A stretch of DNA of 64,000 nt, taken from Podarcis tiliguerta (taxonomy: Eukaryota). Of this stretch, positions 1 through 64,000 are shown one piece after another (within the stretch, counting starts at the first letter, position 1; each line of letters begins with the position of its first letter). The translations under genes were made by a program, and so were the position numbers. The notes beneath the pieces were generated by a model that was not told where the DNA came from, did not search any database, and worked only from the letters and a program-made list of their open reading frames with translations. The stretch lies in assembly GCA_965153285.1 (NCBI GenBank), contig OZ229110.1. The stretch is one strand, 5' to 3'.

Positions 1-240
1 ACTTGTTTTGTTTAAAAGGACATCAGGATTTAGCTTGGCCTAACCACATCTGCAGCTCTTGACTTTTACCACCTAGATTAACTCAGCTTGGTGTGCCTTC
101 TTTGCCCCCTGCAAAAAAACCCAATAACCCTGAGCTGCTCTGTTTTGTTACGTCAAACAAAGGACAAGAGAGACATCGAGCAACTTAAAGGTAGGGCTGT
201 GCAAATGCTGCAATTCTGCAGGTGCTCAGAAAGGCAGATA

Positions 241-296
241 TGAACTTCTCAGAAAGCTGGATTCTGCACCCAGAATCCGGCTTTCTGAAAAGTTCA
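241..296. repeat. 26-bp inverted repeat (hairpin) with a 4-nt loop
   Basis: TGAACTTCTCAGAAAGCTGGATTCTG-cacc-CAGAATCCGGCTTTCTGAAAAGTTCA; 24 of 26 positions complementary. Confidence 0.9.
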
Positions 297-1832
297 GGTC
301 TTATTTTTAAGGCAGGCAAGTCTGTAGTCCTTATGGTTTTGCATATATATTTGAAAGAATGTGAGCTACGCTTACTAAAAACTCAGAACCTAGAGAAAGA
401 TGATCAGAGGTTCAGGGGCGGGCAGCTTCAGTCCTCTGTATGGCTTACTGCCCTCTCCATGGAAAAAGAAAACCAGAGCAAATTCTGCAAAAATAGCAAA
501 AGCTCAGAAGAAACTGATTGACAAGAGAAAATGTGCAAACCTCTTATATACAAGTCAAAGAACACAGCTCTTGTTGACACAGAATCTGGATTGCCTAGCC
601 ACAGAACGCTGTTAACACAAAGTCTGCACATCACACCTTAGAGGCTAAGTGACTCATCATAGCAGAAACGTTTATAGGAAAGAGCCGACTTCATCAGATG
701 CAGGATGTAAACAAAGCTGATTTGTCCCTACATGAGACACGTCAGTTTCTGGGTTATATATATTCGTCGCAAGAGTGGAGAATAGCCTATTCTGGGGCAG
801 GACTGTTTAATTTGCTCCGTTATTATTTTATGAAAGGGTGAATCAGCAAGTACCTAGGCAGGGACTCCCACCCGCCATTCTCTCTACAACAGATATTGTA
901 TATGCAAGTGAGTAATAACGATTCATAGCTCTGAAAAGACCTGAAAAGTGTTGTGATAGAAAATTTTATGTTTTGAGAAAAATCAAAACTAGGCTAACAA
1001 AATCAGAAATAATGGAGAATAAAAGACAGCAGGGGGAAGAGACAGACTGCTAGGGTGCAGGGTAACATGAGGCGCACATTTTGCACACAGCAGCCAATTC
1101 AGTCCAAGATTGCTTCTCTGCAACCATTAAAAGCCATAAACTGGATTTTTTTAAGCAAGCAAACTCTGTGATTCTTTGAATTCCAGATCCTATCTTAGGT
1201 CTTGCGCTGAACAGGGTACTACATCGAAAGCCCAGAGCCGTGCCGATGAAGGAATAACGTTGCTGGAGCATTCCTTAGCTCCCGCAGTACATCCTCTGCT
1301 TCAAGGTCATCTAAATTTGAGTTATCAGATTGTGGCTTCAATCTGAACCTGAGGAACAGGGCAAGCAGGGAGCCTGGGAAAGCTAAGCTAACAGCAGGAT
1401 GCTAAGCCTGTCCCATAAATACTTTTTAAAAATGGAAGGCACTTCTTGGTCCTGTAGTGTGATATATATGTATTTTAAACCTGCCCTTGTTGTGGCAACC
1501 AGAGCACCTGGAAATAGCATGCTTGTCCATTTCCCCAGGTTTTTTTTTCAAACGAGAAGGGCTGAACTATTCTTAGCTGAGTTCCAAACAACAAAACTCC
1601 ACTCCACTGATAATTCTGAAAGCATTCTTTGTATAAGAAGGTTGGGCAACTTAATCCCCTCAGCCAACCAATGGCCTCCCAGATGCGCTTGGGCTACAGT
1701 TTCCCCTGACTGCTGACCAACCAGTCCAGCAACAACTGGAGGGCCACAGGAATCTCACTCCCCACCAACATCCCTGCCCTCCAGCCCATCCAGGCGCTTC
1801 AGCTGTCCCCCCCCCCCCCCCCGGAGACTCAC

Positions 1833-1933
1833 CCGCGGCCCATACAACCCAGCCGACGGTTCACATCTCTCTGCAGCAGCCCCTCCAGCAGAGAGCGCAG
1901 CTCAGGTGAGAAGGAGTCTGGGAGCTCCACAGC
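1833..1933 (-). CDS. GRK2: GRK2 exon 15 (kinase C-lobe; [34 protein letters not shown]); gene continues beyond the left edge of the window
   Basis: Manual translation; AG acceptor at 1934-1935, GTGAG donor at 1832-1828; 101 nt; in frame with exon 14. Confidence 0.97.
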
Positions 1934-2616
1934 CTGTGGGAACGAGAAGGGCAGAATTATTCTCATTATTAATTCTTACATTTGAACACCGCCCTACACC
2001 CGCAGGTCTCAGGGTGGTTACAACATAAAATCACAATATAAAAACACAATATACATAGTGTTTACAAAAACAACCCCTTCCCCATCACATTTTAAAAGGG
2101 CACTGGGTGTTAATCCTGGAAATGGGGATGGGAAGGATCTGGAGTAAGAAAGATCCTGCCAGGGTTTAAGAACCTGTGGCCCTCTGGATACTGTTGGACT
2201 CCAACTCCCATCAGCCTCAGCCAGCATGTTCAGGGATAATGGGAACTGCAGTCCAGCAGCATTGGGAGGATGTGCCACAGTTTCCTATTGTACAGGAAGA
2301 ATGTCATTTGGCATCTAGGGGCATCATTCCCACTAATCTGTCCCCATGGCTCAAAGCTGTACGGAACGATTGGGTCGGTTTATTTCATTCATTATGACGG
2401 AAGGGACAGGCCCTCCTATTCCTGGAGCCCACAGGGAATCCTCAGGAAAGACAACTTTCATCCAGTGGCAACGGAATCACACTCCTGGCAGGAGGTGTAG
2501 GAGAGAGAGGCAGTGGGCTAAAGGACTCCTTAGTTGTCATCAGAAGAAAAGGTGTTTTAATATCAAATGCCAACCCAGCTGTGAAACATTTTCTCTCTCA
2601 CACACACCCACACCCA

Positions 2617-2932
2617 GAGCGGCATAGCTAGCCACTCGGGTGCCTGGTGCGGGGGCGTATTCTGCAGCCGGGGGCGGGACGAGCATCTCCAATGTTTGGA
2701 ACCTCTCCGCCACCTCCCCCTCAGCTGTAGGGCGGCTGAGGGAAAGGCAGTAGGCAGAGGCTAGTCCCACGCTGCCGTTTCAGGCAGCGCGGAACCTGCA
2801 GGCGCCTAAGCCACCACGTCACGCCTAAAAAGTTTCATGAGCCCAATTTTTTTAAAAAAAATCATTTTTGTCAACCCCCGTGATGACACCCGGGGTGAAC
2901 CGCACCCCCTGCGCCCCCTTCCTCCACCGCTG
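2617..2932. mobile_element. CpG-rich MITE-like insertion with ends resembling the 11069-11215 family
   Basis: Local CpG enrichment; reverse complement of right end (CAGCGGTGGAGGAAGGGGGCGCAGGGGGTGCGG) resembles hAT MITE termini; TSD unclear. Confidence 0.5.
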
Positions 2933-4185
2933 CAAGCACGGATCTGAAAATAGCTATCTTAATTGCCCACCTATTTTAAGTTTGCCCACAAGCGCAATTT
3001 CTCCACAACTTGCCTTGCACAATAAAAGTGGCTTGGCATCCAAAGCTGCCTCTTATGCACCTTAAACCCCATTCGGCTCCCTCCCATCTCACCATGAGGC
3101 CTCAAAAGGCCTGTCAAACAGTTAGGCAGCTGATGCATCGAAACCTGAGTCTGTCATGATGATCAGTATTGCCTCCCTCTTCCCCTCGCTGTTGGCATTG
3201 CCCGGTTCTCTTGTGTGCAAAAAGGGCTGTGGGAGGCATCCTACACCCTCACGGAAATCTAGGGTGATACACATGAGCTCTGCTGGAAGAAGGATCAAAA
3301 TCTAGGACTTTCTAGAAACAGCAGCTGCAGCAGCAGCAGTCCTCAGAACCACCCATAAACTTTTGCTAAATGAAGAGGGAACCCCACCCCTGCCACACAC
3401 TTTGTATAAGTCATGCCCTGAATTAACCTCAATAAGCAAATAGTTGCAGCCACACCACAGCTGTACACCAAAGGCATGGAGGAAGGGCTTTTTCCCGACA
3501 GCCGCACCCTGGACTGGCACAAAGCATTTTTATGCCCAGCCCAGAAATTTCTAATGGCACCTTTGCCTGACACTGCTTAGCAGCCTGACACCTTGGCAAG
3601 AGTTGTGCTGCTTGCCTTGCCAAACAGTAATTGTTGAGTTCAAGCAAACTGCATCTGCTTACAGTCTCTGCACGTTCTCTAGGGAAGGGAATTTCTTTGT
3701 GATTTCTCTGTGCGGTGCTAAAAATAGAAGGTCCCTGATCTATTCATGTTCTTCAGGCAGTAGCATAACTTACAGTGATAGTGGGAAATTTAATTCTGCG
3801 TACCCATTTCCCTCCTTCCCTCACACAAACGCGCACACTGAGCCACCAACCAAACAGAGGGCGCTGGAACTCACAGAAATGGACGCGGTCTGATGTGTAG
3901 GGATATTTGACTTCGAGGGAGAATAATGGGGGTTCAGCACAGGAAAAACCTCATGTCAAAATGCTGAATCTATTTGGGAAGATGTGCTAAGTCCACATGA
4001 AACTGGCAAGTTGACATGGAGCATAGGTCAGCCAGGCTCTACAAAACATGGGCATAAACTCCGATAACTGGCAAAGGGAAGTTCTGAGATTTCGGAGACC
4101 CTAAGGGCAGGAGGGGAACAATTCAGCACCTGGAAGCTTTGGGATCCAGGCCAATCCCTGACTGAGCTTGACGACATTTCCTTAC

Positions 4186-4252
4186 CATAGTGAGCGTCAT
4201 GCGGTCGATCTCGTGCTTGTCTTTAGTCTTGTGTTGCCGAAAGGGGCTATGC
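4186..4252 (-). CDS. GRK2: GRK2 exon 14 ([22 protein letters not shown])
   Basis: Translation matches GRK2; AG/GTAAG boundaries; 67 nt. Confidence 0.97.
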
Positions 4253-4525
4253 CTGAGAAGAAGAGCCAGGAGAGCATCAGGAGGAGACTCAGGCCTCACA
4301 GGTTACCCCCTAACACTTCTTAATTAATTAATTAATTAATTAAATTTGTATAGCGCCCAATACCTGTAGATCTCAGTGTGATTTTTTCCAATTCTTGCCA
4401 TTCCCATCGCAATCAATCCAACCCAGCACCCTCTGGATTCAACCACGGCTCCCTCTGCCAGCTAGGCCTCCTTCCCACCCCCCACCCCTGCAAACTCATC
4501 TCCCCCTTGTCTCTCCCCCACTTAC

Positions 4526-4633
4526 CCCCTCAGTAGTTTGAAGAGCATGCAGCCTAGAGAGAACCAGTCAGCACTGCTGTCATAGGCAACGCCCTTCTGC
4601 AGCACCTCTGGAGCCATGTACCCATGTGTGCCA
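4526..4633 (-). CDS. GRK2: GRK2 exon 13 ([36 protein letters not shown]; APE motif)
   Basis: Translation; AG/GTAAG boundaries; 108 nt. Confidence 0.98.
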
Positions 4634-5418
4634 CTGCAGGGGTGGAGGGAAACTGAGAGTTACAAAAGACAGCACAGCACCTGCCGAGGGGGGGGGCGCT
4701 CAGCAGGGACAGGTCAATGGGTAAGGAATCCTTTTCGAAAAATAAACACACAGGAAAAATAAACACCCAGGCCAGTGGCAAATAGAGCTATGTACACTTA
4801 CGAAATATACACAGATTTACGTGGGAGAAGCATTCGCTTATGAATCTGGGTACGCATGTGCTTGTAAATGGAGGCAGGTACTAATTCCTCCTTACAATAC
4901 CCCTTTAAACCACAGTTGTGGCCTGTAGGAATTGTCTCCCCACAAAATACGAGTGGTTCCAAGCAGAAAAAGTTAGAGTGGGGCCATATTCCTGGCAACA
5001 CCGGCATCTCCCAAGAATTGGGACTGAACTAGCTCATTCTATCCTACACACCCCAGAATCAGAAAGGCCCTTTGCAGAGGAATCCATTACCGGAATCTGA
5101 GGCCTGTAATCTGTAGGTTCCAGTTTTGTGGTCCATATTTTGGGTCTCCATTACTGGACAGAGGCCTTAGGGCAAATGAGCGGATGTTGAACAAGTGATA
5201 TTGTGACCCCCAAATAATACAGGAATTAACACCTATAGAAAGCTAGAGGAAGCAACAGTGGAGGAACTTCCAGTAGCTCACCCTGCAGCTGGGGGAGAAG
5301 GGGGAAAGGTGTTCTGACATTTATCAAGACCCACAATTCGTGGGACGGGAGGAGTTTTAGGTCCAGATACAGAGAACGGAGCTGCTGGCCGAGGATTAGA
5401 TTCCTGTCTGATACTCAC

Positions 5419-5513
5419 ACGCTGGCATGAGGCTTCTTCTTGGAGAAATCACAGGCGAGCCCCAGATCCGAAATACGCACATGGCCAAACTCATCTAGCA
5501 AGATGTTGGCTGG
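5419..5513 (-). CDS. GRK2: GRK2 exon 12 ([32 protein letters not shown]; DLG motif)
   Basis: 3' part of ORF 5415..5642; AG/GTGAG boundaries; 95 nt. Confidence 0.98.
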
Positions 5514-6204
5514 CTGCAGGGGGAACAAGAGCAGCAAAGAATGGCAGCTGGGGGGAAGAGAGGATTTGCTGGGGAAAGTAGGGGAGAGAATAAACCCTCC
5601 TCCTTCATCCTTTGGCCTGGGCCTCTGCAGCAGCGGGAGCAATTTCTGCAGCGGGTATGCTTAATTTTGAAGAGCGGCATAGTGAGGTCATGATACGGAA
5701 AAGACAAGCAACCTCCCAAGATCCTGCCCTGCTTTGGATCAACCTGCAACAGTGACGAGTGGGTTGTCAAAAGTAGCTTTGATAACCCACAGTACCAAAT
5801 CCCAAGGCATTTTGAGTGGGAGTGCACTTCCATCAAGGCAACAATCTCCCTCAGTAAAATAAAAAACGCTTTCAAGCCTCACATTTTCTGAAAGAGATGT
5901 TAGAACTTGAGATGCCAGTATTCCCCAGTGAGGAATGCTGCCACCCTGAACGACTCATAGCACACAGCACAGTCCTCGCTTCTAAGGCGGAGGAGGAGGC
6001 AGCAAGGCTCTGGGTAAGGGGCAGCTGCCATGAAGTCAGAGAGCACTAGAGAACTCTCTTTTCGGTGGGTGCGGGTGCCTCTCTTTGTGGAAAGAGAAGC
6101 CTATGGTGAGGTTTTTCTCTCTCCATTTTAAAACCAGGTTTGTAGACTTCTTTGAATTTTATTCTCTTAACCTGGTGTAGCTTGGCTTGGCATAGTTGTT
6201 AGCG

Positions 6205-6265
6205 GGTGGGGGAGTTCAAATCCCAACTCACACAGCCATGAAGCTTGCTGGGTGACCTTGGGTCG

Positions 6266-6326
<61 letters not shown>

Positions 6327-6430
6327 CTACCTCACAGGGTTGCTGTGAGGGTAAAATGGGGAGCAGGGTGGGGGAAGGAAGCATGTAAGCCCCCTAGAGC
6401 TCCTTGGAGGGAAGGCAGGGAATAAATGCT
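6205..6430 (+). mobile_element. tRNA-derived CORE/MIR-like squamate SINE with an internal (TCTG)n(TC)n microsatellite at 6267-6323
   Basis: GTTCAAATCCC B box, GGGTGACCTTGGG, CCTACCTCACAGGGTTGCTGTGAGG core, L2-like tail. Confidence 0.7.
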
Positions 6431-6565
6431 GCAATTAATTAATTAATAGTTTGACGACACCCATTGCCTCAAAAGGGCTGCGTAGCCCTGGCAGGCGACA
6501 TACAAACATCTAGATAAAGGATGTTGAACGATGCAGCATTCGGGGGGGGGGGGGGCTTTGCTCAC

Positions 6566-6696
6566 CTTGAGGTCACGATACACCACGAAGCGGTTGTGCA
6601 TGTGTTCCAGCCCCAGGATGATCTCTGCTGCATAGAAGCGCATCTCTGCCTCGGAGAAGACCCCATGCTGGGAGAGGTGGTAATGTAGGTCACCCC
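6566..6696 (-). CDS. GRK2: GRK2 exon 11 ([43 protein letters not shown]; catalytic loop)
   Basis: Within ORF 6443..6868; AG/GTGAG boundaries; 131 nt. Confidence 0.98.
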
Positions 6697-6865
6697 CTGC
6701 AGGAAACGGAGCAGACAGCCATGTGAGGCACACAACCTGAGTATCGGCAGAGGGGCGTAGTGGTGAGGCAGGGATGCCTCTGTGTGTGGATCCCTTCGAG
6801 AAGCATGGGAGGGGAGGGGAGGGGGAGAGGCAGAGGCTCTCTACAGGCTGGGTTCTGGCTCTCAC

Positions 6866-6944
6866 CATTCATGAGGTCCAGGATGAAGCTGAGCTTGTCA
6901 GGTGTTTGGAAGGCATACGACATGCACACGATGAAGGGGCAATC
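6866..6944 (-). CDS. GRK2: GRK2 exon 10 ([27 protein letters not shown])
   Basis: Translation; AG/GTGAG boundaries; 79 nt. Confidence 0.98.
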
Positions 6945-7864
6945 CTGGCAGAGACACGAGGAACCAAGTCACAGCAGGGAAAAAAGAGAGGGGGGAAAAA
7001 TACATAAATGAATCACCAAGTCTGCATGCACATGTGCGTGAGCGAGTTCCCTCGCTCTACGTTCTGCTCACGCCCGGAATCCACAGGCCTTCCTGAAAGC
7101 CCCACGTTTCCCTTCTGCGCTCTCAGAATCATGCCTCGCACATGCATGCTTCCTACCACAGTTCCCCTACACACAGGAGCACGCTTGCATCTGATAACCG
7201 TGGGGGAACAGATTGCTCAACAGGGCCCTCGGCCTCTTGCCTCACACGTCGCCACTGCCTCCTTCCCTCTGCCAGCTCTTCCATTAACCCCTCGCTCCCG
7301 CCCCCCATTTTCTGCCGTGGGTTTTCCACCGACTCCTACACAGCCGTCACGTCACCTGTCGGCTCCTTTGCCCCGCCTCCCCCACCCACGCAAACTTGTC
7401 ACAAACCCCTACGGTGGTCTCCCCTGTCTTCCCCCATGCCCCTTGTGCACGGAGCCCCCACCCTGCCCCTCTCTCTTCCCCTCCTGCCGTTGCGCTCATT
7501 GAACTGCCTCCCCTCCCCTTCCGTGCGCATAATAATTCGCTGCGCTGCCTACACACATCCCAGCCCTGCTGCTAGTTTACTGCAGGCATCACACTCTCAG
7601 CCACATGCTCAATGCCACCTCCAGCACACTTCATCACCGTCATCCCTCCTCCCTGCCTTTAATTACCAGTGTGTGCTTCAAAATACCTGCCATGTCTATA
7701 CCGGCATTATCATAGCTTTGATTGCAAGCACAATACAGGAGCCCAAGCATTCGCATCTGCCCACTTGACAGATCTCTTTCCCCTCCCTCTTGGACTGGGC
7801 AGACTCCGGGCCTTGCCTAGTCTCTGCCTCCCAACCCCCAACTGCTCAATGTAGCCAGACTCAC

Positions 7865-7964
7865 CCCGGTGCTGACAAGCGAGAGCATGATGCGCTCGTT
7901 CAGGGCCAATGTCTCCCCCTGCTTCATCTTAATGCGCTTCTTATCCAGACATTTCATGGCGTAC
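7865..7964 (-). CDS. GRK2: GRK2 exon 9 ([33 protein letters not shown]; catalytic Lys)
   Basis: Translation; AG/GTGAG boundaries; 100 nt. Confidence 0.98.
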
Positions 7965-8443
7965 CTGCCAAAGGAGAAAAAGGAGGCTATAACCCTGCGG
8001 TGTTGCTCTCGCCAGGTCTTGCTGCTTCCCAGGGAATCGCCCCTGCCGATATCCCTCCACGCAGAACAGCCTGTGCGCCTCCTTTGTGGAAACCTACCAA
8101 ACTCATTCCACTTGGCACTTCCTTAATTACACCCATCACGACCCCCATCTGAGTCCTGAGTCACCTGCTATGACTAAACTCCCCCCAACACTTCTTTGGT
8201 TTCCCACAGAGGAGATTTACCACAGGTGTCCCTGGGATGTCTGCTAATGTTCACTGTGCTCCCCCTATATGAGAAGAGCCTTCCTTTGTGGGGGACAGGG
8301 GTGGGTGGACTCTCCTGCACTTGGGGTATTGAAACAAAGGCTGAACTGCCAAGTATGCCAGTTAGTAGATTCTGCATTGTAAGGTTCTTGGGTTGAGCTG
8401 GGGATCTTGATGAGATGGCCTCTTTTCAACACTAACATTTGAT

Positions 8444-8791
8444 GGGCTAGATCCAAAACAAGACAGACAAGCCCAGTTCCCATTGGAATCAGTGGGACTT
8501 CACCCAGGGCTTGTCCACACTTCCCTGCCTAAAGAGCACAGGTCTGAGCAATTTTCCATTTGCCCAGGAAAACTTGGTTCTTTAGCGCTGAATTGGAGCA
8601 AACATTAATCCGCAGAAAACCTGATTCATCCAGGTTTTTTTGGCGTTTGCTCCAATTCAGCACTAAAGATCAGGTTTTCCTGGGTGAAAGCAGCGGGACA
8701 AGTGAAGTCTGGATAAGCCCTAAGTCATGACTAATTTTTTCACATTTATGTCAATGGGGCTTCAATGCAATTGACTTACTGGATCTAGCCC
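8444..8791. mobile_element. Palindromic element (GGGCTAGATCCA...TGGATCTAGCCC) with a nested Harbinger-like MITE at about 8506-8721
   Basis: Two nested pairs of terminal inverted repeats; the inner element has a long internal hairpin. Confidence 0.75.
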
Positions 8792-9504
8792 TATGATTCT
8801 CTGAACCTGCTACCCCCTAAGCAATAAACACCTGGATTAAACCCGTCCTTATTGTATCTGACCCACTTTTTAATGATATCTGCTTCCCCTCTTGTTTGAC
8901 TGGGTGCTAGTTTTCCTCTATGAATGCTGCTGCTGTTTTCGTTATATTGTTTTAAGATGACACTTAACGGCTTTGCTCCATTTTGCTGTTAGCTACCTCA
9001 AAACCTCAGTAAATAAAGAATAAAATATGAGACACTGACTCCATGAAGGCAGAAACTGTGTTTCCTAACATTTCATACATGCATTGGAAGAATCTGAGTT
9101 TAGCGCAGGCACCAACCTGGTACCCTAGAAAATAAAGGCAAGCTGAGGAAAGGCCCTTGGGAAGCTATGTTTGCATTTGGGGCTCAGACCGTGAGTAGAA
9201 GCCTACTTATGCTGGTTACAGGGAGAAGCAGGACTGGCTGGGAGCTGAGATATCAGAGGGTACCATCCTGGTTCTCCAGTACCAACATGGCCATTACAAA
9301 CCAAAAGAGAATGATGGATAATATCATTTTTCATTTCCATGTGCAAATACTTCATATAGCTTCACAGCAATGATGTGGAGCAAAGCTAGGCTAAAAGACA
9401 ATGGCCAAAGGCCACACGGCAACCCCCTCTGTCTCCTTAACCAACCTTGGGCTCCCAGATAATTGTTGGAATAACAATTTGACAAACCAATCTTGCAACA
9501 TTAC

Positions 9505-9596
9505 ATTTTGCCCGTGTCTGCTTTCCGGCAGCCGTAGACCTCGCCAAAGCCGCCACGCCCGATGATCCGGTGGACGCTGAAGTCATTCATGGTCAG
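9505..9596 (-). CDS. GRK2: GRK2 exon 8 ([31 protein letters not shown]; Gly-rich loop)
   Basis: Translation; AG/GTAAT boundaries; 92 nt. Confidence 0.98.
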
Positions 9597-10264
9597 CTGG
9601 GTCCCACAAAGCAGAGAGCATGAACAAACATGATTGGGGGGGGGGGGAGAAAGGAGACCAAGAACGTTAACATGTTGCTGGCACCACCTTTACCCTTTCA
9701 GGGGTCTCGGTCTACCCGTCATAGAAAGGAATGGCCTCCCACAGGCACTCCTCTCACCCACAGTGACCTTTCCTCATATCCTGCTTTCAAATTATGACCC
9801 AAGGTTATTTTGTGTCACATGTGGGTATCTCTAGGAAAGCTTTCCCCAGCCTGAGGTTCTCCAGATGGGGCTGTGCCGGCTGAGGCTAATGGGAATTGTA
9901 CGGAGGATCCCATTTTAGGGGTAGTTGCTCTTGGATTATTGGGGAGCCAGAACTGGGCTTGCTTCTCAAGCTCTCATGACGGACAAGAAACCCTCACATT
10001 CTCTCATCTCATTTACCCAGTGAAGACGATCGTAATCCTGGTTTTCCCTGAAGCTACTAAATCGGTGAACTTCCTGAGACAGGGATTAGTCCCCCACACA
10101 CCACCAACCTCCCATCAACTACACGACCAGCAACTTTGCAAATCCTATGCACTTTGCCATTCTGCAACAATGTGGCTGCAGGCAGGTCCATGCTTAGTGT
10201 CTTTTGACAGCTCTTTTTTTATCGCCGCAGCTCTCAGGAATGCCCTCCCTCCTCAGGCACTCAC

Positions 10265-10316
10265 ATGGATGTTGAGCTCCACATTCTTCCACTGGGAGAA
10301 GCGTGTGAACTTGTCA
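10265..10316 (-). CDS. GRK2: GRK2 exon 7 (DKFTRFSQWKNVELNIH)
   Basis: Translation; AG/GTGAG boundaries; 52 nt. Confidence 0.97.
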
Positions 10317-10865
10317 CTAAAACAGAACAGACGGGAGAAGAAATGAGAGAAAGAACACACAGGCCCTGGAACACAAACACTGGGTATCACCACTTTCAAA
10401 GGATCCCTCCTCAAATCCCGGTGCCAGAACTCTTCCAAGTCCAATAACAATCCCCCGTCCCCTTAACAGAGACTCCTATACCCCAGTATTATGGGAAGGA
10501 AGCAGTGGGTTTAGGGAGGGGAAAGGGAAAATACAGGGAACATTCACATACATATAACTTCCATCCTGCCTTCAAGACAACCCTACGCAGGCTTAACTAC
10601 AGAACACGCTCCTGCTTCGCTTGATTCTAGGCATTTTTGCTCAGAAGGAAGTTCCATGGTGCTCAAAGGGGCTTACTTCCAAGAAAATCTGCAAACTTCA
10701 AAGGCACTGTCTCGTCTTCTTTCAAGCTTCGCCATGCACAAGGGGGAAGGGGAATGGAATGGAGTACGTTGGAAAAGGTGTGGCTGGCACCTTAAACAGG
10801 AGCACACCACGCTGCAACATGGTGCAGGTTCTGCGTGTGGACAGCCTTTAGTCCTCAGCACTCAC

Positions 10866-10927
10866 CTCTCAATGAACCTCTGGAAGATAGTCCCACGCAG
10901 ACACTCGCAGATCTCCTCAATGTATGG
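10866..10927 (-). CDS. GRK2: GRK2 exon 6 (PYIEEICECLRGTIFQRFIES)
   Basis: Translation; AG/GTGAG boundaries; 62 nt. Confidence 0.96.
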
Positions 10928-11068
10928 CTGGCAGAAGAGTGGGCAGAGAGGAATGAATGCTGAAAACCTATCCATTAAAGCTTTCTACCCACTGGTCCCC
11001 GTTCTCATCCGCATGGCCCCTGCGGGACTCAGTGATGCGGAAATCCCCATGAGATCCTCAACAGCAAG

Positions 11069-11215
11069 CAGTGGCGTAGCGTGGGGGGTGCAGGGGGGGC
11101 CGGCCGCACCAGGCGCAACATCTGGGGGTTAGGGTTAGGGGGCGCAAATCCACGGGTTAGGGGGCGCAAATTACTTGCCTTGCCCCGGGTGCTGACAACC
11201 CACGCTACGCCACTG
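11069..11215. mobile_element. Young hAT-type MITE containing TTAGGG units
   Basis: Perfect 17-bp TIR CAGTGGCGTAGCGTGGG; perfect 8-bp TSD ACAGCAAG (11061-11068, 11216-11223); CpGs intact. Confidence 0.9.
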
Positions 11216-11457
11216 ACAGCAAGTGCTGTAAGGAAATGGAGTCTGTATTTCTTTGGGTTTGGGAATGTTATAGGAAAAGAGGTCCCGTCCCCCCTGCTGT
11301 GGGGACACTTGTACATGATAGGAAGAAATTGGTTGCAATGGGCCAGAGTTCATGCTCCATCAGCCCCTGTCTACCGATGCAAGTGCATCCAGCCTTGGGG
11401 CAAATGAGATTCGAGATTGGATGAGCCCAAGGGTCTAGCCAATGGGGAGGGATTTAC

Positions 11458-11532
11458 CTGGAACAGGTCAGGCGGCACTTGCTTCTTGCTGAGGCGGCTC
11501 TGCACATATTCTGTGGCAGTCTTGGAGAAGGG
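11458..11532 (-). CDS. GRK2: GRK2 exon 5 (PFSKTATEYVQSRLSKKQVPPDLFQ; RH domain)
   Basis: Within ORF 11371..11592; AG/GTAAA boundaries; 75 nt. Confidence 0.97.
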
Positions 11533-11801
11533 CTGTGAGAGGACGCAAGAAAAAGGAAATGAGTCCGGATGCATCGCTGTCCAAAGAGACATCCCATCAA
11601 GTTATTGTGCCTGCCCGGGGCACAAAGCTTGGGTTGACTTCCAGCTCTAATGCTGAGACCACCGAAGAAGCCCAGTGACAAGGAAATCAACAGGACTGGG
11701 GCGCAAAGCTTGGGGAAGGCTTACAAGCTGGGTCAGGAATAGGGCTGGCAAATCTTGGACATGTTAAAGAGAGGCACTGGCTGCATTCACACAGCAGTTT
11801 A

Positions 11802-12053
11802 CAGTGGTACCTTGGTTTAAGAACAGCCTAGTTTATGAACGACTTGGGTTAAGACCGCTGCAAACCTGGAAGTAGATGTTTTGGTTTGTGAACTTTGCCT
11901 TGGAATAAGAACATGTTTCGCTTCCTGCTGAGTGTGTTCCATTTGTAAATTGAGTCCTCCGCTGCTCTGGGAAAGCATGCCTTGGTTTAAGAACGCTTTG
12001 GTTTAAGAAAGGACTTCCGGAACGGATTAAGTTCGTAAACCAAGGTACCACCG
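11802..12053. mobile_element. Tc1/pogo (Tigger-like) MITE
   Basis: TIRs CAGTGGTACCTTGGTTTA / TAAACCAAGGTACCACCG flanked by TA on both sides. Confidence 0.88.
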
Positions 12054-14027
12054 TATTCCATTTCCCCAGCATTTCTCTAACTAGATGCTTCTAGAAATAT
12101 AGTGGAATATAGGACAAGTCTGGCACTCATTTCCATGTTACTTGCTCGTTTACGTCACATGAAGGCAGAAATAATAATGCAGAAATAAAACAGTTATGGA
12201 AACGTCAGGAAAACAGAATAAATTATCTCCTTTGTCCGATGCACAAGCCTGTTGCTCTTGGGTTGGCAAACACTTTCCACCTATCAGGTTATTTTAAAAA
12301 TGTGTTTCTTTTTCCTGTTTTAACAACAACAAGCAATTCAAACCACCAGTAAACACACAGAGCAAAGGTTCCCAAGCTGCAGTCTGTAGACCACCATGGT
12401 CAGCAAGCTTTGAACAGGTAGTCCAAAGAATGGCGGGCGTGGCAGCTGTGAAAGGCGGGCTCAGCAGCTGCTCCATCCTTCTGAGGAACTGGTGGTCCAA
12501 CCAAAAGTTGAGTGGGAAGGAGCTTAAGTGATGGGAGGAGAAGGCACTTGAAAGGAGTAGAGAGGATTAGCAGCATGAAAGACAAGAGTGAGAGGAAGAG
12601 GAAGCAGCAAAAAAATGAGAAAGAGACAGTCAAAACGTGGGAATGAAGGTGAGCAGGAAAATCCTGACGTGAGAGGGGGAGGAGGCAATTGAAACAGGGC
12701 AGCCGAAACCCCTGTCTATACGCTGCCACAGCACTCAGCTGTGGATTTTTTATTGTGTCAGATAAATTCATTAATAACCTGTTGCCATTCTTTCATGTCT
12801 TTATCTGATCATGTTAATGGAATTCTAGAGCAAAATAGAAAGCAAGAAATAAAAGCAGCAATAAAAGTGCAATTAAAAAAATCATACAGCATCTAGCACA
12901 AGGCATGACAGTTGCTACAATTGACCCAAAAAAGCGCTGCACCAGGACTCTCAGCAATTTTGAAGCCATCTGTGGGAACCACTAACATGGTACAATTATG
13001 ACTGTCGGCCATTCAGAATAAAATTGTTCCATTTACACATTTTATTAACTTTCTTGGTTTCCGAGCATCACTTAATGAAGGACATTTTCGTTCTCATTTT
13101 GAATCACTCCTCTTCGCATTTTGACTTGTGGCACTGGCGGCATCAGTGTTTGCCTGCTCTTTGCACAACTTGAAAAGTGTCAGGTTACCTCCAAAACTGT
13201 CAATAGTTGGCCCAGCACTTTACACCAATAAGTGTGACTCTGTGGCTTCTTGGTTTCATCTCTCATCATGTCCCCCTGGGACTTCCTGAAGGCCTCCCTC
13301 CTGCTAGGCTGCAAGGCTCACATGCACTGCCCCTACCTCCCACTAAACCCATTGTTCCCCAGCAACCTAGAATAATAGAATTATTGAGTTGGAAGAGACC
13401 CCCAAGGGCCATCTAGTCTGCCCACATTTTACCTCTGGCCCTGCCCACCAACTGGCATATGGCCCTTGGAAGGTTACCCACAAGGGAATGTGGCCCTTGG
13501 GCTGAAGTGTGATCTCCTTCCCCCCATATAAAACCATGTTTGGAAACTGGCTTGATATGCTAGCTTGTTCTGAAGCTGTTAACTATGGTCTCCTGGTTCT
13601 GATAAAATGGGAAACCATGGTTAATGGTGGAAGAATCCATGGTTTGTTTGCTGCCACTGTTACGGGAGAAGCAAAGGTGCTGGTGCATTGCACAAGGTGG
13701 TGCCTTAAGCGGCTGCCTACAATTCATTAATGGGAAGGTCATCCCAGAACAGGAAAGAGCCATTTCCCATGCATGGTAGAGAAAAGTGAGGTCGTGAAAA
13801 GGAGATTAAGAGCTGGGGTGGGTAGTTGTATGTGACATTTATTGAGCCAGGGAGAGTACACAGCCTGCGAGACAATGGACAATGCTGGGAGTCTGGCTCC
13901 TCCCATTGTGAGGAGTATTATCTTTTAAAGAATCTTGATCAATGGGATTGCAAAGCAAACATGATGCTTCTTGCCAAGGGGTTTTTTCAGACTCTCTCAT
14001 GTGACAGCAAGCATTCGGGCCACTCAC

Positions 14028-14129
14028 GTGAGAACAGGACAGCAGTTCCTTCATGATGTATGTGTCAAAGATCTGGCGGCTCTTAATAGCTCGATCCTCT
14101 TCGGAGTCCATCTTCTCATACTTTTTGAT
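14028..14129 (-). CDS. GRK2: GRK2 exon 4 ([34 protein letters not shown]; RH domain; Galpha-q contact residues R106/D110/M114/L118 retained)
   Basis: Translation; AG/GTGAG boundaries; 102 nt. Confidence 0.97.
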
Positions 14130-15180
14130 CTATGAAGAATGGGGCAAGGGGAGAGGTAACAAGGCTCAGCAACCTACCCACCGACTACAGACTCTGTAAG
14201 GCCCTTCAGAAGGCATAGACAGAGACATGGTCGACGTGGACCATGTTTTGCACCCAAAGAACTCAAATAATGGCTGCGCTTGGAGAGAGCGCTTGCAGTC
14301 TCTTGTTGCCACCTTAATTATTTTCCACAGGGGCTGGGTGGCAGCTGACAAAATGTGCCATAGAATGCATATGCAAGGTCAAAGAGACAAAAGCTGAGCT
14401 TACACCTGAGCTGGGGAATCTGTAGCCAGAAGTTGCTGGACTACAACTCCCATCATCTCTGCCCATTGGCCATGCTGGCTGAGGCGGATTGGAGATGGAG
14501 CCCAACTAAATCTGGAGGGCACCCTGTGGGCGACCTCTGAGATACAGGGAGAGCAGTGCGCTGAAATCTCACAGCAAGCATTTTTCTTTTCCTCCTTATT
14601 ATTATTGTTCTCCTTTAAATCTAGTTTTATTTTAAATTATGAGAGGGCAAACGACATAAACCATACACATAAAAGGGATAATACTATAAGAAAGCATAAA
14701 GAACAGCAAAACTTTCTGGGTCTTGCCTTCTCTAATAAACTATTTTGCCCATTTTTAAGCTTCTAAGTTCCCCAGATACCCACCGCACCCCATCCCACCC
14801 CTGGCAAAATGAAACTACCACACTCTGCCCTGAAGAGGCAACGCAGGGATTCCATGTATTTGTTTTCTAACCTGAATCAGGAGATGCAGTAGCCTTGCCT
14901 TCTGTCACGCCCCCCACCCCGCTCCTTTCCCCCCAACTGCTTCCAGTCATGCTGCCTTGAACAAGAATTCAGATATGCTTTTTGAGAGGAGGGTCAAAAG
15001 GCCTGAAGGGGCCTCTGAACAGGTCTTCGAAAAGTCAACTCCTCAGCTCAAGACAAGTTTGGGAACCAATGTCAGAGGGGAGTCTGTGTGCCAGGCCAAG
15101 GAGGGAAACTGTGGTTTGACGGCACGGAAGGAAATACAGCATTTTCTCCCACCACCCTCAATGCACAATCAGGGCCTCAC

Positions 15181-15254
15181 CTCTTCATAGAATTCCACCA
15201 GTGGTTTGGCTTCCTCCACCTGGTTTAGGCAGAAGTCTCGGAACAGCAGGAAAC
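15181..15254 (-). CDS. GRK2: GRK2 exon 3 ([24 protein letters not shown])
   Basis: Translation; AG/GTGAG boundaries; 74 nt. Confidence 0.96.
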
Positions 15255-17213
15255 CTAAGAAAAACACACAACTGTCAGCTGCAACGACCAGGTGTGCCCC
15301 TGCTTCCCTTTTTCAAAGCCAGCCAGTTGGTCCCACCTGAATTAGCACCCTTAGAAAGCCAGGGCCCTGCATTCCAACCCTGACTAATCAGCAATGGTGG
15401 GAAGAGAAATTCATTGTATATGTACACAGGTATATTGCTAGGGTAGGGAATCTCTCGCCCTCTGTATATTGTGGGACATAATTTCCATCAGACTAAGCCA
15501 CCATGGCCAACGATCGGGAATGATGGGAGCTGTAGTCCAAAAACATTCCCCAAACTTAGTACACTGACTCCAAATATAGAGGTTTCATTCTTCTATCATG
15601 GTGGATAGCTAGTCAAAGATCTATGCAAATTTATCCAAGTTGGCTTTTAAAGTCATCTATACCAGTGCCCATTAATACCAAACCCTGTTTTTTATGGACA
15701 AGGGCTTTATGATTTTAACAGCAAACATAAGAGAAAGAAATCAACAAGTTTGAAGCTTTTAACATCATGCATCTTCATACCAAACAAATCTTCACCTGGT
15801 GATTTCTGCCCATTACACCACTGTCAGAGACAAAGAGTCTCTCCTTACACAAAACTAGCAGGTATAGTCATCCAATTTATTTTTTACAGAAAACTTCTAG
15901 AAAACAAGCTGGGATTCTGATATTTCTAAGAAGGCACATCTCAATCTTTTCATCTTGCAAAAAAAGAAAGAAAGAAAGCATAACCATTTCAGTTTCATAA
16001 GCTACGTTCAATATCCCTGGGAGTTGGAATATGCCCAGTAGGTTTATACAGGAGAAGCTTCTCCCACCATTCCCAGTGCAATCCCATGCATGCCTACTCA
16101 GAAAGGAAGCCCCACAAAGTTCAGAAGGGTTCACATTCTTAATTTCTGCATGTCAGGCTGCTGTTAAATGCACAGGAGCAGGGTCGCTTTTTAAAAAAAA
16201 GAAGAAGAAAAATAACTGTTTTGCTCATGCTTGCCTTAAGTCACGTGGTCCCCCTGGGAAAACTAGTCATAACTCATGTCTGAGTTGTATGTTAGAGAAG
16301 TCCCCAAACCAAAGGCACTTCCACCTAGGAACATGAAGGAGACCTACATGTCACTCATAAGAAGCAACCGAGAAGAGCTTCCCTCTGGATGCATAACGGA
16401 AGCTACACGGAACTGTGCCTGTGTGCAAATTCCTTGCAAATTTTATACAGGGTGAAGCGGCCCCTTCAGTAACCTTCAATATATATTCAAAGCAGGCATG
16501 AGTCTCATCTGTACCAGATATAGCAGGGGGTGGATAGCCTGTCTGCCTCTGAGTGTTCTTGACTACAAACTCCATGATCCCTGACCATTCGCCACCCTGG
16601 CTGGGGGGCTGATGGGAGCTGGGAGAGCAACAAAACCTGTAGAGACGCAGGTTCCCTCAGCTAACTGAAAAGGGGCAGTTGGAGGGTGGCAATCCCCACA
16701 CCTGGAGAAGATTTCTCAAGCATGCTGTGCACCAGTTTCCGCCTCAACTCTGCTCCCCCCCCACACACACACAGTGGAGGGGCACACGGATCAAGATCCA
16801 CGTCAGCTTGTGGCTAAACGGCTCCTTGGTGCTAAACCTGCTTCCCCGACCTACTTGTGCGCCATCCCCAGGTGAGAGGCCGAGGCAAGAGGCTGTGGGG
16901 AAGGCAGCAGGGGAGCCAGGAGAGGAGGGAGAGCCAGGAGGGGTGGGAGCAGAGAGGGGATGAAAGCGGGAGATATTATGAGGAAACCACAAGTGGCTGT
17001 GGGTGTGGGAGGAAGCAAGAGTGTTTCCTGTTGGGGCGGGGTGTAGTAACTGAAAAGGAGAAACAGCCTTGCAAGCAGATGCCTCCGGGGCTCAGTATGG
17101 ACAACAACAGCACAGCATCACCCAGCCTGTCCTAAGCCAGCAGTCACACAGCCCTTCCTAACCTGTGCTCTCCTCCTAATTTATCCAGATGTACTTCATC
17201 AGTGCCTCTAGAG

Positions 17214-17519
17214 CAGTGGTTCCCAGTTAGGGGTCCGGGCATCCCAAGGGGGTCCACGGCCCTATCCCTTGCCTCCCCACCTCAACTATTTATTTTTTTG
17301 GGTCATTTTTGCATGGTAGTATCACAAATTTTATAGTCTGTTTTTTTTAATTATACCTAAAGTCCTTTGCTTATGAGGGGCTACACCACATTTTGTTCAA
17401 AAAATTGCTTTGCAGAGGTAACTACCATGGAGTCATCAAAATTGTCAAAAGTAAGGGATCCGTGGCTTGGTTTTTGAAAAACAGGGGGTCCTCCGTAATT
17501 AGCTAATTGGGAACCAGTG
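17214..17519. mobile_element. hAT-Charlie-like MITE
   Basis: CAGTGGTTCCCA...TGGGAACCAGTG termini; TSD CTCTAGAG / CTCTAGAA. Confidence 0.85.
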
Positions 17520-19233
17520 CTCTAGAATATTCTGTTTTGTTTTGGGGTTTTTTAAGGAGTAAGTGGCAGGGTGTGGAATTTTATTTTCCTTCTTCCTGGC
17601 AGGCTTCTGTGCCTTCAGCAAGATGACAGGCAGAAATTCAGCAGCGAAAGTGTGTTGTTGTCCCCTCTCCCCACCAGCCCGTACATTTCAATCTATGAGG
17701 GAGAAAAAGCTACATGAGCTGCATTTTTACTTCTCACACAGCTGCTAACAGCGCAGGAGCCTTGCCAGAAAAAGCTGACACTCTTACTTTCTAAAAGGCT
17801 TCTTGAAGAGCTGCATGGAAGGGGAATTCCACCAGGTCCAGATTCTCTGCTGGAGTAATTACACTTCTTCATTCAGACACTCAAGAGAGGCATTGTCAGG
17901 GGTGGGGGCAGCAGGGCCTGTGAGGGGTGGCCTAGCGATATACTGTGGCATAGGAAGAAGCCTGAGGGCCAGAAAGATGGGCCTACAGGGCCACATTCAA
18001 TCGCAAGATCTGCAGCTCCACCCCCTTCCTGGAGGCAGAACCTTCTCACATGTGAGCCAGTCCAGAAGCTTTGAACCATCTTCTCTTCCAATATCCCTCA
18101 AGTGAAGCAATTGTCCTGCAAACAACTAATGGAAGCTGGAACAGGGAACCGTCGCAGGCCGCACAAGAGGAAGCAGAATTTCCTCATCGACCTCAGCAAT
18201 ACCCCCTTCCCCAATTCATTTGTACAGATCTCAGCTCAGCTGCTCACAGATCTCAGCTCAGGCTTGAGAACAAGGCGAGGGAGGGGGGAAGAGACAGTAG
18301 ATTACAATCTACTGGGAGATCTCTGGGTGACCTGCAGTAGATCCTCAGGGGTTCTGACTCCCAATTCTCGAGCAACTAGCAAGAACAAATTGACCTGCCC
18401 ACCCCCTCCAAAATCAAAATTAGGCTGCTGAAATGAAGAAAGCTAACTGAGACTGGACATTTGCCCAAAATGGTGCTGAAAACAAATTCCTGGGCTCCAA
18501 ATGTGCTCAGTAGCACCCTTTGTTTATTAATTCTAACTCTGGGTATCTTGCACCTGGCCTGGGTTGGTCAATCTTGGAAATTCTGGTAGAGGCGAAAGTG
18601 GATTGACCAAAGTCTGCCCACCCCTGCTCTACAGCACCAGCCTGGGATGCAGAGTTGACCAGACCCAAGGCAGGACAGGGACTTATTAACTTTGGATAAT
18701 TTGGACAAGATAATTTGAGCTGGCACAGCAACTGCCGCCCTTGCAGAGCTATGTGCTTTCCAAAAAAAAAATCCTCATTAATAGATACAGGATCACTGGC
18801 TTTCTTTGCATTGGGCCACCCTAGAGAAAGAGAAGACTTGTTAACTCCTGATCTGGATGAAGAAGGCGACTGGCCTTTCCAAGGGCTGGATGGTAAGGAC
18901 AAATTCAGGGGCCAAGCGTTCCCCAACTCCAGCAAAGGAGCAAGTGACAAAAGAAGTTGCACCTGCAGCACCGGCCCCTGCGGCCAAAGCACAGCAGCAC
19001 TTTTCAGGCCAGAAGCTGGATTCCTAAGGGGAAGGACGAGACTGAGTATGCAGCAAGCAGCTTCCATCACAACTCTGCAGATATCCAATCCCACCACAGC
19101 CCTTTTAAAAAGGAGGCCCTCCTTCTGCCCCCCCCCCCATTTCTTCTCACTGGCGTTGACTCCTGGCTAACCGCAGCACAGGCAAGCTGGTCTTGCCTGA
19201 ACTCATGACCCCTGCAGAGGCTCTGCTACTCAC

Positions 19234-19310
19234 CAATCTTCTGAGAAAATATCTTGTCAAAGGTCACCTCACCCCGGTCTTCCAAGTATTTCTGCATAAC
19301 ACTGCGGATA
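19234..19310 (-). CDS. GRK2: GRK2 exon 2 ([26 protein letters not shown])
   Basis: Translation; AG/GTGAG boundaries; 77 nt. Confidence 0.97.
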
Positions 19311-20307
19311 CTGCCAAGAGAAAAGGCACGTGAGGGAAGTTAACAGGGGTGAAGCTTCTCAGCTCGGCCTATTCCCTCAAAGCAGGGGGTGGGGAGATTG
19401 TGACCTTCCATATGCTGCCGGACTCCAGTTCCCATCATCCTTGACCGCTGGCTACGCTGTCTGGGCCTGATAGGAGTCCAACCACATGTGGAGGGACAAA
19501 GGTTTGCCGTCCCTGCCCTGAAAACAACAACAAGGGCAGGATCCAGCTAAGCTGTTGCATGTGCAGAATGAGGTCCACTCGTGCAGCAGACTTCCCCCTC
19601 CTCTCTTCCTGCTGCGCCCCCTAAATCTGCTCTAGAGGGTCGGAGGAGGAACCAAGAACATGTTTAGAAAGTGGGGGTGTGGTGTGGAGAGGGGGTAAAG
19701 TCTTATCATATGAGCAGTTTTGTAGTACCTTAAAGGATAGCAAATGTAGTATTTAAGGTGCTACAATACCCTTTGTTGTTTTTGCTGCAAATCCCCCCCC
19801 CCCTTATTATTATCACAGGAAGCCTGCAGATAAAATACACTTATCGCAAGAGATTTTGGGTCAGTAAGGATCCAGCACTGGATAGCCGACATTTCATTCA
19901 TGAATTAAGACCAACCAGCTGTTTAAAGGAGACTGTGTTTTTATCTGGGGCTAAGTGGAGCCAGGTACAGGAAGATTACAAAGGCAGCCAGTCATTCTAG
20001 CAGGTGAACGAACAGAGGTCTGTTTCTTGTCTTAAAGAAGAGCTGGGGCTCTTAGAATGGCATCTGCATCTGGGCAATTTGGAAGAGAAGCCAATTTAAA
20101 AGTCTAAACAGAAAATGAAGGTTCATCAAAAAGTGGGAGGGACAGGAGGACGGTGGTCTGAGTGTGGACGGACAGGCTCCTGGCTAGAGAAGCAGCGGAA
20201 ATAATACATTGGATCTTGGAAGCATTGTTCTGAATACACTCTGGTTTTTTAGTCGCTGTGTTTGTTTTGTCCTCCTGGGTGGTTAATTTTAAAAAGTGAC
20301 CAAGAAA

Positions 20308-20308
20308 G

Positions 20309-20350
<42 letters not shown>

Positions 20351-20351
20351 A
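20308..20351. repeat. (AC)n(AG)n compound microsatellite
   Basis: Read directly from the sequence. Confidence 0.9.
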
Positions 20352-23300
20352 ATGCCAGGCAAATAATTAGGAAAGAGCACCTTTTGGGTTGAAAATGAAC
20401 CTGAAATTCCAAGGTCCCAAAGTACAATGACTAATCTCAAAGATGAGTTGGCAAGACCTGGTAGCTGGCAGCCTGGAAAATGCTATAGACGGTCTGGCCA
20501 TGAGACAGGGGTTCATGCTGGGTTAATGTATTACAAAGAACTGGAACTCTCTTTCGGAGTCGTGTGCCATCTTTCAGAGCTGGGCTATGACCTGGCTTCT
20601 CCTGTGGATATTTAGCTGGTTAAGCAGCACACATAGCCCTTCTATGGAGAAGATTTTAATTGACTCAGCGTAAGCAGCCAAGAGGAAGCTCCTGAGTATG
20701 AGGGCCATTGCAGGGTAAGGGCAGCAGTCCCCTTCTAGCCCAGCGTTCTGTTGTCACAGTGGCCAGCCAGATGCCTGTAGGAACACCTCAAGAAGGTCCT
20801 GGGCACAAGAGCATTCTTTCCACGTGGGATTCCAAGCACACTGCCTCTGAACAACGGAGGCAGAAATCCTAATCCTAAATGCATTTATTTGGAAATGCCA
20901 CCGAATCACTTTCAACCATTTTCTCCTGACCATGTTCACCTGGAAGGAAGAAGCCCCATTGACTTCAAGGGGGTTTGCTCCCCAGAAAGCATGCTTCAAT
21001 TTGCAGCACGGGTACCTTTCGAGATAGAAGCTTGTGTAAGAAGTACTTGTCAGATGATGGAAGACGCAGATTACCGTATCACTTGACAAGTGTACTGAGT
21101 CAGCATTCCCAACACCCACAATCCACATACTGACTGTACAGATCCTCACTGCAGGTTGGAATGAATGAGAAGCAGTGCGGGTGGCACAATAATGGTGAAA
21201 ATGCTGTGACTGTGGCACCAACATTCTGTGATAGTTTGCACCATTTGCATGAGATACTTGGTAAGTCAGATAGGACCAATTAATGCAGTGTCCTCAGCTG
21301 CTGTTGGACTACAACTTCCATCATCCTTAGCTAGCAGGACAAGTGGTCAGGGATGATGGGAGCTGTAGTCCAATAATGGCTGAGGTCCCAAGCCTGTCGG
21401 TCAATTGGTAAAGCTTTCCTTAAACTAGCATTCCTCAACCTGCTGTCCTCCTGGTGATGCTGGACTTGCAAACTCCCATCATCCTCAGCCAGCATGGCCA
21501 AGGGACAGAGATGATGGGAGTTTGGACCCCAAGGTCTGGAGGGTCACAGGTCCCCCACCCCTTTCTTATGAAAAAGTAACTTTGGGAAGAAGAGAAGGTT
21601 TAGAGAACTGGAATCACTCCTTAACCCTTTTCCTGCCCACCGTTTTCCCACAGAAACCTGCCCCCCCACTACCCCCACTTTGGTACGGAAAGCATTATGC
21701 AGCCCTTCCACTTTGTATAGGCTGGGGTTGGACTATCTTGGACCATTCCATTTCAGGTTGCAGGTGAGAGGGTGGGGGTGGGTGACATTTTGAATGCTCC
21801 CAGATGGGAATGAAAAACTCCTCAGAGAAAACCGAGCCCAATAATACTGCATCCTTTTACATGTGGAACATTATTCAGACACGCAACTCACTCCTGGCCC
21901 ACCTGGAAGTGTTACCGTCCGCAGTGCGGGGGGAGGGGGGGAGTAACATTGCTTCAGCGTGCTGACTGAATAAACAGCCCTTCATCTGGGTACCTTTTAA
22001 ATATCTGAATGGAGGACAAAGAGATCTGGATGCTTAGCCTAGAGAGGCCACTGCATCCTCCCTGAATGGCAATGGAAAGGTGCCCAATGTGGTCTGCAGC
22101 AGGAACAACCATAGCTGCTGCTGTTGCAGTCCATGGATTAAATGGGGTGCTGGGCTGGCTCTGAATGGGGCTTCTGGGGATTAGAAGTACTATAGGAGCT
22201 ATGGGAGCTTAATGTAAGGGGTGCCTCTGAAGGGGAGAGTGTGATCGGGCTGAAGAGACACTTTCCCATTGTGGAGGGCAGATTTTTTTTCTTGGATTCT
22301 GCGCAGTAAATATCAGGGTGCTGAGAAACAAGACCTACTTCAACCATTTAGACTGAATGTGTCTTTTCCCCACCCCCCAGAAACTCCTGCTCCTGAAACT
22401 AGTGAGCCATAGGGGATGGGGGGCAGGGGAGAGAGCCCCACGCCTGAGACAGACGCGTCTTGGAAGGATGATGGATGGCTGTGTTTTCTGGTGCCTGCTG
22501 CTGTTATGGGCCTGGGATAATGTGTCTCAAGCATCTCCATAACAACCATCTCCAGGGGGCAGGTCCAGTTGAATGATAGCATTAATATCATTACATAAAA
22601 TGCCTTGTGCAGAAAAGGAATTCACACTCATTATCTGGTTATTCTCACAGTGTCCTGGTAAGGTAGGCAAGTCATTCCTTTTATAGCAGCAGCTAAGCGG
22701 AGACTTGAACTTGGGACTCATAGCATCAAACCAAGTAGCCCAACATCATCCCCTCTGGAAGTTGCCTGACTCCAACTCACACCAGCCCCAGCCAGCATGG
22801 CCACACATGATGGGACTTGTAGCCTTATCAAAATCTGGGGGGCACTAGGTTGACTCCATGGAAAAGCAGCACAGCTATATAGGCCAGGCTTCTAAAGAGC
22901 AACTAGCATGGTCACTTGTGGCAAACAAGCATCTGTTCTAGGCAACCAGGAAAGGAAGGTTAAAAAAAAAATATGGTTTAAGCCACAAGCTTGTATGTGC
23001 ATTTCAGTCTTCAGAGGGGTGGGGGAACAATCCTGAGCTTGTAAATTTTGTGTTGTTTACGAGACCGATTCCAAAAATTCAGTCACTGAAGTTAACCTCG
23101 GTCAGATAAGGTCTGAGAGAACTGGTCCTAGTGCCCTCTTTTTCCTGCCTCAGTTTTCCCCCTTAGGAAAAAAAGAGAGCATTAGTTAACAACCGGGAAG
23201 GCCTATGGAGAATGTCGGCTCCCTCGAGTTCCTCTTGCACAGAGACTTAATGAGAGGCAGTTAGTACTATAAATAATCAGCCAGCTGTTGACAATGCTCT

Positions 23301-26300
23301 TGTTCGCTTAAAGGCCATTGGGGAGGAAGTGGGAAGTTGCCTGCTAGTATCCCTGGGCATCTGAGCTGGTTTATTATTATTTTTTTTCTTTATGCTCTTG
23401 TAGATTGTCAGGCTAGAGAGAGCCTGACTTCGGGGAACACTGACTGGCTTCATATCCAAGCACAGAAAAAGGAAATGAATGCACAGAAAAAAATAGTTTG
23501 GTTCCCTTAACAGGAAAAACAACACTGTCGTGCAGCAACCAGCAAAGGAGAAACTTCCTCCCCACCCCCCTTTTTAATCCCCTGCCCTTTTACCAAAGCT
23601 GAATTCTCCCCTCTCACAAATGTCACAACCACCTTGGCTCCGACACATTCCTAGTTCCGCTATAAAACCTGCACAAAAAGGCAGAGCTTGTAGTGGGTGC
23701 TGTGGCGGGTCAGCAGGACGCAGGTCACCCTGATTCTCCTATGTGCTGCAGTTTCTTACTTTGCAGCAGACCCAAATAGCCTATTGCGACCAAAGGTGAT
23801 GTCATTTCCTGGCAGACAAGCCAGAGAGACAGCTCTTCTTTGAAGCTGGGCCTTGACTTTGGCAGGAGGAGGGATATGAGAGGCTGCACCGGCAAGGAGG
23901 TTGCTCGGGCAGGAAGTTTAGTGTGTTGAAGCCTATCGGAGAAAACCGATGGGAGTGATTTGAAGTCAGGGTGCTCCATAATAGGGGTTGTGGGAGGCCT
24001 CCTTTCACTGTCCCACAATTCTGCTCTGCATGATATGGAAGAGGAATGGGGGGACCTGTGGTCCTCCAGATGTGGATGGAGTACAACTGGCAACACCCCA
24101 GGCCATTGGCCATGCCGGCTAGGGCCAATGGGAGTCCAACGATGTGTGGAGAGTGACAGATTAGCGACCCCTGAGCAACCTCAGCTCAACTCTCCACTTT
24201 GGCATGAAGTTCGAAGAGTGGCGGTGGTTAGTCAAACACACACACAACCTAAACCATCCCGCATACAACGTGTGTGCCCCTCAGCTCCTTTTGAGAGAAG
24301 TATGACGCAATGTAATAAACAAAACCTTAGACATCTTATTCCCCCAAGATCTTGAATGGGCAGCAGTTCCGAGTTTCATTACCTCCACTCCCTCTTGGAA
24401 TGTCTGTGTAGAAACTATAAAAGACATTCCAGGAGGGAGCAGACAGAGTCCTCCAGATCTTCAGGATCCTGTCTCCAGTACCCTGCCACAGTGAGCTTGG
24501 TTGGTGGGAAGCAGAGACTCAAATCTCATCGGATAGCTCTCTGGGCAAGTCGCTGTATCTCAAATTTAATCTACCTTCAAAGGGTGGTTGTGAAGATAAA
24601 ATGCTGCCTCTGAACTACTTACAGGACAGGTAAGACACAAATTGCTGGACTTCAGGCATGTGACTCAGACTTTCTTATTTCAGAAAGCATTTTAAGGTAG
24701 GGTTTGGATTTATGTTTGGTTTTATGGTGATTTTTTTTTTTTACTGTTTTATTCTCTGTATGGTTTATTTTTATGTACGCCTCCTAGAAATGCTACTGAT
24801 GAAGTGGCATATAAATTCCATAAATTAATGTAACAGATGTAACAGAATGTACCTGCTTTTGCAGTAATGAACGAGGATGCAGCCCCTTCAGCAACTTTCA
24901 GGGGTGCTGTTCCAGATGTGGTGGGGTAGCAAAACCCAGGTTTGCATCTCCTGCCCTTTTCTTCCTTTTAAAAAACTCATCCCCCCCTTCTTACTGACTT
25001 GCTGTGCACACTGCAAAATGCAATGCTGATAAGCATCAGAAACCCACCATCTTAAATACCTATAAACTAGCCAATGCAAATGGCTATGGAAATTTGGGCC
25101 ATGGGTTTGTGCCTTACGTTCTTTAAGTACCCGAAATCACCCATGGCAATTTTGCTGATGTTCCTCTCTTTACAACAGGGATGGGGTGGTGTGCTCCTCC
25201 AGATGTTGCTGGACTACAACTCCCAGACCATTGGCTGTGCCAGCTGGAATTGATGGGATTTGGAGTACATCAACATCTGGGGGGCGCTAGGTTCCTCACC
25301 ACTGCTTTAGAATCTCCATCCTTCTATTGTTCCAATCCTGGACAACTTCCTGAGGATGTATCTGCATTTTTGTCCCAATTCCAATAGATAGCCCATGAAT
25401 AAAAATGGAGGCACCACCTAGGCTCCAAGGGTGTGATTTATATGTCCCTTATGTTTCAAGACAGACACACACACGGAAGCTGTTAGGTCAACCACCAGCA
25501 AAGCAACAATGATGAAAGATAACGTCTGCTAGGGCTACACTGCTTGTGGTTTCTGTTAAGTCTCACCTTCCTATGGAGTGTCTGAGAGTGAATGCTCTGT
25601 CTCTGAGAGGCAAGGTAATGTGATTTGTGAACAGGACTATGTATGCTGTGCCAAGACGGTATCATGCAAGGCAAGGAAATAAATTATACTTGGGCACCCA
25701 AATCTTGCTTTTCATTAAAAAAAAGAAAGCAAGTTTCTTGTCTTTTTGATCTACAACAGTATATGTGTGCAAGGCCAGAGGGAGGATGAGTCAAATTTCT
25801 AGTGGTCAAGAGGTGGGGATTCTGTGCCCTGCACTGCTTCCCTGCACCGCCTCGCATGACTGCTAGGAACAGAGCAAATTATGCAAAAAATAAATATGCA
25901 AATATATTGACTTGCATATTTTAATGTAAAACACACACTCTGCTCATCACCCAAACCCAGTTTCCTCCTCCACGTGATTTCTATTGGGCTGTACCAAAAG
26001 GTCTACATGTTATTACGCATTCAGATTAGGGGAACTAAGAATTTCTTCAGCTTCTGCCTGAATTAACCTGTTCTGGAATTACCCTGTTCTCCTCCTGCTC
26101 CAAATCAGCTTCCCGGGCAAAATTTATGGGGCCACACTTTAGAAGTCCCCCAGCAAAGTTCCCACAGTGAGATGTGCAGAAGAGATGTATCTGATCCTCC
26201 CTAGCTAATGGGAAGAAGCAGTCTCAAATGCTTGTTTTCAGCAGATGTCTTGAATCCAAAACAAATGCAATTCTGTACATATCCTTGACAATCCTCCCCA

Positions 26301-28239
26301 TGCTTTCCTTACCATTCCAGTTACCTTATTTCTGCCTATCAGTAAGCTATCAATAAGACCCCTGTGCTGTGATCGCAGCAAGACCTCCATGTACGCCTCT
26401 TAATCCTTAGTCTTCTTCTAGGCCATAGTCTTGCTTCCCTAATTGGCAATCTGAGCTTAGCTCTCCCCAGCTCTTTAACAGATAAAATGCTCAATTTCCT
26501 AAAAGCCAAATTTCACAAGTACCTCCTATGTGTAGATATATTGTCAATATTGCCTTTCACTCCTCTACTCCCTCTCCTGCCCCCCAAATAGATGGCTATT
26601 GAGCTGGGAGAATTGAAGGCCTCCCTGGTGTATTTTGAGGAAGAGGAAAGGAGGAGAAGGCAGCAGCAGCAGTTACACTGTCATCACAAGTGGTGCAGAA
26701 AGAGATGAGGGAGGGCAGAAGGGCAAACGATGGCTTAAATTCTGCCACCCCAAGACAGTTCTCTTAAACTGGACTCAGGGATGTGACTCAGGCAGGCAGG
26801 GGGTTGCCAGTGAGCAACTATTAGCTGAGATGTGATGCAAGTGAAGGGGCTGCTCTCTGGACCGTCACTATGCACCCCAAAATTATTTCCTCCGAAGGCT
26901 ATGGAACTTCACCCAAAGTTCCCATGTGGGCATTTCCATACCGAAACCAGCAACCGTGGGGGGGGGGGGAAGAGCACAGAGGCTGCTGGGGCTTTCAGGC
27001 ATTGCCATGGTAACACATCTGCATCATCCTCTGAAAGGGCCGCTTGCCATTTCTTGCGGAAAGGGGCCCTTTGGAGCTTTCTCAGAGACCCTCCGTCCTG
27101 CCTTCAGTGGCAGGGGAGCAGTTCTGCTTGAAGAGACTTCTCCTACAATGGGGACAACCCAAGGTTATTGGCTAGAACAGGGAAGGGTAGGGTAAGCCAG
27201 TTGTCACATGGGAGGTGGAAGGGAAGAAAGGAGAGCGAGGAAGGCCTCCATTTGCCCATGTGCTGAAGGTGCAGGATGCTTGTCAGGCCCCACCCTGTTG
27301 CCCTTGGTAACTGCTGCCAGGAAGCAGAGTTAAGAGTTGGTTGGCCGAAACCATAGCACCTTTGACCCACCTGGATGACCAGTCAGATTTTTTGACTTAA
27401 TGCTCCCACTTGTGTCTCCCAGCAAGAAAATGCCCTTACATGAAGCAGAGCCCCTGCCTGACACATTTCCCCTTATCTGCACGATGGTGACCTTGCGCTG
27501 CGTTTGCGAACGCTTGCAATGTTGTTTGTGCAGCCCCAGTTCCTGCTTCAACTCAGGGCAGCTGCAAGGTGGGCAAAGGCCTGGTCGCTATCTAACAGCA
27601 CATTACCGAGACACAGCGCTGGATTGCACAGGTCTGTACAGACAGATTTTCAAAAACAAAAACAAACAAACCACCCACCCAAAACAGAAGACAGTGGTTA
27701 GGGCATCTTGAGGCCGACTCCAGGCACTGCCAGAGCCAAGCTGTATGCTCCTCATAACACTCAGCAACACAGTTGCTGGACTGCTCAGAAAAAAGCACTA
27801 TATAGGCATATATACAGCCTGATTTACTAGCCTGCTTTTCTGCTGTGGTTAACACAATTGCATATTACACATACACAGAGAGAATCACTATGTGTGTTTG
27901 TGTTGGGGTGGGTGGAATTGTGACGTGTGGGTAGGGAAAAACACAGAAGGAGGGGGTTTGCTACTGCAAGAGGTGCTGGAGGAATGATCTCCAAGGATCT
28001 GAGCAGCCGAATGAAGAATCAGGAAGCAGAGACAGGACACCCTGACAATCCATCATCATGCCCACACTATATCAACACAACCACGTACACGGAAAGACGC
28101 CGCTTTAGCGAGCCCTCTTTCCACCCCACTCCACCCCGCTACATGGACGGGGTAAATCACGGTCCCTGCTGCTTGGGCCAAGGGCAGGTCGGCTCGGTGC
28201 ATTTCAGAAGAGCGAAGCTCAGTCGTATACAGACCCATT

Positions 28240-29540
28240 TATGCGCTCGCTCGCGTACACAAACACCCAGCGCCCATCCTAAGCCCGGCGCGCCTCGCGC
28301 GGGGCCCCGGCGCCGCACCTGCCCCCTCCGCCTGCCCCCCTTGCCGGGCTCACCTCGGCTCAGGTAGGACGATCTTCTTGCTGGCCCGGGCTGCCGGAGT
28401 GGATTTACTTTTCTCCATAGCCATCAAGTAGCTCACATCGGCGAGCACAGCCTCCAAGTCGGCCATCTTGCCAGGAAATATTTCTTCTGCTTTCCTTTTT
28501 CACAATCAATTCTCTTATTATTCCAGCGGCCTCTGCGGCTCCCTCGCCGCCGCCTCCTCCCGGTCGGTGTGTGTGTGTGCGTGTGTGTGGCCGCCTGTGC
28601 TAGGGGGAGGGGAGGGAGAGCGAGGGGGGGGAGGCGAAGAGAGGGGATCTGGCCCCCCAACCCCTCTTACAAACAGACCCACATGATGCCCGTGCAGAGA
28701 AGCAGCAGCCCTTCCTTAGTTCATGGGCTGCGGCTTGTCCCCGCTGCCCTCCGCTCCTGGCTTGCCTTCCTCCTCCAGGGCTGGCGGGCTCTCTCGGTGT
28801 GTGTCCTGAGAGTGTGTGTGTGTGTCTTGTGTGTGTTGCGCGCGCGCGTGCAGGGAGGGCTGCCGCGGCCGCTGCTGTTGCTCCCGCTGCCTGTCAACGC
28901 GGAGCGGCGGCGGCGGCGCAGGGGTGGGGGGTGGCGGCGGCGGCGGCGGCTTGCTGCCTTTTATCTGTCAGCGCTTTTCTTCTTCCTCTGCTTGCGATCC
29001 AAGGCGGAGAAGCAGCGTCGCGCAAGTGCCCGAGGCAAGCGCAGCCGAGGAGCTCTCGAGCTCCACGCGCTGATTCAATGCTGGGCGCTTAAGGCGGGAG
29101 CCGAGCGGATCCGAAACTCGCACACGCTCTCCTCCTCCTTCTTCTTCCTCCTGCTGCTGTTGCCGCCCGTAGGTGGTTTTGTTTCTCCGCAGGGGCAAAG
29201 GACCTCCGGGGCCCGCCGCGCAGCTTCTGGCTTCCCCTCTCCGCTCGCTCCAGGGCCAGCTTAAAGCAACAGCCGCCCCTCGAGGGAAGCCTGCTTTGTA
29301 CATAGACACACACACACAGAGAGAAGAAAGTTAGTCGCCCGAGGCCGCCCTCTGGAGGCCCAGGGGAGACTTGCAGCTGGCTTGGCGCAGGCCGGGTGTC
29401 TTTCAGACCCTTTCGATTCAAGCGCGGCCCCAGGCAATACGCTGCGGCGGGCGCTCAAATCGAGGAGCGCTCGGAGGCCTAACGGGCCATGATTTCACCC
29501 GGCCGTTGCCTTAGCACGTCCGGTAGCATCCCGCATAAAA
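28240..29540 (-). promoter_or_regulatory. GRK2: CpG island spanning the GRK2 promoter, 5'UTR and exon 1
   Basis: Very high GC and CpG density, (GGC)n tracts and GC boxes around the start codon; exact TSS cannot be determined. Confidence 0.9.
28354..28466 (-). CDS. GRK2: GRK2 exon 1 coding part ([38 protein letters not shown])
   Basis: ATG in strong context (AAGATGG); canonical GRK2/3 N-terminus; GTGAG donor; 113 nt; adjacency to KDM2A identifies it as GRK2. Confidence 0.98.
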
Positions 29541-31129
29541 TATTGGCCACAACTATAATTCCTTGCGACCCGTTTCGCAGAATTTTGACATCCACGTTTG
29601 GCCTCTGGTCTCTCAAGGACATCCTGAAGGTCTGCACGACAAAGGAGCAGTGTGACCCCTTGAAGGCTAAGGAAGAAATTAGTACAGTATTTAAGGCGCT
29701 ACAAGACTCCTGATTGCTTTTGCTGCAAGAGACTGACGTGGCTGCTACCCTTCTGAAAATATTCAGGATTAAAATTCAGGAGCAGACATTCTCAAGACCA
29801 AAAGACTGTCCTTTGCTTTTCTGACGGGTACAAATTTGGGAGATAAAGACCTACAATAAGTAAGTTCTTGTGTGCGCACTGTAGGCTAGAGAGAAGAGTA
29901 CACATTAAAAATACAGTATGTAGTTAATCTGAGCCAGAAGGCTAAGGAATGGTCAGAGTTCTACTCTCTTAAAGTTTCCACGAGAAGACTTTTCTTCAGT
30001 TTCTTCATGCTGGCAAACTGGTATGGTCCTAGTTGAGTTGGAATAGTTCATTTCCCCCTATGTGTTAAGTTTCAGGTGTTTCACCAGATTCTGTGACCGT
30101 ATAGATTTTTGCCTTGGCCTGCGGCAAAGATTTTCCATGCCCGACGTGCGCCCAAATTGTGTCCCTTGAGATGGTGCTGAAGTTCAGCTCCCACCATCCC
30201 TGATCAATGGCCATGCTGGCTGAAACTGATGGGAGTTAGGAGTTCAACGTCTAGAAGGCCACTGGTTCCCTTCTAGGTGGCTACTGCTTTACTTGAACAC
30301 TTAAGCAGCTTTCCTTAAGATTCAACCAAGGCCTATTATATCCTTTCACTGGGCTTTGCATACTAGGGCTTTGACACCCTTCTGGAAGGTAGATACAGTA
30401 GAACAAATTACACAAAACATTCTCCTGCCAAATGTTTATTTAAAAACCTCCCGGGTGAAAAATCAAGCTGTTCTTATTCTATTAGTATTGCTATCTCTGT
30501 TGGGAAGTTAGGTTGACTTTATTCAAAATATGTGGTTTCAGTTTGCCTGACGTGACTAGGGGTTGAATAATACGTGAGGTTCATCACCATGACTGCAAAA
30601 GCAAGCAACAGACTTGACTGCTGGGTGGAAATGGGCTGTCATACACTTACACAAGAGAATGTTCATACCCTTAAATGCAGTTATTTTCCATGGAGTTAAT
30701 TCACCTGGTCAGTAGCCAGTCAAATAAATGTACAGAAATCAGTTGATGGAGATGCCTGAGTAAACCAGGCCTACCTTGTCCTGCCTCCCTCTCCCTGCAC
30801 ACCTACTATAGGGTTTTCTCACAGCCATTAAATCCTGCTGTTAGGCAGACATCTCCAGAAAGTGGTTCATCCAGTTCTTCTATATGAACTGTTTTCCTCG
30901 TTGTGATTAATACCGTTTCCACACTGAAGTGCCGTTTATTAGTTTGAGGCACACAGTTTGCAATGTTATTTCCTTAAACAACCCTACCTCTCTAGCTACC
31001 TTTTTGTTTTCAGCCTTGCATAGCTGAGTGCCTACAAGGAGAGAGACAAGGCACATGTCTAGTCAACTGAAACATGTGCCCTTCTTATTAATGCACTCAC
31101 TCTGAAGGGGAAGCTACGGTGGCAAAGCA

Positions 31130-32000
31130 CCATTACTAAATAAAACAGCAGAGACATTTAGCAGAAATAGTGTGTAGGTGGTAAAATGGAGTCACTGCTA
31201 TAGATTTCCACAGGTGCTCAGTGAAACCTTGATAAGTGTGAACACGGATTGACCAGGAATAAATGCTGGGGTATATATGGAGCCATTCTCCTGGAATGCC
31301 AGTTTCCAGACACTTCTTCCCATACAGCATCTGGGTTCTTCTAATTCCTTATTTCCTGTTTCCTGGGGGTCATCCATAGTTATTTCTGCAGGGAATTCCA
31401 GATACTGTACAGCGTTTCCAGCAATTCTATAGCTTTGCAGTGATTCCTTGTGATGAATGACGTTACAACTCTCATGAGAACCAGTTTGATTGGGAACCCC
31501 AATCTGTGGCGGATCCCTGCCTCCTGCAGCTTTCTTGTAAAAAGGTTTTAGACAGTGATACTTTCTAAGCTTTTGGGGGACTGGATCTTATAGCACCATG
31601 ATAGGCCATCTGTAATGGGATATGTCTTGAGTGTCCCTTAGCTTCTTCCATATTATTTTGATATGGTGTCTGCCAAAACACAATACCACATTCTGGGGAA
31701 AGGAACCCTTCTTGGGCTTGGGCAAAGTAAACATATCCTCATGCTCCACATTTTCCTGAAAGCCACATAAATATAAGATTCACACGTCTCTCCTGATTTT
31801 TCGGCCTCCTCTCCCTTTTCTCTTTGTAATCTGCTTGCAAACAACAAATTTGCTTTGCATGCATCTGCCCTATTTCTTTTGCAGTCTCAGTCAAAGTGTT
31901 CAGATGCACATTAATCTCTGTCAGCTGTCCCTTCCATTGGAGTCATTAATTGCTTTCATGTTTCTTTTACTATTTCCCTCATGAGGAACAACCAAGCTGC
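31130..32000 (-). mobile_element. Degenerate L1-clade LINE (ORF1 region, possibly the start of ORF2)
   Basis: Frameshifted minus-strand peptide LKPF/TRKLQEAGIRHRLGFPIKLVL (~31470-31550) resembles the L1 ORF1p C-terminal domain; upstream RRVPFPR motif; A-rich sense strand. Confidence 0.6.
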
Positions 32001-33305
32001 AAGTTGTAGTCTCTTTCCTTCTACCTCTGAGCAACAGCAGCTTGAGCAGGCAACGTATTGGACTTGGCCTTAGACAAAGACTCCGTGTTCAGCCTGTCTT
32101 TCTTCTGCAGGTGGAAAAAATAGGAGAAATCCGCCCATTTTTGACAGGTTTGGTTTACTGTCATTCCTTTATTTCAGAGACATATGCCCTGGGGAGATTA
32201 ATTCCGTGAAGCTCCTGAATGATGGAAATGGTTCCAGGCACTGGAGCTCTGGAGTCAAACAGCCATTTTCTGCCTTGATAAGCCATGTCCCCTTCTGAAA
32301 GCTGAAGATTTAGTTTTAAATGGTACCTAGTAATAACAGTATTTTTTTTAGAACCCATAAATCTTGTCCTTTTGTTTTAGCCTTCAGGATGATATCCAAT
32401 GAAGTTATACTTAGTGTAGATACTTGCCCACTGATTTCAGTGAATGTCTATTCAGAGTATAACTTTAGTCAACTAGCACCCTCAACATTTAAGTGGTGAG
32501 TTCATTAATGAAAATGCATTTTATGTTTATTCTGGAAAAAATGTAGGTCCTGTTCTTTCTTGAATAAACCTTATCTCAGTTAAAAACGTTTCCAATGTTT
32601 CTCTGGGGATTCAGAAGTTGCAGCCAAGGCCCTCCCTTCTGTAACTGGGTAATATTTGAACATGCAAATAGGGAGGTTCTTGCATTAACTGCAAGAATGG
32701 CAGTTCACCTTCTCTCAGTGCTCCTGAAGTGAACTAAAAATGTATGTCACGAACGGAAATTGCCTTCTTCAGAAAGGCCTTTGTTATCTTGTACTACAAA
32801 ATAATAGCAGAAATAATACATTTCTGAGTGCAACTGTTATGTTCCTGAAATATTTGATAAAATAGTAAGAACCACAATGAATAAAGTGCCAGTATGAAAA
32901 TGGGCTAGCTTATTCTTGTTCTTGTATAGTAAATCATCACTAAGTGTTAGGGGTTGGCAGAACAAAACCAGGGACTCAGCTATATAGCTGCAAATAAAAT
33001 GTTTTAAGTGTGTTGTAAAGTACAATATACAAATGTCACAATAGATGGCGATGATGAGCTATGACAAATTCGATATATTTTCCCAAAACGTGTTTTTTTT
33101 TTTTTTAAAAAAAACCATTTTCACAGCATTTTTTATGTGTGTGTATATTCCACCCAGGACTTGGGTCCAAGTAACTGTTGTAATACTCTCCAGAGAACAA
33201 CTCTAGAGAAAAGTTGCTAGTTATTCTGGATTGCCTTGAACAACAATTTTCTTTTCAGATATGATGTGCAGAAATAAGCAGAATATGAAACACTAGGATC
33301 TACAT

Positions 33306-33441
33306 CTGTGATGACCAAACTTGGCCCTCCAGCTGTTTTGGGACTACAATTCCCATCATCCCTGACCACTGGCCCTGTTAGCTAGGGATGATGAGAGTTG
33401 TAGTCCCAAAACAGCTGGAGTGCCAAGTTTGGCCATCACTG
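33306..33441. mobile_element. Palindromic hAT MITE of the GGACTACAAYTCCCATCA family (best-preserved copy)
   Basis: Near-perfect 136-bp hairpin; perfect 8-bp TSD ATCTACAT. Related copies at about 1640-1760, 2160-2285, 14410-14540, 15440-15555, 16525-16660, 19385-19520, 21290-21395, 21430-21560, 22745-22855, 24050-24170, 25175-25305, 30145-30270, 37290-37415 and 54630-54735. Confidence 0.9.
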
Positions 33442-33551
33442 ATCTACATAGTATCTCTGGCTTCTCTTTTATCTTTTTCTAAGGAGCGCTGTTATTAGTC
33501 CATAGGGGGAAACAAAGAAATTAGCAGCCCATTCAGTAATGTCACTCACTC

Positions 33552-33743
33552 ATGGCTTCCATCAAAGAACCTTAGGATCTGTAGTTTGTTTAGGGTGCTG
33601 AGAGTTGTTCAGAGGAACCCCCCCCCCCCCAGATACAATTCTCTGCACCCTTAACTAACTACAGTTCCCAGGATTCTTTGCAGAAAGCCATGACTGTTAT
33701 AGTGGTATAAGAGCACTTTAAATGTATAGTGTGGATGTAACCT
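33552..33743. mobile_element. Harbinger-like palindromic MITE fragment
   Basis: Internal inverted repeat (ggatctgtagttt...agggtgc / gcaccctt...ctacagttccc) and terminus gtgtggatgtaacc. Confidence 0.55.
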
Positions 33744-34035
33744 AAGACAAACTATTTATCCTCACCTGTAGGTTTACACAGGAGTGTGTGCCTTTGAAAA
33801 GTCAGCAAGGTCCTCATTGCCCATTCTCCATGGTGCCATAGAATATAGTGGATGTCTTCTATTGCATAATTCTGTACACTTATGGAGCTAATGGTACAGT
33901 TTTGTACATCTGCTTCTGAAGTTTTGAACTGGCTGAACTGCTAGACTCCAATCTTAACTTCACATGCATGCAACTGGTGTGTTTTTTTAAACATCTCTTT
34001 CTCCCTCCTTTTGGAATTGTTTTTTGGAAAGCCAC

Positions 34036-34074
34036 CATCATCATAATCATCATCATCATCATCATAATTATTAT
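34036..34074. repeat. (CAT)n microsatellite
   Basis: Read directly from the sequence. Confidence 0.9.
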
Positions 34075-35362
34075 AGCTTCTGCACCCAAATAACTCCCAT
34101 ACCATTACCTGTGAGGTTAATGATTGAGAGCAATTTTTCTTTGCACAAGTATTTATTGTTTGTTATGCTCTACCTCTGTCTCAGTAAGCATACAATCTTC
34201 TCATTTTTTTTTAACCAGAGGGCCTAGTAACAAGGCTTTCCTCTCACTGAGGTCTATAAATGTGTCTTTGTTCCTAGCATTCTGCACTCAAGCATAAAAA
34301 GACCCTCTCATCACAAGGCTCAAAAAACCACCAGTCTTTTAACTTTTTTACTGAGCCTTAGATATTGCTGGATCTTCTTCCAAATTGTGCTCCCCCCCCC
34401 TTTCTCTCTGCTGCTCCCCTCAAAGGTTGCCTCCCTCTCAGTGTCATTGGCTGATCTATTCTGATGTCACAATGGCTCTGTATTAACAAGAGTCATGGCC
34501 CCTTTAGCTACTAATCAACTTAGGTGCTGTGCTGCTGCAAAGCTCAATTCTAGCTAAGAAGATCCCTAGAGACATTAGCATCTGAATTCTAATATCTACA
34601 AAAAAAATAATATGCATATTGGAAGTAAATACCATAAGAGCTATTTTTTAAATCCCTTTTCATTTTTCCTGTACTGTATAACAATATAAAAATTACAATC
34701 TATAGAAGCCCTGTTTGTTTGGTGTTACTATATTCATCAAAAGAATGTGAAGAGTGCTGCATTGCTCCATCTCAACCAATCAAGTCTCTCCAGGAAGGTT
34801 CTTGTGAATCTGGTGTTGCAGTCCCAGTTTTTGGCCGTAAAATGAGGGTTTATTAATCCGGGATCCATTAATAGGCTTCAGAGGATTCATAAACTGGGCA
34901 CACACATACAAGATTTTTCCTATGCATACATAAATTGTATGCAAAACTTTGTGTGTGTTTATGTGCATAGCTTTCTTCAGATTCTTGAAGGGGTCTGTGA
35001 TCCCAAAAAAGGTAAAGAACCTCTACCACAGAATGAACCCATAACTCTGTCCTATGAAATCATCTTTCCTACTTGTTTGTCTCATCATTGCCTGTACTTT
35101 GAATGGAATGAGATTAAAGCCAATGTACACCTGCATACAAAGATCTCTACTTAAAACAGCTGCAGAAGCTTCCTGGAGCAAGGCTGGGTGATTTTAAGTC
35201 ACTGTTTTTCCTTTAAAGAGCAGTTTTTAAAATCCTTATAGTAAGGGAGAAACACTTGTGAATATAATCAGAGGAGGTCATTTTGTATTCAGGAAAGGTG
35301 ATACAAACTGTCAGCACCTTGTTTTGTTCAAGAATAATATAAAATGCTTTGAAAGCTCAAAA

Positions 35363-35583
35363 TATATTAAAAAATAAAGAAATTGTCCAGTAGCACCTCA
35401 GAGACCAACTAAGTTTGTTCTTGGTATAAGCTTTCATGTGCATGCACACTTCTTCGGATACCGTGCATGCACACGAAAGCTTATACCAAGAACAAACTTG
35501 GTCTCTAAGGTACTACTGAACAACTTCTTTATTTTTTTTAATATATATTTCAACTGCGTCAGACCAACACCTACCTGAATCTA
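35363..35583. mobile_element. Penelope-like element remnant: inverted pseudo-LTR pair with a hammerhead-like motif
   Basis: ~90-bp inverted arms; GAAGAAGTGTGCATGCACA(C/T)GAAAGCTTATACC; GTCTCTAAGGTACTAC and CAGACCAACAC tail typical of amniote Penelope ends. Smaller remnants at about 632-701, 19720-19790 and 29690-29757. Confidence 0.8.
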
Positions 35584-36329
35584 GCTTTGAAAGCTGCAGT
35601 TCTGGCAGTGTCCTTAAAGTCATCTTAAAGATTTCTGAACTGTTTTCTAACTCCCCCACTACAAGATACACATTGCAAGAGGATTTCATTTTAAAACACT
35701 GTTCCATTTCAAAGCCAAAAGAGTATTCTCAGATGCTCTAAAAGAGTAAAACAGCAATTCTGTGCACCCATTTACGTGAGATACAGTGGGATTTACTTTC
35801 AAGTAAACATGCATAGGATTTCACAGTACTTCATGTATGGCATCATTACGTCTGGTAAGCCAGACCTTACCCTTTCAGCAGATGCAAGCCTGTTTGCTGG
35901 CTTATAAAAACTCCTGCACTAATAAATCAACCTGAAAGGTACCACAGGACTCCACTGTGACCTACTGCTTCACATCTTCCAAGTGCATGTATTTCCCCTG
36001 CTTTTATTTATATCAATAATACTGAAAATAAATAAAATAGAGGCCTTTGTCTGAGCCATTCAGACTTTGAGATCAGAGCAGCACACACATTTGGGAGACT
36101 TAGTGTGGATAATTCCAGGGTACGTTTCCAAGGAGGATTCTGTGAGGCATTTACATTCCAGTCCTTGGAATTATTACTCTTCCCTACCTTTGCTCTTGCA
36201 GCTCTGTTTTTCATCAGCAGGCCACTACACAGTATAGTAAATGTCTGTTGCTCTAGCAGGAAAACCTAAAAATAACATTGCTTCAACGAACATTTTATCT
36301 GAATACAACAAGAAAAGTTCAATGAAGTT

Positions 36330-36542
36330 TAGAGTTGCCATATATCTGGACTTTCCTGGAGAAATACGAAATACTGCAGTCGGCAGCAGTGTCCAGGCGG
36401 AAATTGGGTAAATGTCCAGGAAAATCCGGATGTTTGGTGGCAGCCCAAAAAGCTCAACAACTTTGGTCAAACAGCAACAAAAGCTCAACAGCTCAACAAC
36501 TTTTCTGTCCAGATTTTCACTGTTTGAAATATGGCAGTCCTG
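36330..36542. mobile_element. hAT-like MITE (TAGAGTTGCCATAT...ATATGGCAGTCCTG termini)
   Basis: Imperfect TIRs and internal gtccagg repeats. Confidence 0.55.
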
Positions 36543-37154
36543 ATGTAGTTAGGCTTCTGATCCCGCACCCATATATGCACAGACTAAGCGACGGAAAGGG
36601 GCCACAAAGTTAACAAAGTCTACCCACTCCTACTCCAGAGCAGAATTCACTATAATTCGGAATTGTTCACACCAGCTCATTCACCTAGGGCCAGGAGGAG
36701 GAAGAGCAACTACTATTGATCATCCTCGCCCAAGTGAGACCAGCACCGCCATGCAACAGAAACCGCTCTCCACCCTGGGGCAGGAGACCAATTTTTCCTG
36801 CGGAGGAGAAGCCGGCAAAATGCCATATATGTGGCCAGGAAATAATATGTTTAAAGTGATGTAAGTACTGTAGGGCTCCAGGGGAAGCCAACACACATTT
36901 CCTTATTAGGGCCTGCATAACTAGGACAGTGGTTTTCAAACTTTCTGCCTTGACTTTCCATATCAAAAGACTACTGTAGAATTCAGCCAGGTCATTATGG
37001 AAACCCTGTGTGTTGTAGAGGATAGTATAGGGTGCGCGCACACACATGCTGAGCACTAGGGGGACCCTTTTGATTCAGACGATGCCACTCCTCCCAAATT
37101 TAGCTTTGGGGTAGGGGTTGGGGAGTTGGGAGCGATGGGAAAGCTGCATTTCGG

Positions 37155-37500
37155 AAGATAGGAATCTGCTTTCTACCAAGTCAGACTCTCCAGCCACCTA
37201 GCACAATCCACTACACTGACTAGCACCAGCTCTTTGCAAGAGGCTCTTCCCCCATCACCCAATGCCTGATATTTTCAGGACAGCAGCAAGGAACCTTTGG
37301 TCCTCCAGATGTTGCTGCACTACAAATCCCATCAGCCCCAGCAAGCTGGCCAATGGCCAGGGTTGCTGGGCATTGTAGTTCAGCAGCATCTGGAGGGCCA
37401 ACGGTTCCCCATGCCTGCTTTTGGAGAAGGTCCAAGGACTGAACCTGGGACTCTTGCCTGCACAGCATGTTCTGTATCACCTACTGAACTCTATGGCCTT
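37155..37500 (-). mobile_element. Degenerate tRNA-derived SINE interrupted by a MITE (~37290-37415)
   Basis: Minus-strand head GGCCATAGAGTTCAGTAGG...GTCCCAGGTTCAGTCC; CR1-like tail. Confidence 0.5.
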
Positions 37501-39489
37501 TTCACTTTCAGGTAAATTTGTCTGATGGTACTGATCTCATGGAGGAAGCTTCTGAACAGCTTCTTGAGAAGTTTTGCTAGAAAATCTCTGAACCAGAGGT
37601 TATGAACTAACCAAATGACAGTGGAAGACAGGGATTGGAATTTCTGTCTTGCTGTATGTATATTTAAAGTATCCTGAACTGGAAAGGAATATTACCTGCT
37701 AGGCAGAAATAGAAGGGAACTGAGTAGGGGAGAGGCCCTATATTGTAATCATGTAGCAACTTCCCCTCAATTCCAGTCTACACTGTTAAAGCTATTACCT
37801 TACTGTGAGATACAAATTACTTTGTTGTAGAGGCAAAATTCATTACGAGTAACAGATAAAATCTGATAAATCTTTGAAGCATTTTACATACTATTGACAA
37901 AAGAAGAAACAAGTCTGAAGCAAAGGTGACGTAGATAAGGTGCTTTTTTTTTTAATGAAATAACAAATGTTTTGGTTTTGAACACTGTTCCTTGGCAAGG
38001 AAATAACTGGGCAACTTTTTAAGCTGCAACCTCTCTTGCGTTCAGTTCTTTGGCCCTGCAGACAATGTGGGCACTATTACTTCACTTCAGCTCTGTGGGG
38101 CAGAAGATAAGCTTGACTGAGAAATCAGTGGAAGATAGAACTAGGATCTTTATGACAACTTGATTGGGTTATTTCTGAAGCTGCCATTCTGACTTTTTCT
38201 AGAAAATGGCTAGCCGCCCTTCTCTGGATCAAAAACCCATCTCCCCAGTCACACAGCTGCTTGTTGAACACCAGGTACCTCTTTGAGAGAAGATAGCTTA
38301 AAGCCTTCAGGCTTGAGGATGTTTGCATGGATAGATGGCTTGACATACTCCACTCAGCTTTTATTAATGGGATCACTATGACCTTACTTGGCAGGGAAAA
38401 CATTTGGTGACTGTAGCTTCCACTTTTGAGAAGCAGCATTGTGGATGAAAAAAACAACCCTCTGGAACCTCCTAGAATAGCTATTCAAGATCACTTGATT
38501 TAGGTGGTTTATTATTACATTGTAACACCACATAGGAGGGCTAGGAATGGAGAAAACACAGAATAGAGATCTTTTGAAACAGCTTATTAAAAATTAGAAC
38601 CAAGCTGGTTCAGGATTTCAGGCTTAGTTCCAAGAAAGACTATTGGGTTCAGGTTGGAAAATTGCTGCTTAGCTTCAGTTTAACTTGTGAGTCATCAACA
38701 TAATACGAATGCCCAAGATTTTGTGACCATTTCCATATGTTAAGTTGGAAGCCAACAACAGAGTAAAACAGCAAAATTCAATCCCGTCTCCGACACTCAA
38801 GTCAAAATGTGCAAGTCAAAATCCAGATTTGTCAGCCAAATTCCACAAGTTAGTCACAAGCAGAAGTGTTTTGCAGATGAAGCCCACTAGTAATAACTCA
38901 TATTTAATTTCTTAAAACACAAAATAGCAGTCAATATCAGGAGCTGTAAGTTTGGCTCATGCCATCCATGGTGAGTCAGGTATATGACTGGTTTTTGAGC
39001 CTTTTAGCAGACTCTCCATGTGTGTGTTTCTGTGCATGCACATAACAAATTAATCTTTACCAACAAAGTGCCATTCAAAACCCGCAGTGTCTTCAGAGTA
39101 CCTCTGTTAAAGACATCAATAAGTGGGGCAAGCAGAAGTCAAGGCAAAGTTGTAGGAGGTTAAGGGATGACGAAAGACAGCAGGACAATAAGGAAAATGA
39201 AACAACATGTACAGCTAACTGAACAGAACAGTCCTTTAGGACAGCGGGCTCTAGGTCAGGAATCAGAGACTGCATTTTATAAGGAGGGCCATGGGATTGT
39301 GACCAAGTCCCAGTGAGGTCCTTAATTCTCTTGTCCTGGATGCTTTTATAGATGCGGTATCATTTTAAATCATCCCTCTATCTAGGTAGAACTATATTTT
39401 ATTTTTTTATTTTTTTAAATGGCAGCTAGGATATTCAGGCCTCCAGTCCACATTAGAACTTTAGTCTGGTTTGATATATGAGCTTAGAT

Positions 39490-40231
39490 CAGGGGTCAGC
39501 AAACTTTTTCATCAGGGGGCCAGTCCATTGTCCCTCAGACCTTGTGGGGACGGATGGACTATATTTTGAAAAATATAAATACTTTGCAAGCCAGTCCTGC
39601 AGCTGCCTCCGGACCTGGAGGAAGGTACTCTGCACACGCTCAGGAGCATGTTTCGGTGCCCCCTGTTCACCGGCCTTGTTGACGAGCAGCAGCCGCTCCA
39701 TCAGCCCGTCCCTGCAGAGCTCCCAGGTGGCGTGCACCATGTGCTGCGGCCCATGCATGTGGAGCGCCGGGCAGGTGACGTGCAGCTCACCCTCCAGCTG
39801 TTCCTGCGCGGCCACCAAACGCACCACCAGCAGGTGTGCTGAGCCGGGCACCAGGCGCGGGGCCAGCAGGCATGCCAAGCTCTGGCTGAAGCCCACGATG
39901 GGCCCGTCATGATGCCCATGGTGCAGCCCAGACCTGCTGCCTACCCACCAGCCTCTCCGTCCATGGCTGCGCTGGGTTTACCTCAGCATGTGGGTGGCGA
40001 GGCTTTGGATTGGCTGCAGGAACTTCTTGCAGCCAATCCGCAGCTGTGCCAGCATCGGGGAAGTCAGTCCCAGTGCGGTGAGGCATCTGCGGCTTCTTTT
40101 CAAGGAAACACCATGCTGTACCAGTTTTGCTCTGCACAGGGCCTGACCAAAGGGGCGGCAGGTTCCGCGGGCTGGATTTATGAGCCTGGTGGGCCGTATC
40201 TGGGCCCCGGACCGTAGTTTGCTGACCCCTG
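39490..40231. mobile_element. hAT (Charlie-like) non-autonomous element carrying a captured gene fragment
   Basis: Perfect 16-bp TIRs CAGGGGTCAGCAAACT / AGTTTGCTGACCCCTG; 8-bp TSD GCTTAGAT / GCTTAGAC; GC-rich coding-like interior. Confidence 0.9.
39584..40142 (-). pseudogene. Captured two-exon fragment of an unidentified protein-coding gene (exon A 40142-39982, 96-nt GT-AG intron, exon B 39885-~39584)
   Basis: Strong G/C-ending codon bias in exon B; splicing AG|GTAAAC...CTTCAG|C removes the only in-frame stop and joins the frames. Confidence 0.7.
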
Positions 40232-41260
40232 GCTTAGACCAACAGAAAACAGCCTTTGCTGAAGGGTTTCCAAATTCTTCCAAGGGGCTTTCTCTGTTTT
40301 GTAACAATTAGAGAAGTAATATTGGGTTAAACCTCATCTGAAAAATGTTTTTTGCAGAAATGGGGACTCATAGCTGACCACCTTATGGAAAAGTAAAAGA
40401 CAATACTAATACTACAAACGTACTCCGGAAAGCCCATTTCAAGATCTGACCCCCTTTCCCCACTATTTAATTTTCCCCACCACAATTTAATTTTCCCCAT
40501 CCCACAGATTTAAAGCTTTCTCATGTTACGTATGTTACATCATAGGGCATTTGTAAATGTAAAATTATGCAACAATCCCCTCTCTGCCTGTAAAACCTTG
40601 TACCAACTCACTCTACAGTTTGAGCAACTAAAATATTCTCTTAGCTACCTACAAGAAGGTTCAAGCTTGAGTAGTAAATCTATGTGGATAGAAATCTAAC
40701 AGATGGTGTATGTCTCTACTATCTAGTAACTTAGATCCCAAGCTATTTGCCATGCACACACAAGGTAAGTCCTATTGAATTTGCTCCCAGGTAGAGAGGA
40801 TTGTCGGCTTAATTATTTTCCCTCACTGGCTTGATTCAGGCATCTTAGGATACTTCAGTAGAAGAACAAAACAAAGCTAACAAATGACTAGTAAGTAAAT
40901 ACATAAATAAGGTAATAAATAGAGCAAATTAACATTGTTTTAATATAGAACCTCAATACCATTCTACACCTGACCCAGGTAAGATGTTCCTGGTGTGCTC
41001 ACACAGGGTGGCCAACTTTTGATATCATGGCTTTACTAATTAGGCCAGGAAAATACTGGCCAACTGGTACCAATAACTACATGGTGAACAGCATGAATAT
41101 TTGAAGGGGAGATGCACATTTGCAAATAAATATGTAGAGACATATGGCCAAGCACAGCCCCCTGGTATATGGATTTATTTTTCATCCTCTAGTGATCTGG
41201 TTGTGCCAGCGTTTGCAGGGTTGTTCACTTCTTGCACTGAATGTGCTTACATGTTGTCTA

Positions 41261-41617
41261 TAAAGGTAAAGGTAAAGGTAAAGGTACCCCTGCCCGAACG
41301 GGCCAGTCGTGTCCGACTCTGGGGTTGCGCGCCCATCTCGCTTAAGAGGCCGGGGGCCAGCGCTGTCCGGAGACACTTCCGGGTCACATGGCCAGTGTGA
41401 CAAGCTGCATCTGGCGAGCCAGCACAGCACACGGAAACACTGTTTACCTTCCCGCTAGTAAGCAGTCCCTATTTATCTACTTGCACCCGGGGGTGCTTTC
41501 GAACTGCTAGGTTGGCAGGCGCTGGGACTGAGCAACGGGAGCACACCCCGCCGCGGGGATTCAAACCGCCGACCTGACGATCGGCAAGTCCTAGGCGCTG
41601 AGGTTTTACCCACAGCG
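41261..41617 (-). mobile_element. Sauria SINE
   Basis: (ACCTTT)n 3' tail; tRNA-like head with B box (GGTTTGAATCCC); core CCTGCCAACCTAGCAGTTCGAAAGCAC. Confidence 0.9.
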
Positions 41618-43363
41618 ACTGTACTCATGTTGGTTTTTAAAATACATTGCTATTTTGCAGATACACCAAAACAGATCCATGAGCGAGGGTGCAGGAGCCT
41701 TCTGTATTTTACATCAGGATGCTTCAAAATTCAAAATCTAGAACCTTGTGAACATTTAAGTGTGAATCTTATGATCTGATATTTCCTTAAAAACTTCCTC
41801 AGAGAACACTCAACTTCTTCCAGACTAAGCACACAGTTTAAGAGGTACACAGTACATATCCTTCTCTTGTGATACGGGGACCCCAAACATCAATTAATCT
41901 AAATCAAAAATATTTTGCCCACCTCATGGTTTGTGGATATACACAAATAAACTGTCTGCAGAGTATCAGAACATCCAAAAGCTGCCGTTGGCTCAAGTAG
42001 CAATTTTCTGGTTTTAATCAATCCATGAATGAGGAAGAGGGTGGTATGGATTTAGGAAATTGGACTCTAGGGAGATGTTTAAAGGCCCCAAATATGGAGA
42101 TTACAAATTAAGCTCAGCAGATGGTACTTTTCCTCCAGGAGGGAGGAAGCAATTTGTAGCCACAAACATTGCCCAAATTTGAGGCTTTAAGTTAAACGGT
42201 GGCAACATACACCACCAATGCTTGCTTTTGAAGGGTGATGGTTGGGGTGGGGGGAGCTGGGGCAATAGAAAGCACAGTTTAAATGCTGCTAAAGAGAGAG
42301 AAGTTAACATTTTCACAAACAGAAGTATATTTTTAAAAATCAAAGGGAATTAATTTACTATTTGTGCTCTATTATCTGACAGTTGTTCAACCAATGAGAA
42401 ACAGTGTTTTCAAAGTAGCAAAGATGCTGGTGCTTATAAAATATTGCCTTATATGGAGTCGGAAAACTGGTCAATTTAGGCCAGAGCTGGTGGTGGATCT
42501 GCTAGGCCACACACAGACGTCTTACTTCTAGAGATCCTTTCAATTGGGAGATTAAACCTGGGGCTGCTCAAGACAGTCCAAATGCATCACTGCATGACAG
42601 CTGCAATCTTTGAGGTTTGCTTCCACCTTCTAACATTTCTTTCGGTTTCAGTTATAAAGGATATACCATTAGCATGAACTTTTGACAGAATGAACACAAA
42701 GTATACCTCACTTCCTAAGAGAAGCTTGCAAACCAACCTGCAGAAGACACTTTGTTAATTCAATTTCTTACAAAGACTCTTTAGTTGGCTTTCATATACA
42801 TACGCTAAGGAAGTGACATGTTTAACACCCTTTTACAGATCTGAGAGTATGAGCTCACATGATCGTTGCTTTCCTTATAGGCCAGCATATTTCATGCTGC
42901 ATTTCCTGCCTTCTCTCAGTCACTTGTTAGACTGTCAGGGCATCTTCAACAAGTGCCCCAAACGCTATTCAGTAAAGGGCTCCAACGAGTTGGCCTTGCT
43001 ATTATGAACTTTTTGTAACTAGATTTACCTGATTTGTTTTCAGCTAGCAGCTGTCATATACGTCTGCTAGATTAGCACTTGCTCCTATCAGAAGCCAATA
43101 CGTAGAATGAAAACTTCTGTTTTTATTTGACAGCTTTATCCTATATCCTCAACACTACAGTGTTCCCAGGGCAGCTTATAATTAGAGATCTTTCCCTCAT
43201 CCCCCAGGTATCTACAGTACTCATTTTCCCGAGCCTTTTCCGATTTTTCCAACGTGTTTTGAAAATTGAGTCCAGCAATTTTGGCCACAGTGCCCTGAAG
43301 TTACATTTATACCAACAGGTTGTAGCATGTGAGCCAGAAGGGACTGGATAAATAGTTCAGATA

Positions 43364-43500
43364 TCATAGAATCTTGGAAGGGATCCAAGAGTCATCTAGT
43401 CTAACCCCCTGCAATGCAGGAATCTCAGCTAAAGCATCCATGACAGATGGCCATCCAACCTGTTTAAAAACCTCCAAGGAAGGAGAGTCCACCACCTCTC
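43364..43500 (-). mobile_element. CR1 LINE 3' end fragment
   Basis: ATCATAGAATC...GTCATCTAGTCTAACCCC is the reverse complement of the CR1 tail. Confidence 0.75.
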
Positions 43501-44879
43501 ATTGTTGATATTCATATAGTTTGAAGAGTACCAATATATTTAGTAATATTAAGAAAGTATAAGGCCAGATATAGATGCTATAGCCTGTTAAAAATAAATG
43601 TCTGATTTTTTTAAAAATAATTTTGGATAGCCCCTCACAACAGCCCTGAGATCTACAGGTACAGGGTGGTCTACAAATAGAATTAATTAACAAGAACAGC
43701 CAACTTAAATGACCTTGATACATCTGTACTTTGCATACAAAACAGATAAGAACTTTATGTGTTACTTTTACATTAAATTATGAAAAAAACGTACTCTCAT
43801 TTAGGAAATGATTACGTTGTATCTCAGGTAGGAGCAATGCAAGAAGCCAGTAAAATTAAAAAGCTGACAGGGAAAGGGATTGGAGAAAATAAAGCACTAA
43901 TTGGGCATGAGAGGAAAATGTAACAAATTGTGAATGCAAAAGAATTCCAGAAGATTGGGATGAATATCAGTATTTGGGAGGTGGCTGTGCCTTACAAATT
44001 TGCTTAGCCAGATGTACCCAGTGTGCTAGGTAAGAGTGCAAAACTAATAGCAAAACACATGATTCCTGGAAGATGGCGTTGGGAGTTTGAATCACGCGGC
44101 TATTGCAATGGAATTCTATCTCAATGTTATTTTGCTCAGTTTTTGTTATTCTGCTCTACAAGGAAAAAGTTTCACGCCTTAGTTATCTCATAAACTTATC
44201 TTGAAACTCAATTACCATCTTGAAGTGCAACAATATCACTATCTTTTACAAATTACCAATGAGCTTACAGCCCAAAATGTCATTACAATGTTCCATCTAA
44301 GACCAAACAAGCTTAAGGGCTTCAACTATAGTAATGGGTCCTTCGACCTAGAATTGTGTGGTGGTCCTGGAAACACTCCTCTATTTGATATAAGCAGGGC
44401 TATTTATATGCTGCAATACTCTTGGCATGCAGAAAATGGTAGACAATGCAGAATTTAGCAGAATTTTTAAAGAAAACTTCCTAGTCCTTGTGACTTTTAA
44501 GGTATGCTTGAAAATGTAGGGGTAATGCTTGCCAAAGTCTTAAAGCAGTATTTCCAAGGGTTGAGAATAGGGCTTCAAGTACCCAGTTTAGTTCAATGTC
44601 CATCTCCCATGTCTACCTAAGTTGGCATAATTATATCTTTTTTTTAAAACCTACAAAGCTATGCAAAATGAACAAGGTTGTGTAACTGATGCAAGTTAAG
44701 AGAATTCAGTTTTTCTGGACACAGAATTTGGATTGCCTGAGTACAAAATTTTAATAGCATGGGATACACAAGTCCCTATATATAGGGAGGATAAATTACC
44801 CACTGGGTTCTCTCATTCAGACTGTAGTTGCCCTTGGATTTGAGCTCACATTGCAATCAATATGCAGACCCGCATGTTT

Positions 44880-47452
44880 TTTCTTGAAATTTTTATTCCA
44901 AAATCCACCCCATGAAACAAGGTCTCCCTTCAGAGGCTGGTATCTTCTCTTCCCCCTTTCACTTGTCTCTCATTCCTGTGGTAATATGTTTGAGGAAAGA
45001 TTCTCTAAAACCATTATTGGCAAATGATTAGAAAATGAAAAAATCCCAACTAGCTCCCCTCCCTTTAGCCCCAAATATCCCCCAACCCTAAACATGTCAA
45101 CCGAGAGAGCGCAAGACTTGGTTTCTTTTACCCTTAATGTTTACATTTAATTTTAAAGCACAACATTGGAGATTGACTCTAAGTTAGCAACAAAAAATAT
45201 ATATTTACAATTTCTTCAAAAAAACAAAAACAAAAGAACACAAAAGAACAACCAAACCCTTTTAGACAATAGTGACTTTCTTTAGGGAGATTTATTTAGG
45301 GAGCATGTTTTTGTTTTAAATCACTAAGTGATTTCATATATAATTTCTCTTTGCTTTATGTCATCAATTGCCCTCTGAGGTGGGGGCCAGTTTAGGCATT
45401 GAAGTATCACAATTTGCTTTGAAGTTTAAGCCACAGTCATTTGAGGGCCACATTTGAGAAGGCTGTAGGACAGCGAAGCCAATACCCCACCCGATCAGTC
45501 TGCTACTTGTTTTATCCCTCTTGCCGCAGGACGAGATTCTTCCCAGACTAATGCTCCTGACATGCCAACTTGCTGCATTTCAGCACTTCTCCGGCTGACC
45601 AATGCATATGGAGAGTTGTGAAGGTGCTCCCACTTTGGAAAAACAAAACAAAACACAAAATATCCAGAGCCTAGAGATCTCCGTGGGAGTTATCTGGGCT
45701 GATGCACTTGAACCTCCTATTTATGGCTATTCTCACCTTCCTCTTTTGAAAGAAAACAAAAGCAAGAGATTGATTCTACAATATTTTTTTTTTCCACAGG
45801 AGCCAACACAACAAGGCAGAAGGTTTCCACTTCTAGAAGAAGATCAGTGGGCGTTTTCTGTAGAAAAATTCAATTTGCAGCAAAGCTCCTGTGTACTGAG
45901 GCACTCTGGAACTCATCACACTAGCATTGTTCTCTCGGCAAAGAAGCCTGCTCCTCATGTGGAAGTGAGGGGGAACCTCTGGGATTCAGTAGATCTAGAT
46001 ATTTATCCCCCACCCCCATCAGTGCAGGGGAAGCTGCTCTTCCCTGAGGCTCAGGTGCCGCAGCATTCAATGCAATCGGGCTGGGCAATTGAGAGAGCTA
46101 TGGGGTGGATTCCTCCCCCTCCCTTATTGCTTCAGAAGCAGCGAGGGTGGATTGGGCTTTCCTCCAGATTCCTCCTTTCCCTTGCTGCGCAGACACTGGA
46201 GAGCTCTTTTTTGCCATGCGAGGCTCAGAGGGGGAGGCGGGGTGAAGGGCAGTCTAATTTGTGCTATCGCTATGGGGAAGAGAGCAGAGTGCAAAGTGTG
46301 CATTCAAACCCTGACAAGCTCAGACAGCTGGAAGGAGTGTCCAGTCACTCGGGCAGGGGGAAATAAAATAGGGTTCCAAAATATTACCTTTCTTTCTAAA
46401 GTGCAAAAAGCTCTCTGCTGCCCAAGAGAGAAGTTCTTTGGACCGGCCATTCATTGCAAAGAAAGAGAGGCAGCTAATGGGGCATTGACCCGTCTCCCAG
46501 CTCAAGAGCCAACAGCTATGCAACTCAAGATGGAGGCATTTCTTCGTCGGCCAGCATCTCCCAAGAATGCTCGTTTCCACAGACTATGGGACAGAGACCA
46601 CTTCCGCTGGTGTAAGAAATCCCACTAGGTGCCTCCCAAGCCTCCAAGCTCTGTTGCAGCTTTCCCTCTACAAACGCCGCCATCTTTTCAGAGGATGAGC
46701 ATGCTCGCTTAACTCCCCTTCTTGGGAAAGTTGACGGCAAGAACATGGTTCCCTCCGTATGAACACTTAGCCACCCCCGCTCTAGTCTCATGTTGGAAGG
46801 TGCCTGCAGGCTGACCTGGGGGCACATGGAGAGTCCCTTACCAGACAAGAGGCACTGCTGCTGTAGACATTACACTACTGCTCTGCGTAATCAGCCCAGA
46901 GCAGTTGCTGCCCGTTCAGCTGCTGAAGGGCAAGGAAAGAAAGCTTAGCAGAGTGTGGAAGGGCAGGAGAAGTGACTCCCAAGCCCAATGACATATTAAG
47001 AAATTGCATACCAAGACAGCAGGGAAACAGGGTGCAAAAGTGCACCTGTTCTACACCATCCAGGTCTGATCCTCCCCCCACAATCTGATGGGTAAGTATA
47101 GTTGTTTTTTGTGGGATATAATGGTAGAGGGGGAAGGGTTGAGAAGAAAGGAAAGGGGCACGCCCCCCTTGAAAATGCTGCTACAAAACATCAAGTTAGA
47201 GCATGTAGCTGATGAGCAAGCACCCCACAAGAGCACCCGTCCAGCAATCTCGCCACTTCCTCAAATGCCTGGTGAGATTTTCTGGTCTGCAGAAGTCCCA
47301 AGGAGAGGAGGGACATTACAGTCACAGTCAGACAGGCATCTCTTCCCTGCCTGTGGATGTGGGGGAAACGGGGGAGGGGAGGAAAGGGTCTGCTCTCCAA
47401 GAGGGGTTTGTCTGGGATCTTTCCTTCTCTTCAGTCTGTGTGTGGCAAATCT
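44880..47452 (-). other. KDM2A: KDM2A 3'UTR with candidate poly(A) signals ATTAAA (45151-45146, followed by a GU-rich tract) and AATAAA (44897-44892)
   Basis: Repeat-poor sequence after the stop codon, U-rich distal part, hexamer signals. Confidence 0.7.
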
Positions 47453-47634
47453 CTAGCTGATTTTCTGGATCAGCTTTTCATCAGACAGGCAATAGAGGCT
47501 GTTGATTGACAGGTCTGAGATGAAGTGCTCACAGGCCTTGCGGGTGATCTGCTTGCAACCACGCAGGTCTATCAGGGTGACGTTAGAGATGCGCCGCAGG
47601 TACAGCAGGGACTGGTCTGTGAGCTTATTGCAGC
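47453..47634 (-). CDS. KDM2A: KDM2A last coding exon (LRR; CNKLTDQSLLYLRRISNVTLIDLRGCKQITRKACEHFISDLSINSLYCLSDEKLIQKIS*)
   Basis: Matches KDM2A C-terminus; AG acceptor at 47635-47636; TAG stop at 47455-47453. Confidence 0.97.
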
Positions 47635-48811
47635 CTGTGGAGAGGATGACAAGTGCCATTATTTGCATAATGCCAAGCGCCACAAAGGTGTTCAGAGAAC
47701 AAATGCACTGGTATAAATACTCAGAAAATACAAAGTGTCCAGACTCTTACATTACACAAATGATTCTTCTGGTTTGCAAGTGTGATTCTTCTATTCAAAC
47801 TCTGACTTAAGAGCACTTGCTTGTTTGAATACCAACACACCTCAACCTGATAAGCCTCACAACTTTTGACAGCTTAATATGAACAAGTCTGACTTTTGTA
47901 TTGACAAGACATACATAGGCAGCCACTCTTTGTGAATCAGGCAACAGTGAACCATTAGACCCTTAGTAGCAGTTTCTTATGCTAGAGGGAGACAGAAAAG
48001 CTGGAACATGATTATTTCTCTTAAGGCTCATTTTCCATCTGGCATGATCTGTCAGCCTGTATTGCATATTGAGGTGGTATGTGTTTCTGTTACATAGGGA
48101 CACAAGCTTCAAATATGTCACTAGAAATACTTTTAAAGAAGACAGTATTGCAGTATATCCAGATCTGAATACTTGAAGATTAAGTGCAACTTCAGATTAC
48201 TATTTTGTTAACCCCACAAACAATGAGGGCTGCGTGGCGGGGGAGGCCTGTAAAAAAGGGAAATAACACCCGCCTCATCATGAGGCTGCTGGGACTAAAT
48301 CCTTCATTTATCCCTCTGGTCTGGAGCAAAAACTTCTTGGATAAATTTAGATATATTTTCTCTTTCTTCCAGCAAAAGAGAAACCTCGGTGAGGCAAGAG
48401 GGCATACAGCCTTTACATTAGGGGTAAACTTGTAAGGTGGGCGGAATTGCCCACCTGTCAAAATCCCTTGTGCAGCTGTGCCCAATAGCCAGCTGGCTGT
48501 TGGGTGGGGTGGGGTGAGGACCTCTGCACCAAGAACTGGCAAGCCGCTCACAGTGATGGAACAGACAGACAGCTGCCTGCTGGATCACTGTACAGGGCTT
48601 CCAAAGCTCCAGCTGAGGGGTGGTCGAGTCAAAGGCCACTTTCCCTTGCAAATGCACAATTGGGAGCACATCCTGGCAGCCACATCTCTACCTGCTGCAC
48701 AGCTAAACCGCTGGTGGATCAAACGCGGACAACAGATCAGAGATTTCCCACCCATTTTACATGGTCCACAGCCCTTAGTATGTCGGGGGAAACAATCAAA
48801 GATGCACAAAC

Positions 48812-49027
48812 CTGCCATGTTGATTTCAGTGAGCGAGTTTCGCGTGGAAGACCCCACAGCTGTTAATAGGTTGGTTGACTGGTCCGTAAGGTGATTGCAG
48901 TGACTAAGATCAAGTCGTGAGAGCAGAGGCATGTGGCGAATGATGAGCCGGAGTGTGGCATCAGTTATGTCCAGCCCAGCCAACCGGAAGTCTATCATGT
49001 TACGGAGTTTGCTGCGATTGTCTTGGC
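48812..49027 (-). CDS. KDM2A: KDM2A exon 20-equivalent (LRR; [49 protein letters not shown]...EINMAG)
   Basis: Within ORF 48585..49088; AG/GTTTG boundaries; 216 nt. Confidence 0.97.
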
Positions 49028-49221
49028 CTGTAGGAAGATATGCAAGTAAGTTGGAAGGCACAGTCTCTTGTTTCTCTAGAGCATGCAAGTAGAAATTACA
49101 CCCTCTGATCAGAATTTTTCCTTTTTAAGACCTGCATTGCATCCAACTCTTGTCAGCTTTCTCCCTTCCCCACCTCACTAGCAAGCACAACATACTGGTA
49201 TAGCCAGAAGGCAAAACATAC

Positions 49222-49380
49222 TGGGTTTATCTGATGGAGGTGTGAGCAAGTCCCGAATCTGAGGGTCCTTGATTCCTACTGCCCACCGAAGATCAAGTGT
49301 CCTGAGAAGGGGGCAGGTGGAGGTACTGAGAGCAGACACTGCTGACCAGGAGCAGCCTGCCAAGATGAGGTCTTTGAGGC
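49222..49380 (-). CDS. KDM2A: KDM2A exon 19-equivalent (LRR; [52 protein letters not shown])
   Basis: Translation; AG/GTATG boundaries; 159 nt. Confidence 0.97.
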
Positions 49381-50130
49381 CTGTAGCACAGCAAAAGATG
49401 GAAAATATTAGTTCCTTCTACTTCAGAACGGTTATGTTTCATGCAGAGCTAACAGCATGGCACTACCCCCAATCCATCAGAGAGTAAAACAAAACCAATG
49501 ATCTATTTTGAGCCCTCATTTCAGGTTAAGTAGGAGTGACTTCCCCACCCTAAGTTTAGGAGATGTATTTGGCCCCCAAGCCAATTTTTGAGGCTCGTCA
49601 AGACTCCACTGCAGAGCTTTCCAAACTTTCCATGTTGGTGACCAACTTTTTAGACATGCATCATTTTGTGAAACAGTAATTCAGTTTTACTAGCAAACCT
49701 GAGGTTAAACTAACCCCTTTCCTGCTCTGGGCAATCCACCAACCCCACGCACGCTCCTCCTCCCTCCAATGAGAATAGGTAGATCACTGCCAGTTTTTTT
49801 ATACTGGAAGTAGATCACAGTTTCTTGGGAGTTGGGTATGCCTGCAATAGAACTAATCTGTGCATTGAAAAGCACACAGAGCTGGAAGTTGAAGTCACTC
49901 TGCCATCTTCTGTCTTTATGCACTTTTCAGGGGGGGGGGGATGTAACCACTTTCACTACGAGTAAGCTGGGGTTCAGGTAGTGGGTGGCAGGGGGAAACT
50001 TCAAGGGTACCACTGTGCTCACAGGCACCAAAAAGTTGACCTGTATAGTGGAATATTCAGTTTAACTCAATAATGTTGAAACTAAAGCAAATAGTGAAGA
50101 TGCACCATCCCAGCTACCTAAAACACAAAC

Positions 50131-50294
50131 CTGGTAGTCTGTTGATGAGCCAGGTGAGCTGTTTTCTGGAAATATTGGTCCAGCTGAGGTCAAGGCTGAC
50201 TGGCTGCCTCCTGATTATGCCACCCAGTGCCAGGGGTGTGATGGACTTGTACCTGCTTAAGTCAATCTTCGTCCACAATCTCCTGTCACCACAC
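50131..50294 (-). CDS. KDM2A: KDM2A exon 18-equivalent (end of F-box, start of LRR; [54 protein letters not shown])
   Basis: Translation; AG/GTTTG boundaries; 164 nt. Confidence 0.97.
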
Positions 50295-50408
50295 CTAATT
50301 GAAGCACACTGTATTAGACTAGAAATACACCTTTCCACAAACTCTTTACACTTATTGGTTTCTGACCAATTATTTGTGGCAGGATCTTTTACTGAGAAGT
50401 ACTTATGT

Positions 50409-50759
50409 AGGGACGCGGGTGGCGCTGTGGGTTAGACCATAGAGCCTAGGACTTGCCGATCAGAAGGTCGGCGGTTCAAATCCCCACGACAGGGTGAGCT
50501 CCAGTTGCTCGGTCCCTGTTCCTGCCAACCTAGCAGTTCGAAAGCATGTCAAAGTACAAGTAGATAAAAAGGTACCGCTCTGGCGGGAAGGTAAACAGCG
50601 TTTCCATGTGCTGCTCTGGTTTGCCAGAAGCAGCTTGGTCATGCTGGCCACATGACCCAGCAGCTGTACACTGGCTCCCTCGGCCAATAAAGCGAGATGA
50701 GCGCCGCAACCTGAGTCAGCCACGACTGGACCTAATGTTCAGGGGGTCCCTTTACCTTT
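50409..50759 (+). mobile_element. Full-length Sauria SINE (different subfamily) in a KDM2A intron
   Basis: GGGACGCGGGTGGCGCTGTGG head, B box, core, ACCTTT tail; 11-bp TSD AGTACTTATGT (50398-50408, 50760-50770). Confidence 0.93.
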
Positions 50760-52569
50760 AGTACTTATGTCTTTTGAAACCAAGGAGAGAAAACGCCCCT
50801 CTAGTCTATGATGGGTAGGTAACCCCAATTCTTTTCTCTTGGACTTAGTCAACTTCCCTCAGCCCTTCAACAGGTGTATCTGGTACAATATTGTGTTTCC
50901 TTTGAGACACTTAAATTTATTCTTTCCACGGGGATAATAGAAATATGGTTCTTGAAGATCACTGAAAAATAGCTAAAGTAACTGACTATGAAGGCTACTG
51001 CTAGATACACCTTCAAGACTATTCTTTTCCATCTATGAAGCTTTATAGAACCAAAGCACACTTTAACTTCTAGAAAACTACACATTATATATCTAACAAA
51101 GAAAATCGGAATTAAGGTAGTAGGATGGATATATGTTCACCTTCCTAACATCATCATCCTAGATCTTCTCTGTGTAAACATATTCAAGGTAGAGGGTATC
51201 CCACAAAATCTTATTTGGGAAATGAAAAACTTGTAAGACACTTTAAAGCTAATTCATTATTCACAGTTGTGAAGGAAAATTGGGTGGAAAAGAAAACTTG
51301 TGTTGATAATAAAAAACTTACAATATTTTCTAATTGAGCCAAGACAAAAATTATTGCATTCCTTTGTGACCGAGAATTTATATTAAGGGATTCTACATCA
51401 TCACCTTTAAAAAAAATGTGTGCTTTTGAGAAGTTGTTGATGAATGAATAAAGTAATGTCTTTCTGATATGTATGTTTCTCTGACTCTCACACTGCTGGT
51501 TGGAATACACATGGGGTAAGACTGTCTTGCTGCAGGGGTAAGCAATGCCCATGTATTCTCCTTGGAGTCCTAAGCTTCTAATTCTGAAACACCTGAGATG
51601 CTATCCTATTTATTACACTTATACTTCACTCTTCCTCCCAAATGATCCCAGGTGGCAACATTACTTCATACTTTGAAATCTGAGGGGCTCAACTACTGAG
51701 TTAAATATCTACTCCTCATAGTAGTAGGGCTCTTGCTGACCCTCGAGGGCTGGAATATTCCTCGTAAGTTATATCCAGATATGACATTTGCATATTAACA
51801 TTGGCAAAAAAAATATAATCTGGCTCGTAAAAGGCTTCCTGAATTAGGAGGTTGCCATCTAAGTTTTTCTGTATCAGATTTAGGATGCCTCTGGTCTATC
51901 AGCAGAATATCCTTAAAGCTTTCAGCTTTGATTCTGTGTTCATTGCAGGTAACATGTCTTTTCTAATACAATTAATTGGCTGAGGCGGGATACTACGCTG
52001 GTAACTCTTAAGGCTAAGAGTTACATTTGTGTATATTGGCTGACTGAGACTAGCTATATCTTATCAGCTCTACCTCTCCACTGCAGAATTTTTTGAATTG
52101 GGCATGCTTCATTTTTCTGACTTTTAGCCCTTGAATCATTCTTCATCTTAGAAAGTTTTTGGGGGGTGGGGAAGCAAGGAATCTGAGGTTTTCTGCTCAT
52201 GCTTGAAGACAGGTTCTCCTTAAAGATAGCAGCATTTAGGGAAACTGAAGCTGGGAGTATCTCTCCCTTTTTCAGAGATGGGCTTCTTAAGACATGGAGG
52301 GAGAAAGTATAATTCTCCCCAATTGTAAAATATGGTCATGTCCATCTGATGATTTTACATCTAATCTAGGTCCAATGGTTATATAGAATAAGTATAGAAC
52401 TAGCAACTCGGGTGCATAGAGTTGCTTAAGCAAGTTCTTAGGATTTAATAGCCTCAGGACATCATTTTGATTCCTATTGGTTACACACAGCTTTACCAGA
52501 AAGGAGCAACACATGGAGTTTGGTCAGACGATACCCAAATGATGAAAGACTACTAGGATAATTATCTAA

Positions 52570-52885
52570 GAATGGCTGCACTAGATCAGATCAAGATCCC
52601 TCTACCCCATTTTGTTTTCAGCAGTGACTAGGCATGGGAACTCAAAAGCAAGATAAGAATGAGAAATCAAAAGCTTCTTTGTCTACAACATTTTCCGGGT
52701 ACTTAGACATTATACTGGTGCTGAAGGTGGAGATTCAATTTTTAGTAACTGTTACAATCCACCAACAGCCTTGTGTAATCCTCTTTAAAAGCCACCTGAG
52801 CTTGCAACTAACACTACATCCTGTGACATGAATTCCACAAGTTTATGCACTGTATTATTAAATACAGTTGCTTTCTGCCTTCTGC
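52570..52885 (-). mobile_element. Old CR1-like fragment
   Basis: TAATCCTCTTTAAAAGCC...CACTACATCCTGTGACATGAATTCCACAAGTTT resembles the reverse complement of the CR1 ORF2 end. Confidence 0.5.
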
Positions 52886-53038
52886 CCAAATTGCCCCTTT
52901 TACATTTGCATATTACATATAAATTTGCAAGATGTAGTCCAGCACACAGAATTGGATCCAAGAGGCTTAGGGGTTTAATAAAAACATTCTGAAAAAGAGA
53001 GAACTACTATTAAAATAGGCAGTTCTGCAGTCACTTAC

Positions 53039-53751
53039 CATTTGTACCAGGTTTTGCATACACGCATACATTCACAAAGCTCCTTGCGAGTGAGATAACG
53101 GAAGACAGACATCCACACCTCTTTTTGCATCCAGATTTCCTCACTATCTGGAGCCCTGCCTCCTTGGCCATTCAGTCTGGCTGCCCCACTCTCCTCTGCA
53201 CTTTCCTCTTCCTCCTCTGCACTTTCCTCCTCCTCTTCATCCTCAGCTGCTTCTTCATCTCCACCCCGCTGGGGTGCTCTGGCTGAACTTTGGCGCATGA
53301 CCACACGAGGAGAGTGCCGCAGATTAGTGGAGGAGGCAGTGATTGCCTGCAGCTTGGGCACAATGGAAGTGCCATGCATGTCTTTGGTAGGTCTTTGTAA
53401 TGTGACTGTAAGATAGGAACCATGGAGCTTGGCCTTTTCTACTTCTGACAGCTCTTTCTTGCCACTAGGGTTGTTCTCTTTTTCCCGCACCACTGTGCGC
53501 TCTGTGCCTTGCAGCCGAAGTAGCTGGCGTCTCTTAAAGCGTTCATCCCGGCTGGGCCCGTGATGGTCACTAGGACCGGCCCCCGGAGAGGACCGTGTCA
53601 CTATGCTTCGTGGTGACACAGGGTCATGTATTAGCTGCAGCATTGGGGTAGGCGAATGTGGTGGTGGAGTCAAAGGTTCCTCACAGCTTCGCAAAGGACG
53701 CAGAACTTTGGCTTGGACTGTGTCATCATCGCCATCATCCATTTTCCGCTT
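53039..53751 (-). CDS. KDM2A: KDM2A exon 17-equivalent (linker, acidic tract and F-box; KRKMDD...LTPPPHSP...[26 protein letters not shown])
   Basis: Within ORF 53035..53841; CAG acceptor, GTAAG donor; 713 nt. Confidence 0.97.
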
Positions 53752-55665
53752 CTGCAAAGCGAGTGGCAACAAGTTACCATTGTAAAGACCAAAACAGGAG
53801 GGAGTTAAATTTTGAAATTTATATGGTAGAATGCATTCCATTTAAAAGTAAAATGCATCAGGGTGGGTGATGCTCATTATTATAAGCTCTTTTACTTTCA
53901 CACTGGTGTCAGTGAAGGAAGTGAAATTTACACTCTTCGCTGTCATTCCATTTTTCCAATAGCCAACTCTATTAAAGTGTAGGACACCAGCATTTAAAAC
54001 TGTGCTTGCTCTCCATTTGCTTCTGGACACAATGTGAAGTGCTTGTTTTGGCCTATAAAGCTCTAAGCAGCTTGGGTCGCTTTAAGTATACTTCACACAG
54101 AAGCCAGCTTCCCCAGACCCACTACTGAGATAAACATGGACAGCCCTGCTCTCAATCTCATCTCCAAAAAATGATACGAAAAGAACAGTGTATCCAGCTT
54201 TATTGGCATTTAGAAGGCAAGCTTAAAAACAAAACCAACCAAACAAAAAATGAACGTGCTTCTGTATCTTTAGGGCTGATAAAAGTATTTATGGGGTTGA
54301 TTTAAAGGAAAGCAAGACAAAGCTTTAAAATAAATTTAGCATGTCTTCATTTTCTTAGTTAATAAACACTATTACAGTCCTAACGTAAATAACCTCTTCT
54401 AAAATAGTGATGGCTTTACTAATTTTCCTACTTCAGAGATTTTAGGTTAGAAACATTGGATTGGAGAGTAATTCAGCTAAGTTTCACCCTGAACAGATCT
54501 ATTGAAATTAACAAACCTAACTTTGAAATTAATGAACTTGACTAAGTTAGGTCCATTAATTTCACCAAGTCTATTCTGAGTAAAACTGAGTTGAATGCCA
54601 CCCATTAATTCCCCTTTGTCTAGTCAATACAGTGTCCTGCTGGTGTTTGACTACAGTTCCCGGCATCCTTGACCACTGGCCACGCTGACTGGGGTTGATG
54701 GATGTTCAAAAACATATGGATCATATGCCTGATCTAGTTGGTATGTTAAAAGATCAGATAAAAGAACTGTCAATTTTCACCACTCCTGTAGACAAATGAA
54801 CTTGCAGAACCCGAGGAAGAACACAAACTGGGCTAACCTACATGCCACTTTTCTCTTAAGAAAACTCTTTAGGATGATACCATTGTTGTACTTTAGTTTA
54901 TGGATTAGCTACAGCAAAGGGACAGGAAACAAAGTTTACAGTGATACAGATCAAAGACAATGTTACTCTACCACTGCAGAAGATGTCTGAAAGAAATGTT
55001 TAATGCATTATTAAAATTGCAGCTCTTTCCAAGTTGTATCCCTTTGTAAACCTCAGGCTTATCCTCTTCCCTTTGAAGCAAATTTTACATAAAATGCAGC
55101 AGCTGCACACAATCTATTGACATCAGGGTCTACATATGTAATGCAAACACATTCTTGTCACTACATATGAACACAGATTTTTCTGGCATTTATAGTTATG
55201 CTGAATTCCTAAAATAATTGTTGAAAGCCAATGGGAGCCTGCACTGACATGAACGGAAATGATCATCATCCCCAGGGAGTCTCAAGTCCTTGGAGGAAGT
55301 ATTCTCTGTGTATGGCACCTACTGTCTCAAAGCAAAGTTTTCTGAAAGCAATATATCAGGGTAGCCATATTACTGTACAATTCTACAGATGAGGACTCAA
55401 AAGTAAACTCCAATGAGTTCAATGGGGTTCACTCCCAGGCAAATAAAAATAGGACACCAGTCCTAATCATGACGGAGTTCCTCCCCACACTGGTCTCCTA
55501 AAACCAAAATGACAGAAGAACTACTTTGTTTTCTGTATCAGTAAAAAAAAGTGAACAGTGTGGTGTTTTTGAAGAGACAGATTATTGCAACAAGGTTACA
55601 TGAGACGAGATAGTGGTGATGCTGTGGTTAGGAAGTTAAAGGCTGTCTTTGGCCCTTTGTTAGTA

Positions 55666-56146
55666 CCGTGTTTTTCCATGTACCATATTGGCCTGAATAT
55701 AAGCTGCCCTTTTGTTTCCAAATTCCGACCGTGAAAACTTAAAGTGCGGCATGACCTTACAAAAATTGGCTTTTACGATATCGCTATTGAAACAGACATA
55801 TGGTAAAATGGAACGGGTGTGAGTGCCTCTGGAATTTTAAGGGAGTGGCTTATATTCGGATATTCTCTCCCCCCCCCCCTGAATTTTAAAGGTGCAGCTT
55901 ATATTAGGGTGTGTCTTATATTCAGGCCAATACAGTATAAGATGCCACCATGCATAAAACAACCCCTATTTTCTTGAACACAAAATTAAGAAATTGGGCC
56001 TAAGCCCAGGCCACTTGCACCAGAGCCCGATCCCAGGCCACCCCACCGGAGCCAGAGCGCATTCATCATCCGTGTATAAGACGACCCCCAGTTTTTGACT
56101 CAAAACAATTAGCCAAAAAGATGGACTTATATATGGAAAAATACAG
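55666..56146. mobile_element. Tc1/pogo-type MITE with a second related MITE (55683-55935) inserted at a TA in its left terminus
   Basis: Outer CCGTGTTTTTCCATG-TA...ATGGAAAAATACAG-TA; inner CCATATTGGCCTGAATATAAG...CTTATATTCAGGCCAATACAG flanked by TA. Confidence 0.8.
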
Positions 56147-57198
56147 TAAATTGAATCCATCTTACTTTATTTTCCTTGCTTCCCACCAGTAAAAACACAC
56201 ACAACCATTTTCAATAATGGGGCTAGCAAAGTAGAGAGGTGATCAGAGTATATTTTTGGATGATTTAATTAGGGTCCATTAAAAAGAATGGTGTGTGGGG
56301 AGAGTCTCCTTTCTCTTCCTTACCTAACTGGGCTATAAACCTATAGCCATTTATCTGGGAGTAAGTCCCATTGAACTTAATGGGACCTCTCAGTAGAAAC
56401 CATGCCCGGCTAGTAGTCAAACAAAAAGTTTAGCCTAGAAAATAATTAGGTAGCAATATACTGCATGAAAGCTTGCAATTTTACAATTACTTAAAGTACG
56501 TATACAGGTAGCAGGTTGTCAGCTTATGGGTAGGCAAAAGGTCCCAACCTACATACAGTGAGTGTACTGGGCCCGGAAAATCCTACTAGCATTCCAGAGC
56601 ACCTGCAAGTGAAATTACTGGAAGTACTGTCTCTCTTCCCAGATTACTTCCTTGAAGGCCACGCCGGGCCCATACCATTTGAATCCATTCATTTGGCTAT
56701 AGTATGAACTCTGTTCCAAACTGCCCTCACGTTAGCTACATTAAGGTTGAAGAAATTGGACTTTGTCACTTAGTGAAAGCTGATGGGTTATGTAGATCTA
56801 ATAAAATGTCACCAAGCTGCAGAATACAAGTGAGAACACTAGATGCACACATACACCCAACTTTGAAGATAAGTAGCTGATGTGAGGAACGAGTCAATTG
56901 TTATACTAGACTTGAACCATGCAGTGTTTATTTGTATCAGCATCTTAATTTCCCTGCTCAAGAATGTGCTGTTAGATTCAATTTTCAAACAGATGTTAAG
57001 GGAAGGGTTCAGCCAATTTCTTCACTCTGCTAAGCTATGGCTTATTTAAAAGCAGATCTCCATCACAAAACATGTAGGAGAAACAGGCCGCTGACTGCCA
57101 TGGTTCAAGTTCCCCAAGACTGGAATGAAGTGCTGCAGGGCACTATTCTAACAGAATGCCAGATCGTAATAACTCCTGTGATGGTAATAAGAGATTAC

Positions 57199-57423
57199 CA
57201 GTCCCTTGCCCCCATCCCTGCTTGCCTTCACTGGGATGCTCTTTGCTGGGGCAGCAGGCACAACTCTATGCAGGATCTTGCAATTGTATTTCTCCCAGGG
57301 CAGTCTTGTCAGTTTCTGCCATTGATAACATGTCCACTGCTTGGTTGATGGAAGTTGATTTTGCTGCCCTTCCAGGAACTGTTTCTCCAGCAAGATGTTA
57401 CAGTTCATGTGCTGATGAGCTCT
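57199..57423 (-). CDS. KDM2A: Candidate alternative in-frame KDM2A cassette exon (75 aa, or 66 aa with a GC donor)
   Basis: Acceptor cttcttggcatctacAG; stop-free phase-0 frame; donor CTG|GTAATC; no transcript evidence available. Confidence 0.45.
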
Positions 57424-57747
57424 CTGTAGATGCCAAGAAGGTGGCGGTGGAAAAGCTGTAAAGTGGCTCCATCATGTAGTTAACATTGTATGGTGTCACC
57501 AGTGCTCATTTCCAGGTGGAACTCTTTTACTCAACAGAAGAAGCTCTCCTAGTGCTCACCTCACACTCGTGTGGTTCCTACTAAGCCTTCCCAAAGTGCA
57601 CGAGGATAAACACCCAGGATACCCAAAGAACCTTCTCTCCCCAATGCCTTAGGTACAGGCTAGGTGCAAACAGTGTGCCTCTTCATTACCCAAGAGTAGC
57701 ATGCAACACAGAAGGCATGTGCCAATGTTTGAAAATCCATTTCTTAC

Positions 57748-57837
57748 CTGGCCTTTCTCCGACTCATCTCCCTTGTAGCACTTCGGACACTCCCAGCAGT
57801 TGGGCAATTCATCATTCAGTAGCCCTTCCCCATCCAT
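57748..57837 (-). CDS. KDM2A: KDM2A exon 16-equivalent (PHD C-terminal half; MDGEGLLNDELPNCWECPKCYKGDESEKGQ)
   Basis: Translation; AG/GTAAG boundaries; 90 nt. Confidence 0.97.
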
Positions 57838-57927
57838 CTGCAGAGGAAAAATACACAAAGGTGATTTCCAGCAATGCATCTGTTCCTGACACTCCTGTAT
57901 TGAGATGAGTCAAGTAAACTTTCTTAC

Positions 57928-58059
57928 CTGTAGACAACCTGGGTGAACAATCTCATTGCAGATGCAGCACTCCATTAGCTTCTTCTCAAAGTCCTGCGAA
58001 TCCTCATTCTTATCTACCTCCCCACAAAGTGAACATGTAACAGAGTGAGGCAGTCTGGG
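57928..58059 (-). CDS. KDM2A: KDM2A exon 15-equivalent (PHD; PRLPHSVTCSLCGEVDKNEDSQDFEKKLMECCICNEIVHPGCLQ)
   Basis: Translation; AG/GTAAG boundaries; 132 nt. Confidence 0.97.
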
Positions 58060-58341
58060 CTACAAAGCAAACGAAGAGTGAAACAGGAAGTTATACCACA
58101 GGCTTGCTTCTAAGCTTCAGGGGATGGTTATCCCACTTCCCCAACCCCATTTGCCTCTATAGAATGCACTGAACGACATTGACTACTTTCCAGTGCCAAC
58201 CACATTTGTTCCCAAGGCTTTTCAATCAACCTCATTAGTTGCTCTTTTGCCTTTCGAGACGTACGACAGGTTTCATCCCCTACTGTTAGAACCTTCCACA
58301 GAGATAAGCAATTTCCCCACCCAATATCCCACAGGACTCAC

Positions 58342-58608
58342 CGCCAAGCACTGCCGTAGTACACAGGACTGCTTCATACGACCAGGCCCCCCAAACTTCT
58401 TCATATCCCTGCAGTAGTGGCACATGCCACATTCACCTTGCAAGCAGGCCTTGCATTTACGACATCGCACCCGCCTTCTGCGGGCACCAGACACTATAGG
58501 AGAGACTGTAGGTCTCACAGTTGCTGGCCGTGGCGCGGGTTTCATGGTGTGTGGCTTGGTGATAGGGATGGTAGGTAATCTTAACTTTGGCCGAGCCTGA
58601 AGCTTGAG
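58342..58608 (-). CDS. KDM2A: KDM2A exon 14-equivalent (CXXC zinc finger; ...MKPAPR...[47 protein letters not shown])
   Basis: Translation with KFGG CXXC signature; AG/GTGAG boundaries; 267 nt; contains the probable short-form start ATG at 58545. Confidence 0.97.
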
Positions 58609-59101
58609 CTGTCATTGGTGGGGGGAAAAGACAGCAAGAAATTAGGAGGCTCATATAATCAACCAAGGAAACAATAATCTGTCAGAAGAGATCCAGATGA
58701 CAGATGCATGAAGTTTAAAGTCAGGAATTTGGAACGGAAGAGATTGTGTATGGAAAGAATTAGGACTTTGATCTCAGAGGCACAATGTCTAAATAATGAA
58801 CTTGTGTTTTATCATTAACCAATTCTGGATTTGGGCAATCACATCTCCTAGAAAGTGAAGCCATGATCATGATCCCCCTGGTTTCTTTATCCTCATATTT
58901 ATACTGCACTTCATTTTAATACCTGTGATTTGTGCCCAGACCTACTCTGCTACTGCCCTTATACCTTATACTGGTGTAAGGTTCTTTGGTTTAAATTATG
59001 AGGCTATTCTTGTCAACTGACAACACTTTCCAGCACAGAACTCCTCTTCCCTCCACCAAGTCTCCAAGATATTTGAGTTAAGTCATGGATCCATTATTTA
59101 C

Positions 59102-59185
59102 CTTATCCCTCTTTGGCCACTGGACAATAGGAATTCCAGTAAGTGCCAGTTTGGGATCGCTGTTTGCGTACTCCTCCAGCAGCAG
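59102..59185 (-). CDS. KDM2A: KDM2A exon 13-equivalent (LLLEEYANSDPKLALTGIPIVQWPKRDK); upstream JmjC exons lie beyond the right edge
   Basis: Translation; TAG acceptor, GTAAA donor; 84 nt. Confidence 0.95.
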
Positions 59186-60839
59186 CTATAGCAGGGTTAA
59201 GAAAATAAAAATCAGTTTTTATACTTATATGGTATTTCAGAATAATTCAGTACATTCTCTTAGTAATCCTAACAGCAATTCTGGAAGGCAGATCAGTGTT
59301 CTTGTCCCCATGTTACTGATGAGGGTCAAGAGATATGGTTTGCCTAAGGATACCTAACAGAGATTAGATTTGACCAGAGACCCCTTGCCTCATGACTCAC
59401 ACGTTTAAAGTCATTGCGTTAGGGAAAATAAAATGATGAAACATGATCAGAAATGAAGGTCTGGTCTCTTCCACAATGTAGCAAAGCCCTCCACCCAACA
59501 AGTATGTCCATGTTTATCCCAGAAGTTACACTTCTCAAAACAGCACAGAAACACAGTATTCTCAGCCATACTGTTTTCTATCTCACACATGGGCTAGATA
59601 ATTTCTATGCCACCAACCAATGACCAGGTTCTAGCAAATGTGGTTGCCATCCTGAGACAGCATCTCCTCCCGCCTGGCTCTTTTAGCCTTGTTCCTGATT
59701 CTGTCGTCCACCTTACCCACCCACTCTTGACTGCCATTTCAGATGTGCTTTATTTACTTGAGGTTACTATGGTTACGTTGCTGGCATCCCCGTGTGCAGG
59801 GAGTGCAGTGTCTCTAGCTGCCAAGAGGCAAAGAACACTGCATGGGCTGGGCTCACTCTCCCTGGCACTTACCAGAGAAAGGGGATTCATATTCCCATCT
59901 GAAGCTGCCTATACAGGGAAGTTGCTTTCCAGTAGGACAGATTAATTTGAAGTCACCAAGATAGGTGTCCAATTCACAACGACAATTTAAAATGAAGTTT
60001 CCAACTGTCCAATTAAGGGTTCCTAAATAAGCAATGTTAATTGGTTGCTACAAACAATTAAAACATCTGTGTACAACTAAATAGAGCAAGTCTTCTTATT
60101 ACCCAGGGAACACAGTCCAAAATACCTGGTCATGCAGCATACATGCTTTTTCTGCTGCAAACTGTATCTGCTTAAAGAAATGCATTATGATAAAGAATGT
60201 TTGGCTCTCTACCAACATGTAAGAACACCAAGCAAAATCATTTAAGATTAAATGTCTAGAGCTTTCCATAATCAAGGGCTAGTAATTAATCAGCCAGAAT
60301 GTTTATTAATGCCTGACTTTTTTCACATTTTTTAACTGGATCATTCTTTTACATAGAACAGCACCTCAATTTAAGTAAAGGGTGGGGGGGGAGAAAGCAA
60401 CTCAATGTGTTTGACTCAGGATAGATGCTAATATAATATTTAGCTACCTACTGAAAAGCAAGTCCACAAAATGCAATGGGGTCTACTCTCAAGTAAATGG
60501 GTGTGGGATTGCAGTTTAAATGTTTGTTAAGTAATTGGATTTTCCAAAAAATAAAAAACTTAAATCCGGTTTAATTTAAAAAGAAGCACCACCAGTTTTT
60601 ATCCACTCCGCTTTACAGCTGCTTCTCCACCCTTCAAGAGAAGGTTGTGGGTGGAAGGAAGTGGCTGTTCGGCTAGCCCAGCAGAATGTGCAGTCCCCAA
60701 GCCCCACCCTCTCCCTTACAGCGTCTACTTATGAGGAAAGGTCGGCATTTGAGGGCATGAAGACACATGCTTCACGGGGCAGAAGGGGAAACGCACTATA
60801 TGCATCAGCCTGGGGCACTTTAGGGGTGGCTGCACAGAC

Positions 60840-61900
60840 GTGCAAACTCCGGGGGTGGGAACACCCAGCTTCACCGACTCACGCGGATATTAGGAAAGAG
60901 TAGCCCCCACCCCGCCCCAAGAGCAAGAAGAAGTCTATCACTGATCCGAAGTAGAAAACGTGCCGTTCCCAAACACCCAAAGAATGCAAACCAACTTGGG
61001 AAGGGAAGACGCGGGCTCCGACCCTGTAACAACCGATAAAAGGGAGTCTCTGCATTCCAAGCTTGTGAACTCCTCCCATGGAAAGTACCCTTCAAACAAA
61101 TGCAGAGAGGAACCGTGGGAGGGGAGTCCCGGGTGATCCTATCCTGCATGGATGTGGGAAGCAGCTCTCCCCCTCCCCCACCGGCCGGCGGAACCCTGCT
61201 GAAACCCCCCAGGTTCGTGTCTGCCTGACCTTGCGTGCTTCGTTCCACGGAAGGTGCCGAGAGTCTCGGAGGAAGTTTCCGAGTCCCTTTGTTTTCTATT
61301 CTGCCAAGTTGCAGGGCTTCGGTTTCGATCCTCCCCCCACTATGTAATTTTAACTCCAGCACAATCCTCCTCCTTTACGCGAGCGGCTCAGGAAGCGCGA
61401 TCCCAACTCCGCCAGCACCAGCGGCTGCCCGGCGCCAGCAGCATGTTCCTTCCAGAACCCTTCAGCGGAAGCTTCCTGCGCCCGCAAACAATGCTGCTGC
61501 GTCACCCACATGCAGTTCCCAGCAATGCTTTGCAACGGAAGATGGCAGAAGAGAAAGGAGACCGAGAAAACCAAGCCAGGAACAGGACGGCAAAGCCGTT
61601 CTGCTGCAGAGTTGGGAGGGGGCCGGGCCAAGCCGCTGGCTGCTTGCTGATTGGTCGAGGCGGCAGCCGAGGCAGCCTCTCTCCCCCTCCCCCACCACTA
61701 CTGCAATTGGAGAATCCGGGGCCAGCACCCGAGGGCTGGCTGGGGCAGACTTTATAGAGAACAGCACAGAAAGCTTTTCACCCGCTCGGTGCGCTGCAGC
61801 TACGTCCCCGTTTTCCAGTATCCCCCACCTCGCTATGCCCACAGAAGCAACTGCCGCTTAACGACGACGCCCTCTCAACACCCACAATGACGTTTTAACT
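60840..61900 (-). promoter_or_regulatory. KDM2A: Intronic CpG island; probable alternative promoter and non-coding first exon of short-form KDM2A
   Basis: CpG-rich block upstream of the exon-13 equivalent; minus-strand GACCAATCAG (NF-Y, ~61647-61656); GCCATCTT (YY1, ~61539-61546); candidate donor CGC|GTGAGT at 60883/60882; same position as the mammalian short-form promoter. Confidence 0.72.
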
Positions 61901-62589
61901 CCGAAGAAGGCACATGCCCAAGGTGTCCATGCCGTTCCTCATCAGAGAGGTGGAAATAGATACTTTGTTGCAACATATTAACCCCCTAGCTATTCAATCT
62001 ATTTGAAATCTTAAGACCGCCTCCTCCAACCTAGACACCGCAACGTTCTATTTAAGCAAGACGTCTGAATTACCCTCTTCAATGCTGCAAGATCTCTCTC
62101 TAACACACACACACCCAACATTTTTGTAGGTTTCAGAATTCAACGTGTTAGCAAACTTGAGACGGCAACTAGCAACGATAAGAAGGTGCTAGACCAGTCA
62201 AACAGGTATTACTAGGTGAACTGGCATAACTGACTAGTTGAGTACTATCTGGTTATAACCTCCACCTACACATTAAAAGCTGAAATAAAAGTAGTTAAGC
62301 TAGATGTCAAGTATTTGTAAAGCTTCTACCACAAATAGTAGAATGCTGGAGCAAATATGCACTAGGTTACAAGCTCTCTGGGTCTTAAAAGTGCCAGTCT
62401 CAGACATTAAAAGTGCTCACATTCACAGCTGCAATCTTCTGTGTATCACAGCTGCCAAATGGTACATCACCTTGCACCATGACAATATGAAATATACATA
62501 TATTCTTTGATATGCCTTTCCCTTCCATTTTATCCTTAAGGCCAGTTTGGAGCAGATTTCAGAGCCTACATAAATGAAATGTATGATAG

Positions 62590-62785
62590 GAATAGCTGTG
62601 GAACAGTGGAACAGACTCCCATGAGAGGTGACAGACAGGCTCTCCTTTCTTAGAGGTTTTTAAGCAGAAGTTGGATGGACATCTGTTATATATGACCTAG
62701 TTGAGATTCCTGCGTTGCACGGGGTTGAACTAGATGCCCTCAGGGACCCTTCCCGCTCTACAATTTTATGATTCTGTGAATCTAT
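62590..62785 (+). mobile_element. CR1 LINE 3' end fragment
   Basis: CAGTGGAACAGACTCCC...GGGTTGAACTAGATG...CCCTTCC...(ATTCTRTG)-type tail. Confidence 0.8.
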
Positions 62786-64000
62786 AAAATGGTGTCCAAG
62801 CGCATTTATCTTCAAAATGGTGTTCAAGTGCATCTACATTCAGAATCAGAGTCCAGCTCCTGTGTAATTTGCTGGCAAGATCTGAAGTTTATACATGTGT
62901 GCACTGCTTATATGTGATGATATTTGCATGTATTTATACTTTGGAATTAAATACCCAAGTACAAAGGGTACCTTACCTACAAAGGGTAATGTATGAAGTG
63001 GCCCCAAGTCTCATAAGTATTAGTAATTGATTGAGGTCAAGGGGAATTCAGTATAGAAGCTATGGAGAAGTGAAATGCCTGTACATAGTATTGCCAATGA
63101 AAATGTTCAACACTGTTCTTGCTCTAGTCTAGACATTGCTTTAGCATGCTACAGAATTGTCATAAATGCACAAGATCAAGAAAGCAATTTTTTTTTTTAC
63201 AGTCAGGTCTCAATTTTCTTACTTCCGGTGGCATTTTGAAACAGGTTGATGGGTTTCTGTAACAAAGCAAACTGAAGCAAAGTGAACAGAAGTGAAACAG
63301 TGCTGCCATGTGAGCACACAAGCTATCTGTACTAGGCTTTTTATGACCCCAGTCAAGTTTGAGTGCTCCCTTTTCATTGGAAACCTTGGGGTTAATCACC
63401 TTTTTTCTACAGATAGGTCAGACAACATAGGCATGTACTATAGTGAAACGAAAGGTGAATAAGTGACAGCTTTTATTCCCTCCAGGGAGGTAAGCAGCTC
63501 ATGGTTCTACCATTTTTAGCCTTATCTATTTCTTCCAGCAAGTCTCCAATAAAGAGAACAGCATTCAATCCTGATGCCTTTTGAGTTGGATAAAGCTGTT
63601 TTGCTAGCCCATTTGGCCAAGTAAGCCCATCTTTTCCTCAATGCCACCACACCTGATAGAGAAGCGCAAGGAGAAAGAAGTGTGTGTAAGCAGACCAAAG
63701 GAAGAAGATACTTATTAAAAAATGAAGCTGTGGATATACTGCTTGCCTTCTTCTTTCTTGAAGATTAAACAAACCCTTGGACAGATAGCGATTACTGCCA
63801 CTTCATTTGTCAAGTTCTTTTGTGCATACTTTTGGAAATTTTGATTTAGTGAGATGTTTATGCAAGTGTGTTAGGTGTGTGTACACCTCTCTGGTACCAT
63901 GGAAACAAACAAGGTCAGTAACAAATCATAGCCAAAGAAGCCATAACAAGAGGCCCAAGTTTCAAGAGAACTTTTTAGAGCCATTTTCAAAGCACCTCAT

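What the first reader, a model, noticed from the sequence alone, without database searches (positions are those of the whole stretch)
39490..40231. hAT transposon that has captured an exon-intron-exon piece of another gene (Pack-type transduplication)
Seen: perfect 16-bp TIRs and an 8-bp TSD (7/8 match) bound a 742-bp element. Its interior (~39584-40160) is GC/CpG-rich and coding-like against AT-rich flanks. On the minus strand there is an acceptor (cccctttggtcAG, 40143-40144), a 161-nt exon, a 96-nt GTAAAC...cttcAG intron, and a ~300-nt exon with strongly G/C-ending codons. Splicing removes the only stop and gives ALCRAKLVQHGVSLKRSRRCLTALGLTSPMLAQLRIGCKKFLQPIQSLATHMLSQSLACLLAPRLVPGSAHLLVVRLVAAQEQLEGELHVTCPALHMHGPQHMVHATWELCRDGLMERLLLVNKAGEQGAPKHAPERVQSTFLQVRRQLQDWLAK. 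This does not look like a transposase, GRK2 or KDM2A, and I cannot name the parent gene. The retained intron implies DNA-level capture, not retroposition. Established: gene capture by TIR elements is well known in plants (Pack-MULEs) and much less documented in vertebrates. Inference: a cargo-carrying hAT family could shuffle exons in this lineage. The cassette is on the same strand as KDM2A and GRK2, so read-through transcripts could splice into it.
Basis: partly seen in the sequence, partly recalled or inferred. Interest (0 to 1): 0.8.

Follow-up and report, generated by a model that had tools for sequence, protein, structure and literature searches.

The report
Dead hAT transposon carrying SPR exon 1
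A 742-base dead cut-and-paste transposon between the lizard KDM2A and GRK2 genes carries a decayed DNA copy of the first exon and intron start of sepiapterin reductase (SPR), the wall-lizard orange-colour gene; it belongs to a many-copy family that this scan had already found elsewhere in the genome.

Summary
The element is real. It has perfect 16-nt inverted ends (39490-39505 / 40216-40231), an 8-bp target duplication matching 7/8, and a GC-rich interior.

The exon-intron-exon model is wrong.
- The 96-nt "intron" is the N-terminal part of that same exon. Its ATG lies at 39964-39962. It is broken by a TAG at codon 8 and a 1-nt deletion inside the TGASRGFG cofactor motif.

Homology to Podarcis SPR runs from Met1 to the conserved exon 1 / intron 1 border (39671|GT). 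After that the sequence reads on into intron-like DNA, so capture was at the DNA level.

The copy is pseudogenised. It has a stop, a frameshift, a 30-nt deletion and mostly CpG-type changes, and is about 67% identical to lacertid SPR.

It is not a one-off cargo.
- Contigs of four coded organisms hold roughly 5-60 copies each.
- Gene models from such copies exist in Podarcis muralis, P. lilfordi and Zootoca.
- The scan found this SPR-carrying family before on other DNA of this genome (s1-821216, s1-824066, s1-832742).

The element is intergenic: about 7 kb past the KDM2A stop and 11 kb before the GRK2 ATG.

No expression data were obtained.

The parts
39482..39489 (.). Left copy of the 8-bp target-site duplication (GCTTAGAT)
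   Evidence: family D6. Matches 40232-40239 at 7 of 8 positions.
39490..39505 (+). Left terminal inverted repeat, CAGGGGTCAGCAAACT
   Evidence: pair I3: 16 nt, 100% complementary; the only exact matches in the window.
39490..39583 (.). hAT backbone end, shared with a very abundant short (MITE-like) family
   Evidence: table 2: summed contig depth about 1e6 at 39495-39533, against 12 for the single-copy flank, in all four organisms. The read-through peptide YLYFSKYSP is shared with P0001.
39584..39670 (-). Start of SPR intron 1 (begins GTGAAC at 39670), inferred
   Evidence: Homology to true SPR stops at ...LLLVNNA/G. Family copies P0001-P0004 share the read-through GE(R/Q)..P(R/K)HAPE(H/R)VQS(A/T)F(L)LQV. 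The human SPR intron 1 donor follows c.304, the first base of codon 102 (PMC6454308). Parental DNA was not compared.
39671..39964 (-). Decayed copy of the SPR exon 1 coding sequence (Met1 to the first base of the codon after NNA)
   Evidence: tblastn with Podarcis muralis SPR P0027: residues 1-29 at 39964-39878 and residues 25-112 at 39893-39660, joint E 5e-23. PDB SPR chains, E 0.03. 65-69% identity to lacertid SPRs over 96 residues.
39941..39943 (-). Premature stop (TAG) at SPR codon 8 (Arg in lacertid SPR)
39892..39894 (-). C-run with a 1-nt deletion (frameshift at SPR codon 24/25, inside TGASRGFG)
   Evidence: frame -1 changes to -3 here. table 4: other copies have a C put in behind 39891.
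39754..39761 (-). Site of a deletion of about 30 nt (GLPADLA(S/T)DD missing)
   Evidence: Searches show a 10-residue gap. table 5c: another copy in X1 has 37 letters here, which encode GLPADLASD.
39965..40160 (-). Sequence upstream of the SPR ATG. It is either SPR 5'UTR/promoter or family-specific backbone, and the boundary is not resolved.
   Evidence: Depth is similar to the cargo (84-508 against 12), not to the abundant backbone. No protein or Pfam match.
40007..40039 (.). 33-nt near-palindrome with two inverted CCAAT boxes (GGATTGGCTGCAGGAACTTCTTGCAGCCAATCC)
   Evidence: pair I1; depth about 1e5 at 40002-40040 in all four organisms, with different flanks (loose ends at 40001 and 40038).
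40161..40231 (.). Right hAT end, including the right TIR at 40216-40231
   Evidence: pair I3. depth 540-700 (a family-level repeat).
40232..40239 (.). Right copy of the target-site duplication (GCTTAGAC)

Best explanation
This is an old, immobile, non-autonomous hAT-type DNA transposon (a 'Pack-hAT'). Its interior is a DNA-level copy of the 5' end of the lizard sepiapterin reductase gene, read on the minus strand: some upstream sequence, the whole coding part of exon 1 (39964-39671), and the first 90 or so nt of intron 1.

Inferred mechanism:
- A hAT element acquired the SPR fragment in an ancestral lacertid. The likely route is gap repair or template switching while a transposon break was being repaired.
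- The loaded element was then mobilised in trans by an autonomous hAT transposase and spread to tens of sites.
- This copy landed between KDM2A and GRK2.
- Since then it has decayed neutrally: a stop codon, a frameshift, a 30-nt deletion and many CpG-to-TpG changes.
- It has no coding function now.
For: Shown:
- TIRs and TSD.
- No transposase or any Pfam domain in any long frame.
- Podarcis muralis SPR aligns from Met1 to residue 101 or so in two frames, joint E 5e-23.
- The first seven residues, MDGEAGG, are identical to lacertid SPR, and the Rossmann motif is recognisable as IMTGPSW-GFSQS against IVTGASRGFGRS.
- Human SPR structures are the only PDB matches, E 0.03.
- Identity is 65-69% to lacertid SPRs but 44-56% to other squamate SPRs.
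- Homology ends at the conserved exon 1 donor, GCC G|GTGAAC at 39671|39670, which corresponds to human c.304+1 (PMC6454308). The next residues are not exon 2 (ASLGDVSK). They are a read-through shared with the other copies.
- phmmer against 1.84 billion proteins gives 12 hits. The best are short 'uncharacterized' models from P. muralis, P. lilfordi and Zootoca vivipara. They lie on at least five different P. lilfordi chromosome-scale contigs, none of which is the SPR contig. One model (P0001) runs on into the same hAT-end peptide, YLYFSKYSP.
- Contigs of four coded organisms cover the whole element at 5-60 times single-copy depth, with 16-30 variant contigs per site.
- 32 amino-acid differences from Lacerta SPR are mostly CpG-transition types: R>C/H/Q/W, A>V/T, V>M, S>L, P>L.
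- Contigs of organisms B and C span the private 30-nt deletion without a gap. Contigs of C and D span the frameshift site without a gap. A contig of C joins the left flank to the TIR (table 8, records 17, 28, 30, 12, 25). The insertion is therefore old and shared.
Against: - The intron-1 and upstream parts of the cargo, and both cargo boundaries, are inferred and not aligned.
- hAT membership rests on the TSD length and the TIR, with no transposase relative or library consensus to compare against.
- The 39549-to-40001 joints and the very abundant 40002-40040 palindrome could mean that part of 'upstream' is backbone and not SPR.
- Copy number comes from summed contig depth at 85% likeness or more, which is crude.
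Confidence: 0.9

Rival explanations
1. One reading: the cargo is an exon-intron-exon piece of an unidentified gene, with a 96-nt GT..AG intron at 39886-39981.
For: GT and AG dinucleotides stand at the stated places, and removing the 96 nt gives one open frame.
Against: - The 'intron' encodes SPR residues 1-24 colinearly with the 'exon 2' residues.
- Its AG lies inside the GFG codons.
- Other copies and true SPR read straight through it.
The exons were searched apart.
Confidence: 0.02
2. The interior is ordinary hAT family sequence with no host-gene origin, and the SPR likeness is chance in GC-rich DNA.
For: The interior is multi-copy. GC-rich DNA gives long open frames on both strands. The PDB E-value alone is weak, at 0.03.
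Against: - Colinear match from Met1 to the exon border with the same-lineage SPR, E 5e-23.
- Lineage-specific N-terminus MDGEAGG.
- Identity is graded by phylogeny: lacertids higher than other squamates.
Confidence: 0.02
3. It is a processed (retro-) pseudogene of SPR that happens to lie between hAT ends.
For: It is a dead copy of a coding sequence.
Against: - Only exon 1 is present.
- A GT donor and non-exon-2 sequence follow it.
- There is no poly(A) tail.
- The same cargo/backbone junction is seen in another copy, P0001.
Confidence: 0.01
4. The copy, or the family, is exapted. Examples would be a dispersed CpG-island or CCAAT promoter fragment, a source of small RNAs against SPR, or an exon of KDM2A/GRK2 read-through transcripts.
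For: - It has the same orientation as both neighbouring genes.
- CpG o/e is still 0.48 against 0.2 in the flanks.
- Two CCAAT boxes lie about 45-70 nt upstream of the ATG.
- The insertion is retained in several species.
Against: - No RNA holder was found.
- The decay pattern looks neutral, with a stop and a frameshift.
- The position is intergenic.
- Retention of old neutral insertions is the norm.
Confidence: 0.05

Closest known systems
Pack-TIRs of animals (Tan et al. 2021, Nat Commun 12:4280, PMC8277862), especially Pack-hAT such as Pack-hAT-N8_XT carrying the CAPSL 5'UTR in Xenopus tropicalis
   Same: A transposase-less TIR element with a TSD that carries a short host gene fragment copied as DNA. 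hAT is the commonest carrier (208 of 370 Pack-TIRs). 5' gene ends are captured.
   Different: That survey of 100 animal genomes found only four multicopy cases, and its example has three copies. This family has tens of copies in each of several lacertids. No lizard is mentioned in that paper's main text (0 occurrences).
Pack-MULEs / Pack-TYPE transposons of plants (e.g. PMC8903248, PMC5861414)
   Same: TIR transposons that pick up and amplify GC-rich gene fragments, often 5' ends, at the DNA level with introns retained.
   Different: Different superfamily: Mutator with 9-bp TSDs and long TIRs, against hAT with an 8-bp TSD and 16-nt TIRs. Different kingdom. No evidence of expression or chimeric ORFs here.
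The SPR-exon-1 hAT elements found earlier by this scan in the same genome (s1-821216, s1-824066, s1-832742)
   Same: Same cargo (SPR exon 1 plus intron start), the same kind of carrier, similar sizes (632-859 letters against 742), and a decayed state.
   Different: A different insertion site (the KDM2A-GRK2 spacer). I could not align those copies to this one, so 'same family' rests on their descriptions and on my own protein hits.

Membership tests
hAT superfamily, non-autonomous element | 8-bp target-site duplication | tested here: met
   GCTTAGAT / GCTTAGAC directly flank the TIRs, 7/8 identical.
hAT superfamily, non-autonomous element | Short terminal inverted repeats (about 10-25 bp) starting with CAG/TAG | tested here: met
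   16-nt perfect TIR, CAGGGGTCAGCAAACT. Its likeness to Charlie/MER1-type ends is from memory only.
hAT superfamily, non-autonomous element | Ends shared with an autonomous element that encodes a hAT transposase (BED / RNase-H-like / hAT dimerisation domain) | not testable with these tools
   No repeat library or lizard genome was searchable. No transposase domain lies in this element, as expected for a non-autonomous copy.
hAT superfamily, non-autonomous element | Repeated in the genome, with copies ending at the same termini | tested here: met
   Hundreds of contigs per run end or branch exactly at 39484-39490 with unrelated upstream sequence (table 7). Depth rises from 12 to about 1e6 at the left end (table 2).
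Pack-TIR (gene-fragment-carrying TIR transposon) | The interior is homologous to a host gene located elsewhere | tested here: met
   SPR exon 1, E 5e-23 against Podarcis SPR. In P. lilfordi, SPR sits on a different contig from the copies. No SPR lies in this window.
Pack-TIR (gene-fragment-carrying TIR transposon) | DNA-level capture (non-coding parental sequence such as intron or promoter included) | tested here: inconclusive
   The exon ends at the conserved donor and is followed by GT and non-exon-2 sequence shared among copies. The parental intron DNA could not be fetched for alignment.
Pack-TIR (gene-fragment-carrying TIR transposon) | No transposase gene inside | tested here: met
   742 bp in total. 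No Pfam family in any long frame.
Multicopy (transposed) Pack-TIR | Several copies at different loci, each with its own TSD | tested here: inconclusive
   Dispersed copies are shown by gene models on at least five P. lilfordi contigs and in P. muralis and Zootoca, and by contig depth. The TSDs of the other copies could not be read.
Sepiapterin reductase (functional SDR, PF00106) | Intact ORF with a TGxxxGxG cofactor motif and catalytic S-Y-K residues | tested here: not met
   Only exon 1 is present. It has a stop at codon 8, a frameshift in the motif and a 10-codon deletion. Pfam gives no hit. It is not a member, only a dead fragment.

The most novel reading that the evidence does not exclude
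The 5' exon of SPR may be a recurrent capture target in squamates.
- Lacertids carry an amplified hAT-borne family.
- Rhineura floridana has a decayed 'SPR-like' exon-1-plus-intron-start copy (P0008) that is closest to its own SPR.
- Phrynocephalus forsythii has a similar copy (P0042), also closest to its own SPR.

If these are independent TE captures, SPR's CpG-island 5' end is a hotspot. Tens of dispersed sense and antisense copies could then feed small-RNA or methylation cross-talk onto the SPR promoter region that controls orange colour in wall lizards.
Probability: 0.1. Interest if true: 0.65.

Novelty: new member of a known kind. Interest (0 to 1): 0.35.

Why it matters
On its own this copy is a dead intergenic relic.

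At family level it adds to the evidence that lacertid lizards hold an unusually successful gene-fragment-carrying hAT lineage. The family has tens of copies, whereas the published animal survey (PMC8277862) found almost only single-copy cases.

There is also a practical point. Dispersed SPR-exon-1 look-alikes are annotated as 'uncharacterized proteins' and can mislead read mapping, gene models and association scans around SPR, a locus of interest for wall-lizard colour polymorphism (PMC6431182).

Tried and rejected
- Pfam on five long frames of both strands: nothing.
- Word-index protein search with the exon-2 frame: no hit. This says little, because the search only sees proteins of 72-229 aa.
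- Other copies or a parent in the window: none.
- Rfam on 36-44 kb: nothing.
- The search of earlier findings by sequence: blank.
The parental SPR locus, the other family copies and the Rhineura and Phrynocephalus loci could therefore not be read.
The two exons were searched apart by reference.
- No RNA run was found, so expression is untested.

Full report
**1. The observation**

The sequence at 39490-40231 is bounded by a perfect 16-nt inverted repeat, CAGGGGTCAGCAAACT / AGTTTGCTGACCCCTG (pair I3). These are the only exact matches to that word in the 64-kb window. Directly outside lie GCTTAGAT and GCTTAGAC, an 8-bp duplication with one mismatch. GC is 0.62-0.69 across 39600-40100 against 0.37-0.43 in the flanks. 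CpG observed/expected is 0.48 inside and about 0.2 outside.

**2. What the interior is**

- Pfam finds nothing in any of the five long frames.
- The word-index search with the long minus-strand frame found nothing.
- A sequence search of the PDB with that frame (window:39492-39884:-) returned only sepiapterin reductase chains. Query residues 2-76 match SPR residues 24-108, E 0.03.
- The exhaustive phmmer search of 1.84 billion representatives gave 12 hits. The best (E 6e-26 to 1e-9) are short proteins named 'uncharacterized' or 'hypothetical' from Podarcis muralis, P. lilfordi and Zootoca vivipara. There is also a bird SPR exon-1 fragment.
- Using one hit as a stepping stone, I retrieved full-length squamate SPRs, including Podarcis muralis SPR (P0027, 268 aa).
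- tblastn of P0027 on the window gives two colinear pieces on the minus strand. Residues 1-29 lie at 39964-39878 (frame -1) and residues 25-112 at 39893-39660 (frame -3), joint E 5e-23.

**3. Why the exon-intron-exon model fails**

The three minus-strand frames and the alignment with true SPRs and the family copies show a single exon:
- The ATG is at 39964-39962, and MDGEAGG is identical to lacertid SPR.
- A TAG replaces Arg8 (39943-39941).
- AAGLGCTMGIMTGPSW corresponds to AAGLGRAVGIVTGASR.
- A 1-nt deletion in the C-run 39892-39894 shifts the frame.
- After the shift, GFSQSLACLLAPRLVPGS... corresponds to GFGRSLARLLAPRLAPGS....

Its 'acceptor' cttcAG sits inside the GGC TTC AGC codons of the TGASRGFG cofactor motif. 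The stop it 'removed' is a pseudogene lesion. Other copies in the read data carry an extra C at 39891 (table 4), which confirms the frameshift as private decay.

**4. Evidence for DNA-level capture**

Homology to real SPR ends at ...ERLLLVNKA, then G|GTGAAC (exon's last base 39671, GT at 39670-39669). In human SPR the intron 1 donor follows c.304, the first base of codon 102 in ...NNAG (PMC6454308). That is the same position. Real SPRs continue ASLGDVSK (exon 2). The window continues GEQGAPKHAPERVQSTFLQV, and copies P0001-P0004 continue GER..PRHAPEHVQSAFLLQV. So the copies share a non-exon-2 continuation, most simply the start of intron 1. This step is strongly indicated but not proven.

**5. 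The copy is dead and old**

Lesions are the stop, the frameshift and a 10-codon deletion (GLPADLA(S/T)DD) near 39754-39761. Another copy in run X1 has 37 letters at that site, and they encode GLPADLASD (table 5c). Over 96 aligned residues the copy is 65-69% identical to lacertid SPRs and 44-56% to other squamate SPRs, so the source was a lacertid-lineage SPR. Most of the 32 differences from Lacerta SPR are the kinds produced by CpG transitions: R>C/H/Q/W, A>V/T, V>M, S>L, P>L. That is what a methylated, unconstrained copy is expected to show.

**6. It is a family, not a one-off cargo**

Logan contigs of four coded organisms (A-D) were laid at 85% likeness or more.
- The flanks are single-copy (depth 12 in X1).
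- The cargo bins reach 60-650 in X1, with proportionally similar values in the other three. That is roughly 5-60 copies.
- Many sites show 16-30 distinct variant contigs. Typically this copy has T or A where others have C or G.
- Gene models derived from such copies sit on at least five different chromosome-scale contigs of P. lilfordi, none of them the SPR contig. Others occur in P. muralis and Zootoca.
- One model (P0001) reads on into YLYFSKYSP, the same hAT-end read-through as here. The cargo/backbone junction is therefore shared.
- The scan's own notes describe three other SPR-exon-1 hAT elements in this genome, plus other cargo-bearing hAT elements carrying CRPPA, SORCS2 and PTGDR/CMTM3. 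I treat these notes as leads. The SPR identity of this element is established independently above.

**7. Age of this insertion**

- Contigs of organisms B and C cross the private 30-nt deletion without a gap (records 17 and 28).
- Contigs of C and D cross the frameshift site without a gap (records 30 and 12).
- A contig of C joins the left flank to the TIR (record 25, table 8).

The same insertion, already damaged, therefore exists in several related organisms at about 94-98% identity. It is an old insertion shared by these organisms. Because the organism names are coded, I cannot give a date.

**8. Genomic context**

On the minus strand, KDM2A's last coding exon ends ...DEKLIQKIS* at about 47458. 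GRK2's first coding exon, [19 protein letters not shown], starts at about 28460. The element lies in the spacer between them, about 7.2 kb past the KDM2A stop and about 11 kb upstream of the GRK2 ATG, in the same orientation. It is not inside a coding-region intron. No RNA holder was found. Splicing into neighbouring transcripts remains pure speculation.

**9. Unresolved points**

The left end (39495-39572) is shared with an enormously abundant short family (summed depth about 1e6). The right end is only at family level (about 500-700). A 33-nt near-palindrome with two inverted CCAAT boxes (40007-40039) has depth about 1e5 and appears with other flanks elsewhere. A few contigs join 39549 directly to 40001. 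Hence the upstream cargo boundary lies somewhere between 40000 and 40160. It is open whether the palindrome is SPR promoter or transposon backbone.

**10. Comparison with what is known**

Pack-TIRs are documented in animals. Tan et al. report 370 in 100 genomes, 208 of them hAT, but only four multicopy cases, and the example they describe has three copies (PMC8277862). This element works like those and meets the tests I could run: TIR, 8-bp TSD, no transposase, and a host-gene interior with the parent elsewhere. What is unusual is the family's copy number. That was already noted by this scan, so this finding is a further member and not a new kind. SPR is the gene whose upstream region is associated with orange colour in Podarcis muralis (PMC6431182). 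That paper's main text does not mention transposable elements or repeats.

**11. Verdict**

The parent gene is identified as SPR, and the intron claim is corrected. The element is ordinary within a moderately interesting family.

Noticed in passing
P0008 (XP_061468803.1, Rhineura floridana 'sepiapterin reductase-like', 113 aa) and P0042 (Phrynocephalus forsythii hypothetical protein, partial, 194 aa): Two other squamates have decayed SPR exon-1 copies that read on past the exon border (NNAGEH.., NNAGERM..). Each is closest to its own species' SPR: 78% to Rhineura SPR and 85% to Phrynocephalus SPR, against 60% to Podarcis SPR. P0042 is on a different contig from the real gene. This may be independent duplication or capture of the same exon.
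   Followed up: partly
window 40007-40039 (arms 39995-40051): A near-perfect 33-nt palindrome with two inverted CCAAT boxes. Its summed contig depth is about 1e5 in all four organisms. That is far above the rest of the cargo, and it appears with different flanking sequence elsewhere (tables 2 and 7). It belongs to some very abundant repeat of these genomes.
   Followed up: partly
window 39490-39572: The left hAT end is shared with a hugely abundant short family (summed depth about 1e6 against 12 single-copy). The right end is about 1000 times rarer. No second copy of that abundant family lies in this 64-kb window.
   Followed up: partly
window about 41230-41640 and about 50430-50780 (opposite orientations): Two copies of a tRNA-headed SINE-like repeat. 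The head is GGGTGGCGCTGTGGGTTAGACC...GGTTCAAATCCCC and the tail is rich in GGTAAA repeats. They align well with each other. They explain the GC-rich block at 41.2-41.7 kb. Rfam gave no hit on 36-44 kb.
   Followed up: partly
P0005/P0013 (XP_034995904, Zootoca vivipara 'large ribosomal subunit protein eL27-like', 220 aa): This annotated protein starts with a decayed SPR exon-1 copy (MGIVTGTLRGFSQSL...LLLGNN) fused to an eL27-like C-terminal part. It is probably a gene-model chimera of a family copy and an RPL27 retrocopy.
   Followed up: no
window about 47458 (KDM2A stop, minus strand), about 28460 (GRK2 ATG, minus strand), 9504-9689 (GRK2 kinase exon): Both neighbouring genes read on the minus strand, with a spacer of about 19 kb between the KDM2A stop and the GRK2 start codon.
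   Followed up: partly
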